A model generated the notes under the pieces. The model was given only the letters and a program-made list of their open reading frames with translations. It was not told the origin of the DNA and did no database searches. Positions 1-64,000 of a stretch of 64,000 bases of DNA are shown one piece after another. Made by a program: the position numbers and the translations under genes. Position 1 is the stretch's first letter. Every line of letters starts with the position of its first letter. Origin of the DNA: Octopus sinensis (taxonomy: Eukaryota); assembly GCF_006345805.1 (NCBI RefSeq), contig NC_043010.1, positions 6,572,001 to 6,636,000 of the forward strand, read 5' to 3'.

Positions 1-110
1 TATGCATGTATGTATGCATGTATGTATGTATGTATGCATGCATGCATGCATGCATGTATGCTTGTATGTATGTATATATATATGTATACATGTATGTATG
101 TATGTATGTA
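1..110. repeat. (TATG/CATG)n tetranucleotide microsatellite
   Basis: Directly visible tandem tatg/tgca units. Confidence 0.95.
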
Positions 111-1034
111 TTAGTCTTAATTTCAAAATCTTCTCAAGTAGTTTCCATAGTATTTATTGGAGGCACATAGGTACATTGTAATGTGATTGCAAGATGTTAG
201 AGGTAGATAGATTTATTTGTTTATTTGTTCATCAAATCACTTAGACTTTTAATAAACCAAAGATAGAATATATGCATCTTTTTTTTTTTTTTTTTTTACA
301 GCGACATATTTTTTTAAAGATTTCATTAGTTTGTACATTCATTTTAAAAAGAAAAACAACACTGCTTACAAGGTGTGTATATTATTACTATCTGCTGTAT
401 TAGTACTATCCTACAGCTTCTCTGAAGCAAGTGATAGTATTTAGATATTTTCCAGAATAGCTTAAATTATATATTTCTTAATTAATTGCTGCTTTGCTTT
501 ACAGTACTTCAGAAATTAAATTTTTTTTTTTTTTTTCTTTTTTAAATTTTCCTTTCAACATTTCTTCATATGAGAAATTCAAAGATTTTCACCAGCCTTT
601 ACAGTTCATTAATGATTAATCTGAAAAGATATTTTAAAAAATAATTTATATACAGTAACCCGAAAGAAAAAAAAAAAAAATGCAAGTAAAAAAAAGCGAC
701 ACAAACAGAACGAAGGGAAATCAACAGTAAAGTAACAATATTATTAATAGTTCGTTTTATCTTTTTAAACAGTTTCTGTCATTATTCAATTGGAAAAAAA
801 ATGAATAAAATATGTTCATTAAAATTGCCATTTTTTTTTTTCCTTCCTGGATTAATTTTCAAAAGAATCAATAATAAAGAAATTTTATTTTCATTTTACT
901 TCAACGCTGTCAGTTCTGAGATTCTTTTGAGTTCAATTTAAATGTTTGAAAAGTAGTAATTTTTATAAAATTGGAACAGAAATTCCTAAGCTTAATAATA
1001 CATGTCGTAAAGAAATGTATGAGTCTGAAATAAT

Positions 1035-1923
1035 TGCTATGTATCATAAACCATAACCATCAACTGTTTAAAATAATTACGGTGTATCATAAGCCATAAC
1101 CGTCGTCATTTTAAAATAATTACTGTGTATCACAAACCATAACCATCATTAGTTTAAAATAATTACTCTGTATCAGAAGCCATAACCACCATCAGTTTAA
1201 AATAGTTACTCCGCATCATGAACCATAACCGTATTCATTTTAATATAATCACTTTGTATCACAAGCCATAGCCATCATCAGTTTAAAATGACTCCTCTGA
1301 ATCACAAACCATAACCACCATTAGTTTAACAATGTTTACTTTGTATCAGAAGCCATAACAATCATCAGTTTATCAGAAGCCATAACCATCATCAGTTTAA
1401 AATAACTACTTAGTATCACAAGCCATAAATATCATCATTTTAACATGATTTCTTTGTATCACAAGCCCTGGCAGAAACGTTAGCGCGCAGGGCGAAATAC
1501 ATAGCAGTATTTCGTCTGCCGTTACGTTCTTAGTTCAAATTCTGCCGATGTCAACTTTGCCTCTCATCCTATCAGGGTTGATAAATAAAGAACCAGTTAC
1601 GCACTGGGGTCGATGTAATCGACTTTGTCCCTTTGTCTGTCCTTGTTTGTCCCCTCTATGTTTAGCCCCTTGTGGTTAGTAAAGAAATAGGTATTTTGTC
1701 TGCCGCTACGTTCTGAGTTCAAATTCCGCCTAGGTCAACTTTGCCTCTCATCCTATCAGGGTCGATAAATAAAGAACCAGTTACGCACTGGGGTCGATGT
1801 AATCGACTTTGTCCCTTTGTCTGTCCTTGTTTGTCCCCTCTATGTTCAGCCCCTTGTGGGCAATGAAGAAATATATCATCAGTTTAAAATAATTGCTGTG
1901 TGTCATAAACCATAGCCATCATC
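1035..1923. repeat. 43-bp minisatellite (about 10 diverged units at 1035-1467, resuming at 1874-1923), interrupted by a SINE
   Basis: Unit resembles gtatcacaagccataaccatcatcagtttaaaataattact(c/t)t; period about 43 bp; the array resumes after the SINE at 1468-1873. Confidence 0.9.
1468..1873 (+). mobile_element. tRNA-derived SINE family B, dimeric (184-bp body duplicated)
   Basis: Head ctggcagaaacgttagc...gagttcaaattc (A/B-box-like), body gtcaactttgcct..catcc...gataaa..accagttacgcactggggtcgatg, tail gggcaatgaagaaata; more than 10 related copies in the window. Confidence 0.85.
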
Positions 1924-2442
1924 TTTGCATGTGCGTGTGCACGTGAACTGCATATATTTCTGCATGTCTTTGCATTGACATATGCAAACTCTTCCTGTTG
2001 ATGATTTGACATGTGATGCCCATTGGAATAAAATATATTACTTGAAACCAAGTACAGGTTTCCATCAAGAAACACATAGCAAATATTGCCTCATGATAAC
2101 TCCTCTAACCCATGACAGCATGGAAACAGTAGACATAAAACTGATAGCGATAACAACAACAAAAACAGCAGTTGGCAATGGAGATGAAGATGACGATGAT
2201 GATGATGGCCTCAAGTTTGAGAAGATTGTGATTCAACTGATTCTTATTACACTGTCAAGGAAGTGAACAGCGATTCTTATTGCTTTTATTTAACCACAGG
2301 CCAACCTTGGCTAAAAATATTCAATCTATGACTATCCTGTTTTTTAAGACAACTCTGATGAAAAACATACCAGCTGTGACTACTCTGTCTTCCTCAGAGA
2401 GATAGTGCATCTAGGATAATATTATAAATTCTGTTAAATTAT

Positions 2443-2723
2443 TATTCTCTTGTGTCTGGGGAGAGTGATTCACTTTTAGTGCCTTATTATTTAATACACT
2501 CACCGGTAAAATTTCCACTTATTTCTTATTTTTATCTTCTAAAATTTTTGTTGCGTCTTGCAACCTTTTCAATAGTCTTGAGAGTCAAGACTATTGAAGA
2601 GGTTGCAAGACGCAACGAAAATTTTTGGAAAACATAAATAAGAAATAAGTGGAAATTTTACCGGTGAGTGTGTTACATTATAAGGCACAAAAAGAAAATG
2701 ACTCCCCCAGACACAACAGAATA
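2443..2723. mobile_element. Foldback/MITE-like near-perfect palindrome (about 139-bp arms, 3-nt loop)
   Basis: tattctcttgtgtctgggg...caatagtcttga-gag-tcaagactattg...cccccagacacaacagaata; the arms are reverse complements with scattered mismatches. Confidence 0.85.
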
Positions 2724-3157
2724 TGCTTCAATACACGAACTCATATAAAGAATCTTGCAAACCAAATCCAAAAACGAAATACTATTCTCTTCTTTTATTA
2801 TAAGATTGTGTTGGATATGAGGGTGATTTGATTACTATTTCTAGTATGTCAACCAGCCACTTAGCAACTCTTTCCTGGGTCTTTGAAAATGGATTTATTC
2901 AAATATCTGTCACATTTATCTCTTTGATGTTTGCAGCAGGTTTCACAAACTCAAATTCTTAAGAACACTGACAGTTCATTAAAATCCTTTTAATTAGTTT
3001 TACTCAATTTTGTTTGTAGATTGGATTCTCTTAAATTAATTATGAAACATTTATCTAAGCACAATAGTTTCTAATCTTTGACAACACAGAAATGGTGAAG
3101 ATTATATTTGATAATAACTTGTCCTTGTAATTTTGTAAGATCTGAAAGTCTTCAAGT

Positions 3158-3222
3158 GTATGCATATTCATGTATATATGTATGTATATGTAAATGTGAG
3201 TGTGTTTATGTATGTATATTAA

Positions 3223-3253
<31 letters not shown>

Positions 3254-3458
3254 GTATGTGTGTGTGTTGTCTAAACATACACACACATACATACATCTCT
3301 ATACATATATATATATATATTATATATATACACACGCACACATGTTTACATATATATGCATATGTGATATAAATGTGTGTATGTGTATATATATATATAT
3401 ATATATATACACACGCACACATGTTTACATATATATGCATATGTGATATAAATGTGTG

Positions 3459-3531
<73 letters not shown>

Positions 3532-3691
3532 CTTATATATATTTAAGTAAATATATATATATATAATATATATTATATATATATATACACTTATATATAT
3601 TTAAGTATATATATATACATACATATATATTATATATATACCTGCATACATATATACATACATACTTATATATATACATATATATATATAT

Positions 3692-3733
<42 letters not shown>

Positions 3734-3734
3734 T

Positions 3735-3785
<51 letters not shown>

Positions 3786-3807
3786 TTTTAGTATATACAT
3801 ACATACA

Positions 3808-3859
<52 letters not shown>
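3158..3859. repeat. Compound (TA)n/(TG)n/(CA)n microsatellite field
   Basis: Directly visible; includes an internal duplication of acacgcacacatgtttacatatatatgcatatgtgatataaatgtgtg. Confidence 0.95.
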
Positions 3860-3860
<1 letters not shown>

Positions 3861-4423
3861 AAACGTTTTTCCTGATCCTGCTAGGTGGTATCAATAACCA
3901 ATTGTTTGAACTCTCAATGCTTATGCTTCACAGTATTTGTATGTTCCAGTGGTGAGGAGGTGAGAATTGTCTGATATTCTCCATTCCGGATTCTTATATG
4001 AACCGGTAAATCTGCACACTGCATAATATTAATTACTAAATGAACAATGTCTTACAACTGTTTCAACAATAATGAAACATGCACCAAATTTGAGTTCAGT
4101 GCAATGTCTTATAGCTTCTTCAGAGCCATTTCTATAAGCTAATGAAGGTTGGTACATAACTCCAAATTTATTTGTCATGCATTTACTTATACATCCATCC
4201 ATCCATCCATCCATCCATACATACATACATACATACATACGTACATACATAATGTAATCCTTGTATTGTCCTTTTTCGTGCCCTGCTGATTTTCCACCCA
4301 AGGCATTTTGAAATGCAAGATTGTATATTTATATATGTTTTGTAGTTTAAATTGGATGCGAGATGAAACAATTGTAGGTGAAGATGTTAATTAATTAATT
4401 AATTAATTCAGTCATTCATTAAT

Positions 4424-5195
4424 GAGGGGACCTGTGGAAGAGGTAGACCCAGGAAAACCTGGGTCGAGGCGGTGAAGCACGACCTTCGAACTTTAGGTCT
4501 CACCAAGGAAATGACCAGTGACCGAGACCTTTGGAAGTATGCTGTGTGTGAGAAAACCCGGCAAGACCAGTGAGAACAGTCAAAATCAAAATCAAACCAA
4601 ATTGAGGTCGATCAACATCGGGGCCCCCGTGCAGGTGACACGTAAAAGCACCATCCGTTCGTAGCCGTTTGCCAGCCCTGTCTGGCCCCCGTGTCGGTGG
4701 CACGTAAAAGCACCATCCGTTTGTGTTCGTTGCCAGCCTGGCCTGGCCCCCGTGCCGGTGACACGTAAAAGCACCATCCGTTTGTGGCCGTTTGCCAGCT
4801 CTGTCTGGCCCCCGTGCCGGTGACACGTAAAAGCACCATCCGTTCGTGGCCGTTTGCCAGCTCTGTCTGGCCCCCGTGCCGGTGACACGTAAAAGCACCA
4901 TCCGTTCGTCACCGTTTGCCAGCCTCGCCTGGCCCCCGTGCCGGTGACACGTAAAAGCACCATCCGTTTCGTGGCCGTTTGCCAGCTCTGTCTGGCACCT
5001 GTGCGGGTGGCACGTAAAAAGCACCCACTACACTCACGGAGTGGTTGGCATTAGGAAGGGCATCCAGCCGTAGAAACACTGCCAGATCTGACTGGGCCTG
5101 ATGAAGCCTTCCAGCTTCACAGACCCCAGTTGAACCGTCCAACCCATGCTAGCATGGAGAACGGACGCTAAATGATGATGATGATGATGATGATG
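4424..5195 (+). mobile_element. 5'-truncated RTE-clade LINE: ORF C-terminus, 3'UTR with about 62-bp tandem array, (GAT)n tail
   Basis: 4424-4573 translates EGTCGRGRPRKTWVEAVKHDLRTLGLTKEMTSDRDLWKYAVCEKTRQDQ* (RTE-type GRGRP.KTW...DR..W C-terminus); seven 61-63-bp units at 4622-5020; ends acccatgctagcatggagaacggacgctaaa(tga)n. Confidence 0.8.
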
Positions 5196-5224
5196 AATCT
5201 CTCTGTTTTCAAACTTAATAATAC

Positions 5225-5400
5225 TCTTTTACTCTTTTACTTGTTTCAGTCATTTGACTGCGGCCATGCTGGAGCACTGTCTTTTTAGTCGAGCAAATCG
5301 ACCCCAGGACTTATTCTTTGTAAGCCTAGTATTTAGTCTATCAGTCTCTTTTGCCACACCGCTAAGTTACGGGGATGTAAACACACCACCATCAGTTGTC
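5225..5400 (-). mobile_element. SINE family A, 3' half
   Basis: Reverse complement of ...gtgctccagcatggccgcagtcaaatgactgaaacaagtaaaagagtaaaaagag tail. Confidence 0.8.
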
Positions 5401-6069
5401 ACAGACATACAAATATATACACACACATACATATATATATTCAGTCTATCTATCTAATTCTTTAACTTTTTTTTTTGGATTACCCTATAAAAGGAAAAAG
5501 AAAATTGTTTACATAATTTTATGTTGAATTTTCTTTAAAGCTTTCCCACTTTAAGAGAAGAACATTCTAAGGGAGGCAACTCAAGAATATAGCCATTTCT
5601 TTAAAAATTCCAGGTTTTACTTTTAAAGCTATTTCGTTTTTTTTACTCCTGAATGATCTGATATTTTTGTTACATTTAAGAATTTTAATTTTATCTAATT
5701 AATAATATTTAATACTTCAAACCGCATAAAACAGGAAATAAAAGTACTGAACTTATTATATTTGACAAAGTGACATTTATAATTTAAAATACAGATATTA
5801 AATTTGAACTATCATTTTAAAGCACGCTTAAGAATCTTAGAACATTCTCTGATGGAGGGACTCAGTAGTGACACTAAATTCAGATCAATTTTTAAATCAG
5901 CCGATGGCTAATATTTTAAAATTTTGCTTGATAGCTTACTCGACCAAACTTGTTGAATAAGCTATCAGACTTAAATAAACTACAAGCGCCAGTCAACATG
6001 AATTTTACAATTAATTTGCAATAAAAGATATGTGAAGTATTTGATTTTTGTCTCATTTCTTCTTCTTGG

Positions 6070-6083
6070 TCACCACCACCACC

Positions 6084-6115
<32 letters not shown>

Positions 6116-6368
6116 TGACATCTTCATCCTCATCATCATCATCACCACCACCATCACCACTACCACCACCACTACTACCACCACCACCACCATCATCATC
6201 ATTATCATCATCATCATCACCATCGTCATCATCATCATCATCATCATCATCATTGACATCTTCATCCTCATCATCATTGACATCTTCATCCTCATCATCA
6301 TTATCATCATCATCAACATCATCATCAACATCATCACCATCACCATCACCATCACCATCACCACCACC

Positions 6369-6400
<32 letters not shown>

Positions 6401-6508
6401 TGACATCTTCATCCTCATCATCATTGACATCTTCATCCTCATCATCATTATCATCATCATCAACATCATCATCAACATCATCACCATCACCATCACCATC
6501 ACCACCGC

Positions 6509-6540
<32 letters not shown>

Positions 6541-6579
6541 CCATCACCATCACCATCACTACCGCCATCATCATCAGCC

Positions 6580-6612
<33 letters not shown>

Positions 6613-6680
6613 CCATCACCATCACCACCACTATCATCATCATCATCATCATTGACACCATCACTGTCATCATTATCATT
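6070..6680. repeat. (CAT/CAC)n trinucleotide tract with higher-order internal duplications
   Basis: Direct observation; the poly-D/G, poly-S and poly-I ORFs here are by-products. Confidence 0.95.
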
Positions 6681-7029
6681 TAACATCGTTTTTGATTTTG
6701 AAGTTGGTACTTATTCTATTGGTTGCTTTTGCTGAACCACAAATTTACAAGGACATAAAGAAACCAACAATGGTTGGCAAGTGGCGGGGAGTGGGAGTAG
6801 TTAACACAAACACAAAGAGACACACACACACACAAACACACACACGCACACACACTCATGCGTACACACATACACACACAGATGGGCTTCTACACAGTTC
6901 AGTTTTTCTCCAACAAATTCACTCACTCGGCATTGGTTAACTCAGGGCTTCAGCAAAAGACACTTGCCCGAGATGCAATGCAGGGGGATTGAACCTGAAA
7001 CCATGTGGTTGCAAACTGAGCACACCTAT

Positions 7030-7250
7030 ACCTGCACCTATGCAATGCCTTACTGGCACCCGCGCTGGTGGCATGTGTAAAGGATTCGAGCGAGGTCATT
7101 GCCGGTGCCGCCTGACTGGCCCCATGCTGGTGGCATGTAAAAGCACCCACCACACTCTTGGAGTGGTTTGCATTAGGAAGGGCATCCAGCTGTAGAAACT
7201 CTGCCAGATCAAGACTGAAGCCTGGTGCGGCCATCTGATACTTGCCTGTG
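7030..7250 (+). mobile_element. RTE-3'UTR-related repeat fragment embedded in a SINE A-like remnant
   Basis: gtaaaagcacccaccacactcttggagtggtttgcattaggaagggcatccagctgtagaaac matches 5015-5080. Confidence 0.7.
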
Positions 7251-7329
7251 GTGTCAACAATGAGACAGAACCTGAAACCATGTGGTTGTAAAATGGACAT
7301 CTTAGCCATACAACTATATTATTTTGATA

Positions 7330-7726
7330 TCTTTATATATAAAAGTGAGATTGTGTGCTGTCTGTCTCCAACGATTTAGATTCCTAACTACTCCCACATT
7401 TTGCGGTGTAGTTTAACTAAAACCGGGTATCTTATAGTCGTGATTCATATCGAGCCCTTCTGGGTATTAGCGCGCGTCTACGATGAGTCTACGATTTAAA
7501 AAAAAATTTACCATCAATTTTTCCCATTTTTAATGCATTTTTGGCATATGTAAGGGAAGTAACTCTCTAAAAATTTATTATTAAATCTCAGAACGTAAAA
7601 AGCTACAGTAACAACCCCACCTTTGTGGTTAGCCATATTGAGATGGCTATTATACTTTACATTTCTAAAAACGCTTATGTAGTTATTTTCCTTACAAACC
7701 CGAGCAGCGCCGGGCGATACTGCTAG
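7330..7726 (+). mobile_element. Non-autonomous Helitron-like element
   Basis: Starts A|TC (tctttatatataaaag), ends CTAG|T at 7723-7727, GC-rich hairpin cccgagcagcgccggg at 7699-7714 just upstream of the 3' end; no TSD. Confidence 0.75.
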
Positions 7727-8200
7727 TAATTACTAAAAATAATGACTTCGAAAACAACAGCGAAATAAGTCAAAAGATTAAAAATTAGATGAATATATTA
7801 TAAAGTGCTTTGTGATGTTAATCTTCTTGTGAGTAGGTTATCTGGTGTAATCATTCCATTCAACATCATCATCATTTAACATCTATTTTTCCATGCTTAC
7901 ATGGGTCAGATGGAATTCGTCGAAGCAAGATTTTCTTCAGATGGATGCCCCTCCTGTTGCTAACACTCACCTGTTTCCATGCAAGGTAACGTTTTCTCAT
8001 GAACTGATATAGTTTTCACAGAAGATTGGAAATGAACAATCTTATGTGTAGGACAACAATGACACTCATTTGCAACAGTCAGGTGATGTTTAGATAAGAG
8101 CACACATATACACACACACACACATACTTGCACATGCACACACACACAAACACACACACACACACAAGTATGCACATGCACATACAATGGGCTTCTTTTA

Positions 8201-8804
8201 ATTTCTTATTTCTTTATTGCTCACAAGGGGCTAAACATAGAGGGGACAAACAAAGACAGACAATGGGATTAAGTCGATTTCATTGACCCCAGTGCGTAAC
8301 TGGTACTTAATTTATCGACCCCGAAAGGGATGAAAGGCAAAGTCGACCTTGGCAGAATTTGAACTCACAACGTAAGGGCAGACGAAATACCTATTTCTTT
8401 ACTACCCACAAGGGGCTAAACATAGAGGGGACAAACAAAGACAGACAATGGGATTAAGTCGATTTCATTGACCCCAGTGCGTAACTGGTACTTAATTTAT
8501 CGACCCCGAAAGGGATGAAAGGCAAAGTCGACCTTGGCAGAATTTGAACTCACAACGTAAGGGCAGACGAAATACCTATTTCTTTACTACCCACAAGGGA
8601 CTAAACATAGAGGGGACAAACAAAGACAGACAATGGGATTAAGTCGATTTCATTGACCCCAGTGCGTAACTGGTACTTAATTTATCGACCCCGAAAGGGA
8701 TGAAAGGCAAAGTCGACCTTGGCAGAATTTGAACTCACAACGTAACGGCTGATGAAATACTGCTAAGCATTTCGCCCAGCATGCTAACAACTCTGCCAGC
8801 TCAC
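8201..8804 (-). mobile_element. SINE family B, trimeric (185-bp units), nested inside a minus-strand SINE A remnant
   Basis: Three near-identical units; flanking direct repeat cttctttta at 8192-8200 and 8807-8815; the SINE A sequence resumes at 8807-8955. Confidence 0.85.
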
Positions 8805-9417
8805 TACTTCTTTTATTTCTACCTACCAAATCCGTTCATAAGGCTTTGGTCAACCTGAGGCTGTAGTGGAAGACATTCACACAAGCTGCCAGACATGGGA
8901 CTGAACCCATGACAACATGGTTGGGAAGCAAGTTCTTGACTACTCAGCCATGCCTTTCCCTACTTGTAGATAAGCTTATTTCCAAAAGATCCTAGTGCTT
9001 GTTTTTAGCCTTCAGCAAAGTTTCATTTGATTTGTTACAGATAATTTTTCTCTTGGTTTATTAAACTGATAATATGTATATCAGTAAAGCAGGTATTATT
9101 ATTTAGGATAATCTCTTGCTAAATTAGGATTAAATCCTAATTAATTGTTCAATGATTAATCAACATAATCACTCTAATCCTTGCTTTAAATTAATTTGAA
9201 ACCTCTGCTGCTTTCTCTTTGTATTTTGTATAATTTATTGCAAGCTTCAGATTCATAAGCAATGAAAGAGAAAGGTGACAGTGTGATGATAAGATATTCA
9301 CGAATAATCTAAGTGAAATCAAAGCCATATGCTTAGAATTAGGAATCAAATATCCATGCAAAAACTCACCTTTCCAAGAAATATACTTCTATATGATACA
9401 CATCATCAAGCATTTAA

Positions 9418-9638
9418 CCCTTTAGTGTTTGCATTATTCTGTCAAAATTAATGCTTCTTCATCCACATTGTTTTGAACTAATCATGAATTATCTTGTAGC
9501 TATGAGATTTTGATGAGGTAGCTGTTAATTTTTAAAACAATATTGTAGGGTTGGTGTGAGAGACCAGATCTGGCCAGTTTGAACTTAAAACAGGCAGAAT
9601 ACTTTTGGCCGGATATGGCCGGTTTAAATGCTAAAGGG
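9418..9638. mobile_element. piggyBac-type MITE
   Basis: TTAA at 9414-9417 and 9639-9642 flanking TIRs ccctttagtgttt / aaatgctaaaggg. Confidence 0.8.
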
Positions 9639-10202
9639 TTAAAACCTATTTTCCCTGATAGGAGAGGAGTTAGCCTCACAAGCCCTATGTCAGTTGTTTT
9701 ACCATTTTATCCTACACTCTACATCTGCCTTCACTTAATCTTCTTGCCTTCTTTTCATCCTTCATCATCATTCACTGCCTTCTTGAGCTTTCTTCTTCTA
9801 TGTCTATCCACATTTAATTCAATCATTCCTATAACCAGTCCTTTTTCAGCACATGACCTAGCTATTTCATCCCATTTCTCTTCACAACATCCAACACTTT
9901 TCTACATAACGATCAGTTGATAATGCAGTTTTCTTATTCATTTATTGGGTGAGGATATAGTTGTTTGCATTAAAAACCTAAGTCATGACTAATGATTAAA
10001 CAAAAATATTGATTATAGAAGAATTCAAATTAGAATGCAGTGAAAGAAAAGTAAATATTGTCCTACTATTAGAACAGAATTCAGTAAATAAAGTAATAAA
10101 TGCTTCTAATTTAAACACAAGGTCTGAGATTTGAAGTGAGGGATGAGTGAATTAATAAACCTCAACTCTTGATTGGTAATTTTATTTTATCAATCCTAGA
10201 GA

Positions 10203-10367
10203 GGCACAGGAGTGGCTGTGTGGTAAGTAGCTTGCTTACCAACCACATGGTTCCGGGTTCAGTCTCACTGCGTGGCATCTTGAGCAAGTGTCTTCTGCTA
10301 TAGCCCCGGGCCGACCAATGCCTTGTGAGTGGATTTGGTAGATGGAAACTAAAAGAAGCCCATCGTA

Positions 10368-10407
<40 letters not shown>

Positions 10408-10636
10408 TGTGTGTGTTTGTGTATCTGTGTTTGTCCCCCTTGCATTGCTTGACAACCGATGCTGGTGTGTTTATGTCCCCGTTACTTAGCAGTTCGGCAA
10501 AAGAGACCGATAGAATAAGTACTGGGCTTACAAAAGAATAAGTCCCGGGGTCGAGTTGCTCGATTAAAGGCGGTGCTCCAGCATGGCCACAGTCAAATGA
10601 CTGAAACAAGTAAAAGAGTAAAAGAGAGTAAAAGAG
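10203..10636 (+). mobile_element. tRNA-derived SINE family A (CORE-like), full length, internal (TA)n/(TG)n
   Basis: tggctgtgtggtaag (A box), ggttccgggttcagtc (B-box-like), CORE-like cttg(a/g)gcaagtg, tail (aaagagta)n; many copies in the window. Confidence 0.88.
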
Positions 10637-10639
10637 ATG

Positions 10640-10950
10640 AAAGACAAAGCTGAACTCAATGGGGTTTGAACTCACAACATAAAAAGATGGAACAATACTG
10701 CAAGGCAACTTGTGTTGCTCCAGTCATTCTATCAATCAACTGCTTTCAAATTTTGACACAAGACCAGCAATTTCAGAAGAGTAGGTAAGTTGATTACCCT
10801 GACCCCAGTGCTCAACTGGTATTAATTTCATTGGTTCCAAAAGGATGAAAGGTGAAGTCGACCCCTGTGGAATTTGAGCCCAGAATGTAAAGACGGATGA
10901 AATGCCACTAAGAGTTTTGCCTGGCACACTAACGATTCTGCAACTGCCTT
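10640..10950 (-). mobile_element. Diverged SINE family B copies
   Basis: aaggatgaaaggtgaagtcgacccctgtggaatttgagcccagaatgtaaagac matches the family B reverse complement. Confidence 0.7.
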
Positions 10951-10953
10951 AAT

Positions 10954-11017
<64 letters not shown>

Positions 11018-11234
11018 TACAATAATTTATGACATAGAAAAGAAGTTCCAAACCAAGGAAGGGGTGTGTAGTAAACAGTTGATTATGTATGAATACTATT
11101 ATATAACTGGTATCTGGAAGGATGAACAGACAGAAATAAAAAATATATAAAAGAAACAGGCGAATTTTGTAAAACATTTTGTTTGGTACTTGACCGATTC
11201 ACGTACTCTTAAAAACAAGCTGGTCAGGACAACA

Positions 11235-11540
11235 ACTATGGTGATGATGATCATGATAATGATGCAGATGATGATGATGGTGGTGATGGTCATGGTGATC
11301 CTGATGATGACTGTGACGGCAATGATAACGATGACGATGATGATAGACAATGATGATGTTGGTAATGATGAACTGATGGTGATGACAACAATGATGATGA
11401 TGGCGATGGCGATGATGTTGATGATACCGATGGTGGTGGTGGTGGTGGTGGCAGCAGTGGCAGCAGCAGTGGCAGCAGCAGCAGCAACAGCCACGGTGGT
11501 GGTGGTGGTGGTGGTGGTGGTGGTGGTGGTTATGATGATC
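11235..11540. repeat. (GAT/GGT/GCA)n compound trinucleotide repeat
   Basis: Direct observation. Confidence 0.9.
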
Positions 11541-11701
11541 AAGATGTTATCTTTTCTTTTGGCATTGATTAAGTTTTATAAAACATAAAATACAGTCAAC
11601 AGAATCAGCTTCAGTCCATCTCTGGCAACTTCCCACAATATTTGAACTCAGGACTGAGAAGGATAAAACTAAATGTTGTGCATTATCTTCTTTATCTTAT
11701 A

Positions 11702-11765
<64 letters not shown>

Positions 11766-11884
11766 CACCATCATGATCATCATCTTACCACTCTTTTCCA
11801 TGCTGGGATGGCTTGTATGGGTCATAAAATTAAATGTAAGTTATCTTTTTTTATCCTATACCCACAAGTAGCACCCCCCCACCA

Positions 11885-12244
11885 TGCATGCATCATCATC
11901 AGCATCGTCGTCGTCGTCATCATCATCATCATCATCACCACCATCATCATCATCCTCATCATCATCATCATCACCACCATCATCATCATCCTCATCATCA
12001 TCATCATCATCCTCATCATCATCATCATCATCCTCATCATCATCATCATCACCACCATCATCATCATCATCACCACCATCATCATCATCCTCATCATCAT
12101 CATCATCATCCTCATCATCATCATCATCATCACCACCACCATCATCATCCTCATCATCATCATCATCATCATCATCACCATCATCATCATATTCATCATA
12201 TCATCATCATCATCACCACCACCATCATCATCATCATCATCACC

Positions 12245-12278
<34 letters not shown>

Positions 12279-12350
12279 TCATCATCTCATCATCATCATC
12301 ATCATCCTCATCATCATCATCATCACCACCATCATCATCATCATCACCAC

Positions 12351-12386
<36 letters not shown>

Positions 12387-12515
12387 CATCATCATCATCA
12401 TCATCACCACCACCATCATCATCCTCATCATCATCATCATCATCATCATCACCATCATCATCATATTCATCATCATCATCATCATCATCACCACCACATC
12501 ATCATCATCATCACC

Positions 12516-12592
<77 letters not shown>

Positions 12593-12608
12593 CATCATCG
12601 TCATCATC

Positions 12609-12640
<32 letters not shown>

Positions 12641-12654
12641 CATCATCATCGTCG

Positions 12655-12708
<54 letters not shown>

Positions 12709-12740
12709 GCAGCATCATCACCATCATCACCATCATCATC
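11885..12740. repeat. About 850-bp (CAT/CAC)n tract, probably an expanded tail of a minus-strand RTE-type element
   Basis: Direct observation; followed by ttaagctctcctttccatgccatgc, resembling the RTE-type 3' terminus. Confidence 0.9.
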
Positions 12741-13077
12741 TTAAGCTCTCCTTTCCATGCCATGCTGATATGGCTTGGATGGGTCATTACAGGTTCAGCT
12801 AAAACGTTTGGATCACACCTCGCTCCAAATTTCACTTTTGGTTTGGTTTCTATATCCTTGGCCAATATGCATACACACACAAACACACACGCACACACAG
12901 ACAAACACATACATATACACATACATATGCACACAAGCATACACACACTGATGCATACATATGCACAGATACAAACACCTATATAATATAGCTTGTGACA
13001 CAGCTCCACACACCTCAAATCTTTTGCTTTTGAAAATCATACAAATGTGAAACCAGTTAAGTGAATTAATATTAATA

Positions 13078-13372
13078 TAAACAAGAGCACTCACAGAGCT
13101 CAAACCTCTGCCAAGGCAACACCAACATCCTCATAACGATTAGCCTGAGATGATTTTTAAAATGAGAATATCTGAAATAAACTCAACTACTCTCGCAAAT
13201 GAGACTACTAAAAATGAACCTGACCGCTCTCAAAGATTAAGTAAAAAAAAAACAGGAAAAAATAATCCAGAATCCTTATCTGATACCGGATCAATCCTAG
13301 AATCTAATCAGTTTGCGCCACTCATGAGACTAAACATCCCTGAAAGTTTCATCTGAATCCATTCAGAGGTTT
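13078..13372 (+). mobile_element. Interspersed repeat, possibly a Helentron/HINE-like non-autonomous element
   Basis: Starts taaacaagagcactcacagagctcaaacctctgccaaggc and contains gaaagtttcatctgaatcc; family recognised from memory only. Confidence 0.35.
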
Positions 13373-13801
13373 ACATAGATGTGTGGCAGGATTAGAGGCA
13401 TCTTGGAAAGGTGTCTTCTACTATAGCCCTGGGCCAACCAAAGCCTTGTTAGTAGATTCGGTAGATGGAAGCTGAACCCTTTGTGTATATACATGTGTGT
13501 GTGTGTGTGTGTATGTTTGTGTCTCCTTGTGCTGACATCATGTGATAGTTGTAAAATGATTGTCGCTGCCTGTGAGCAACACTACAGTGTTGCTCATTTC
13601 TAATATCCTGGAAGAACATTTTTGGCCATGCAGAAATATTACCTGGCTGGGGAACAGGTGAGGATTGGTGACAGGAAGAGTATCCAGCCACAGAAAAATC
13701 TGCCTCAGTAAACTCTGCCTGACCCATGTAAGCATGGAAAAGAGGATGTTAAAATAATGATGATGGTGGTGATGATGATGACGATGATGATGATTAAGAT
13801 G

Positions 13802-13839
<38 letters not shown>

Positions 13840-13861
13840 CACACAAACATATATATATATG

Positions 13862-14050
13862 TATAGTTAATCCAAACATGAAAACACAAAGAGAAAACAC
13901 AACGTGAAGACGTGGAACAAATATAGTATTATTGGATGCTCAGGAAAGAAGGAGGGTTTAACGTTTCGAGCGGAGCTCTTCATTGGAAACATAGGAGAAG
14001 GAAAGATCCAGAGAAGGGAAGACAGAGGAAAAAAAGAGGAAAAAAATACA
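13862..14050 (-). mobile_element. Short (TA)n-adjacent element with a hammerhead-like motif (13956-13990)
   Basis: Minus strand: gttt-CCAATGA-a-gagc-tcc-gctc-GAAAC-GTT-aaac; shares ttcctgagc...taatac with the 45.2-kb elements. Confidence 0.6.
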
Positions 14051-15019
14051 TAGATTGAGATTGGAGCCTGGTGCAGCCATCTAGTTCACCAGCCCGCAGT
14101 CAAAATTGTCCAACCCATGCTAGCATGGAAAGCAGACGTTAAACGATAATGATGATGATGATGATGATGATGATATATATATATATATATATGCGTGTGT
14201 GTACATATACATGCCTACATGCATGCACATACATCTGCATGTATACATACACACACGTGTGCACATACATACCTACAAATATACATAAACATGCACACAT
14301 ACACATGCACACAAGTTTCCCATTATGTCCAATTATTAATCAATTAATTACATCCACAATATTAAAACCTTACATTATTCCGCCAATTCATGCTTTCTGT
14401 GACAATAACTTTAATAAGTGACCTGACTGTGTGAAACAAATATGAAGTGAATGGCTTAAACATGAGTTGGAACTCCAATATTAGACTCTTTTATTAAGAC
14501 AGAGTAAGGAAGACGAGAGAGAGAGAGTGGTGAGTTATGGCTAGTTTATCTGATAGAGACTGGACAATGGATGGTAGCAATAATAGAGAATAACTTAATG
14601 AGAATTTATGGTAAGATGACTGATAATGATTTAATGTATCAGGAAATTTATATTGATGACAGACTTAATGAAAACTTAATGAAAATCTAGCGGACTGCTA
14701 ACGGAAGTTTAAGTATTTGTGTAGATTTTTACTTTACAGGGATTACTTTTATTATTACAGAAATTATTATTGTTGTTGTTGTTGTTAAGGTGGTGAGGTG
14801 GCAGAGTTGTTAGCACACTGTACGAAATGTTTAGTGTCGTTTCTTTCACTTTCACTTTTACATTCTGAGTTCAAATTCTGCAGAGGTTAACTGTGTTTTT
14901 CATCCTTTCAAATTCGATAAGGTAAAATATGAGTTGAGCACTGGGGCCAATATAATTGCCTTTTCTCCTACTGCAAAATTTCAGGTCTTGTGCCCATAGT
15001 TGAAAAAAAAAATATTATT

Positions 15020-15290
15020 AAATTGGTGACTTGTCTCAGATTCATTCTTTTTCCTGGTAGAATTTATGTGGGTAGCAGGTTACTACCTGTAACCTTAGGT
15101 ATCCACAAGCTTTCAATGGTTTTTCAAATGCTTGAAACCCTCCTGATAATCTTCCCAGTCGCTAAGGGGAAAACTTTCTGTAGAAGCTCTAACAGGACAT
15201 TCTCTTTCAATCTCTTTCAACCATTTATCTATATCAAGGGTTCTCATTCGCTGGTTCCAAATCCCCTGAAGGGTCACGAAGCCTTGGTGG
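15020..15290 (-). mobile_element. R4/Dong-like LINE 3' fragment
   Basis: atttatgtgggtagcaggtta is the reverse complement of taacctgctacccacataaat at 38334-38354. Confidence 0.5.
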
Positions 15291-16349
15291 TGGTGGTGGT
15301 GGTGGTGGGGGATTGCATAGCCTTGATTTGGGATAATCTTAATTTTATAAAATGTAAATCAAGCTGCTGACAGTAGGGGCTTGCATGGGTTTCAAGTTTT
15401 TTGGTAAGGGATCACGAGTCCAAAATTTCGGGAACCGTTTGTCTATATCTCTACTTACAGTTCCCAATGAACCAATTATTACAGACACAACCTTTGCAGT
15501 TTTAATTTGCCTTTCATCCTTTCAGGATCGATAAATCAAATACCAACATTTCAGACCTTGTGCTTTAGTAGAAAGGATTATTACTGTTATTGAGTGGGCA
15601 AGCAGCACAGACCATCAAAGTGACATTAAGGTACAAATATATAAAACCCAGTATACCCATCATGACCACCCATGTGATAAAAGTGCACAAACACATGCAT
15701 CACAACCATGTGTGCAACATGATGACCTCAAATCAAGATAAATGGTGCATTACCTTGCAGGTGGGGCCCAGATAGAATTTTCTTCAGGCTGAGTAGCCCA
15801 TCCCACTCAAAAGGTCCCTAAATAAGGGTTATTTAAGGATGATAAACAAAACACCAATGTTTTCCAGGAGACCCTAAAAAGTTCCTCTCAACACACGGCT
15901 ATGATGCTCTCTCACTATTCCTACTTGTGATCAGAGATGCACATATCATCTCCCTCTAAGGGACATGCTCAACTGAATAAGGTCAAGCAACTGACAAGTA
16001 AATCTGTGGTATTGAGCTGAATATTTGCTGTAGCCTATCTGAATTTGGTAGACAGAAACTAAAGGAAACATTTTCAACAACAAACATTCCTTCTGTGTTT
16101 TCTTAAAGATGTAGTAAAAAGAAAATTTGGTTACTATTTCTAGCAGGGCATATGTAAAGATTTCCTCATTGGCTCCCAATATAGTTGTTGTTGTTGTTGT
16201 TGTTTAGACCAGGTTAATCTTTATTGAGAAACCCTAGTTTGAGCCATAGCTATTCCAATATTTTAGAACTATCCAGAACCATTTTATCTGTTAATATATC
16301 CTTCTACTTTTTAGACATTATGGAAAGAGGTTATATGATATATATATAT

Positions 16350-16431
16350 ATATAATAACAATTTAATAAATAAAACATATGCATACATACATACATATAT
16401 GTACATACCTACATCTATATGTATATATACA

Positions 16432-16489
<58 letters not shown>

Positions 16490-16650
16490 TACAGGACACC
16501 ACAAATAAACGTAGAACACAACGAGAAACGAAAACATAAAATCAAACAAGGAAACAGACTTTTTTTAACAACGAAAAAACAGAGTACAAAACAAACAATA
16601 CAAGGAATATTCCCCTTCATCAGCTGCCCCTGTTTCGACTCAATGCGTAT
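16350..16650 (-). mobile_element. Penelope-like terminal-repeat-type element with internal expanded (TA)n; paralogue of 27826-28105
   Basis: The reverse complement aligns with 27826-28105 on both sides of the TA tract; contains ctgatgaaggggaatattcctt. Confidence 0.6.
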
Positions 16651-17303
16651 ATTTAACTGCTATTTCTAGCAGAACGAATGACCACATAAATGCTCCTTTG
16701 TTAACTTGTGACACAGGAGCCCGAGTAGAAAGTAGAACTTGACAAGTGACATCCTATGCCGTACATGAGACATAGTGAAAGTAATATAAGAGACAAGTAA
16801 TAGAAGTTCATAGTAGTGTGAACTTAGATGAGGGAAATGTATTGTATAGTTTGTAGGTTCACAGAGGAAAAGGACTGTTTTAGTAGGAGAGGAGAAAGTA
16901 GAGGGAGAGTAGTGTTTAACACTGTTAGTAGGTTAAGGATGGATGTTTCCTATATTCCCTGTCACCGAAATGGCTTCTTGGACACTGTTTAAAATGTGCA
17001 ATGTTTTAATATGTGCAAAGTACAATGTCACAAATGGGCAGTAGATTAGGGATGATAGGAGACAGGGATAGTGAAACACGGAGAGACAGTGTAAAATAAT
17101 GTAAACTAAAAAAAAAGGAAAAGGGGCTCATGAAAGGAAGAGAAAGTATGGAAAAGGGAGAATAAGAGAGGAAAAAAGGAAGAAAGGGAGCGAGAAAATA
17201 AGTGTGCTGTGATACAGCCAGATAGATAAATATATAAATACATATCTATCTGTCTATCAATCTATCTATCTATCAATCTATCTATCTATCATTCTGTCTC
17301 TCT

Positions 17304-17338
<35 letters not shown>

Positions 17339-17346
17339 TATATATA

Positions 17347-17402
<56 letters not shown>

Positions 17403-17424
17403 TAATATATATATATATTATTAT

Positions 17425-17467
<43 letters not shown>

Positions 17468-17910
17468 TATATATATATAATATATAAATACAGTGTACAT
17501 TTACACACATAAGAGGCATCCATCATGATTTTTGCAGCTTCCTAATGCAACCACTATAAAATGAAAGAAGACTATTATATATATATATATGCATATATAT
17601 TCGTCCATATGTGTATGCCTTTGTGTTTGTCTTCCATCACTGTTTATGATTGATTTGTTCAACTAAACCCATCAAAGCTGTGGCTCCAGCATGGTCACAG
17701 TTCAAAACCTGGAACAGATAAAAACTAAAGGATAAATGATATATACAGGTGGGGGCCATGTGGTAAGAAGTTTGCTTCTAAACAACGTGGTTCCAGGTTC
17801 CAGGTTCAGTCCCACTGCATGGTCCTTTGGGAAAGTAAGTGTCTCCTACTATAGCCTCAGACCAACCAAAGCCTTGTGAGTGGATTTGGCAGACAGAAAC
17901 TGAAAGAAGC

Positions 17911-17954
<44 letters not shown>

Positions 17955-17956
<2 letters not shown>

Positions 17957-18138
17957 GGGAAGGTTTACGAAAATAAACAAAAGACGAAGGCAGGTTTATG
18001 AAAATAAACAAAAGACAAAGGCAGGTGGACTAGAAATAAAACAAGTCTTTTACGTTTCGAGCCTATGCTCTTCGACAGAAAGATACACAGAAAAGAAACA
18101 AGGAGAGAAAAAAATGCGTGTAAGAGCTAACATGGCAT
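17955..18138 (-). mobile_element. Short microsatellite-embedded element with a minimal hammerhead motif (18046-18083)
   Basis: Minus strand: tcttt-CTGTCGA-a-gagc-atag-gctc-GAAAC-GTA-aaaga; 3' end abuts (TA)n. Confidence 0.7.
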
Positions 18139-18814
18139 TCTGATTTTTCCATTGAATTAGATACTTAAATTGAGACACCTGGCAAGGTCGGTATAATTTA
18201 CACACCCAAACAATATTAACTGAATATTGAATATTAAGACTCCATGCAGGTTTGTTTGTACCTGATATTCCGGCCACCGTTTGTGGAGACAATGCAACCC
18301 AGCAAAATGAAGATATCCACTCTTGGTAATTCAGACAGGTACTTTGTATAAAAAGTGCAGATTCTAAGTTAGGTGAATAGAATATAAATGGATAACAATG
18401 ATGTACAGGTGTCAATTCATTATGGCCATTTCAAGCAGCTATTTTAATTGATTAATGAAAACATCACATTATTTGAAAGAAACCATTCACAATCAGATGA
18501 TCACATAGTCTTCAAACATAAAGGATACAACCATTTGACTATTCCGGCAGAGAAAGGTCTTATTATATACGATTATACACAAATGTGTTAAACCGGACAT
18601 TACACGAATATATATCTTTTTATTTTATTTTTTACTTGTTTCAGTCATAAGACTGCAGCCATGCTGGAGCACTGCCTTGAACGATTTTAGTCAATAGCCA
18701 TCTCTACCTTCGCCCCTGCCCCATCAAGCATTCCCTTACTGCTAACCCTACAACCTACCCTTTTGTGTAAAAAGGCTTAGATATATGGTACCAGTACATT
18801 GAGAGTCCAGTAGA

Positions 18815-19180
18815 TTCATCATCATCATCATCGTTTAACGTCCGTTTTCCATGCTAGCATGGGTTGGACGGTTCGACCGGGGTCTGGGAAGCCAGGAGGC
18901 TGCATCAGGCCCAGTCTGATCTGGCAGTGTTTCTACAGCTGGATGCCCTTCCTAAGGCCAACCACTCCATGAGTGTAGTGGGTGCTTTTTACGTGCCACC
19001 CGCACAGGTGCCAGGGGAGGCTGGTAACGGTCACGATCAGTTGGTGCTTTTTACGAGCCACCAGCATGGAAGCCAGTCAAGGTGGTGCTGGCATCGACCA
19101 CGTATGGATGGTGCTTTTTACGTGCCAGGGGAGTCTGGCAACAGCCATGATTGGTTGGTGGTTTTTACATGCCACCAACC
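18815..19180 (-). mobile_element. RTE-3'UTR-derived element with (GAT)n tail
   Basis: catcatcatcgtttaacgtccgttttccatgctagcatgggttggacgg, the reverse complement of 5130-5190. Confidence 0.8.
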
Positions 19181-19654
19181 ACAGACAATAGATTGTCTGA
19201 CATCAATTGATTTATCACCATCTACTAGAATACAGTTGACAACTCCCAATGGATTTAATTCCAAATCGTTGAAGACTACATTCTACTTAAAGTCTTCTAA
19301 ATATAAGAAACAAAGTCACCCCTTTTTTTATCATGACACTATTTCCTCTGCTACTCTCTAAATTATAGTAGGCTTGACATGATATGCCTTATTTTCTAAA
19401 CTCATTCTGCCAAAGAAACAATGTAAATATTTTGAGTTCCATTATTGATGTAAATATGTTTAAAAAATGGTTATATCCTTTATGTTTGAAGTCTATGGTG
19501 GTCATCTGATGAGAACAGTTGCTTTCAAATGATGTAGTGTTTTCATTCATCAATTAAATGAGCCCACTTCAAACAGCTGTAATGAATTGACACCTGTACA
19601 TCTTTGTTACTCATATATACATATATATATTAATGATAAATAATATATATATAT

Positions 19655-19700
<46 letters not shown>

Positions 19701-19707
19701 ATATATA

Positions 19708-19850
19708 TTCTCTACTTTTTTTTCTCTCCTTGTTCCTCTCCTGTTTCTTCTTTGTGAAGAACGTAGGCTCGAAACGTTAAAGACTTTTTCAATTCCTGTG
19801 CCTTATACTAATACATCTGTTTGTTTTCTACACCAGCTGTATTTGTGAAT
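19708..19850 (+). mobile_element. Degenerate copy of the hammerhead-bearing short element, between (TA)n and (CT)n
   Basis: gtgaagaacgtaggctcgaaacgttaaagactttttcaattcctg...tactaatacatctgtttgtttt. Confidence 0.6.
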
Positions 19851-19930
<80 letters not shown>

Positions 19931-21395
19931 GCATATAGGGGTACAGGATGTCACCTACTGTGCAAGCAACATGAAATACATAAACAAATGAATTAAATAC
20001 ATAATCAACGAGAGAATAAAATAGAAAACATGAAAAGTAAACACAGAGAAAGGACCCTTCATCAGTTGTGGGCTGTCTATCAACTCCTCATTTTGAGCAT
20101 TCAATGACAATATGAGTCTTCAAAGACAGTTGCACCCATAAATTCTAAAATATAATTTAGGATTTATGGAGAGTCAAACTTGGAAACATAAACACGACAG
20201 AGGAGACATACAAAGAAACCAAATGAAAACAAACATGGAGGGTCGTTAGACCAGAACGAGAGGAAAATAGTGAATGCCGAGAGAAATATTTTCTTTGAAA
20301 AGAGAAAAGAGAGAAGAGAGAGAGAAAAAATATCTAGTCTTTTGAATGTCTGTGCGGTAAAAGAAAGATGGTCATGTGAGGAAAAGAAAGATGGACGATG
20401 GGCACATGTGAGCAACGAGAGAGAAAAAGAGAAAGAGGGAGGGAGAGATAGAAAACGGTGAAAGAGGGAGGGGGAGAAAAAGGGAATTAGAGAAGGATGG
20501 AGGAAGAAAAGAGTATAAAGTAGGGTTGCATCAAAAAAGGTGAAGATAAACTTATTTGGAAATAGATGTGCACGTGTGAGTCTTTGTGTATGCATTTGTC
20601 CCCACCACCACCACCACCACCACCACCACCACCACCACCACCACCACCACCACCACTAGACAACCAGTATTGGTGTGTTTACATTCAGCAAAAGAGACCG
20701 ATAGATTAAGTACTAGACTTTACAAAACATAACAAGTACTGGGGTCAATTTGTTTGACTAAAATTTCTACAAGGAAGTGCTCCAGCATGGCTGCAGTCTA
20801 ATGATTGAAACAAGTAAAAATAGAAAATAAAAGGATATATATTCATGTAATGTCCTGTTTAACACATTTGTATATAACTGTATATGATAAGAGCTTTCAC
20901 TGCAGGAATAGTCAAATGAGAAAATCCTCTATTTAGATTTGAGTAAATTCACATTTTGCTTTGGGTTGTGAGTGACGTCATTAGATCATAGAATGCACGT
21001 GTTTCTGCATCATTCCCCATCATCAGCTATGAACGCTAATACAGTTACTCACAGCCCAGTGGAAACAGGCGCATAGGATGTCTGCTGGTGTGTGAATGGC
21101 CTGGTCAGGCTAGACTTGAATAATTAATGTTACACATAAGTCATGTGTAACATGTTCAATGATAATTGGCCATCTTGTTATTGTGTGGGAAGACAAACAC
21201 AGACACAATGACATATACACACACACATATTCACATTCAAATACACACAGATGTATCGAATTCATTCACAAGGCATTGGTTGGTCTGAGGCTATAGTAGA
21301 AAACACTTGCCCTAGCTGCTGTGCAGTGAGACTGAACCCAAAATCATGTGGCTGCAAAGTGAGTTTCTTAACCATACAGTCATGCCAGTTGTACC

Positions 21396-21435
<40 letters not shown>

Positions 21436-21438
<3 letters not shown>

Positions 21439-21997
21439 TTTTATTCTTTTACTTGTTTCAGTCATTTGACTGCGGCCATGCTGGAGCACCATCTTTAGTC
21501 GAACAAATTGACCCTAGGACTTATTCTTTGTAAGTCTACCAAATCCACACAAGGCTTTAGTCAGCCTGAGGCTATAGCAGAAGACACTTACCCAAGGTAT
21601 CACACAGTGGAAATGAACCCAGAACCATGTGGTTGGGAAACAAGCTTCTTACCACACAGCCCATCATCATCATTATCATCATCATCACCACAACGCCCAT
21701 CATCATCATCATCATCATGTATGTTAAACTACGAGGATGATGATATAGGTGCAGGAGTGGCTGTGTGGTAAGTAGCTTACTTACCAACCACATGTGTGTG
21801 TATCTTGTTTGTCCCCCCCACCATCACTTGACAACTGATGTTGGTGTGTTTACATCCCTGTAACTAAGTGGTTCAGCAAAAGAGACTGATAGAATAAGTA
21901 CTAGGCTTACAAAGATTAAGTCCTGGGGTCGATTTGTTCAACTAAAAGTTGTGCTCCAGTATGGCCACAGTCAAATGACTGAAACAAATAAAAGAGT
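21436..21997. mobile_element. Two internally deleted SINE A copies in opposite orientation (21436-21660 minus; 21748-21997 plus)
   Basis: SINE A head and tail motifs on opposite strands. Confidence 0.7.
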
Positions 21998-22113
21998 ATA
22001 ACTCCTCTGCACTATGTTTATATTTTTAATTATAAAACGATGATGATGATGATGATGAAATTAAATATTCTTGAATGATGCCAAGTGTTTTGCTTGTTCA
22101 TTATCTGTTAAAA

Positions 22114-22432
22114 TAATGTGGCTTAGTGGTTAGGGTATTTGGCTCACAGTCATAAGGCCATGAGTTCAATTCCTCGTGACACATTGTGCCTTTGAGCAAG
22201 ATACTTAATTTCCCCTTGCTTCTGTCCACTCAGCTGGTGAAAATAAGTTGTACCTGTATTTCAAAGGGCCATCCTTGTTACACTCTGTGTCACACTGAAT
22301 CTCCCTGAGAACTACATTAAGGGTACCTGTATCTGTGGAGTGCTTAGTCACTTACATGTTAATTTTATGAACAGGGTATTTTGTTGATTGGAGCAACTGG
22401 AACCCACATCATCATAATTGACAGAGTGCCAG
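22114..22432 (+). mobile_element. Older tRNA-derived CORE-like SINE (family D)
   Basis: tggcttagtgg (A box), gagttcaattcc (B box), tttgagcaag and gtccactcagctg; related fragments at 49180-49340 and 51520-51680. Confidence 0.65.
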
Positions 22433-22616
22433 TAATGTATATTTACCAGCTCAATGATGAAACACTTCTAGCCACCTTTGATAAGCAATTTCACCACCAC
22501 ATTTTGTAGATCAAGCTGGAGTTTTAGTGGTGAACCAAATTGAGTACTCATAGTACATACCTATTATATTACATCAATGAAAAAAATTTTCTGTATAAAT
22601 GCTACATATATATATA

Positions 22617-22806
22617 GGGAGAGTTTACGAAAAAACAAAAGACAAAGACAGGTGGTGTACAAAACAAACAGATGTATTAGTATAACACTCAGGAATAGAA
22701 AAAGTCTTTTACGTTTCGAGCTTACGCTCTTCTACAGAGAGGGACACAGAAAAAAACAAGGAGAGAAAAATAAGTGTATGCAGTGGCTAACGATCTATCA
22801 TGGCGA
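22617..22806 (-). mobile_element. Short element with a hammerhead-like motif (22705-22741), between (TA)n and (CA)n
   Basis: Minus strand: cgccatgatagatcgttagcc...CTGTAGA-a-gagc-gtaa-gctc-GAAAC-GTA-aaagac; same subfamily as 45847-46010. Confidence 0.7.
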
Positions 22807-22842
<36 letters not shown>

Positions 22843-23711
22843 GTATAGACATGCACACACACATGTGTATTTGAGGAAATGAGAGAGAGAGAGAAAGAGA
22901 AAGAGTTTGGGATTTGAACTAAGGATGTAAAAGACGGCTACTAAATACCGTAAGGCATTTTGTCAGAGTCACTAGAATTCCAGCTCTACTGACACCCACA
23001 CTTGTTAATTTCATATTAATAATAACATTAATGAAAGATTAATATTAATTGTATAATCTCACAAATTAAGTTGGTTTGAATTAAATTATTTTCTCTGCTT
23101 TTATGAATTCACTTAGAATCTTAATTGAACAAACAGTAAATTCCATAAAAAGAGTTAAAAAGAATAAAATAATTAAAGAGGAAAATTCCAATAAATATAT
23201 AGAGTTTGGTTATTTTATATCCTATGTCTTATGTCAAAGAGTAGTTTTCTTCAAATATTTCTGTTACTTCTTATCTTTAACCCAAAACTACTTTTCTTTT
23301 ATTTTTTTCTTAGATTAATTTGCAACATCTATCTCTGTATTCTGAAATAATGATTTACAACAATTGTTTTAGTAGTCTGTAGGTTTTTTTACATTCTTTA
23401 TTTAAAATTTTTTTTAATGAATTTTTCCTTAATTAGAATTTAAGTGGAATATTGATGAAAGCTGAAGATAGATAAAAATTTTGGATTGGACTTTATTTTC
23501 TTGTTTGAAAACTTGATACGAAACAATAAAAGTGAACAGATGTAACAAAATAAATAAATAAATCAATAAATAAACAGCCATTTTAAGACTAAAAGCATTG
23601 CAAATATTCTCACAGGGAGTGTTTATGCAGTGCCTTGACCTGCTAGAAATAACAGTCAAATCTTTTTTAATTGCATCCTTCCATATTAGAAAAAAAAGGA
23701 AAGATAAATTA

Positions 23712-23868
23712 GTAAATTCCGCCGAGGTCGACTTTGCCTTTCATCTTTTCGGGGTCAATAAATTAAGTACAAGTTACGCACTGGAGTTGATGTAAATGAC
23801 TTAATCCCTTTGTCTGTCCTTGTTTGTCCCCTCTGTGTTTAGCCCCTTGTGGGCAATAAAGAAATAAG
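23712..23868 (+). mobile_element. 5'-truncated SINE family B
   Basis: aaattccgccgaggtcgactttgcctttcatc...gggcaataaagaaataag. Confidence 0.85.
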
Positions 23869-25841
23869 ATAATGAACAAGCAAAACACTTGGCATCATTC
23901 AAGAATATTTACTAATTCAAGAATATTTAATTTATAATTAAAAATATAAACATAGTGCAGAGGAGTTATGCTCTTTTATTTGTTTCAGTCATTGAATCTG
24001 AAAAAAAATTAAAAAATTAAAAAATATATGTGATAGTCATGGTTGGAATGCTTTTGATTATAGGTCTGCTTACTGGATTAGGATTGAAAATGGAGTTAAA
24101 CAGCAACAGCAACAACAATATCAGTGAGTCACGGGACAACTACAACAACCCATCCCAATACTTTAAGCATTGCAACAAAGACTCGTGGGATGATAATGTT
24201 GAACTTAATACACTATGTTTGAAAAAAAAAACCATGATAATTCTGTCATGTGGCTTCTTCCATCAGAGTTGATTGGATGCAAAACAATAACATGTGACAG
24301 TCACATTTGATCAAACCTTACAGTTGACTGGATCAATATTTCATATTATATCAATATCAGTTTTACTGCAATGTGCTTTTCAGTAAGCTCACCAAACCTT
24401 CAATGACTCAGATTATCTCGCTGCAAATAGATGCCAATGATAACGTTTCCTTCAGATGGCAGATCTATGTTGAAAATCCTTCTATAAACAAGTAACAAGC
24501 AAATGAAAAGCCTTTTGTAGTATCTTCTCTTTTGAATTCTTAATGTTCTGTGGTAAATTCTGTTATCAGAGCATTGGAAAGACATTATTTTATGATCTCA
24601 TAGACAAATGTTAATCTATAACTAACATAAAGATTAATATGATCAGTTTTTATCTTGTCTTTTTTTATGGTCAGTGGCAGAAGAGTAACACCGATGGCCC
24701 TTTCAGAGACTTTGACACTGAGTGGGGATGGGGGATGTAAAGTTATCTTCAGACCCTGAGACCTGACCCAAATATTTACAACAAAGTGTCAAGTTCTCCA
24801 CTAAAGGCTCTGAAGGGTCAGGTTATGGCATTTCTCTGGAAGATGGTTTTAGATTTCTCATGGGTTTGCACAGAATTTTTCTTTATCAAATTAATGTAAT
24901 ACATCTTATATTATAATGCTTTCTGTTACCCTTTATTTTTATCTATGCCTTTTTTTTTTATATATCTATTTATATGTCCTTTTCGCTTTTTCTTTTTTTC
25001 TCACATAAATTAGCAACAATATTCTCTGCATTCTGAAATACTTATTAAGAACAATTGTTCTAGTAATTATTAGTTTTTTTCTGAATTTTTTCTTAATTGG
25101 AATATTGATGAAAGATGGAGACATATAAAAATCTTAGATCAGATTGAATGCATTTCCTAGATTGAAAACTTCGTATGAAACAAGCTTTTGGTCAAGCAGT
25201 GTCTGTAGCAACCAACACTTGCCCCATGTTCCATATAGTAAGATCAAACTGGAACCCACTTCATTGAGAAAAGAACTTCTCAACCACACAGCTATACCTG
25301 CAACCAAATATTATCTCTGATTTAATGCAGTGTTGAGAAGATGAGAAATATATCTTCCCCTTGACAAGAAACTGGTTTAACACAAATAGTTCTACAAGCT
25401 AATAAATAATCTAATTCCATAGAATAAAGCTCAGCTAACAAATTGGTTGTGGTTGGCTATATAGTTGATTGTATTGACCTTATTACATACCTGTGATACA
25501 CCAACTTCCTATGCAGCGAAAGATTTATTTCTCATCTTAACACTTCATTAAATCAGAGATAAGCACTGGTTCTATTGATCTTTCACTTTGTTAAAGATTA
25601 ACTTTTGTCTGTTGGATCATTAAAACATCAATAATGACTTTCTGATGTTCTGATAATAGAATCTACTGCAGAATGTTTTATTGAGTCCAGAGAAATGAAT
25701 TACAAAGTTAACCTTTGACCATTTCATGATTTGAACTTTTTGATGAAGCAGCATAAAAAAAACTTAATACTGCAGAACATTTAGTATGAACTTTGTAACA
25801 GAACAAAAAAAAAAAAACAAAAAAAAAACACATTAAATAGG

Positions 25842-26241
25842 CTCAGGCGTGGCTGTCTGGTAATAAATTTACTTTCTAACAACATGGTTTCAGGTTCAGT
25901 CCCACGGCATGGCACCTTGGGAAAGTGCTTTCTACTATAGCCTCAGGCCAACTAAAACCTTGTGAGTGGATTTAGTTGATGGAAACTGAAAGAAGCCCAT
26001 CATGTGTGTATGTGTGTGTGTCTTTGTGTCTGTCCTCCACCACCACCACCACCACCACCACCACCTTGACAATAGGTGTTGGTTTGTTTATATCTCTGTA
26101 ACTTAGTGGTTTGGCTAAAGAGACCAATAAGGATAAGTCTTTACACAAAAATATAAGTACTGAGGTTGATTCGTTTGACCAAAGAACTCTTCAAGGCAGT
26201 GCCCCAGCATGGCCTCAGTCTAATTGAATGAAGCAAGCAAA
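25842..26241 (+). mobile_element. Diverged SINE family A with internal (CAC)n
   Basis: Head ggcgtggctgtctggtaa, caccttgggaaagtg, tail gtgccccagcatggcctcagtctaattgaatgaagcaag. Confidence 0.75.
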
Positions 26242-27825
26242 ATATTTGAACTTTATGAATCGTCTTCTTTCTACTCCTTAATTTCAAATTCAAATTTCTA
26301 ATTCCACCCTGTGTTGTGAGAGAATGGTTATTTCCCTTGTTTCAACAACACTTGCCAGAGGGAATCAGATGTATTCCATATTTAATTGGCAGAATTGCTA
26401 AAGCAGCAGACAAAATTCTAAGCAATATTTAGTTACTTTACCTTTTATTATGAGTTCAAATCTCAGTGGTGGCTTACTTTTTCGTGATTACAGGTCAATA
26501 AAATAAAGTGCCAATCAAATACTAGATCAATGCAACTGATTGTACCATTATTTTCTTATATCCCTCCTTGTACTTATAACAGAAATTGCTGTAGAGTTCT
26601 GATATTCTTCTCATTATATTTTAAGAGTTTTTTTTGTTTTATTTCTTCATATGATGTCAAAAACTAGAGAAATACTTTGTGCTTAAAGCAGATTCATATA
26701 AAATATTTAAAATATTTAAATTTTTATTTTATCTTACATAAATAACTTAATATTATAATTATTCTAAACGATATTTATTTATCATGTAATTTTATTTCAG
26801 ATCTCTATTCTATGAGTTTATCTAGTAAAGTTCTTGTTTCTGCACTTCATGCACACATGCTTACACACACACACGCACTCACACACACACACACAAAAAC
26901 ACACGTGCTCACACACACACACGCACACACACACACACACACCACACACAAATACACACATGCTCACACACACGTGCTCACACAGAGTGAGATCGTATTT
27001 TATACTGAAATATTTTATCGACATGTTGATTTATTATATGAGACATTCATAGTTTATTCTGATTATAAATTTGTCCATATTTTCATATGGCATTAAAACA
27101 AGGTATTTTTGGTTTTGTTTTTCTTCTAACGACTTCTATTGATCTTCTGTTGAAATGGCACACAAGATAAAACTCAAAGGCTACAGGTCATAGAAATAAG
27201 CAAGCATACTGGGGACCATGCCAAGTTCATTAACTTAGTTTCGAGTTGCATAGCTTCCCTATTCCCAAACCCTTGAAATCACTAGTTCTCATGTCATGCC
27301 ATTACGGCCGTTCAAGACAGAAAGAATAATTGAAAGCTACACGCACACTTGAAAGAAAAAAAGACTTCATTAAAATAATGGCAATTTTGGTCCAATGCGC
27401 CATTGTTCGGAAGCTGAATATAGCTGCACTTTATGTATAATTTCATTTCATTCAAAAGTTTTCTCGACAAATATTTAACACACTATATTTCCTTTGACTA
27501 TTTTATTTCTGGTTCTGATATGAAAGGTCATGACATGAAAACTTTCTGCTGAACATATTTTGCTTCCTAACTGGAGCTGATGTCATTTTTTTCAACTGCT
27601 AATACTACTGAGACAGGCTTCAGTTTTCATGTATTCTCTTTATAATACTTATGAACTTGAATAGGTGTATTGCAAAGATGTCTGCATGATACCATGGGCA
27701 AATGTAGCTCTTATCATAGCCTCACATTGACCAATACTTTGTGAAGTGAATTTGGTAGATAAAAATCGTCCAGAAGCTTACCATATGCATTTGTGTATGT
27801 GTGTGTATATATATATATATATATA

Positions 27826-28105
27826 TTCGCCTTGACCATCGAAATGTGGAGTAGATGAAACAAAGGCGACTGAAGAAGGGGAATTTTCCTTGTTTTGTAT
27901 GTCCTGTACTCTATTTTTTCATTGTTTAAGAAAAATGTCCATTTCCTTGGTTTTGTGTTTATGTTTTCGTTTCTCATTGTGTTCAACGTTTTTTTTGGTG
28001 TCCTGTACCCATATATGCATGTATATATACATGTAGAGGTAGGTATGTACATATATGTATGTATATATGCATATGTTTTATTTATTTATTGATTTATTAT
28101 ATATA
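27826..28105 (+). mobile_element. Penelope-like terminal-repeat-type element between TA tracts
   Basis: Paralogue of 16350-16650; contains ctgaagaaggggaattttcctt. Confidence 0.6.
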
Positions 28106-29232
28106 TATGTGTGTGTGTGTGTGGTGTGTGTGTGTGTGTGTGTGTGTGTGTACATATAAATTTTTTTATATATCCTTTGCAAAGCTGTGCCAGCTTTGCA
28201 CCACTGAATCATATAAAACTCTACCTTCCAACTATTACTTAATCAAGATTCACAATTAGTCTCCTCTTAAAGGCAAAGGATATCTAAAACTATAACATAC
28301 TTTAATTGTATTACTTTTCCAACGAAGCAATAACTTACTGAAGGTACACCCACCCACCCACATTTCCTTGTAATGTATTAGTATAGTTGTATATAATTTT
28401 AATACCCATTGCATTCTCTCACATTGCTTTTATTTTCTCATTTTCTATTTTCATTCACATATACAGTTACTTCCTTCATCATGTTTGCTGCTACATAAAT
28501 CAATAATATATTACCAATAACAACTAGTCCATTTCAAACTTTCCTACATGGTAATAATATCCCAGAGAGACTTTACTGTTGTATCCCATAAACATAGAAC
28601 TTTGATCTAAACAAAGTTTTACCTTTTACCCTATTAATCTAATAATTTAAACCGAGATACATTTCCCTCTTTATTTTTTAATTCATATAATTATTCAGCT
28701 CTCAATCGTATAATTAGTTTAGCTTTATAAATTTAACCCAATTTATTTCATTTTCCCCTACAAACAGTTACTAACTATCTCTTGTTCATTTGTTTTTCTT
28801 CAACAGAACAACCTTAAATTATTTCAGGTATCTTCATTCATTGCAACATTTCTTTATTTAAGGTATTAACAACAGTTTACAATATCTTCTTATCGCAATA
28901 AGTTTTATAGTACATCTTCTTATGCCAACTAGAAACTATTTTAGTTTTTTTAATGTCTACATTATTTCACTAAATTTTATGTGTCATTAACTCTTCTAGT
29001 ATCTAAAAATACTAGTTTCTACTTATGGTTTCAGACCAAAATTTTGCAAAACAAATTTTTAAAAATGAAGTGTGTGTGTGTGTGTGTGTGTACATACATT
29101 CAAATATATATATATATATATCTGAATGTATGTGTACACACACATGCACACGCATTCACACACACACACACATATATATGCTTATATATACATACATACA
29201 TATGTGTATGTGTGTTTGTATATATATATATA

Positions 29233-29904
29233 TTAGGTTGTTCCAGAAGTTCTGAGCGTTTTTTAATATGCAAAAAGAGACATAAGTAATTGACTTATAG
29301 ATAAATTTTATTCCATTATTATTAATGACCTATGCCCTTTGCTCATCTATCAGGCTATTTAAATATTCCATCAGCATAAAATTTGACTGGTTTATAGTGA
29401 GAGATGCATCCTAGCTTCACTAGGTGTTCATGAGCTGTACTTTGAGAAACTTCCAGCTTCTCTGCAAGTTCTCTAGTCATGATATTTGAATTTCATTTGA
29501 TTTTTGTCTCGAAAACATCTTCAGCTCAATTTTGAAGGTCTTCTACTGTGACTGTCATCTTCCAAGCAAAACTCTCCAGCTTTAAATTTTGCAAACCAGC
29601 TTCGAACAGTTGATTCAATTACAGCATCATCACCATAAACTTCACAAATGTTTTTGCAAGTCTTTGTAGCATTTTCTCCTTTTTCAAAAAAGGATGCGAA
29701 AATGAAATTTTTGGTTATTCATTTCAAATGTCAATAAAGGGTATCCATAATGAAAGATACATCTATTTTTAGTCAGGAATAAAGAAGAGATGCAGTACTA
29801 CTTCAAGCAACACCAAAGGTTTAACTGTGTTACATTTCAGGGATGTTCAATGAAGCGCTAAAAGATTTAGCTTAAAAATGCTCAGAACTTTCTGGACAAC
29901 CTAA
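29233..29904 (-). mobile_element. Internally deleted mariner (Tc1/mariner) transposon
   Basis: TIRs ttaggttgttccagaagttctgagc / gctcagaactttctggacaacctaa flanked by TA; minus strand encodes a mariner N-terminal HTH (EKGENATKTCKNICEVYGDDAVIESTVRSWFAKFKAGEFCLEDD) joined to the C-terminal remnant KPVKFYADGIFK; catalytic DDD core absent. Confidence 0.88.
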
Positions 29905-30138
29905 TATATATGTATGTATGTGTGTTTAAACAAAATAAATATTAGCAACAGAAGTAGTATTAAAAACCGAATGGCAATTTTTATATCCTACTTAACGTGA
30001 ATGTATTGTTCAAAAACACTGAATTAGTATGGTATTCAGCTTAAGGGTTCCTCTAAGAGACACAGGCATATTGCTTGCAGAAGACAATTGTCTAGCATGG
30101 GTTATGGAAACTGCTAGATTATGTAATTTCAGTGTAGA

Positions 30139-30613
30139 TGTTGACAGTGGGAATTGGCTAGCATGCAGTGGGTGGATACTTGCTACTGATGAAGTGCCTA
30201 TATGCTGAAATCCCATGACCTAGCAGGTCTATTGCCCTTGCTAGACAATTCTCATCTGCAAGTGATATGTTTGTTTCTTAGCACTTTATGTCAATATGAG
30301 AGGATCTCTCAAGGTGAATACCTCGGTGATATGATGTTCTAACAATACTTTTATGTTAAATAGGATATAAAGTTTGCTACACACTCATGCACACACGTAC
30401 GCATGCATGCACACACACACACACACTCACACACACACTCACACACTGTCTTTAAACCATTTCTTTAAAAAAATCAATTTTGTTATTTGAAGACTTATCT
30501 ATTCTATTTTGCACATCATAATATATCTAAGATCTTTGTGGCACTTGCATATAGGCACTTCATCAGTAGCAGGTATCCACCCACTGCAGGCTAGCCAATT
30601 CCCACTGTCAACA
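30139..30613. repeat. 67-bp inverted repeat (30139-30205 / 30547-30613) containing a hammerhead-like relic
   Basis: The arms are reverse complements with about 2 mismatches; the left arm continues into tgcta-CTGATGA...GAAA...tagca. Confidence 0.75.
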
Positions 30614-31298
30614 CTTGTCTTTTGAAATCTGACTCCCTCCTGGTTACCATTTTTCACAGTTTCATAATTCCTTTTAAGTGTAATTATTTAGCTGTTTCTA
30701 TTGTAGCTAAAATCCTATAATTTGTTCTCTTTTTGAATTTCATGCATTTATTTACAGATAGTGCTTCCTAATGACTCATCAGATTTTTTTTACACAGATG
30801 CATTTTCCCTAATAGTATAATTTGTATGTTATTCAATTTTCACTTAAAATTACTATTTTCATCCAAAACCAATGTTATCATTATAATCATTGTTGTTGCC
30901 ACTGTCGCTGCTGCTGTTGCTGTTATCATTGTGATCATCATTTTATATCTGCTTGCCATATTGGCATGGGTTGGATGAGACATCACATTCAGCTTATTTC
31001 TAAGTTACAGCCCTTCTAAATGGGTTTGAAGATGACATCTCCCTTTTTAAATTTAATAATACCTCAGCTGAACATATTACAAATTGCTTTTAGTAACAAC
31101 TGGTAATTCACTCTCAACAGATTTGTCAGAAATCATCCTCTATAAGAATTTGTTTTGCATTGCATTTTATCTTCTTTGCCTCATAATTCATACAAACTAC
31201 ATGCAGTAATTTCTTAGCTTGCACGAAATTTTATCAGCATTAATCTTGAAATATCATAAACCTAAACTAGAAATCTTACCTACTCAATGATGCAGTTA

Positions 31299-31338
<40 letters not shown>

Positions 31339-31387
31339 TGTGTACAGTGCTCAGGTGCACTACAACTCATCTAAAGTGTATATATAA

Positions 31388-34152
31388 TCAGGTGAAGTTT
31401 CGGCGGATTTCGGAAAGCATGAGGGCCTTAAAAGATGCAGTGTCATGGCAGTCAACAACTGACGCAGGCAGTTTATTCCATGCTTCAGCAACTCTGAGCG
31501 TGAAAAAATGTTTCCGAAAGTCATGGGAGCTGTATTGTTTTCTGACTTTGTAGGCATGTCCACGTGTGTTAGACACATGGAGATCAAAAAGGTGTTCAGT
31601 GTTGTTGTTGGTGAGGTGGTGATAACTTTGTGGGTGTTTACCAAGTCCGTCGCCAAACGCCGGAGCTTCAGTGAATCCATGCCCAGGGAAACAAGGCGCT
31701 CAGAATATGGTAGGTGTCTGATGGAGGGTATGCGTTTGGTTGCACGTCTCTGGACAGATTCCAGGAGGTCAATGTTCTGTGCAAGATAGGGGTTCCAAAC
31801 TGATGATGCGAATTCCAAGTGTGGTCGTACCATAGCTGTATACAGTTTTAAATAGATGGCTGGAGAGCGGCTAACAAAAGACCTGCTGAGTGATGCCAAG
31901 ACACCCTCGGCCTTCCTGACAATCTTAGAGATATGCTTTGACCAACGCAGATCATTGCTGACAGTGATGCCTAGGTCACGCTCGCAAGAGGATTTCTTGA
32001 TATCAGTGTTGTGGAGGGAGTATGTGAACGCAGGGTTTTTTCTCCCAAAATGCATGGTGGTACACTTGTCCACAGCCAGTTTCAGTTGCCAGTCTGTGAT
32101 CCATTGCTGCATTGTGTCTAGGTCTGATTGCAGGAAAGAGTTGTAGACATCAGGATCTGTCCTCTTGATTTCAAGGTACAGCTTGATGTCGTCTGCATAT
32201 TTCAATACTGTGGCATTCTTTAAATTGGCATCTATGTCGTTAATGTATGCCACAAACAAGAGGGGGCCAAGGACAGATCCCTGTGGTACACCCGATGACA
32301 TCTCATATGGTGTAGAGTGCTGTCCTAGAACTGTGACTACCTCCTTTCGGCTGAGGATGAAGGATTTCAACCAGTTAAAAAGGTCATCCCCCACACCCAT
32401 TGCAGAGAGTTTCACCATAAGCCTTTTGTGTGGCACAGAGTTGAAAGCCTTAGCAAAGTCAAGGTAGACAACATCCACCCATGAGCCACTGTCAGTAATC
32501 TGAGTAATGTCCTCAAGGAACTCGACAAGCTGGTCACTGCAGCTGGAGTTAGGGACAAATCCATATTGTGAGGGTCGGATGAGACTGTGAGAGCTCCAGA
32601 AGTTCCAGAGTGTTTCTCTGACACACGATTCCATCAGTTTTGCAATACAGCTAGTGAGACTGACTGGGCGATAGTTGACAGGTGATGTGCGGTCGCCCTT
32701 TTTGAACAGAGGAATGACACTGACAGTTTTCCACTGCTCCGGAGTAGCACCATTGTTGAGACAGTACTGGAAGAAAATAGAAAGCTGGTGTAAAAGGAAG
32801 TGCCTGCCACGTTTGAGAAGCAGGTATGTAACTCCATCGAGACCAGGGGAGGCATAGTTGCGCTTATTTTGAAGGTGACGTCGCAGCATTGCAGGTGTAA
32901 ATTCCATAGTTGTTATGGAGTTTGCTGTTAGTGATGGTGAAGATGGTACATTTTGACTTTCAACAGTGAATATGTTTGCATAGCACTCGGCAATGAGTTC
33001 TGCGCATTCCTTGGGGTCGTCAGTGATCTGGTTTGTGTGAGGGTTGCGAAGAGGGCCCACTGGAGAGTGAGGTCTCTGCTTTGAGTGCACATATTTCCAG
33101 AAAACCTTGCTGTCAGGATTGGCTGCTATGCACTGTTCAAATTCAAGCACTGCTTTTTTTGTCACTTGCTTGAGATGGTTGGAGGATTTATTCCGCTTCT
33201 TCCTGTTGGTGTCTGATTTATGCAACCTGTATTCCCGTTCAGCAGTCCGACATTCCCTCCTGGCAAGTCGGACCGCTGAAGTTTCCCAAATTGCCCTTTT
33301 GGGGCGGTTCTTCTTTTTTTGTTTACGTGGCACTGATGCTGCACATGCTGCCCATATTGAGTCCAGGATACTCTGGAGTATAGTATTCACATCTCCAGAG
33401 TTGTAGAATTCACGCCAGTTTGGGTGCTGTAGTTCAGTGTGGTACAGGTTCCAATCTGCTCTCTTCCAATCGAAGGAAGCAGATTGGAGATGGTTCAGGT
33501 TTTTGTTGCCCGCAAGAGCCAGATTGGCGATGATCATAGCATGATCAGAGTCACCTAGAGGTTCCTCCGTAGTGCAATTGATAACCGCTTCAGGAGTTGT
33601 GGTGAAGAGCAGGTCCAAGGTGTTGTCGCCTCTTGTTGGAGAGGTGACTACTTGTGACCAGTTTGAGTCCAGCACAAGCTCAACAAAATCGTTTGCACTC
33701 TGTGGCCAATGGAAGGTCTCCCAATCGATCTCAGGATGATTGAAATCGCCTGCAATAAACACATAAGTGGCTGTTTTCCTGGCAGCAGCTTGGAGGACAT
33801 TGCAAAGCTGTGTGTCCCGATGGTAACTTGGGGGACGATAAACAACGCCAAGCAGGAGTGTTGACATGGTCATACGCACGTCACAGAAAAAAACTTCTTC
33901 TTGTGATTCGTTCAAATCGGCACAAGGAATTACCAAAAAATTTGAATGAACGTAGACCATCACACCACCACCACGGCGGTTAGTGCGGTCCTTACGGAAG
34001 AGGTTGTACCCCGTAATGTTGAAAACCCCATCACAGAGTAAGGAATGCGCCCATGTTTCCGTGACAGTGATGAAGTCAGGGTCAACACTTCTGACGTAGG
34101 CGTTGAACAAATGTATTTTGTTGCATAAACTGCGAGCATTTAAGGACAACAA
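31388..34152 (-). pseudogene. LINE ORF2: APE endonuclease + reverse transcriptase, with a 1-bp frameshift near 31620
   Basis: SLNARS, VTETW, AGDFN, LDLLF, SDH (APE); GVPQGSVLGPLLF and KYADD (RT); the conserved C-terminus lies in the shifted frame (track ORF 31388..31576). Confidence 0.93.
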
Positions 34153-34208
34153 TTTGTACCCTGCTCGCAGTTTATGATGGTGTGTAGAGGATGGCAGGTT
34201 GTTCTGGC

Positions 34209-35005
34209 TTAGTTTCCCTGAGTTGCTGTAGTCTTTTTAGTTATTGTGGGTAGAGAGCACTCAGACCAGCTGGTATCTCTCTTCCACGTTTCAGCAGTCT
34301 TGACAAATCTCCAGATTTGTCCATCTTCCCGAAGACTGAAGCTTTCCTGTAGAGCTGAGTTCCTATTCAGGGAAGCCACTACACGTAGCTTCGGACATAC
34401 ATTGGACGGTAAGCCTGGGCGTGTTCGGAAGGTGGTCCGATTTTCCCGCCCAGCTTTAACTGAGGCCAGATGGTAAGAGGTTGCCTCAGTGGGGTCCGTA
34501 AAAGACAACTTGATGAGCCTAGGTTTTGGGCCAGGTCGTCCAAGGCGGATAGCACCCGTTGGGGGAACGCAGCCTAGGTCTTTGGCTGAGTTGGCAGCAA
34601 AAGCCTGAGTTGGCAGCAAAAGCCTGAGTTGGCAGCAAAAGATCAGCCATGTCTTCTGGCACCCCAATGGCAATGACTTCATGGGTGGCAGAATCCGCGG
34701 TCTTAAATGCGACAAGAGGTACAGGTACAGGGAGGTTCTTTAGCAGAGCATTCCGTTAAGACCCCTCATTGTGGAGTCCAACCTGAATGGTTGCTTTTAT
34801 TCCTGCTACTTCCCCTTTTAAAGCACAGATCGATTGTTGCAGTTCTGCAAGAACCGCACTGGTCAATTGGTGTTGTTGTTGTTGCTGCTGTTGCTCTGGT
34901 TGTGGTTGATTTTGTTGTTGCTGTTGTTGTTGTTGATGTTGTTGTTGCTGCTGCTCTGGTTGTGGTTGATTTTGTTGTGCTGCTGCTCTGGTTGTGGTTG
35001 ATTTG

Positions 35006-35039
<34 letters not shown>

Positions 35040-35433
35040 CTGGTTGTGGTTGATTTTGTTGTTGCTGCTGTTGCTGTTCCGCCTCCTCCACGGGAGTGGC
35101 AGGGGGAGACACAATCGTCGGTTGTGGAGGCACGCAGGCCTGACACTGAAAAGTCCAAGATTTAAGCTGAACCATCTTCCAGAGTCTATCCATCATAGCA
35201 TTATGATGGCTCTTTTTTTGGCCTGGGATCTTCTGAAAGTCCGTGGCACATTGGAGGCAGACAGAGATGAGACATGTCCCACATTCGACCCAGCGATTAC
35301 GGAACGTATTTTCGGGTTCCGTACAGATGTGGCAGGTGTGATTTTCTGGGCAGTGTTCTATTTTAGAGCAGCGACCAGTCTTATCGCACGCCGCTATGGA
35401 TTTCACCATGGCGATTCTGTTGGTTCTGGTCAT
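34209..35433 (-). pseudogene. LINE ORF1: PHD-like zinc finger, polyQ linker, coiled coil, RRM-like region; in-frame stop at 34756-34758 and 19-bp duplication frameshift
   Basis: CHIC...WVECGTCLISVCLQC...WTFQCQAC; reading through the TAA gives EVIAIGVPED; removing one ctgagttggcagcaaaagc unit (three copies at 34586-34641) rejoins AIRLGRPGPKPRLIKLSF...TQGN*. Confidence 0.82.
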
Positions 35434-35857
35434 CCGTAGAGACAGAAAATGTAAACAACAATACGATAAAAGTAAAATATAAAATATTTGTTTTTGATTC
35501 GTTCTTTTTTGTGTTATTTCTTTAACTCTCTTACTGTATTCATCTTCAAGTAGTTGCTTTCATCCTAACAATTTTAAAAGTAACCATACAATTTAATCTT
35601 ATTTTAAATGAGTGAGTTTATAAAGCAACTGGTTTTAACACATACTGTTGAATACACTTTTGTTTATCATAAAGTCTCTCTCCCCCTCTCTCTCTCTCTG
35701 TCTATCTCTCTCTACACATGTTTTCAGATGTCAACAGTCATACCAAAATCAGATGATTTTTTTCTGCTATTTGATCCATGACTGAAACCCTTGACAGGTA
35801 CAAATGTATGTATACACATATATGACTGAATGAACAAATAGAAGAAAAAAGGTTATA

Positions 35858-36281
35858 GGTGCAGGAGTGGCTGTGTGGTAAGTAGCTTGCTAACAAACCA
35901 CATGGTTCCAGGTTCAGTCCCACTGCGTGGCATCTTGGGCAAGTGTCTTCTGCTATAGCCCCGGGCCGACCAATGCCTTGTGAGTGGATTTGGTAGACGG
36001 AGACTGAAAGAAGTCTGTCGTATATATGTATATGTATGTATATATGTGTGTGTGTGTTTGTGTGTCTGTGTTTGTCCCCCTAGCATTGCTTTACAACCGA
36101 TGCTGGTGTGTTTACATCCCCGTCACTTAGCGGTTCGGCAAAAGAAACCGATAGAATAAGTACTGGGCTTACAAAGAATAAGTCCCGGGGTCGATTTGCT
36201 CGACTAAAGGCGTTGCTCCAGCATGGCCGCAGTCAAATGACTGAAACAAGTAAAAGAGTAAAAGAGTAAAGAGTAAAGAGT
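35858..36281 (+). mobile_element. SINE family A, full length
   Basis: Aligns end to end with 10203-10636. Confidence 0.9.
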
Positions 36282-37012
36282 AACAACTCAACAGAGTAAA
36301 AGTACCTTAGCAAAGATCACATTACAACTGTAGCTACATGTAATAAACTGTTAACCCATTCAGCCTCATCAGCTTAGATGTTGATTATAAGAGAAGATTT
36401 CAGATTTTCATGTCATTTTTAATGAAATAACTTGTCCGTAAAGTTTTAGTCAACTTCGAAGACAATGAAACATTTTGGGAAATTTAATAAAATTATTAAA
36501 TTTGTCATTTATTAAGAATCTTTTGTTATATTTGGAGTATAACAAAAGATTCTTTAAATTATCATAAGAGGTTTTAATTTAAATATGAATGGTTGAAAAT
36601 GAACCGTTCATTTGAGAAAACCAAGTGCTGTCTTAGGTGGGTTGGTTGGTTGGTATCAAAACAGTTATGCGAACCAACATTATAAACACTTTTTGAAACA
36701 TTAGACAGAGTCAAATTTTGTGAATATTTTCCAGAAAATAAGCATTATGTTTTAAAAATCTCACTTGCAAAGATGAACATTTTGCAACATGTGAAACATT
36801 TATTATGTTATGACACAATTTCCAATATTAAGAAAAAAAAATATTGAATAAAAAAAATGAAGGTAACAGTGCATAAGTAAAAACTAGAATCAATGTAGTT
36901 TTGGACAACACCTTGTTTTCTATGATATTTAAAATGTTATTGTAATGTATTAACTTCAAAAGGACGAAAAGCAAAGTCAGTCTCAGCAGAATCATGCATA
37001 ATAATAATGGTA

Positions 37013-37043
<31 letters not shown>

Positions 37044-37324
37044 TGATGATGATCCTTTTGAGTGAAGGTAGAAGACCTCAAAATTAGGGGTAAGGGACTT
37101 GTTGATTACATTGACCCGAGTGTTTCACTGGTTCTTAATTTATCAACCCTGAAAGGAGGAAAGGCAAAGTTGACCTTGGTGGAATTTGAACCCAGAATGT
37201 AGTGACAAGCGAATACTGCTAAGCATTTCATCTAGCATGCTAACGATTCTGCTAGCTCACCACCTTAATAATAATAATGATAATAATAATAATAATAATA
37301 ATGATGATGATGATGATGATGATG

Positions 37325-37810
37325 ATAACAGGTGATCATAATATCTCGGCAAAAGAATTTAAGTTCAGAAAATATAAAGATTTGCTGATTGAAATCAAAA
37401 AGATGTGGCATCCCAAGACAGTTACAATACCTATTTGTTTATTACCCACAAGGGACTAAACACAGAGGGGACAAACAAGGACAGACATAGGTATTAAGTC
37501 GGTTACATCGACCCCAGTGCGTAACTGGTACTTAATTTATCGACCAAGAAAGGATGAAAGGCAAAGTTGACCTCGGTGGAATTTGAACTCACAACGTAAC
37601 GCAGACGAAATACCGCTAAGCATTTCACCCAGCGTGCTAACGATTCTGCCAGTTACAATACCAGTGATTGTAGGAGCACTTGGAATGACAAAAAAACAAA
37701 GGAACTGAAAATTACTTGAGGATGATCCCTGGCTTACTATCCATGCAAGATGTGCAAAAGATAGTCTTAACTGGTACGTCACATGTATTGAGAAGAGAAT
37801 TATTGCTGTG
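37325..37810 (+). mobile_element. R4/Dong-like LINE 3' fragment (restriction-like endonuclease C-terminus) split by a SINE B insertion
   Basis: Translates RKYKDLLIEIKKMWHPKTVTIP|VIVGALGM...MQDVQKIVLTGTSHVLRR; preceded by (AAT)n(GAT)n. Confidence 0.7.
37432..37650 (-). mobile_element. SINE family B with 12-bp target-site duplication
   Basis: agttacaatacc at 37420-37431 and 37651-37662. Confidence 0.88.
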
Positions 37811-38069
37811 AATTTTCTTTCCCTTTTTTTTCCCTTTTATTTTCTTCGTTTACTTTTTCATTCTTTCTTTTTTTATTTTCCTTTGCCTCTCTGTCCTTCT
37901 TACCCCTTTTCTCTACCATATGACTTTGTAAATGAACAATCTGGTGTCTATTTTAATGGCCTACCAATGTACCTGGTGAGTTTCTTTGCCCTAGGTGTCA
38001 GGAAGACAGTCGGCAAGAAATGGAAACAAAATTGGAAGATGATGATGATGACGATGATGATGATGCTAG

Positions 38070-38400
38070 GATTGTAAAGAAAAAGGACAAAAACAAAAAA
38101 TAATACAATCCCTTAGAATTTGAAATAGGAAGAATTTGGAGCATGAGAGCAGTAAAGGTCATGCCTATAATAATTGGTGCATTGGTCAGCAACAGTAATC
38201 AAAGACATAGACAAATGGTTGAAGGATATTGAAATAGAATGCCCAGTAGAGCACCTACAGAAAGTTTGTCTCTTAAAGGACAGCAAGGATTATCAAGGTG
38301 GGCTCTAAGCACTTGAAGGACAGCTGAAAACTGTAACCTGCTACCCACATAAATCCTATCAGAAATAAGAACAAACCTGAGCCAAACCAAAATAATAATA
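38070..38400 (+). mobile_element. Second R4/Dong-like LINE 3' fragment
   Basis: YNPLEFEIGRIWSMRAVKVMPIIIGALV; ends ...aaacctgagccaaaccaaaataataataa. Confidence 0.6.
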
Positions 38401-38471
38401 ATTACATACATACATGCCCCAGCATGGCCACAGCTCGTGAGCTGAAACTAGATAAAATAAAATTAAAATAA

Positions 38472-39870
38472 ATACATACTACATACATACATACATACAT
38501 ACATCATACATACATGCATACATACATGCATACATACATACATACATACATACATGCATACATACATACATACATACATACATGCATGCATACATACACA
38601 CACACATACATACATACATACATACATACATACATACATACATGCATACATACATACATACATGCATACATACATACATACATACATACATACATACATG
38701 CATACATACATACATACATACATACATACATACATACATGCATACATACATACATACATGCATACATACATACATACATACATACATACATACATACATA
38801 CATGCATGCATACATACATACATACATACAAACATACATACATACATACATACATACATGCATACATACATACAACATACATACATACATACATACATAC
38901 ATGCATACATACATACATACATACATGCATACATGCATACATACATACATACATACATACATACATACATACATACATACATGCATACATACATACATGC
39001 ATACATACATACATGCATGCATGCATACATACATACATACATGCATACATACATACATGCATGCATGCATACATACATACATGCATACATACATGCATAC
39101 ATACATACATACATACATGCATGCATACATACATACATACATACATGCATACATACATACATGCATACATACATACATACATACATACATGCATACATAC
39201 ATACATACATACATACATACATACATACATACATACATACATGCATACATACATACATACATACATACATACATACATACATACATACATGCATACATAC
39301 ATACATACATACATACATACATACATACATACATACATACATACATGCATGCATGCATGCATACATACATACATACATGCATGCATGCATGCATACATAC
39401 ATACATACATACATGCATGCATACATACATACATACATACATACATGCATGCATGCATGCATACATACATACATACATACATGCATGCATACATACATAC
39501 ATACATACATGCATGCATGCATGCATACATACATACATACATGCATGCATGCATGCATACATACATACATACATACATACATACATGCATTCATGCATAC
39601 ATACATACATACATACATACATACATGCATACATGCATACATACATACATACATACATGCATACATACATACATACATGCATACATACATACATACATGC
39701 ATACATACATACATACATGCATACATACATGCATACATACATACATACATACATACATACATGCATACATACATACATACATACATGCATACATGCATAC
39801 ATACATACATGCATACATGTACAAACATATATACATATATACATACATGCATACATATGCACATGCATAC
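38472..39870. repeat. About 1.4-kb (CATA/CATG)n tetranucleotide array
   Basis: Direct observation; source of the MYVC/HTYI ORFs. Confidence 0.97.
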
Positions 39871-40116
39871 CAATATATTAGTGGCAGTCTAGGCTTCACT
39901 ACATTGTTATTTCAAGTTTCCAATGCCTAACACTTATCATTAACTCGCATGCTATCCAAACCCGTGGAAATTCCATGGGCTTCATGGGAGAAACCCGAGA
40001 ACTGTAGTTGCCTGTTGTTATTGTGAAAGAAGAAATGACAACCAATAGCAGGCAAGATAGAGAAAGAGAGAGCATGAGAGAGAGAGAGAGACAGAGAGGA
40101 GAGAGAGGAGAGAGAG

Positions 40117-40147
<31 letters not shown>

Positions 40148-40269
40148 AAGGAGGTAAGAAGAGGAGGAATTTGACAAGTGTTAGTTGAAGTGGTAACAGT
40201 GTTAGGAGTATATAAAGAACGAAAGAGAAATCCCAGCAAATCAATGTAGTTGTATTATCCATATGCATG

Positions 40270-41250
40270 TGCACACGCACACACACACTACACGCATATA
40301 CCACATACATGCACCCACTATACAACACACACACAGAGAAACACACACACACATACACACACTACACGCATATACCACATACACGCACCCACTATACACA
40401 CACACACACATACACACACACACACACATACACACACACACACACACACCATACACACACTACAACGCATATACCACATACATGCACCCACTATACACAC
40501 ACACACACACAGAACACACACACACACCACACATACACACACTACACGCATATACCACATACACACACACACATACATACATACAACATGCATACATACA
40601 CACACACACCACACACACACATACATACATACATATACATACATGCATATACACATACACGCACCCACTATACACACCACACACACATACACACCACACA
40701 TACACACACTACAACGCATATACCACATACACGCACCCACTATACACACACCACAGAAAACACACACACACACATACACGCACTACACGCATATACCACA
40801 TACACGCACCCACTATACACACGCACCACACACATACACACACACACATACACACACTACACGCATATACCACATACACGCACCCACTATACACACACAC
40901 ACACATACACACACACACACACATACACGCACTACACGCATATACCACATATACGCACCCACTATACACACACACACACACACAGAAACACACACACAGA
41001 AACACACACACACACATACACACACTACATGCATATACCACATACACGCACCCACTATACACACACACACACACACACACAGAAACACACACACACACAT
41101 ACACACACTACACACATATACCACATACACGCACACACACAGAAACACACACACACATACACACACTACACGCATATACCACATACACGCACCCACTATA
41201 CACACGCACACACCACACATGCACATATATATTACACACCCACGTGAACT
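40270..41250. repeat. CA-rich minisatellite: about 40-bp core with variable (CA)n spacers
   Basis: Core cacactacacgcatataccacatacacgcacccactatacac recurs roughly 10-12 times. Confidence 0.9.
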
Positions 41251-41574
41251 ACATGCGCACACGTATATATACATATATATATATATACACACACACTGAG
41301 ACTGTAGCAGTTCGTTGTGGCATTGATGTTTGTAGGTGATGTCGTGATGATTTTAATTAATGGTGGTAAGGTGGTGGTGGTGGTGGTGGTGGTGGTGGTG
41401 TTGTGGGTGGCTGCGTTGGTGGTAATTTGTACAGAGTTGACGGAACAATTTATTTTTGTGGACTGATATTTTGTATGTTAATTCATACAAAGAAAAAAAG
41501 AAAAGTCAGGCAAAAAGTACTGCATGATTTAACATATGTACCTTAGTGCAAGTAATTGCCATTAAGCAATGCAG

Positions 41575-42240
41575 TCACCACCGCCACCACTACCACCGCC
41601 ACTACCACCACCATCACTACCACCACCACTACCACCAACAACAACACCACCACCACCACTACCACCATCACCACCACCACTACCACCTGCATCATTACCA
41701 CCACCACCACCACTACCACCACCACCGCCACTACCACCACTACCACCACCACTGCCACCACTACCACCTCTACCACCAACACCACCACCACTACCACCAC
41801 CAACACCAACACTACCACCACTACCACCAACACCCCTACCACCACCACTACCACCACCACTACAACCACCGCCACCACCACCACTACCACCACTACCACC
41901 ACTACCACCACCAACACCAACACTACCACCACTACCACCAACACCCCTACCACCACCACCACCACCATCAACCACCACCACCACCACCACCACCACCACT
42001 ACCACCAACACCACTACAACCACCACGACCACCACCACTACCACCACCACTACAACCACCGCCACCACCACCACTACCACCACCACAACCACTACCACCA
42101 CCACCATCAACCACCAACACCACCACCACTACAACCACCACTACCACCACCACCACTACCCCCAACACCACCACCACCACCACCACCACCACCACTACCA
42201 CCCCACCCCCCACAACCACCACTACCACCACCATCATGAC
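41575..42240. repeat. (ACC/ACT)n trinucleotide tract
   Basis: Direct observation. Confidence 0.95.
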
Positions 42241-42543
42241 TGGCAGCATCAGACAAAAAAACAACTGTCTTAAACAACAAATAAAAATCACCACCACCAC
42301 TATCATAACTACCAACTGCCTTTTCCCTAACCCTATTTGAGCTATTCCCTTTCATGTGATGCAGCAGGAGTGGCTGTGTGGTAAGATGCTTGCTTCCCAA
42401 CCACATGGTTTTGGGTTCAAGTTTACTAACTTTTAGAGGTTGCTTGCATATTTTTACATCATAATTTTTGTCAGACTCACAAGTGATTTTTACATCACAT
42501 GCACTTAAGCAGGTCCTCTGTAACTTATTACAAAACAGAACAG

Positions 42544-42920
42544 AGTGGCTGTGTGGTAAGTAGCTTGTTTGTCAACCACATGGTTCCAGGTTCAGTCCCA
42601 CTGCGTGGCATCTTGGGCAACTGTCTTCTACTATAGCCTCAAGCCAACCAAAGCCTTGTGAGTGGATTTGGTAGACGGAGACTGAAAGAAGCCCGTCGTA
42701 TATATGTATATATATGTGTGTCTGGGTTTGTCCCCCTAGCATTGCTTGACAACCGATGCTGGTGTGTTTATGTCCCCGTTACTTAGCGATTCGGCAAAAG
42801 AGACCGATAGAATAAGTACTGGGCTTACAAAAGAATAAGTCTTGGCGTCGAGTTGCTCGACTAAAGGCGGTGCTCCAGCATGACCGCAGTCAAATGACTG
42901 AAACAAGTAAAAGAGTAAAA
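42544..42920 (+). mobile_element. SINE family A
   Basis: Aligns with the other family A copies. Confidence 0.88.
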
Positions 42921-43094
42921 AGAGAGAGAGAGTACCAAAATTACCTGACTACCTGTACTCTCTATAAAACATGAGAATAAGAACAGGATGGAAAAAGTTT
43001 AAGAAGGAATTTCCTCTCAAGGCTATGAAGACATTTCTTGCGTGATTCATGCAGATACAGCGTGATGCTACATGGTAATGAAACCTATGCACTG

Positions 43095-43512
43095 ACTCTT
43101 TTTACTCTCTTTTACATGTTTCAGTCATTTGACTGCGGCCATGCTGGAGCACCGCCTTTTAGTCGAGCAACTCGACCCCGGGACTTATTCTTTTTGTAAG
43201 CCCAGTACTTATTCTATCGGTCTCTTTTTGCTGAACCGCTAAGTGACGGGGATGTAAACACACCAGCATCGGTTGTCAAGCAATGATAGGGGAACAAACA
43301 CAGACACACAAACACACACACGCATATATACATATATATATACATATATACGACAGGCTTCTTTCAGTTTCCGTCTACCAAATCCACTCACAAGGCATTG
43401 GTTGGCCCAGGGCTATAGCAGAAGACACTTGCCCATATGCCACGCAGTGGGACTGAACCCGGAACCATGTGGTTGGTTAGCAAGCTACTTACCACACAGC
43501 TACTCCTGCGCC
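43095..43512 (-). mobile_element. SINE family A (inverted relative to 42544-42920)
   Basis: Reverse complement of family A. Confidence 0.88.
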
Positions 43513-43702
43513 TAAATCCTACAGAGGATACATAAATGCTGTAAAAGAAACGAATATTCTCTACTAGGTGTGTAGAGCACATGAACAATAGAATACATAC
43601 AAACTCACACACACACACACACATATATGCAAGTGCATGCATGTTTACATACATGAATGTATACATACAATATATATATAGGCACAAACACATACACATA
43701 TT

Positions 43703-43930
43703 TCTGTATTGCCCACAAGGGGCTAAACATAGAGGGGACAAACAAGGACAGACAAAGGGATTAAGTCGATTACATCGACCCCCTTGTGTGACTGGCACTT
43801 AATTTATCGACCCCGAAAGGATGAAAGGCAAAGTCGACCTCGGCGGAATTTGAACTCAGAACGTAACGGCAGATGAAATTTTCACTAAGCATTTATCCCG
43901 GCGTGCTAACGATTCTGCCAGTTCGCCGCC
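43703..43930 (-). mobile_element. SINE family B
   Basis: Reverse complement of family B from tail to head (gccagttcgccgcc). Confidence 0.85.
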
Positions 43931-44025
43931 TTTCGCACAAACACATGCACAATTTAGAGAATCTATTTATTTCGTACAAGAATCAACAGTTCAATATATG
44001 CTTGCATGTACGTGTGTGTGAGTGC

Positions 44026-44077
<52 letters not shown>

Positions 44078-44165
44078 TGTGTGTGAGTGCGTGTTGTGTG
44101 TGTAAGTAATCTTCATGTGTATCTAGCAAAAGGAAAAAGAACAGACTTCCAATCATAGGATCTGA

Positions 44166-44388
44166 ACCTATTTCTTTACTACCCACAAGGGGCTAAACAC
44201 AGAAGGAACAAACAAGGACAGACAAACGGATTAAGTCGATTATATCGACCCCAGTGCATAACTGGTACATATTTAATCGACCCAGAAAGGATGAAAGGCA
44301 AAGTAGACCTCGGTGAATTTGAACTCAGAACGTAGCGGCAGACGAAATACCGCAAAGCATTTCGCCCGGCGTGCTAACGTTTCTGCAC
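44166..44388 (-). mobile_element. SINE family B
   Basis: Reverse complement of family B, ending at the internal-type junction cctatttctttactacccac. Confidence 0.85.
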
Positions 44389-45047
44389 CACTTATCTATC
44401 ACTTGCCAAGCAATTGTACGTTAACACCTCCAACATAGTCAAAATAAGACAGAAAAATCTTTTTTTTTTTACTTTGGCACATGAGGAAAAATATATACTG
44501 TACCTTGTCAGGTACCACTAACTTAATTAAAGAAAATCCTTCATAAATATCCTGACTCTGAAGAGTAGGATAAACGAGGACACATCTTTGATCTCTTTTG
44601 GAAAACATATTCTGATTAGGGAAATTACAGAATGAGGGATAACTTCCTTTAGATAACAAAAGTAAAACAAACGACATGGACACGATGGTGTAATTTTGAG
44701 AGAGATTTAAGCTAGCGTTAATTCAACAACAAAGGCAAATTGCAAGGATGAATCTAGGATTGAGACTAGATTTACTTTTTTGATGTCTGCTATCCCTCAT
44801 TAGTTAGCAAGCTAATCATTCCAAGCAGTGGCTAATTCAAGTCTATATCATAAATAAATGTTCATAAATTCCATCACTGTATTTGCTCAAACTTCAGGCA
44901 ACAGGGGAGATGTTAATGATATTCTTCTTTTTTTTTTTTTTTGTTGAAAACATGATTATGGTAAGACATAAACTTTTGATAATATAACAAATACATGCAT
45001 ACACATATACAAGGTACAAGGACTCAGACTTAATGGAACACACAAAT

Positions 45048-45049
<2 letters not shown>

Positions 45050-45106
<57 letters not shown>

Positions 45107-45339
45107 GATCGCCATGTTAATTCGCTAGCCTCTGCACGCATTTTTTTTCTCTCCTTGTTTCTTTCTGTGTTTCTTTTCTGTGTATCTTTCTGTTGAAGAG
45201 CGTAGGCTCGAAACGTAAAAGACTTGTTTTATTTATATTCCTGAGCGCCATACTAATACAATTGTTTGTTTGTATTCCACTGCCTTCATCTTTTGTTTAT
45301 TTTCATAAAGCTTCCGTTATCTGTCTATCTGTCTATCTA

Positions 45340-45372
<33 letters not shown>

Positions 45373-45400
45373 CCTACCTACCTATCTATCTATCTATCTG

Positions 45401-45459
<59 letters not shown>

Positions 45460-45686
45460 GATCGCCATGTTAATTCGCTAGCCTCTGCACGCATTTTTTT
45501 TCTCTCCTTGTTTCTTTCTGTGTTTCTTTTCTGTGTATCTTTCTGTTGAAGAGCGTAGGCTCGAAACGTAAAAGACTTGTTTTATTTATATTCCTGAGCG
45601 CCATACTAATACAATTGTTTGTTTGTATTCCACCTGCCTTCATCTTTTGTTTATTTTCATAAAGCTTCCCGTTATCTGTCTATCTG

Positions 45687-45730
<44 letters not shown>

Positions 45731-46010
45731 CCTACCTACCTATCTATCTATCTATCTATCTATCTGTCTATCTATCTATCTATCTGTCTATCTACCTATC
45801 TATCTATCTATCTACCTACCTGTCTATCTGTCTGTCTGTCTATCTATCACCATGATAGATTGTTAGCCACAACACACATTTTTTTTCTCTCCTTGTTTTT
45901 TTCTGTGTCCCTTTCTGTAGAAGAGCGTAGGCTCGAAATGTAAAAGACTTTTTCTATTCCTGAGCGTTATACTAATACATCTGTTTGTTTTGTACATCAC
46001 CTGTCTTTCT
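45050..46010 (+). mobile_element. Head-to-tail array of three short hammerhead-bearing elements separated by (TCTA)n
   Basis: Units at 45108-45318 and 45461-45673 (near identical, period 353) and 45847-46010 (sister subfamily); hammerhead-like motifs at 45185-45222, 45538-45575 and 45911-45946. Confidence 0.8.
45185..45222 (+). ncRNA. Minimal type-I hammerhead-ribozyme-like motif (core CUGUUGA; predicted cleavage after GUA at 45217)
   Basis: Stem I tcttt/aaaga; ctgttga; bulged a; stem II gagc-gtag-gctc; GAAAC-GTA with palindromic ACGT stem III. Confidence 0.6.
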
Positions 46011-46358
46011 GTCTCCCTCCCTTTGTGTTCACACACACACACACACACATGGCTAGACAGGAAGAAAATATATAGTAGGCATGTGAAAGAAGCATTGTGA
46101 ATTAAACAAACATTTTGAACATATTTTGTCTTAGTCATGACTTCCAAAGTATTTCAGGGTTGGCTTCCAAGCAGTTTCAAATTTATTCACCTTTCCACTA
46201 GAGGGCATCATGAGATGACTTTTGGTGATTTGATACCTATTGCCTAAAGCAAGGATGTTCTCCATGGCAAACTACAATAAAAACAACTTCTTACATCCCA
46301 AATTTATTTGAACTGATCTAAATGTTTCTTCTTCTTCTTCTTCTTCTTCTTGTTCTTC

Positions 46359-46389
<31 letters not shown>

Positions 46390-46629
46390 CCACGACCACC
46401 ACCACGACCACCACCACGACCACCACCACGACCACCACCACGACCACCACCACGACCACCACCATCATCATCATCATCATCATCATCGTTTAACGTCCGT
46501 TTTTACATGCTAGCATGGGTTCTTTTAAAAAAATGTTTGCTTTCATAATTTACTTATTGTCACTCCCATTGCTTAAATTTATAGGAAGCTGTTTCGTGTT
46601 AGAGTAAATAGAAAGACATATATATATGT

Positions 46630-47046
46630 CGCAGGAGTGGCTGTGTGGCTGTGTGGTAAGTAGCTTGCTAACCAACCACATGGTTCCGGGTTCAGTCCCA
46701 CTGCGTGGCATCTTGGGCAAGTGTCTTCTGCTATAGCCTCGGGCCGACCAAAGCCTTGTGAGTGGATTTGGTAGACGGAAACTGAAAGAAGCCTGTCGTA
46801 TATATGTATATATATATATGTATGTTTGTGTGTCTGTGTTTGTCCCTCTAGCATTGCTTGACAACCGGTGCTGGTGTGTTTACGTCCCCGTCACTTAGCG
46901 GTTCGGCAAAAGAGACCGATAGAATAAGTACTGGGCTTACAAAGAATAAGTCCCGGGGTCGATTTGCTCGACCAAAGGCGGTGCTCTAGCATGGCCGCAG
47001 TCAAATGACTGAAACAAGTATAAAAGAGTAAAAAGAGTAAAAGAGT
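46630..47046 (+). mobile_element. SINE family A, full length
   Basis: Aligns with the other family A copies. Confidence 0.9.
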
Positions 47047-47812
47047 ATATATATACATGATTGGCCATGTTTTTTTTCTCTTTGGAAGGGAGCTTGTGTT
47101 GACTGCAACCCACAACAACCAGAGATAGGTAAAGAAACTAAATAGCACTAGTTATGCCTTTTCCGTGCATAGAAACATGAATTATATGTGTGTGCTTGTC
47201 TGTATGAAGTGTGTGTAAGTACATGAGTGTGTGCTTGTTTGGGTATTTGATTGATTCAACTATCTTTCTGTCCATCTGTCTTTCTGCTTATCTATCTATA
47301 TGCACACACACACATACATATGCATATATATTTATGAATGTATATATTCATATAAATATATATATATCCTTAAATATATACATAAGTAATGCATGACTGC
47401 ATGCGCATTTATATAAGTATATTCATTCATACATATATAGAATATAGATGCATGAATATATAGATGTACATACAATACATTCGCATAATAAAAAATATTT
47501 ATACACATACATATATATATGTTTGTATGCATGTATACATTCTGAACAAAAATGCAATACATTGAGTAGCATTTATATATATATATAAAAAAAAAAGACA
47601 GCAAATTTTAAAAAATACTGAAAGGTACTGCCAGAAATTCCTGCAGGAAAGACCATTTAAACGTATTATAGATTTTCAAATACAATAGCATTGCTAATGA
47701 GAGTAGATTCTCACATTGACTTAGCACAGCTCTAACATTACACCTACCAAACTCCAGACTATATTCATTGTTCCTATGAAGTTGTTTATTAAAGAAAGTT
47801 ACAAATTGCCAA

Positions 47813-48410
47813 CGAGTTGGTAGAATCATTAGCACACCGGGTGAAATGCTTAGCTGTATTTCGTCTGCTGCTACGCTCTGAGTTCAAATTCCACCGAGGT
47901 CGACTTTGCCTTTCATCCTGTCGGGGTCGATAAATTAAGTACCAGTTACGCACTGGGGTCGATGTAATCGACTTAATCCGTTTGTCTGTCCTTGTTTGTC
48001 CTCTCTGTGTTAAGCCCCTTGTGGGTAGTAAAAAAATAGGTATTTCGTCTGCCGCTACATTCTGAGTTCAAATTCCGCCGAGGTCGACTTTGCCTTTCAT
48101 CCTTTCGGGGTCGATAAATTAAGTACCAGTTACACACTGAGGTCGATGTAATTGACTTAATCCGTTTGTCTGTCCTTGTTTGTCCTCTCTGTGTTTAGCC
48201 CCTTGTGGGTAGTAAAAAAATAGGTATTTCGTCTGCCGCTACATTCTGAGTTCAAATTCCGCCGAGGTCGACTTTGCCTTTCGTCCTTTCGGGGTCGATA
48301 AATTAAGTACCAGTTACGCACTAGGGTCCATGTAATCGACTTAATCCCTTTGTCTGTGTTTGTTTGTCCCCTCTATGTTTAGCCCCTTGTGGGCAATAAA
48401 GAAATAAGAA
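47813..48410 (+). mobile_element. SINE family B, trimeric (184-bp units)
   Basis: gtatttcgtctg recurs at 47856, 48040 and 48224; terminal unit ends gggcaataaagaaataagaa. Confidence 0.88.
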
Positions 48411-49088
48411 TGTTATTCCTTGAGCAAGCAGACCATACATAAGTACTCACACGTGTAAGAATTAGTCACTTTATTATATGAAATATGTGAAGAGAATAAG
48501 AAAATAGCTATCACCAATTATATATATATTTCTATTCTTTGGTGTAAACTCATTATAAGTATATAGCTGTGCATGTAAGTATATAGTTGTGCATTATAAG
48601 TATATAGATGTTGTTGTGTGTGCAATCTGCATGTATGTAAATATTGCATATATATATATATCTTTCTTTCTTTCTTTTCATATATATATATATATGAATG
48701 AATATATTCCTGTATGTATGCATGCAGTCATCTATTACTTATGCATTTATCTAATACACTTCTGTATTTTTTAAGTGCTATTAAAATATAATATGTTTAT
48801 ATTTATTGCATGTGAAAGGCTGTGAGCTAACAGGATTGTTGGCATAGCATGTAGGGTAAAATACTTAGTGATATTTCATTTGTCTTTATGTTCTGAGTTC
48901 AAATTCTGTTGAGGTTGAGTTTACCTTTCATCCTTTTGGGGTTGATAAAATAAGTACCATTTCAGTACTGGTGTTCATCTAATTGACTTACTGCCTCTAA
49001 CCCCAAATTGCTGGCCTTGTGTCAGAATTTGAAAATAATATATATCAGGTGTCTCTGCACATCATATACACATACACATGTACATATT

Positions 49089-49119
<31 letters not shown>

Positions 49120-49369
49120 ATTTATCCAGAAATACATGTATACACACACACATGTGTGCGCACACACACACACACACAAATTGCACCTGTAATTCAAAGG
49201 CCTAGTTGGATCAAACTGTATCATGCTGGTTCAGCTTGAGAGTTATATTAAGGGCACACATGTCTGTGGAGTACTCAGCCACTTGAACATTACTATAATG
49301 AGCCTGGTAGTTCTGTTGACTGAACAACTGAATGCTTATAGTCACACATTTTGATAGTGGTTCATTTTC

Positions 49370-49408
<39 letters not shown>

Positions 49409-49518
49409 AAAAGAAAGAGAGGCAGACAGATAGATTGAACCACAGCCAGAGAGACAAATAATCAAATGGACAGAAAGACAAAGAGAAAGAGTATAAATAT
49501 AGTTGAGGCAATAGTATA

Positions 49519-49674
49519 GTGTGGCTGTGTGGTAAGTAGCTTGCTAACCAACCACATGGTTCCGGGTTCAGTCCCACTGTGTGGCACTTTGGGCAAGTGT
49601 CTTCTACTATAGGCTTGGGCCGACCAAAGCCTTGTGAGTGGATTTGGTAGATGGAAACTGAAAGAAGCCCGTCG

Positions 49675-49750
<76 letters not shown>

Positions 49751-49966
49751 ATACATTTGTGTGTCTGTGTTTGTCCCCCCAACATCACTTGACAACCGAT
49801 TCTGGTGTATTGCGTCCCCGTAATTTAGCAGTTTGGCAAAAGAGACTGATAGAATAATTACTAGGCTTATAAAGAATAAGTCCTGGGGTTGATTTGCTCA
49901 ACTAAAGGCAGTGCTCCAGCATAGCCACAGTCAAATGACTGAAACAAGTAAAAGAGTAAAAGAGTA
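49519..49966 (+). mobile_element. SINE family A
   Basis: Aligns with the other family A copies; expanded internal (TA)n. Confidence 0.88.
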
Positions 49967-51067
49967 TTAGAGTTCTGACAGTCTGGCTTTTTGCAGAAAA
50001 TTTTGAAGGAAAAGGGAAGTTACACAACTAAAACTGCAAACTAAAAGCAATTTATATACACTCTAGCAATCATTTTAGCTTTTAGTTTGACTAGGTATAT
50101 CTAAGAATACATCATCTGTCTTTTTCTTTAAGGCCACAGGATATGATTTCGCAGAAATTTGGTTGCCACTTCAGGCAAATTTAGCAAATGCATCAATGTA
50201 TATTTGCTGGTACTTATATGTATTTTTTTCTTAGTGCTTATTCATTGTAAAAATTTATCATAATAACAAACAATGGTTATATTGTACTTCCCTGCAATAC
50301 ACAGCAAACATCTTTATGGATTACCTTCATAATAATGGTGAACCTTTTCTATTATAGACCAGCTAACTTTTATCAGGTTTTTTTTAAAGTATAATCTTTC
50401 AATTCTCCAAATTTTCGAATCTAACTGTATTACATCAGCAACAATTCAAGAAGTGCATATATCCTGTGTATTTTGGCTTAAATTCACAAATTGCTGATTC
50501 TATCTAACTCTTTTCAGTACCATATCTCAACAGCATGCTAGCTTGGTATATCACTAGTTAGGCATTTTGACATTTAACAGGCATTATAATGGGTTATTCA
50601 GCTAACCTAGGTAAATCTCAAAGGATGGTGTTGTTTTTATTGATTTTAAGTATTGTGCTTATTATATTTTCTGTGCAAGTATAGCTGACCTTAACATTGT
50701 TCTAAATATAGAGCTGTGATACTTATGATTTGTATGAAAATGTTTACTGGTGAAAGATTGGAAATTTTTTGCTCCGTTGGTCACTACGGTTTTTGTTAGA
50801 GTAGGGATTAAGCCAGATGATCTTTCTTATTCTGGTTCAGTTCATTTGTGTACAAGGGAATATATGCGTACGACTGTATGCACATATATGGGGGTGGGTG
50901 TAAATATATATATATATATATATATATATAGATACATACACATATATGCACATATATATATGTATGTATGTATGTATATATACACATATATACATACATA
51001 TATATATAAATACATACACATATATCATCATCGTCGTTTAACGTCCGTTCTCCATGCTAGCATGGGT

Positions 51068-51470
51068 TATATATATGTATGTATGTATGTATGTTTGTAT
51101 GTATGTATGTATGTATGTATGTATGTGTATGTATGTATGTATGTATGTATGTATGTATATATGTATGTATGTATGAATGTATGTATGTATGAATGAATGT
51201 ATGTATGTATCTTTATGTATGTATGTATGTATGTATATATGATGTATGTATGTATGTATGTATGTATGTATGTATGAATGTATGTATGTATGTATGTATG
51301 TATGTATGTATGTATAAATGTATGTATGAATGTATGTATGTATGTATGTATGTATGTATGAATGTATGTATGTATGTATGTATGTATGTATGTATGTATG
51401 TATGTATAAATGTATGTATGAATGTATGTATGTATGTATGTATATGTATATGAATAGTTATGTATGTAAA
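51068..51470. repeat. (TATG)n tetranucleotide array
   Basis: Direct observation. Confidence 0.95.
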
Positions 51471-51710
51471 TAAATACATAATTATATATAAATATTTGTG
51501 TGCATGTGTGCTTATATGGCAGTTCGTGATTTAGCGGTTATGGTGTAGTACTCGTGATTGTGAGATTGTGGTTTCAGTTTCTAGTCTGGGCAATGCATTG
51601 TGTTCTTGAGCAAAACACTTCTCTTTGCATTGCTTCTGTCCATTCACCTGACAAAAATGAGCAATCTTGCAATAGATCCTATACTGGAGGGAATATATAC
51701 ACCATATACA

Positions 51711-51941
51711 AGGCGGCGAGCTGGCAGAAACGTTAGCACACCGGGCGAAATGCATTGCCGTATTTCGTCTGCCGTTACGTTCCGAGTTCAAATTCCGCCG
51801 AGGTCGACTTTGCCTTTCATCCTTTTGGGGTCGATAAATTAAGTACCAGTTACGCACTGGGGTCGATGTAATTGACTTAATCTCTTTGTCTGTCCTTGTT
51901 CGTCTCCTCTGTGTTTAGCCCCTTGTAGGTAGTAAAGAAAT
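51711..51941 (+). mobile_element. SINE family B monomer with intact tRNA-like head
   Basis: aggcggcgagctggcagaaacgttagcacaccgggcgaaat...ccgagttcaaattccgccgagg. Confidence 0.88.
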
Positions 51942-51999
51942 ATATATACACCATAGAATCAAAGAAACTGGCCTTATTGGCCTATAGCTTGGGATGAAT

Positions 52000-52033
<34 letters not shown>

Positions 52034-52962
52034 ATATAAACAGAGTTAGCAGCTGTAGTAACCAACTAAGGGATAAAATATCCGTAGGTACTATCGGTAT
52101 CTGATACTGATATATGTTGAGCACACCATATATGTCAAGCACAGGTAACAATAGGATAAGCAAAAGTTTATCAGGAACCAATGCAAATAATTAGAAAATG
52201 GAGAAAAGCATAGATTATCCAGTACATCAATAGGACCACATTTAACTCTTCTTTACTAATACAAAGCAAGACATAACAAAGCTAACAGCTGTTTCAGATC
52301 AAAGTTCTCAGAATGCAGTCTATACATAAATGTAAGAATAAAATTCTTCATCTTCATAGGGCATTTGAATTAAGGCAACTGATCTTCATCTGAGTGAAAA
52401 CCAAGAGCATACAATATAAACAAAAGGGAGAAGGAAGAGGTAAGAAAACATGGTTTAGACGAATAGTCTAAAAGCCCAAAACGTAAAGTGGAGTTGACAG
52501 GGGTGATGTGTCAAATGGTCTGTCTTGAGCCTATTCAGACAAGGCAGAGTCCATCACTCTCCAAATGTAACTGCAATTATTTTCTTCAAGATGTAGAACA
52601 AGAGAGAAAAATATGGAAATATTCAAACATGAAAAAAAAAGAAAAAAAAGGAAAGTAAATGGAAGAAGAAAGAAAGAATCAACTCCAGAACAAGTACGAT
52701 GTTTGGGGGGACAAACACAGACACACAAACATACACATACACACACATATATATACATATATATGATGGGCTTCTTTCAGTTTCCGTCTACCAAATCCAC
52801 TCGCAAGGCTTTGGTCGGCCCGAGGCTATAGTAGAAGACACATATATATAAATTTATATAAATAAAGATAAGATCGTTATTTAAATACCGATCTTATCAG
52901 GTGATCAGCATGGGAATAAAAACCTTCAAATGTTATAATTATTATTAAAATTATAATTTAAG

Positions 52963-53029
52963 GTATCTGAGAGATACCACCATGCTGGAAATAGCTGCTA
53001 TTTCCAGCGTGGTGGTATCTCTTAGATAC
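52963..53029. repeat. 67-bp palindrome (33-bp arms, 1-nt centre)
   Basis: gtatctgagagataccaccatgctggaaatagc-t-gctatttccagcgtggtggtatctcttagatac; two mismatches, both G-U compatible on the + strand. Confidence 0.9.
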
Positions 53030-53123
53030 TCTAAAAAATAATACTTATATATCTATATATATATGCAACAAGCTAGCAGAATTGTTAGTTTGCTGGACAA
53101 AATGCTTAGCATCATCTTTCCCA

Positions 53124-53530
53124 GTGATATATGTATGGAAGATCCAGGAGGGGTTGGCACCAAACCTTGACATTGAGAACTATAGCAGCCCCTGAGCTGG
53201 ATGTCCCTGCACTGTTCCAAAGGTACCAGCTATACCATCTAGAGTGAAGTTCATGTACTGTGGTAGCTTGGGATTCAAGGACCCATGGTTATTTAATACC
53301 TTAGCAAAACATCTGAAGAGTCTACATGGTGTAGGGGTAGATGTTTTCAAGAAACAACTCAGCCTCCTGCTGTCCAAGGTCCCAGCTGTACCTACATCAT
53401 GGCAGGAATGTTGAACTCCCTCCTTCACCAAAAGCTAATTACAAAAAAATGACCCATTGAAAAGGTGATAACACTGGTGGTGCCCCAGTATGGCCACACC
53501 CAGCTGAAGTGCATAACAGAATAAAAGAAC
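53124..53530 (+). mobile_element. 3' fragment of a second CR1-type LINE family
   Basis: IYVWKIQEGLAPN...YCGSLGFKDPWLFNTLAKHLKSLHGVGVDVFKKQLSLLLSKVP; 3' end gtgccccagtatggccaca...ataaaagaa. Confidence 0.65.
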
Positions 53531-53781
53531 AAAGGAATTTGTGTGTATGTATCTATCAGGTGATCTTTCACAGACACACACACACATATATATATGTGTA
53601 TGCATATATATATATTTATACACACATATACACACATTTATATACACACACACACATATATGTATATACATGTATACTCACATATATACATATGTATGTA
53701 TGTGTATATATATTATATTTGTGTGTATATATATATGTGTGTGTGTGTGTATGTATATATATATATATGTATATATGTATG

Positions 53782-53838
<57 letters not shown>

Positions 53839-53947
53839 ATATATATATATATATAATAATAAATATTAGGGAATAAATCCAAATTTACAGGGAAAAAATC
53901 AGATTTAGGATTAAATCCAATTTTATTGAAACTGACTTATTGGAAGT

Positions 53948-53990
53948 CCACCTGAAGATTGTCGATCAAGACAAGAAACGATTGTAGTGG
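53948..53990 (+). ncRNA. Minimal type-I hammerhead ribozyme with canonical core
   Basis: ccac-CTGAAGA-ttgtc-gatcaa-gacaa-GAAAC-gatt-GTA-gtgg: stem I ccac/gtgg, 5-bp stem II, short stem III. Confidence 0.7.
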
Positions 53991-55419
53991 CGGTTTTTTT
54001 GACTATTTATTAAAATTTTATGTATTGATTAAGTCTTTCCTTGTTTGTTTTGCAAAATAGTGGTTTTGTCTCTAATAATATTTTATATATATATATATAA
54101 TATATATATATACATACATACATACATACATATATAAAATATGGATTAGAGATAAAGCCACTATTTTGCAAAACAAACAATGATAGACATAAACCAAAAC
54201 ATAAAAAACAAATAAAATATATTTTTATGAAACATTTAACTAGATCACCACACACACACACCACACACATATATATATATGTGAATATATAAAATACAGG
54301 ATATGTGTCTGTCTGTGAGTTTGTCATATTGTTAAAACTCAAGATTTACCCAACCGATTTTAATGAAATTTTATACATGTATAGCATAGTGTTCATGGAG
54401 TGCCATGGGCCAAAACAATTTTCAGTTTCTTGCCTAATGTGGGCCTAGGGGCAGATAAATTGCATGTTTAAAGCATTTTTGCAGCATTAAGGCCAAGAAC
54501 ATGAAGAGTATCCAGTCACTTTCCTCCAAATTTGCAACAAACATTAATCAGGCTTATCAAATTGCTGCTAACTAAAAAAAATTTCCAACGCTGACTATGG
54601 TCCCACAAAATGCAGATTAATCAGATTTGAGTATACTGTCCAGGGTTTTTATCTTTGTTTCAGGCCATTTTCTGACTATGAAATATTGACACTACTCATG
54701 CATTATAAGTAGCGTATAATATTTCATGAAAACCATTTTTGTCCAATTTGGCAGAGGAAATGAGAAGAACATTAAAATTTTTGTCGGTGCCCTGTTGATG
54801 CTTCATGTTACCATCCCACACATCACCAGGCTGTGTGTGTGTGTAGCAGTTGGGTAAAGGCACCACAAACCCATTCATCCATTCTCCAGAACTACCCTGT
54901 TGATGTTTCATGTTTTCAACACAGCATGGCCCGGCAGCATGTCTGCTTTCTGTGTCATCGATGTCTAATGCAAAATGTTCGTATAATGTAAAATGTTCGT
55001 ACAAAGAAACAAACTGCTGTTGTGACTCACAGCCATTTGCGTTTGACCACTTCCGGAAGCTACGCCTACCATCTGCAATTAGTCCCCACCCACTGTGTTC
55101 CCTCCCCCTTTAGTCACATGAGTAAATATAGGGTGTCCCAGAATTAATGATGATTTGAGTAAAATTGGATGCATTTTTTAAAAAACTCACTTTTATTTAT
55201 GTTTAGCATGTTCAATATGTATTAAAAGTGTATAAATTTTGAATTTTGTTTACAATTTTATTTTCATTCCTGTTGGGCCCCTCTTATTTGTCTATGACAG
55301 CCTTTTTTCAATTTGGCAGCAATCATTTTCTTTACCTCTGTCCCCAAGATAGAACAATCATTTAGCTGTGTCCATAGCTTACATTGGATACATCTTATGG
55401 AGTTTCTACCTACACTTTT

Positions 55420-55808
55420 CCTACAGATCGAGCTGGGCCATCTACCTGAAGGGTGTTTGCCTTCCTACTTTCTAGGACTTTGTGTTTGCTACCTTGATTC
55501 TAAGGCCCTTCGATCCTAAATCTTGCTTCCACACCTGAAATTTCTTCTCTAGTTCTGGTAGTGATTCTGCTATAAGGACCACGTCATTCATGTAGAGGAG
55601 CTCCCAGGGGCAACGTGTCTTGAATTCCTGTGTTATTGCCTGGAGAACTATGATGAATTAGAGGGAACTGAGGGCTGATCCTTGGTGGACCCCTACTTCT
55701 ACCTGGAATTCTTCACTATACTCATTGTCAACCCTAACCTTACAAATGGCACCCCAGTATTGGGCCTGTACAGCCCTTATTAACCATTTGTCAATCCCTA
55801 GTTTCCGC
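55420..55808 (-). pseudogene. RTE-clade reverse transcriptase fragment
   Basis: RKLGIDKWLIRAVQAQY...EEFQVEVGVHQGSALSSL*FIIVLQAITQEFKTRCPWELLYMND (degenerate YADD). Confidence 0.8.
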
Positions 55809-55856
55809 ACATATATATATATATATTCAAACACACACATGCACACACACACACAC

Positions 55857-56165
55857 ACCATCCGACCGTGGCCATTGCCAGCTTCGTCTGGTCCCCGTGC
55901 TGGTGGCACGTAAAAAGCACCATCCAATCGTGGCCGTTTAACAGCCTCGTCTGGCACCTGTGCCGGTGGCACGTAAAAAGTACCCACTACACTCATGGAG
56001 TGGTTGGCGTTAGGAAGGACATCCAGCCGTAGAAACACTGCCAAATCAAGATTGGGCCTGGTGCAGCCTTCTTGTTTCCCAGACCCCAGTTGAACCATCC
56101 AACCCATGCCAGCATGGAAAGCGGACGCTAAACGATGATGATGATGATCATCATCATCATCAGCA
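55857..56165 (+). mobile_element. RTE-3'UTR-derived element with 2-3 array units and (GAT)n tail
   Basis: Matches 4900-5195. Confidence 0.8.
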
Positions 56166-56930
56166 TCATATATTTGTACATACCCGACATATACAGAGAG
56201 ACACACACACAAGAATGACTCAGTTTACTTGGAATGTGGTTACTTAAGCAGGATTTTTCTTTTTATCATGTTATCTTATCATTATTAATCCTTTATATAT
56301 TTGTACCCTATTTTGCCCTATCCTAGCTTTTTATGAAACATGACCTGCAAAAAAGAAAAAAAACACTGAGAAAATGACACACAGCCACACACACATGCAC
56401 CATCTCATATATGTGTATATGTAGATAAAAAAAAAAAAAAGAGAAGGGGTTTCGTGTAGACAAAGAAGGATTACAAAGCCTGATTAAATCATTAATTGGC
56501 AGATGGGTAGAAATTTAATCATCGGCTGATACATCCACTAAAGTAGGTCCTGGAGTAGGTATGGTTAGCTAGTATGATACAGAATATTATGCTTATCCCC
56601 TGCCCCTACTTACAGCGTGAAATTCATCGAAAGATGGTTTTAGAAAGCGTTACTCTTATCAATATTATAAGGTAATAGGTGCAGACACGGTGGTGTGGTT
56701 AAGAATCTAGCTTTGCAGCCATGTGGTCTCGGGTTCAGTCCCACTTGAGCAAATGTCTTCTATTATAACCTCAGGTTGACCAAGGTATGTGTGTGAATTT
56801 GGTAGGCATAAATTGCTGAAGTCCATTATGTTTGTGTATATATATGTATATATATATATATAGTAAAAAATAATTGCCAACTATATGTAGCAGTCCCATA
56901 GAGGATGATGCTAGTGTTGTTTTAGCCCCG

Positions 56931-57017
56931 GGAGGACATATGGCATAGTGGTTAAGAGCGCAGGCTAATAACCCCAAGATTCCTATTTCGATTCCAATCA
57001 GTGACCTGAACAATAAC

Positions 57018-57049
<32 letters not shown>

Positions 57050-57209
57050 TAATAATAACATAAAAAAAAAATCCTTAGGAATGAGAACCCTGGTTCGAAA
57101 TTTCCCCAAGACACCTGAAGAAGGTTGGAGGGTATATAAGCCGAAATGATGTATTAACAACAAACAAGATGAGGACAAATATCCATCGAATGTAAATAAT
57201 GTAAATAAT
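56931..57209 (+). mobile_element. tRNA-headed SINE (family E) with (AAT)n linker and a hammerhead-like 3' module, nested in a SINE A remnant
   Basis: tggcatagtggttaag (A box), tttcgattcc (B-box-like), acac-CTGAAGA-a-ggttg...aagcc-GAAAT-gat-gtat at 57111-57154, tail aatgtaaataatgtaaataat. Confidence 0.65.
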
Positions 57210-59295
57210 GGTGCTGGTGTGTTCAAATTCCTGCCAATAGAATAAGTAGCAGGCTTTAAAAAATAAGTACTGAGGTTCATTTGTTTAAAGAAACCCTTCA
57301 AGGCAGTGCCCTAGCATGAATGCTGTCTAATGAATGAAATAGTAGATGAAAGGGAGTATTTTATGCTGTTGTGAGGATGGATTGATCACCAATTTTGTCA
57401 GGATTGTGGTGTTAGATGTGTGTTGCATTGTTGAAGACCATCATGTGGTTTAGCTGGCTGCATGTATAATAAATGAAGCAGCTCGCAAACTCTTAACTTT
57501 TAGCATATTTATTGCTGGACATGATTTACTGCATTGGCTGTTTACAAAAGAAAGATGCTGATAATATATAACTGCTGACTAGAATGAGAGAACCATACTG
57601 TGTCTTGTAGAAGGCTATAGCTGTGGTATATCATGTGTGGGTGTCTGAAGTTGTTTCTTTCTCCAGGTGGTCTGGTCTTTGTAGTCTGCCTTCTGTGAAT
57701 GCCAAAGGGGGTCTACACAAATGACTGAGTTCATCTAGTCAGTGGTCTAGTCTGCTGAGGCTGTCTGGCTGTGTTGGGTACCAAACAGTTTTTATAGGGT
57801 GAAAAGAGAGCAAATTTAAAAGCATCTAAGGAACTATACCACATCACACCACACCATAACTTCATGCGGATTGGTAGAATTTATAGATCATTTACATGAA
57901 ACTCATGATTCCTAATTGAATATCTTGCAGTTGGAGTTTGAAGCCTTGTAATGTGATAATTCAAATTGCTAGAAGCAGCAGTTATATCTCACTCAAATCA
58001 TAACTTATTATTTAAGGAAAAAAAACCCAGACAAAATGGAAAAATCGTCTTATATATAGTGTACCTGAAAAAAATTACTAGCTGATCATGGCTTGGACAC
58101 TTTTCATTATTGGTTAGCTAACTACAGCAATAACAACATCAACAACAATAACAACAAAAGCAATAACAATACAACTACAACTAATTCTACATCTACAACT
58201 ACAATTTAAGATAGCAACAATAAAAGAACAAAAATAAGCAACTGAATATATAATGCCAACATACATAAACACACACTGATTTATACATACATTGCTATTA
58301 CACACACAACTCATAAACACCATATTGCTATACACATTATATACACACAAAGGCAGAAAGAAAGCCTCAATAAGGGCCATTCAATCAGCTAGAAATAGCA
58401 GCTAGATCACCTTCAGTTCATTCCATAGCATCAGTAATGTTACATTAGATAATACAGCATGAGAAAATTTATGATTGTTAGGAATGGTCATATCTGGAAT
58501 GCCTTTGATCATAAATCAGTATGATCGATGTCAAGCTGGGGTTAAACAACAACAACAACAGCAACAACAACATGAGCACAAAGAAATCAGTCAGAAACTG
58601 TCACAAAGGAACTCATTAAGCTATGTCTACACATGTAGCATACTATGCAAAAAAAAACCCCCACATGCACACATGTATAAATGCACAGACACATACATAC
58701 AGATACACAGATTCACAGGCACATACTTACACATGAACACACTCTTTCATATTGACACACAAATGTTCATACACACACACATGCACACATGTACATACTT
58801 ATACATGCACAGACATAGAAACTTACATACGCACACAGATTTTCAAACAGATATATTTGAGCACACACACACTCACATACACACACACGCACACACACAC
58901 ACACACACACATGTATTCACATGTGCACACACATACGCAAAAACACATATACATACATATAAAAGTTCATTATTTGTTTTGCCAGTAAATGAGGAGCATT
59001 GAATATTTGAAAACTAAACAGATATATTGAGATCAATGAACAGTTCACAGGCTTCTGATGAAAGACTTTGATACATATAACAAATTAATTAATTAAATGA
59101 TAATTAATTAATTAATTAAGAAGTGAATAATGATTACACTTAGTGTTTATCATTGTCAAAGATTGCTCCCAAAATATACACTCAAACATGCACACATACT
59201 CACACACATACATGCATGTGCACACACACACATTTTCCTGGTATGTGTCGATGTGTGTGTGTGCATATATATAAATATATATATATATATGTATG

Positions 59296-59326
<31 letters not shown>

Positions 59327-59819
59327 GAAACACGTTCGCTTTATCTCTACAGATATTTTATGAGACCCTACCAGTAATTAACACACACATGCACACACAC
59401 ACACATGCATGCACGCACACACACAAACACACACATACACATACACACACACAGACACACATATATAGAGAAAGATATGTATATGAAATATTAAATATAC
59501 ATATATCTACATTAAATATATTATATCCTCTATCCACTGTGTATGCCTAAAATGATTCATTTATGTATACATACATACAAATACACACACACACACACAT
59601 ACACATGATATATACATACATCTGTGCATGTGTATATATATAAGTACATATATGTGTGTGTGTGTGTATGTGAGTATATATATATATATATATTAGAAAA
59701 ACCACCTTTTATCAATTCAAAATGAAAAATTAAATTACACCATCTAGAAAATTACATATAATAGGAAGATTAAATATAAGATGAAAAATATAACGATGAT
59801 TAATTATATATATAATTAT

Positions 59820-59854
<35 letters not shown>

Positions 59855-60331
59855 CTTGTTTCAGTCATTAAAATGTAGTCATGCTGGAGCACTGCCTTGA
59901 AAAATTCTAGTTAAATCAGTCGAGCCCAGTCAACTGATTTTAACCTGGGGCTTACTCTATCAGAGTCATTTGCTGAACCACTAAGTTACAGGGATGTAAA
60001 CATACTGAAACCAGTTGTCAAGCAGCAATGGGGGACAAACAAAGACACAAAGACACACTCATATAAATACAAGTTTCTTTCAGTTTCTCTCTACCAAATC
60101 CATTTACAAGGCTTCCCTCAGTCTGAGGTTATGCAATAGTAGACACTTGTCCAAGGTGTCAAGCAATGATACTGAACTTAGTAAGAAACTGGAAAATGCA
60201 ATATACTATCTTTATTGGACTATATCATGCATGCAAAGATACATGCATAGATACATACATAGATACATACATAGACACAGACACACACACAACTGCTTCA
60301 AGACCTCCAGCTGCTATATCTGGATTACAAC

Positions 60332-60646
60332 TCTCTTTACTCTTTTACTTGTTTCAGTCATTTGACTGCGGCCATGCTGGAGCACCGCCTTTTGTCGAGC
60401 AAATCGACCACAGGACTTATTCTTTGTAAGCCCAGTACTTATTCTATCGGTCTCTTTTGCCGAACCGCTAAGTGACGGGGACGTAAACACACCAGCATCG
60501 GTTGTCAAGCGATGTTTGTGGTGGACAAACACAGACACACAAACATATACATACATATATATATATACATATATATGACGGGCTTCTTTCAGTTTCTGTC
60601 TACCAAATCCACTCACAAGGCTTTGGTCGGCCCGAGGCTATAGTAG
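60332..60646 (-). mobile_element. SINE family A, 5'-truncated
   Basis: Reverse complement of family A. Confidence 0.85.
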
Positions 60647-60935
60647 ATTTATACCAATAATAATTGGAGGAATTGGTTTTGTAAGTAAAATGCCTAACTG
60701 TCAGTCTGGATAAGCTTGGATTTTCAGAAAAGGAAATCAACCAACTGATTCACACACATTACAGAAACGGTTTGTAAGCAGAACAGGGTAACTCTGCAAG
60801 ACCTTTCTCAGGCTTAAAATCTGACATCGTTTCCGTTATCTACATTCTGAAGATGGAGACTTATATCTTTGTTAGAAACCAGCACCTTCCACAACGGAAG
60901 AATTTAAATGATTAAAAGCAGAGGACACCATATAT

Positions 60936-61240
60936 GTTTGTTTGTTCCTTCTCGAGCCATGCCTGGCTCATAAGGGCCGGTTTCCCGGTTTCCTTGGTGT
61001 ATAGGTTCCCCACCTGGACAGGATGCCGGTCCATCGCAGGTGAGCTGCAAGATGCAGGAGGAAAGAGTGAGAGAAAGTTGTGGCAAAAGAGTCAGCAGAA
61101 GTTCGCCATTACCTTCTGCCGGAGCCGTGTGGAGCTTAGGTGTTTTGCTCATAAACACACGCATCGCCCACTCTGAGATTTGAACCCGCGATCCCTCGAC
61201 TGCGAGTCCGCTGCTCTAACCACAAGGCCATGTGCCTCCA
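60936..61240 (-). mobile_element. tRNA-derived SINE family C
   Basis: Reverse complement of 63404-63700; (AAAC)n-like tail. Confidence 0.85.
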
Positions 61241-62231
61241 CAGACATATATGCATACATACTTACATACACACATACACACATACATACATACATACATA
61301 CATGCATGCATGCATACACATACATACATACATACACACATACATACATACATACATACATACATACATACATACATACATACACACATACGTAATGTAT
61401 ATAAGTTAATACTGCTTCTGTTTGTGCTTCAAATGGTGTCATTTTATACATGTTTGTGTGCATGTATGTACATACACATATATATATATATGTGTATGTG
61501 TGTGTGTGTATGTCTGACTAATGGGAAAGTGGATGTTAGGACAATGGTGACAATTTTGATGATGATGATGTGTGTGAATGCATATGCATATATCTATATA
61601 TATATATGCATTTATATGTTTATGTACGCTCATTATCTGTTTGTTTAAAACTAAGTTAATGGGTGGCTGATGTGTTTGATGTGATGTTAAAATTAGCATT
61701 CTGATCAAGCAGAAGTTAATCTTTAAGGAAGGGAGAGGGAGAGAGATGTATTATTAGTGAAATGATATTTAAATACATACATATATATACATATATATAA
61801 ATCAGATGGACAGACTTGCTTATTAACTGGTGGTCTAATCCTTCAATAATCTCCGTGGCTGTTGTCATGATAATAATACCATTATAAGGAAATTGAAATA
61901 CATAATAATATATCATCAAACTTAATCTGGCATAATTTACAATAGTAATAGTAATGGAAATTCACTGGTAGAGACCAGACTCCAATAGTATTGTGTAGCA
62001 CCTGAATAAAATATAATAAGTACAATACTGGTGTTTCACTGCAGGTCATCAGGCAGAAATTGTTGTTTAATTTAAGTCAGCCCTAATCATACTAACTTAT
62101 GATTAAGAGGAATGAAATAGCAGTCATGAGAGTATCAGATAGAATGCCTTGTGGGGTTTACCTTGGTTCTCTATGCTCGGGGTTTAAATCTCATTGAGGT
62201 CAATTTTTACCTTTCATTCTTTTGGGAGTAC

Positions 62232-62641
62232 CTCTTTTACTCTTTTACTTGTTTCAGTCATTTGACTGCGGCCATGCTGGAGCACCGCTTTTAGTCGAGC
62301 AAATCGACCCTGGGACTTATTCTTTGTAAGCCTAGTACTTATTCTATCAGACTCTTTTTGCCGAACTGCTAAGTTATGGGGACGTAAACACACCATCGGT
62401 TGTCAAGTGATGTTGGGAGGGGGGACAAACAGAAACCCATAAACATATACACACACATACATATATATATATATACATACATACGAGGGGCTTCTTTCAG
62501 TTTCCGTCTACCAAATCCACTCACAAGGCTTTGGTCTGCCCGTGGCTATAGTAGAAGACACTTGCCCAAGTTGCCACGCAGTGGGATTGAACCCGGAACC
62601 ATGTGGTTGGTAAGCAAGCTACTTACCACACAGCCACTCCT
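62232..62641 (-). mobile_element. SINE family A, full length
   Basis: Reverse complement of family A. Confidence 0.88.
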
Positions 62642-63403
62642 GTACCTATATTGATGAAAATAAATGCACCAATCCAGGACCGTAGATTTGGTGTGACTGA
62701 AATGTGCAGGCGTGGTTGTCTGGTCGAAAAGCTTACTTCCCAACTATGTGGTCTTGGATTCAGTCCTACTGGGTCATATCTTCTACTATAGCTCTGGGCC
62801 TACTAAAGGTTTGTGAGTGGATTTGGCAAAAAGAAACTGAAAATAAACCTCTTGTATAATGTGTGTGTGCAATGTGTGTGTGTGTGTTTGCATACATGTG
62901 TGTGCATGTGTATGTGTTTACATGTACCTTTACCTTGCAATTATATGATGCTTGTAAAGAAGCATCACCAACATACAAGCAGCGTTGTTCATTTCCAGTT
63001 TGCTGTGTAAAACATATCAGGCCAAGGGAAAATGTTACTTTGCTTGGAAAGAAACAAGGGTTGGTAACAAGAAAGGCATCCAGCCATATAAAATCTGCTT
63101 CAATAAATTCTGTCCGACCCACGCAAGCATGGAAGAGCAAATGTTAAATGATGATGATGATGATAACGATGATGTAAGAATGTCACGCTGATGCCTTGTG
63201 GTATTTGTCCTGGTTCTTCAGTATTAGACTTATGCTGTTCAGTTTAGCATCAACATCAAGTAGTTTGGGTGCCTTTAGCACAATCCGTTATGTTGTCATC
63301 AGCCCAAAAATTCTATGGATTTCTTCTAAACTAATTATTTTCCAGCTATAAAAAATATCTTGTTTCATAAAATGTTCAGTTTTTACCCTTGGGTTATGAT
63401 TGT

Positions 63404-63700
63404 AGAGGCACATGGCCTTGTGGTTAGGGCAGCGGACTCGCGGTTGAGAGATCGTGGGTTCGAATCTCAGACCGGGTGATGTGTGTGTTTATGAGCGAAA
63501 CACCTAAGCTCCGCACGGCTCTGGCAGAAGGTAATGGCAAACTTCTGTTGACTCTTTCACCACAACTTTCTCTCATTCTTTCCTCCTGCACCTTGCAGCT
63601 CACTTGCAATGGACTGGCGTCCCGTCTGGGTGAGGAACCTATATGCCAAGAAAACCGGGAAACCAGCCCTATGAGCCAGGCATGGCTCGAGAAGGAGAAT
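63404..63700 (+). mobile_element. tRNA-derived SINE family C
   Basis: tggccttgtggttagggcagcgg (A box), ggttcgaatc (B box), body containing atggactggcgtcccgtc. Confidence 0.85.
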
Positions 63701-64000
63701 GGTTTATGATCACCTAAGACTAGAAGTTTTAAGACTTTCGAAATAAGTAAGCAAATAAATAAATGTATATGCATATTCTATGTACCTGCTTTCATATTCC
63801 TTAATTGCAAATTCAAACTTTTAATCCAACTAAATATAAAGAAATGGTTATCTCCTTCTTACTATCTGTCTGCTTGGGGGCTCCATGCATTTAAATCAAG
63901 ACCATTCATTATTACTTTATGGAAGAATTTTCTCTTCATTATGTTGCAAAGATATTGCTTACTAATGATTTTCAATATTGGAGAAAGCCTCAGATTTGGT

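What the first reader, a model, noticed from the sequence alone, without database searches (positions are those of the whole stretch)
13862..22806. Dispersed family of 150-210-bp microsatellite-embedded elements with a recurrent non-canonical hammerhead core (CUGUNGA)
Seen: motifs at 13956-13990(-), 18046-18083(-), 19746-19784(+) and 22705-22741(-), plus the three at 45.2-45.9 kb. Five copies have U at core position 6 (CUGUCGA, CUGUAGA, CUGUUGA) instead of the canonical CUGANGA. Position 7, the free N of hammerheads, varies (C/A/U), stem II pairing is kept while its loop changes (gtag/atag/gtaa/tcc), and stem I changes between tcttt/aaaga and gttt/aaac. Most copies start near (c)gccatg and all have a 3' end abutting or close to (TA)n, (TCTA)n, (CT)n or (CA)n. 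Inference: a non-autonomous, probably Penelope-mobilised family with microsatellite target preference and a variant ribozyme core.
Basis: partly seen in the sequence, partly recalled or inferred. Interest (0 to 1): 0.7.

Follow-up and report, generated by a model that had tools for sequence, protein, structure and literature searches.

The report
Penelope hammerhead with fixed A6U core
These short repeats are the broken-off ends of a Penelope-type jumping gene whose hammerhead-shaped RNA motif carries U instead of a normally fixed core A in over 16,000 copies; the motif likely still cuts slowly (untested), and the build of full-length copies suggests they are copied from a circular RNA that such cutting would make.

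Summary
The motifs are real. The seven window copies are not a separate non-autonomous family. They are 5'-truncated ends (solo pseudo-LTRs) of autonomous Neptune/Nematis-type Penelope-like elements (RT + GIY-YIG) that insert at (TA)n.

There are two lineages. Lineage B has a minimal type I hammerhead with U6 fixed: 16,426 of 17,184 exact matches, and 65 of 66 endonuclease-linked copies (none with A6). Lineage A (copy 13956) keeps A6, often with C4.

Across five B subfamilies 1 of 32 core/stem columns varies against 64 of 147 outside. N7 takes all four bases and H17 takes A/U, as in hammerheads.

Solo copies pile up at a putative transcription start (26 of 38 that reach it) and show no excess of ends at the cut site. 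The 5' repeats of full-length copies run past that start (22 of 23). This fits uncut linear RNA templating solos and circular RNA templating full-length copies.

Best reading: a slow, probably protein- or dimer-assisted ribozyme; cleavage is untested. PLE hammerheads and (TA)n targeting are published. I found no printed A6U family but could not read Lunse 2017. This scan noted the family before on other pieces of this genome, and A6U in other genomes.

The parts
13866..14035 (-). 5'-truncated end of a lineage A Penelope-like element; minimal hammerhead C3=13986 to H17=13960, core decayed (CCAATGA, A6, not U6), 3-nt loop II; 3' end against (TA)n 13808-13865
17958..18146 (-). solo pseudo-LTR, lineage B, C7 subfamily; U6 at 18075, predicted cut after 18051; internal deletion and a doubled 3' segment; 3' end against (AT)n 17916-17954
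19717..19846 (+). decayed lineage B copy, damaged core and stem II mismatch, truncated at both ends, between (AT)n and (CT)n
22618..22805 (-). solo pseudo-LTR, lineage B, A7 subfamily; four-codon uORF from 22801; hammerhead C3=22737, U6=22734, predicted cut after 22710; 3' end at a short (TA)n
22710..22742 (-). minimal type I hammerhead motif: stem I, CUGUAGA core, extra A, 4-bp stem II, GAAA, palindromic ACGU in place of stem III
   Evidence: architecture as in PMC4209133
45107..45318 (+). solo pseudo-LTR, lineage B, U7 subfamily, starts at the putative transcription start; U6 at 45193; in (TCTA)n
45460..45672 (+). near-identical copy of the previous element 353 bp downstream (2 single-base indels, no substitution), probably a local DNA duplication; U6 at 45546
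45848..46007 (+). solo pseudo-LTR, lineage B, A7 subfamily, 3'-truncated; U6 at 45918

Best explanation
The repeats are 5'-truncated ends (solo pseudo-LTRs) of autonomous RT + GIY-YIG Penelope-like elements that sit at (TA)n, and the U6 motif of lineage B is likely a slow hammerhead ribozyme that stays under selection because occasional cutting would make the circular RNA from which full-length copies are likely copied. Steps: (1) Shown: the motif lies in both terminal repeats of full-length elements, and the upstream repeat runs into the element body at a fixed TTATA junction that equals the 3' end of all copies. (2) Inferred: the endonuclease nicks (TA)n and reverse transcription starts internally at this TTATA site. 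(3) Inferred: transcription starts at an initiator-like TCAG about 75-90 nt upstream of the core; uncut linear RNA primed at the upstream site yields the ~190-bp solos that stop at that start. (4) Inferred: a minority of transcripts is cut at both hammerheads, helped by dimer formation through the ACGU palindrome and/or by the element's protein, and ligated to a unit-length circle; copying round it gives full-length insertions whose 5' repeat has any length. (5) Inferred: A6U (and U4C in lineage A) weakens cutting, which spares the capped mRNA for translation, since the upstream hammerhead lies between the start and the ORF.
For: Element identity. U6 fixed in autonomous copies: 65 of 66 EN-linked motifs, none with A6. 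Young family: 150 of 150 listed RT hits 96-100% identical, terminal repeats 0.3-0.8% apart. Selection on the fold: 1 of 32 constrained columns varies versus 64 of 147 outside (Fisher p=3e-6), 0 of 11 strict core columns vary, N7 has four states and H17 two; one G-C/C-G swap in stem I between lineages. Linear uncut templates: 26 of 67 solo 5' ends fall in a 20-nt window at the putative start and only 1 in the next 40 nt; only 2 of 25 (TA)n-flanked truncations begin at the predicted cut (counted by eye). More-than-unit templates: 22 of 23 upstream repeats that reach the start run past it, versus 12 of 38 copies lacking the junction (p=5e-7; same subfamily only p=0.015). The two repeats share private variants in L294 and L295. 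Four head-to-tail arrays of 446-570-nt units carry 3-5 U6 motifs each. Literature: circle model proposed in PMC4209133; protein-assisted PLE hammerhead and internal initiation in PMC11167929; natural A6C and U4C cores keep low activity (PMC3088659, PMC7151607).
Against: No cleavage, circle or transcription start was observed; the available runs were contigs with guessed RNA status. In a type III hammerhead all CUGA-turn mutants except the C3-G8 swap had low activity and no second-site rescue (PMC9901934). In the anole PLE the hammerhead is dispensable for insertion in vitro and no RNA ends map to the cut (PMC11167929). Stem II never covaries and loop II is also invariant, so a protein-binding or promoter role could explain the conservation. 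Part of the copy set was picked by the motif itself, which biases the column test toward invariance, and only five consensuses were compared. Read-through transcripts from tandem loci, strand transfer or DNA-level expansion could also give long 5' repeats and arrays. One lineage A junction copy (L281) and one lineage B copy (L329) do stop at the putative start.
Confidence: 0.55

Rival explanations
1. The U6 motif no longer cuts. It is kept as a binding or folding signal for the element's protein, or as a promoter/translation element. Long 5' repeats arise by template jumping, read-through of tandem loci or gene conversion.
For: Low activity of CUGA-turn mutants; hammerhead dispensable in vitro; no excess of copy ends at the cut; loop II also invariant and stem II without covariation; one young lineage A subfamily has both C4 and a stem I mismatch and still has 1008-aa ORFs.
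Against: The core positions that vary are exactly the two that hammerhead chemistry leaves free, N7 and H17. A single jump efficiency cannot give both many solos stopping at the start (26 of 38) and almost no upstream repeats stopping there (1 of 23). No RNase H domain was reported by Pfam in the ORF.
Confidence: 0.27
2. U6 is a dead relic that decays neutrally. It hitch-hiked with a successful master and the rest of the core has simply not had time to change.
For: U6 arose once, so its own invariance means little (56% of outside columns are invariant too); motif-based picking inflates conservation.
Against: Subfamily consensuses differ by up to 37% outside the motif and by at most 3% inside it. 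EN-anchored copies, not picked by the motif, show the same core from old to young subfamilies.
Confidence: 0.08
3. The short copies are a self-standing non-autonomous, retrozyme- or SINE-like family mobilised in trans.
For: Solos far outnumber full-length copies (16,426 motif matches versus 164 pLTR-body junctions of one subfamily); they have a preferred 5' end; short tandem arrays exist.
Against: Each solo subfamily matches an EN-linked element; 5' ends range from inside the core to more than 1.2 kb upstream; no solo-specific sequence was seen. Some solos may still be re-mobilised in trans.
Confidence: 0.1

Closest known systems
Minimal type I hammerheads (min-HHR) in pLTRs of metazoan Penelope-like elements (Cervera and De la Pena 2014, PMC4209133; read parts 1-2 of 4, supplements searched in 2 of 3 files)
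   Same: Position in pLTR, 4-5-bp stem I, extra nucleotide after A9, G10.1-C11.1 pair, palindromic 15.2-16.2 with no stem III, mostly solo copies; circle model proposed there
   Different: Family-wide U6 (and C4 in the sister lineage); the only core variant named in the text read is U3-A8; stem II is 4 bp rather than 7-8
Neptune/Nematis clades of EN+ Penelope-like elements (Craig et al. 2021, PMC8557442; passages seen)
   Same: RT followed by C-terminal GIY-YIG with CCHH and a CX4CxxC linker, pLTRs, (TA)n preference
   Different: Neptune versus Nematis not resolved here (no reference sequences); non-canonical core
Poseidon element of the green anole, PAc (Frangieh et al. 2024, PMC11167929; read parts 1-2 of 4)
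   Same: Internal start of reverse transcription near the pLTR-body junction, AT-rich target, uncut RNA as main template
   Different: PAc has a canonical core overlapping the ORF start and primes without homology; here the 3' end is a TTATA matching the (TA)n target and the ORF starts about 600 nt after the repeat in L149
Natural hammerhead core variants A6C (phage Bcep176) and U4C (viroid) (PMC3088659 section 8 and passages; PMC7151607 part 1)
   Same: Single change in the CUGA turn with low but detectable activity
   Different: A6U, fixed in more than 16,000 copies of a retroelement; not assayed
Animal non-LTR retrozymes (bioRxiv 10.64898/2026.07.22.740005; read parts 1-2 of 5)
   Same: Short head-to-tail hammerhead arrays derived from PLE pLTRs (four found here outside the window)
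   Different: The window copies are monomers of an autonomous element; the search there used canonical and minimal type I models

Membership tests
EN+ Penelope-like element | single ORF with RT followed by GIY-YIG endonuclease | tested here: met
   L290 (963 aa open stretch): RVT_1 above cutoff (E 1.6e-7), GIY-YIG E 0.0028 below cutoff; L277 (1008 aa): both families below cutoff; Atlas neighbours carry RVT_1/GIY-YIG/HTH_animal
EN+ Penelope-like element | pseudo-LTRs from partial tandem arrangement with hammerhead in each | tested here: met
   11 two-repeat elements, units 4.3-4.5 kb (B) and 6.1-6.3 kb (A)
Neptune/Nematis clades | CX2-5CxxC linker before GIY-YIG and CCHH motif | tested here: met
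   CX4CxxC and C..C/H/H read in L290 and L277; definition from PMC8557442
Neptune clade (versus Nematis) | RT phylogeny groups with Neptune references | not tested
   no named reference sequences on hand
Minimal type I hammerhead of PLEs | stems I and II, extra nucleotide after A9, G10.1-C11.1, GAAA, palindromic 15.2-16.2 | tested here: met
Hammerhead ribozyme | core consensus CUGANGA | tested here: not met
   U6 in 16,426 of 17,184 exact matches; lineage A has A6 in 100 of 100 listed rows, with C4 in 63 and the canonical core in 30 (counted by eye)
Hammerhead ribozyme | covariation of helices | tested here: inconclusive
   one stem I pair with double change (G-C 7, C-G 6 of 15 rows); stem II invariant
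Hammerhead ribozyme | site-specific self-cleavage after H17 | not testable with these tools
   no raw RNA reads; no excess of genomic ends at the site
Non-LTR retrozyme | non-coding tandem units each with a type I hammerhead | tested here: not met
   window copies are monomers apart from one local duplication; met only by four arrays elsewhere in G000 (L338-L341)

The most novel reading that the evidence does not exclude
A6U defines an active, protein- or dimer-dependent class of slow hammerhead that standard CUGANGA searches miss. In this Penelope family it acts as a timer that splits transcripts into uncut mRNA/solo templates and ligated circles, and the genome records both routes. That would be direct in vivo support for circular-RNA intermediates in a protein-coding retrotransposon and for the origin of pseudo-LTRs by rolling-circle reverse transcription.
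Probability: 0.35. Interest if true: 0.75.

Novelty: new variant of a known kind. Interest (0 to 1): 0.5.

Why it matters
What hammerheads do in Penelope-like elements is open: circles were proposed in 2014, while the one in vitro study found cutting dispensable. This family offers a natural experiment, with three cores in one genome (U6, C4, canonical), natural A6 back-mutants in the same background, very young full-length copies, and a genomic contrast between solo and full-length 5' ends that makes a sharp prediction (circles joined at H17). If U6 cuts, the hammerhead consensus used in genome searches misses tens of thousands of motifs. If it does not, a very successful family shows that cutting is not needed and the fold has another job.

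Tried and rejected
Rfam scan: the 150 listed of 453 hits were microsatellite-driven matches below gathering score, none a hammerhead; the other 303 were not shown.

RNA evidence: no RNA holder listed. Contigs of seven coded runs (four organism labels, B to E, besides A among the holders) cover the motif but cannot show ends, strand or the base at position 6.

Idea that U6 was selected to zip the core into an inactive hairpin: U6 does pair with A15.1 in predicted monomers (P 0.30-0.98), but opening the core costs no more than in natural A6 copies (higher in 2 of 5 pairs, lower in 3), and C4 does not stabilise that helix. Rejected.

Spike of copy ends at the cut site: not seen (2 of 25 loci). 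About 10 of 100 copies end within 20 nt 3' of the site, four just after stem I (by eye); this could reflect stalling at the stem or AT microhomology and was left open.

A splice acceptor in CTGTAG was considered; it exists in only one subfamily.

PDB search of the ORF: no hit. Density: 1 copy in 220 kb of control stretches versus 7 in the window, so the window is enriched.

Print searches: 'hammerhead A6U ribozyme', 'hammerhead Penelope octopus', core-variant and pLTR searches and the Cervera supplements for U6 and C4 cores (one file not searchable, figures not held) gave no A6U family. Lunse et al. 2017, the largest survey of PLE hammerhead variants, was not held and may list it.
Full report
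Observation. All seven motifs are in the window at the stated places, and a profile search finds no more. Each has the layout stem I, core, extra A, 4-bp stem II, GAAA, ACGU palindrome, H17, stem I. This is the minimal type I hammerhead described for Penelope-like elements (PMC4209133, parts 1-2 read). Five copies have U at position 6. Copy 13956 has A6 and a 3-nt loop; copy 19746 is too decayed to call. The window lies in a 2.72-Gb, microsatellite-rich animal genome (G000:C14). Earlier scan notes call it octopus-like; I did not test this.

U6 is the family state. Exact patterns with a 4-nt loop II gave 16,426 matches with U6, 278 with A6 and 480 with C or G, and 0 for reversed controls. Of 30 fetched A6 loci, 23 were lineage B copies, probably back-mutated, and 7 belonged to a sister lineage with a canonical core (by eye). 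The 3-nt-loop lineage A gave 12,421 matches. All of the first 100 listed have A6: 63 CCGA, 30 CTGA, 7 otherwise decayed (by eye). The finding therefore joins two related lineages with different core variants, A6U and U4C.

What the elements are. One copy (L052) ran upstream into RT and GIY-YIG coding sequence with a CX4CxxC linker. Starting from the endonuclease instead of the motif, 66 of 81 loci had the motif downstream by my filter; 65 had U6, one had a deletion and none had A6. The 15 misses had about 1.5-1.9 kb of flank, and two of them show the motif. Full-length elements carry it in both terminal repeats, with units of 4.3-4.5 kb (B) and 6.1-6.3 kb (A). The U7 subfamily is young: all 150 listed RT hits are 96-100% identical and paired repeats differ by 0.3-0.8%. 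L290 has a 963-residue open stretch through RT and EN, though it lacks the normal start. The linker and CCHH motif place the elements in Neptune or Nematis as defined in PMC8557442 (passages); I did not separate the two.

Target. (TA)3 lies within 8 nt of the 3' end in 23 of 28 lineage B and 23 of 27 lineage A copies with a recognisable end (33 and 30 examined), against 5.6% of random positions in 200 kb of control DNA. In full-length copies the upstream repeat runs into the body through a fixed TTATA junction with no variable TA tract. The common 3' end is thus an internal site of the RNA that matches the target. Internal initiation is shown for the anole element (PMC11167929, parts 1-2 read); here it is inferred. 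A microsatellite bias for Neptune elements is already in print.

Is the motif under selection? Among five subfamily consensuses (40, 31, 8, 7 and 4 copies; copies picked for A6 dropped; 5 of 95 unclustered), identity outside the motif is 63-90%. Inside it, 1 of 32 core and stem columns varies, against 64 of 147 outside (p=3e-6). N7 takes all four bases, the only column that does, and H17 takes A or U. Between lineages one stem I pair swaps G-C for C-G, while stem II never changes. Limits: some copies were picked by the motif, loop II is as invariant as the core, and U6 invariance alone is not significant. The pattern fits selection on a hammerhead fold better than neutral decay, but does not prove cutting.

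Footprints of the template. (a) Of 67 lineage B copies picked without regard to 5' extent, 29 end between the core and a landmark ATG, 26 end within -5 to +15 nt of it, 1 in the next 40 nt and 11 further up. An initiator-like TCAG/TCATT precedes this ATG (the label 'initiator' is recalled knowledge), so the cliff is read as a transcription start. (b) Among 25 distinct (TA)n-flanked truncations in the first 100 of 277 rows, 2 begin at the predicted cut and 23 upstream inside the motif. These copies were made from uncut RNA, as in the anole study. (c) Of 30 copies picked by the repeat-body junction (164 matches in the genome), 7 end before the landmark, 1 at it and 22 beyond, by 94 to more than 1300 nt. 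Against the solo set p=5e-7; against the same subfamily alone (4 at, 5 beyond) p=0.015. Eleven two-repeat elements all extend 34-1154 nt beyond; lineage A junction copy L281 stops at the landmark. A linear RNA starting at the cliff cannot template these repeats. (d) The two repeats share private variants in L294 and L295. (e) Four arrays of 446-570-nt units, made of the repeat plus the start of the body, hold 3-5 U6 motifs; L340 starts with a truncated unit in (TA)n and ends at TTATA plus (TA)n.

Mechanism. Most transcripts likely stay uncut, are translated, and give solos when primed at the upstream TTATA. A minority is likely cut at both motifs and ligated, and copying round the circle gives more-than-unit insertions, the route proposed in PMC4209133. 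A weakened core suits this, because the upstream motif lies about 110 nt after the putative start and before the ORF. A6C and U4C cores are known to keep low activity (PMC3088659 section 8 and passages; PMC7151607 part 1), and the anole hammerhead cuts only with its protein. Against this, CUGA-turn mutants had low activity without rescue in a type III ribozyme (PMC9901934 passages), and read-through, strand transfer or DNA-level expansion can mimic a circle. I put 0.55 on the slow-ribozyme reading, 0.27 on a non-cutting signal, 0.08 on a relic and 0.10 on a self-standing non-autonomous family. That the repeats are PLE ends is near certain.

Novelty. PLE minimal hammerheads, solo copies and (TA)n targeting are published. 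My searches (and supplements) showed no A6U family. However, Lunse et al. 2017 was not available, and figure alignments and one supplement file of PMC4209133 could not be seen. This scan noted the same family on other pieces of this genome and A6U PLE motifs in other genomes; those notes are unchecked and are not counted as support. Verdict: new variant of a known kind, interest 0.5.

Noticed in passing
window 22787-22801 (-), 45114-45128, 45467-45481, 45852-45866; all five B consensuses: A four-codon uORF directly after the putative start is kept in all lineage B subfamilies, with the stop read as TAG or TAA in consensuses and TGA in some old copies. Lineage A has ATG-TGA or a four-codon uORF at the same place. 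It may be translated, or the CGCCAT may be a YY1-like site (recalled motif).
   Followed up: partly
L338-L341 (G000:C8, C5, C15, C3): Retrozyme-like head-to-tail arrays of 446-570-nt units derived from the young U6 element by joining the 5' UTR back to the repeat; L311, L324 and L337 show similar joins.
   Followed up: partly
L277, L278, L146, L110: A lineage A subfamily with C4, C17 and a U-U mismatch in stem I has two 1008-residue ORFs and near-identical repeats, so it spread recently with an even more altered motif.
   Followed up: partly
L054, L063, L069, L072, L073, L079: An older sister sublineage keeps a canonical CUGAAGA core with the same stem II: a natural control.
   Followed up: no
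L099, L136, L148, L278, L284: Copies of the two lineages often insert next to each other in the same (TA)n tract.
   Followed up: no
window 1507-1873, 8207-8760: 184-185-bp tandem SINE-like repeats; 43-bp (1028-1467) and 62-bp (4622-5025) minisatellites.
   Followed up: no
window about 33300-34300: GC-rich stretch that reads like a LINE reverse transcriptase or endonuclease fragment (seen context only).
   Followed up: no
window about 16500-16660 and 27930-27980 (-): Another repeated element end with a CTGATGAAG motif near 16620 (-), possibly a different Penelope-type terminal repeat.
   Followed up: no

What the first reader, a model, noticed from the sequence alone, without database searches (positions are those of the whole stretch)
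34124..34239. LINE ORF1/ORF2 junction with a G_GGA_AAC slippery site, -1 frame ORF2 lacking an AUG, and a perfect 15-bp hairpin: candidate programmed -1 frameshift
Seen (minus strand): ORF1 ends CAG GGA AAC UAA (heptamer 34218-34212, stop 34211-34209). The -1 frame is open from a stop at 34239-34237 and reads GKLSQNNLPSSTHHHKLRAGYKLLSLNARSLCNK directly into the APE domain. The first in-frame AUG is codon 65 of the track ORF (33960), after the conserved N and E motifs of APE. CAUAAACUGCGAGCA (34176-34162) pairs perfectly with UGCUCGCAGUUUAUG (34138-34124), and its loop contains the UUG codons. Known: X_XXY_YYZ heptamers such as GGGAAAC drive -1 frameshifting in viruses, whereas the studied LINEs (L1, SART1) use termination-reinitiation. 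Inference: an ORF1-ORF2 fusion made by frameshifting, or structure-assisted CUG/UUG initiation. Caveat: the hairpin starts about 35 nt after the heptamer, further than the usual 5-9-nt spacer.
Basis: partly seen in the sequence, partly recalled or inferred. Interest (0 to 1): 0.75.

Follow-up and report, generated by a model that had tools for sequence, protein, structure and literature searches.

The report
Slippery frameshift site in invertebrate LINEs
A young jumping-gene family (a CR1-type LINE, in what is likely an octopus) ends its first gene on a seven-letter slippery sequence and continues its second gene one base back with no start codon, and dozens of distant relatives keep the matching two-residue trace, so ribosomes likely slip back one base there to make a fused copying enzyme.

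Summary
G_GGA_AAC+UAA is intact in 27 of the 30 closest copies, and ORF2 lies in the -1 frame with no AUG before the endonuclease's N and E motifs. A sister family (79% ORF2 identity) keeps these 10 bases exactly while only 1 of the 9 preceding codons keeps its residue. Of 56 distant ORF1 relatives, 41 carry Gly-Asn in an otherwise unalignable tail (shuffle mean 6.4); 13 of the other 15 carry Lys-Asn or Glu-Asn, the readings of A_AAA_AAC and G_GAA_AAC. The motif is locked in the frame tandem slippage needs. Best reading: programmed -1 frameshifting that yields an ORF1-ORF2 fusion (0.77; inferred, no translation data, no DNA for the 56). The 15-bp hairpin is real (z -7.6) but lies 35 nt away, shows no compensatory changes and is replaced by a weaker stem in the sister family, so it is probably not a canonical stimulator. 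This scan earlier noted a U_UUA_AAC version in vertebrate esterase-ORF1 CR1; this is a second lineage with another ORF1 type and another heptamer. Nine paper searches found no report for CR1.

The parts
31300..35514 (-). CR1-type LINE copy (family A), slightly 5'-truncated, with an (ATT)n tail; defective in both ORFs
34209..35433 (-). ORF1 (379 aa in copy L007): Cys-rich PHD-like finger, poly-Gln linker, coiled coil, RRM, C-terminal domain, flexible tail ending Gln-Gly-Asn-stop; broken in this copy
35134..35334 (-). Cys-rich PHD-like zinc finger of ORF1 (pattern seen; no significant Pfam match)
34756..34758 (-). premature UAA in this copy's ORF1
34608..34638 (-). 31-nt duplication private to this copy, shifting ORF1
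   Evidence: (3 runs skip it)
34237..34239 (-). stop that closes the -1 frame upstream; confines any shift to the last 8 codons of ORF1
34212..34218 (-). slippery heptamer G_GGA_AAC, predicted -1 shift site
34209..34211 (-). ORF1 stop codon UAA directly after the heptamer
34141..34211 (-). -1 frame linker between shift site and endonuclease N motif, open in families A and B
34162..34176 (-). 5' arm of the 15-bp hairpin (family A only)
34124..34138 (-). 3' arm of the hairpin; pairs with a different 5' arm in family B
33958..33960 (-). first in-frame AUG of ORF2, downstream of the endonuclease N and E motifs
33541..34146 (-). APE endonuclease domain of ORF2 (PF03372, PF14529)
32020..32697 (-). 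reverse transcriptase domain of ORF2 (PF00078)
31388..34218 (-). ORF2 from the heptamer to the family's usual stop; this copy leaves the frame near 31620
31300..31339 (-). (ATT)n 3' tail

Best explanation
This LINE family ends ORF1 on G_GGA_AAC followed at once by UAA and continues ORF2 in the -1 frame without an AUG, and a minority of ribosomes likely slip back one base there to make an ORF1-ORF2 fusion protein (predicted junction TQGN/LSQNN). Shown: the layout, its fixation in the family, its retention in a sister family, and a frame-locked Gly/Lys/Glu-Asn trace in distant ORF1 tails. Inferred: tandem slippage of tRNA-Gly and tRNA-Asn on the heptamer; most ribosomes stop at UAA and give ORF1p, a few give the fusion, which would set a high ORF1p to ORF2p ratio as Gag to Gag-Pol does. 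The flexible tail plus the 24-residue linker would tether the endonuclease to the ORF1p domains. The stimulator is not identified; the hairpin 35 nt downstream is real in this family but is probably not a canonical one.
For: Heptamer plus stop intact in 27 of 30 best copies; -1 frame open only 7 codons upstream in 29 of 30. 250 genomic matches of GGGAAACTRA ahead of the NARSL codons against 1 for the control. Sister family B keeps the 10 bases exactly although 1 of 9 preceding codons keeps its residue and four-fold sites are 48% (ORF1) and 61% (ORF2) identical. A third lineage's ORF1 ends SVGN. Of 63 ORF1 relatives, 56 have the C-terminal Trp motif; 41 of 56 tails hold GN (shuffle mean 6.4, max 16; body segments 1.5), 3-36 residues after the motif and 0-19 before the stop. 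13 of 15 GN-less tails hold KN or EN (shuffle mean 4.5) against 2 of 41 GN tails. The residue before GN can always end in G (0 of 41 are N, D, H, Y, F, C, I; P about 1e-4). The other two frames of GGGAAAC are absent: GK[LPHQR] 0 of 56, [GRW]ET 1 of 56. One distant CR1 locus ending KEN reads G_GAA_AAC_UAA in DNA (L088). GGA is a tolerated XXX and 5-9 nt the usual spacer (PMC3542737, section 13 part 1 read).
Against: No translation data. No DNA for the 56 relatives: their codons, their -1 ORF2 and even their being CR1 ORF1s are inferred. Ser (21) and Gln (11) dominate before GN, which could be ancestry or a peptide preference; EN was picked after seeing the tails. No structure at 5-9 nt: the best 7-of-8 pairing there is reached by 30 of 400 (116 with G-U) shuffles. 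The closest ORF2 relative with a long N-terminal extension (P0001, 60%) shows no GK trace in 59 residues, and only 4 of 37 extensions show GK[LRPQH] (shuffle mean 1.0, p 0.018). Among 11 distant CR1 loci (26-37%), 9 overlap in -1 but only 3 have a heptamer beside the stop and 6 have an upstream AUG. A search for natural long fusions found none among 7989 candidates (weak). Whether an APE domain works with ORF1p attached is untested.
Confidence: 0.77

Rival explanations
1. Ribosomes terminate at UAA and reinitiate at a near-cognate CUG or UUG in the linker, helped by the hairpin, as in SART1 (structure downstream of the stop) or L1 (AUG-independent, recalled).
For: SART1 reinitiation needs a downstream structure (PMC10275272 and PMC3894237, passages). 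Both families have CUG/UUG codons at His-x-Leu and Tyr-Lys-Leu just ahead of the N motif and a stem over this region. Family B has UGGGA, the TURBS motif 1 core, beside the stop.
Against: No stop-start overlap. It does not explain why the motif is locked in one frame (41 versus 0 and 1 of 56), why it swaps among G, K and E before N, or why it floats 0-19 codons from the stop. TURBS lies 40-90 nt upstream of the stop (PMC3542737, passage); family A has CAGGGA, not UGGGA.
Confidence: 0.13
2. Gly-Asn is a protein-level motif of the ORF1p tail and ORF2 is made by another route (internal entry, a shorter transcript).
For: Ser-Gly-Asn and Gln-Gly-Asn make up 32 of 41 cases; codons are unknown for the relatives.
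Against: Gly, Lys and Glu are chemically unlike yet replace one another only before Asn, as GGA, AAA and GAA would in a heptamer; families A and B keep all three synonymous positions; the tail is low-confidence and unstructured in the model.
Confidence: 0.07
3. The layout is an artefact of one decayed copy of a single-ORF or AUG-started element.
For: The window copy is broken elsewhere. Eleven family-B places have ORF1 tail and ORF2 in one frame.
Against: The junction is identical in 27 of 30 copies and in contigs of 3 runs. All in-frame B copies share one insertion point in an RTE-type element, so they are one event carried passively.
Confidence: 0.01

Closest known systems
Programmed -1 frameshifting at X_XXY_YYZ in retroviruses and RNA viruses (PMC3542737, section 13 part 1 read)
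   Same: In-frame heptamer at the end of an upstream structural ORF, polymerase ORF in -1, predicted fusion at a low ratio.
   Different: Host element is a non-LTR retrotransposon; no stimulator at 5-9 nt; stop directly after the heptamer; no protease domain to release the enzyme.
Dictyostelium TRE5-A and TRE3-A (PMC5911963, figure legend passage)
   Same: APE-type non-LTR elements said to need a -1 frameshift for ORF2.
   Different: Another clade and host; I saw only a review statement, not the evidence or a heptamer.
CR1/L2 elements with ORF1 type IIC, PHD plus coiled coil-RRM-CTD (PMC4120745, passages)
   Same: Same ORF1 architecture: model matches human L1 ORF1p 2yko/2ykp best behind a Cys-rich finger; APE-RT ORF2.
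   Different: The word frameshift does not occur in that paper; subgroup placement not tested.
SART1 and L1 termination-reinitiation (PMC3894237 parts 1-2 of 3; PMC10275272, PMC5009743 passages)
   Same: Bicistronic LINE RNA; a structure downstream of the ORF1 stop.
   Different: No UAAUG, no AUG before the endonuclease, ORFs overlap in -1, conserved in-frame heptamer.
Vertebrate esterase-ORF1 CR1 with U_UUA_AAC plus stop
   Same: Heptamer at the ORF1 end, stop adjacent, ORF2 in -1.
   Different: Different ORF1 type, different heptamer, invertebrate hosts; the heptamer trace here often sits several codons before the stop.

Membership tests
Canonical eukaryotic -1 frameshift signal | X_XXY_YYZ heptamer in the zero frame | tested here: met
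   G_GGA_AAC; definition in PMC3542737
Canonical eukaryotic -1 frameshift signal | Downstream ORF open in -1 across the site and lacking its own start | tested here: met
Canonical eukaryotic -1 frameshift signal | Heptamer conserved beyond coding need | tested here: met
   DNA in two families; dipeptide trace in 54 of 56 tails
Canonical eukaryotic -1 frameshift signal | Stimulatory stem-loop or pseudoknot 5-9 nt downstream | tested here: not met
   hairpin at 35 nt; near pairing at chance level
Canonical eukaryotic -1 frameshift signal | Measured shifting or a transframe product | not testable with these tools
   no reporter, ribosome profiling or proteomics
CR1-clade LINE | ORF2 with APE and RT, no RNase H | tested here: met
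   Pfam PF03372, PF14529, PF00078 only
CR1-clade LINE | 3' end in a short tandem repeat | tested here: met
   (ATT)n
CR1-clade LINE | RT phylogeny inside CR1 rather than L2 or Jockey | not tested
   no named reference set; named hits are bird predicted proteins at 29-34%, read as CR1-derived from recalled motifs
ORF1 type IIC | Coiled coil, RRM and CTD like L1 ORF1p | tested here: met
   model pLDDT 86.8; top nine Foldseek hits are L1 ORF1p, E 1.7e-5 to 8.6e-4, TM 0.31-0.36
ORF1 type IIC | N-terminal PHD finger | tested here: inconclusive
   Cys pattern conserved with P0121; no Pfam PHD hit
SART1-type stop-start reinitiation | Overlapping UAAUG | tested here: not met
   UAAGC, UAAAC or UAACC follow in families A and B
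TURBS reinitiation | UGGGA 40-90 nt upstream of the stop, independent of frame | tested here: not met
   motif abuts the stop, family A lacks the U, and the trace is frame-locked

The most novel reading that the evidence does not exclude
Programmed -1 frameshifting is the general way CR1-clade LINEs make their reverse transcriptase, kept or re-evolved across unrelated ORF1 types with interchangeable heptamers (G_GGA_AAC, A_AAA_AAC, G_GAA_AAC, U_UUA_AAC), without a canonical nearby RNA stimulator, and it builds a Gag-Pol-like ORF1p-ORF2p fusion into the ORF1p trimer.
Probability: 0.45. Interest if true: 0.85.

Novelty: new variant of a known kind. Interest (0 to 1): 0.68.

Why it matters
How LINEs translate ORF2 is called an open question in the review read (PMC3894237), which lists reinitiation, internal entry and 2A peptides but not frameshifting. 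A conserved heptamer makes it directly testable with a reporter or one peptide. A fusion would change what ORF2p is in these elements, give a simple basis for the ORF1p to ORF2p ratio and cis preference, and alter how reconstructed CR1 elements should be expressed. A slippery site kept without a close stimulator would also be of interest to the recoding field. The dipeptide test on ORF1 tails is a cheap way to screen other LINE clades.

Tried and rejected
1. Family-B copies with one extra G, which fuse ORF1 tail and ORF2 in frame, looked like a natural fusion lineage; all 14 loci (11 places) share one insertion point in an RTE-type element and lack most of ORF1, so they are one passive event. 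2. A pseudoknot between bases +7 to +14 and the hairpin loop: 7 of 8 pairs, at chance level. 3. Hairpin covariation: none two-sided in 80 A entries; one search used wrong coordinates and is discarded. 4. DNA for distant relatives: genome contigs and viral contigs gave nothing useful; the metagenome scan returned only 26-62% partial relatives of other CR1 groups. 5. A third family in the own genome: three searches returned only families A and B among places examined (14 extra places read). 6. Long fused proteins: none (weak). 7. Sequencing runs: contigs cover the junction without difference in 3 of 4 runs laid, but RNA status is a guess, so no claim of expression. 8. Sequence search of PDB with the ORF1 profile: coiled-coil noise only. 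9. The SART1 primary paper and the L1 reinitiation paper were not held; L1 AUG-independence rests on a passage of PMC5009743 and recall.

Full report
Observation. The finding sits in a LINE on the minus strand at about 31300-35514. ORF2 carries APE and RT domains and the element ends in (ATT)n. The genome has 2.72 billion bases; that it is an octopus is my inference from size and repeats, also stated in earlier notes of the scan, not a tool result. The window copy is dead: premature stop at 34758-34756, a private 31-nt duplication and a late ORF2 frameshift.

Is the layout the family's? Yes. Of the 30 best DNA matches fetched (40 scored of 384 candidates; chosen for likeness to a query that spans the junction), 27 have GGGAAACTAA; one lost a base, one reads GGTAAAC, one reads G_GAA_AAC. 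In 29 of 30 the -1 frame opens only 7 codons before the Lys codon; 10 of 30 have ORF1 open from its Met to Gly-Asn-stop, and 6 of these also have ORF2 open to the locus end. A pattern of heptamer, stop and NARSL codons matches 250 places against 1 for the reversed control (100 listed, all looking like family A or B). Among 98 locus entries with heptamer and in-frame N codon (some places counted twice), 10 had an ATG in the scanned span, 4 of them upstream of the N motif: three in foreign flanking sequence and one private point change.

Sister family. A protein search of the genome revealed family B: ORF2 79% identical, four-fold sites 61%; ORF1 C-half 58%, four-fold sites 48%. Of 15 B loci first read, 7 have G_GGA_AAC_UAA in ORF1 frame, 1 is mutated and 7 have an extra G. 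The 10 bases are identical between A and B, whereas 1 of the 9 codons before them keeps its residue. The extra-G copies put ORF1 tail and ORF2 in one frame, but they all begin at one point inside an RTE-type RT region with a short target duplication, at 11 places: one event, no evidence of an active fusion.

Distant relatives. The ORF1 C-half found P0121 (58%), which ends SVGN where A ends TQGN and B ILGN. A full HMMER search gave 63 relatives. Seven lack the last Trp motif and were dropped. In the remaining 56 (median pairwise identity 33%), GN occurs in 41 tails (within-tail shuffles mean 6.4, maximum 16; body segments 1.5), 3-36 residues after the motif and 0-19 before the stop. Of the 15 without GN, 13 have KN or EN (shuffle mean 4.5, p about 2e-4; control dipeptides 3 and 1 of 15), while 2 of 41 GN tails do. 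These are the zero-frame readings of G_GGA_AAC, A_AAA_AAC and G_GAA_AAC; KN follows from the consensus, EN I noticed after seeing the tails and is backed by the tolerated GGA variant and by L088, whose KEN-stop is G_GAA_AAC_UAA in DNA. The residue before GN can end in G in 41 of 41. The other frames of the same bases are absent (0 and 1 of 56), which a frame-free RNA motif would not predict. Limits: no DNA for these proteins; Ser and Gln dominate before GN; lineages share ancestry. Of 10 looked up, one cluster has a member from a transcriptome labelled Ancora sagittata, one has uninformative names and eight have none, so host range is not established.

Results against or neutral. Eleven of 21 metagenome loci reached the junction: 9 overlap in -1, 3 have a heptamer within 10 nt of the stop, 6 have an upstream AUG; their ORF1 tails look different and the picture is mixed. 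ORF2 N-terminal extensions show GK[LRPQH] in 4 of 37 (p 0.018), and the closest one, P0001, does not. No long fused protein was found.

Hairpin. It is non-random (z -7.61; -4.05 against synonymous shuffles). Of 80 family-A entries, 63 are perfect, 11 carry one A-C mismatch typical of older copies, and none has a two-sided change. Family B does not pair at those positions; in 20 of 21 entries the same 3' arm pairs with another 5' arm in a 10-bp stem with two G-U pairs about 50 nt from the heptamer, and the region folds no better than shuffles (z -0.5). A stem over the start of the endonuclease may matter, but neither lies at 5-9 nt. A pairing at +7 with the loop is at chance level. Speculative stimulators: slow termination at the adjacent UAA (not available where GN is far from the stop), a queue behind a ribosome stalled at the stem, or a protein on the C-rich linker.

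Mechanism. Shown: layout and conservation. Inferred: tandem -1 slippage, giving abundant ORF1p and a little ORF1p-ORF2p fusion. ORF1p is L1-like in its coiled coil, RRM and CTD behind a PHD-like finger, the type IIC layout of PMC4120745 (passages). Rivals: near-cognate reinitiation 0.13, protein motif with another route 0.07, artefact 0.01.

Literature. Nine searches listed no paper proposing frameshifting for CR1. Seen: PMC5009743 passages (non-LTR cases: HeT-A, TART, mammalian LINE initiation); PMC3894237 parts 1-2 of 3 (the word frameshift is absent); PMC5911963 passages (TRE5-A and TRE3-A need a -1 frameshift); PMC5405496 passages (Paramecium, +1 or reinitiation); PMC3542737 passages and section 13 part 1; PMC10275272, PMC4120745, PMC1925062 passages. 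Older subscription papers on CR1 are not held; I recall that some describe overlapping ORFs and they may have raised the idea. Supplements were not read. The scan's own notes report U_UUA_AAC plus stop in vertebrate esterase-ORF1 CR1; my only check is that one bird protein reads FKLD upstream of its endonuclease (P0024, 1 of 10 examined), as that site would in -1.

Verdict. A real, conserved candidate -1 frameshift site in a LINE clade; new variant of a known mechanism; interest 0.68.

Noticed in passing
L065-L070, L072, L102, L153, L162, L173 (G000, 11 places): A 5'-truncated family-B CR1 copy with an extra G at the slippery site sits inside the RT region of an RTE-type element with a short target duplication; the whole composite, with at least 2 kb of shared upstream sequence in the 7 compared, recurs at 11 places.
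   Followed up: partly
window 34862-35079: ORF1 has a poly-Gln linker of NQPQPEQQQ units whose number differs among copies; family B has a Pro/Ser/Gln-rich linker instead.
   Followed up: no
window 31342-31363: Short 3' UTR hairpin-like sequence just before the (ATT)n tail, nearly identical in family B although the rest of the 3' UTR differs in length; candidate RT recognition element.
   Followed up: no
window 34124-34176 and L073: The same nonamer pairs with the same 3' arm in both families but sits at different codons (His-Lys-Leu in A, Tyr-Lys-Leu in B); ancient short duplication or convergent selection for a stem over the endonuclease start.
   Followed up: partly
L082, L083, L084, L086: Distant CR1 loci have long -1 overlaps (139-187 nt) with an in-frame A_AAA_AAC near the start of the overlap, 133-163 nt before the ORF1 stop.
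   Followed up: no
L064 and L074, 3' flanks: Two family-B copies sit directly beside C2H2 zinc-finger-like coding repeats, apparently duplicated with their flank.
   Followed up: no
P0070, P0123: CR1-like APE-RT proteins labelled as from a Gammaproteobacteria MAG, likely eukaryotic contamination.
   Followed up: no
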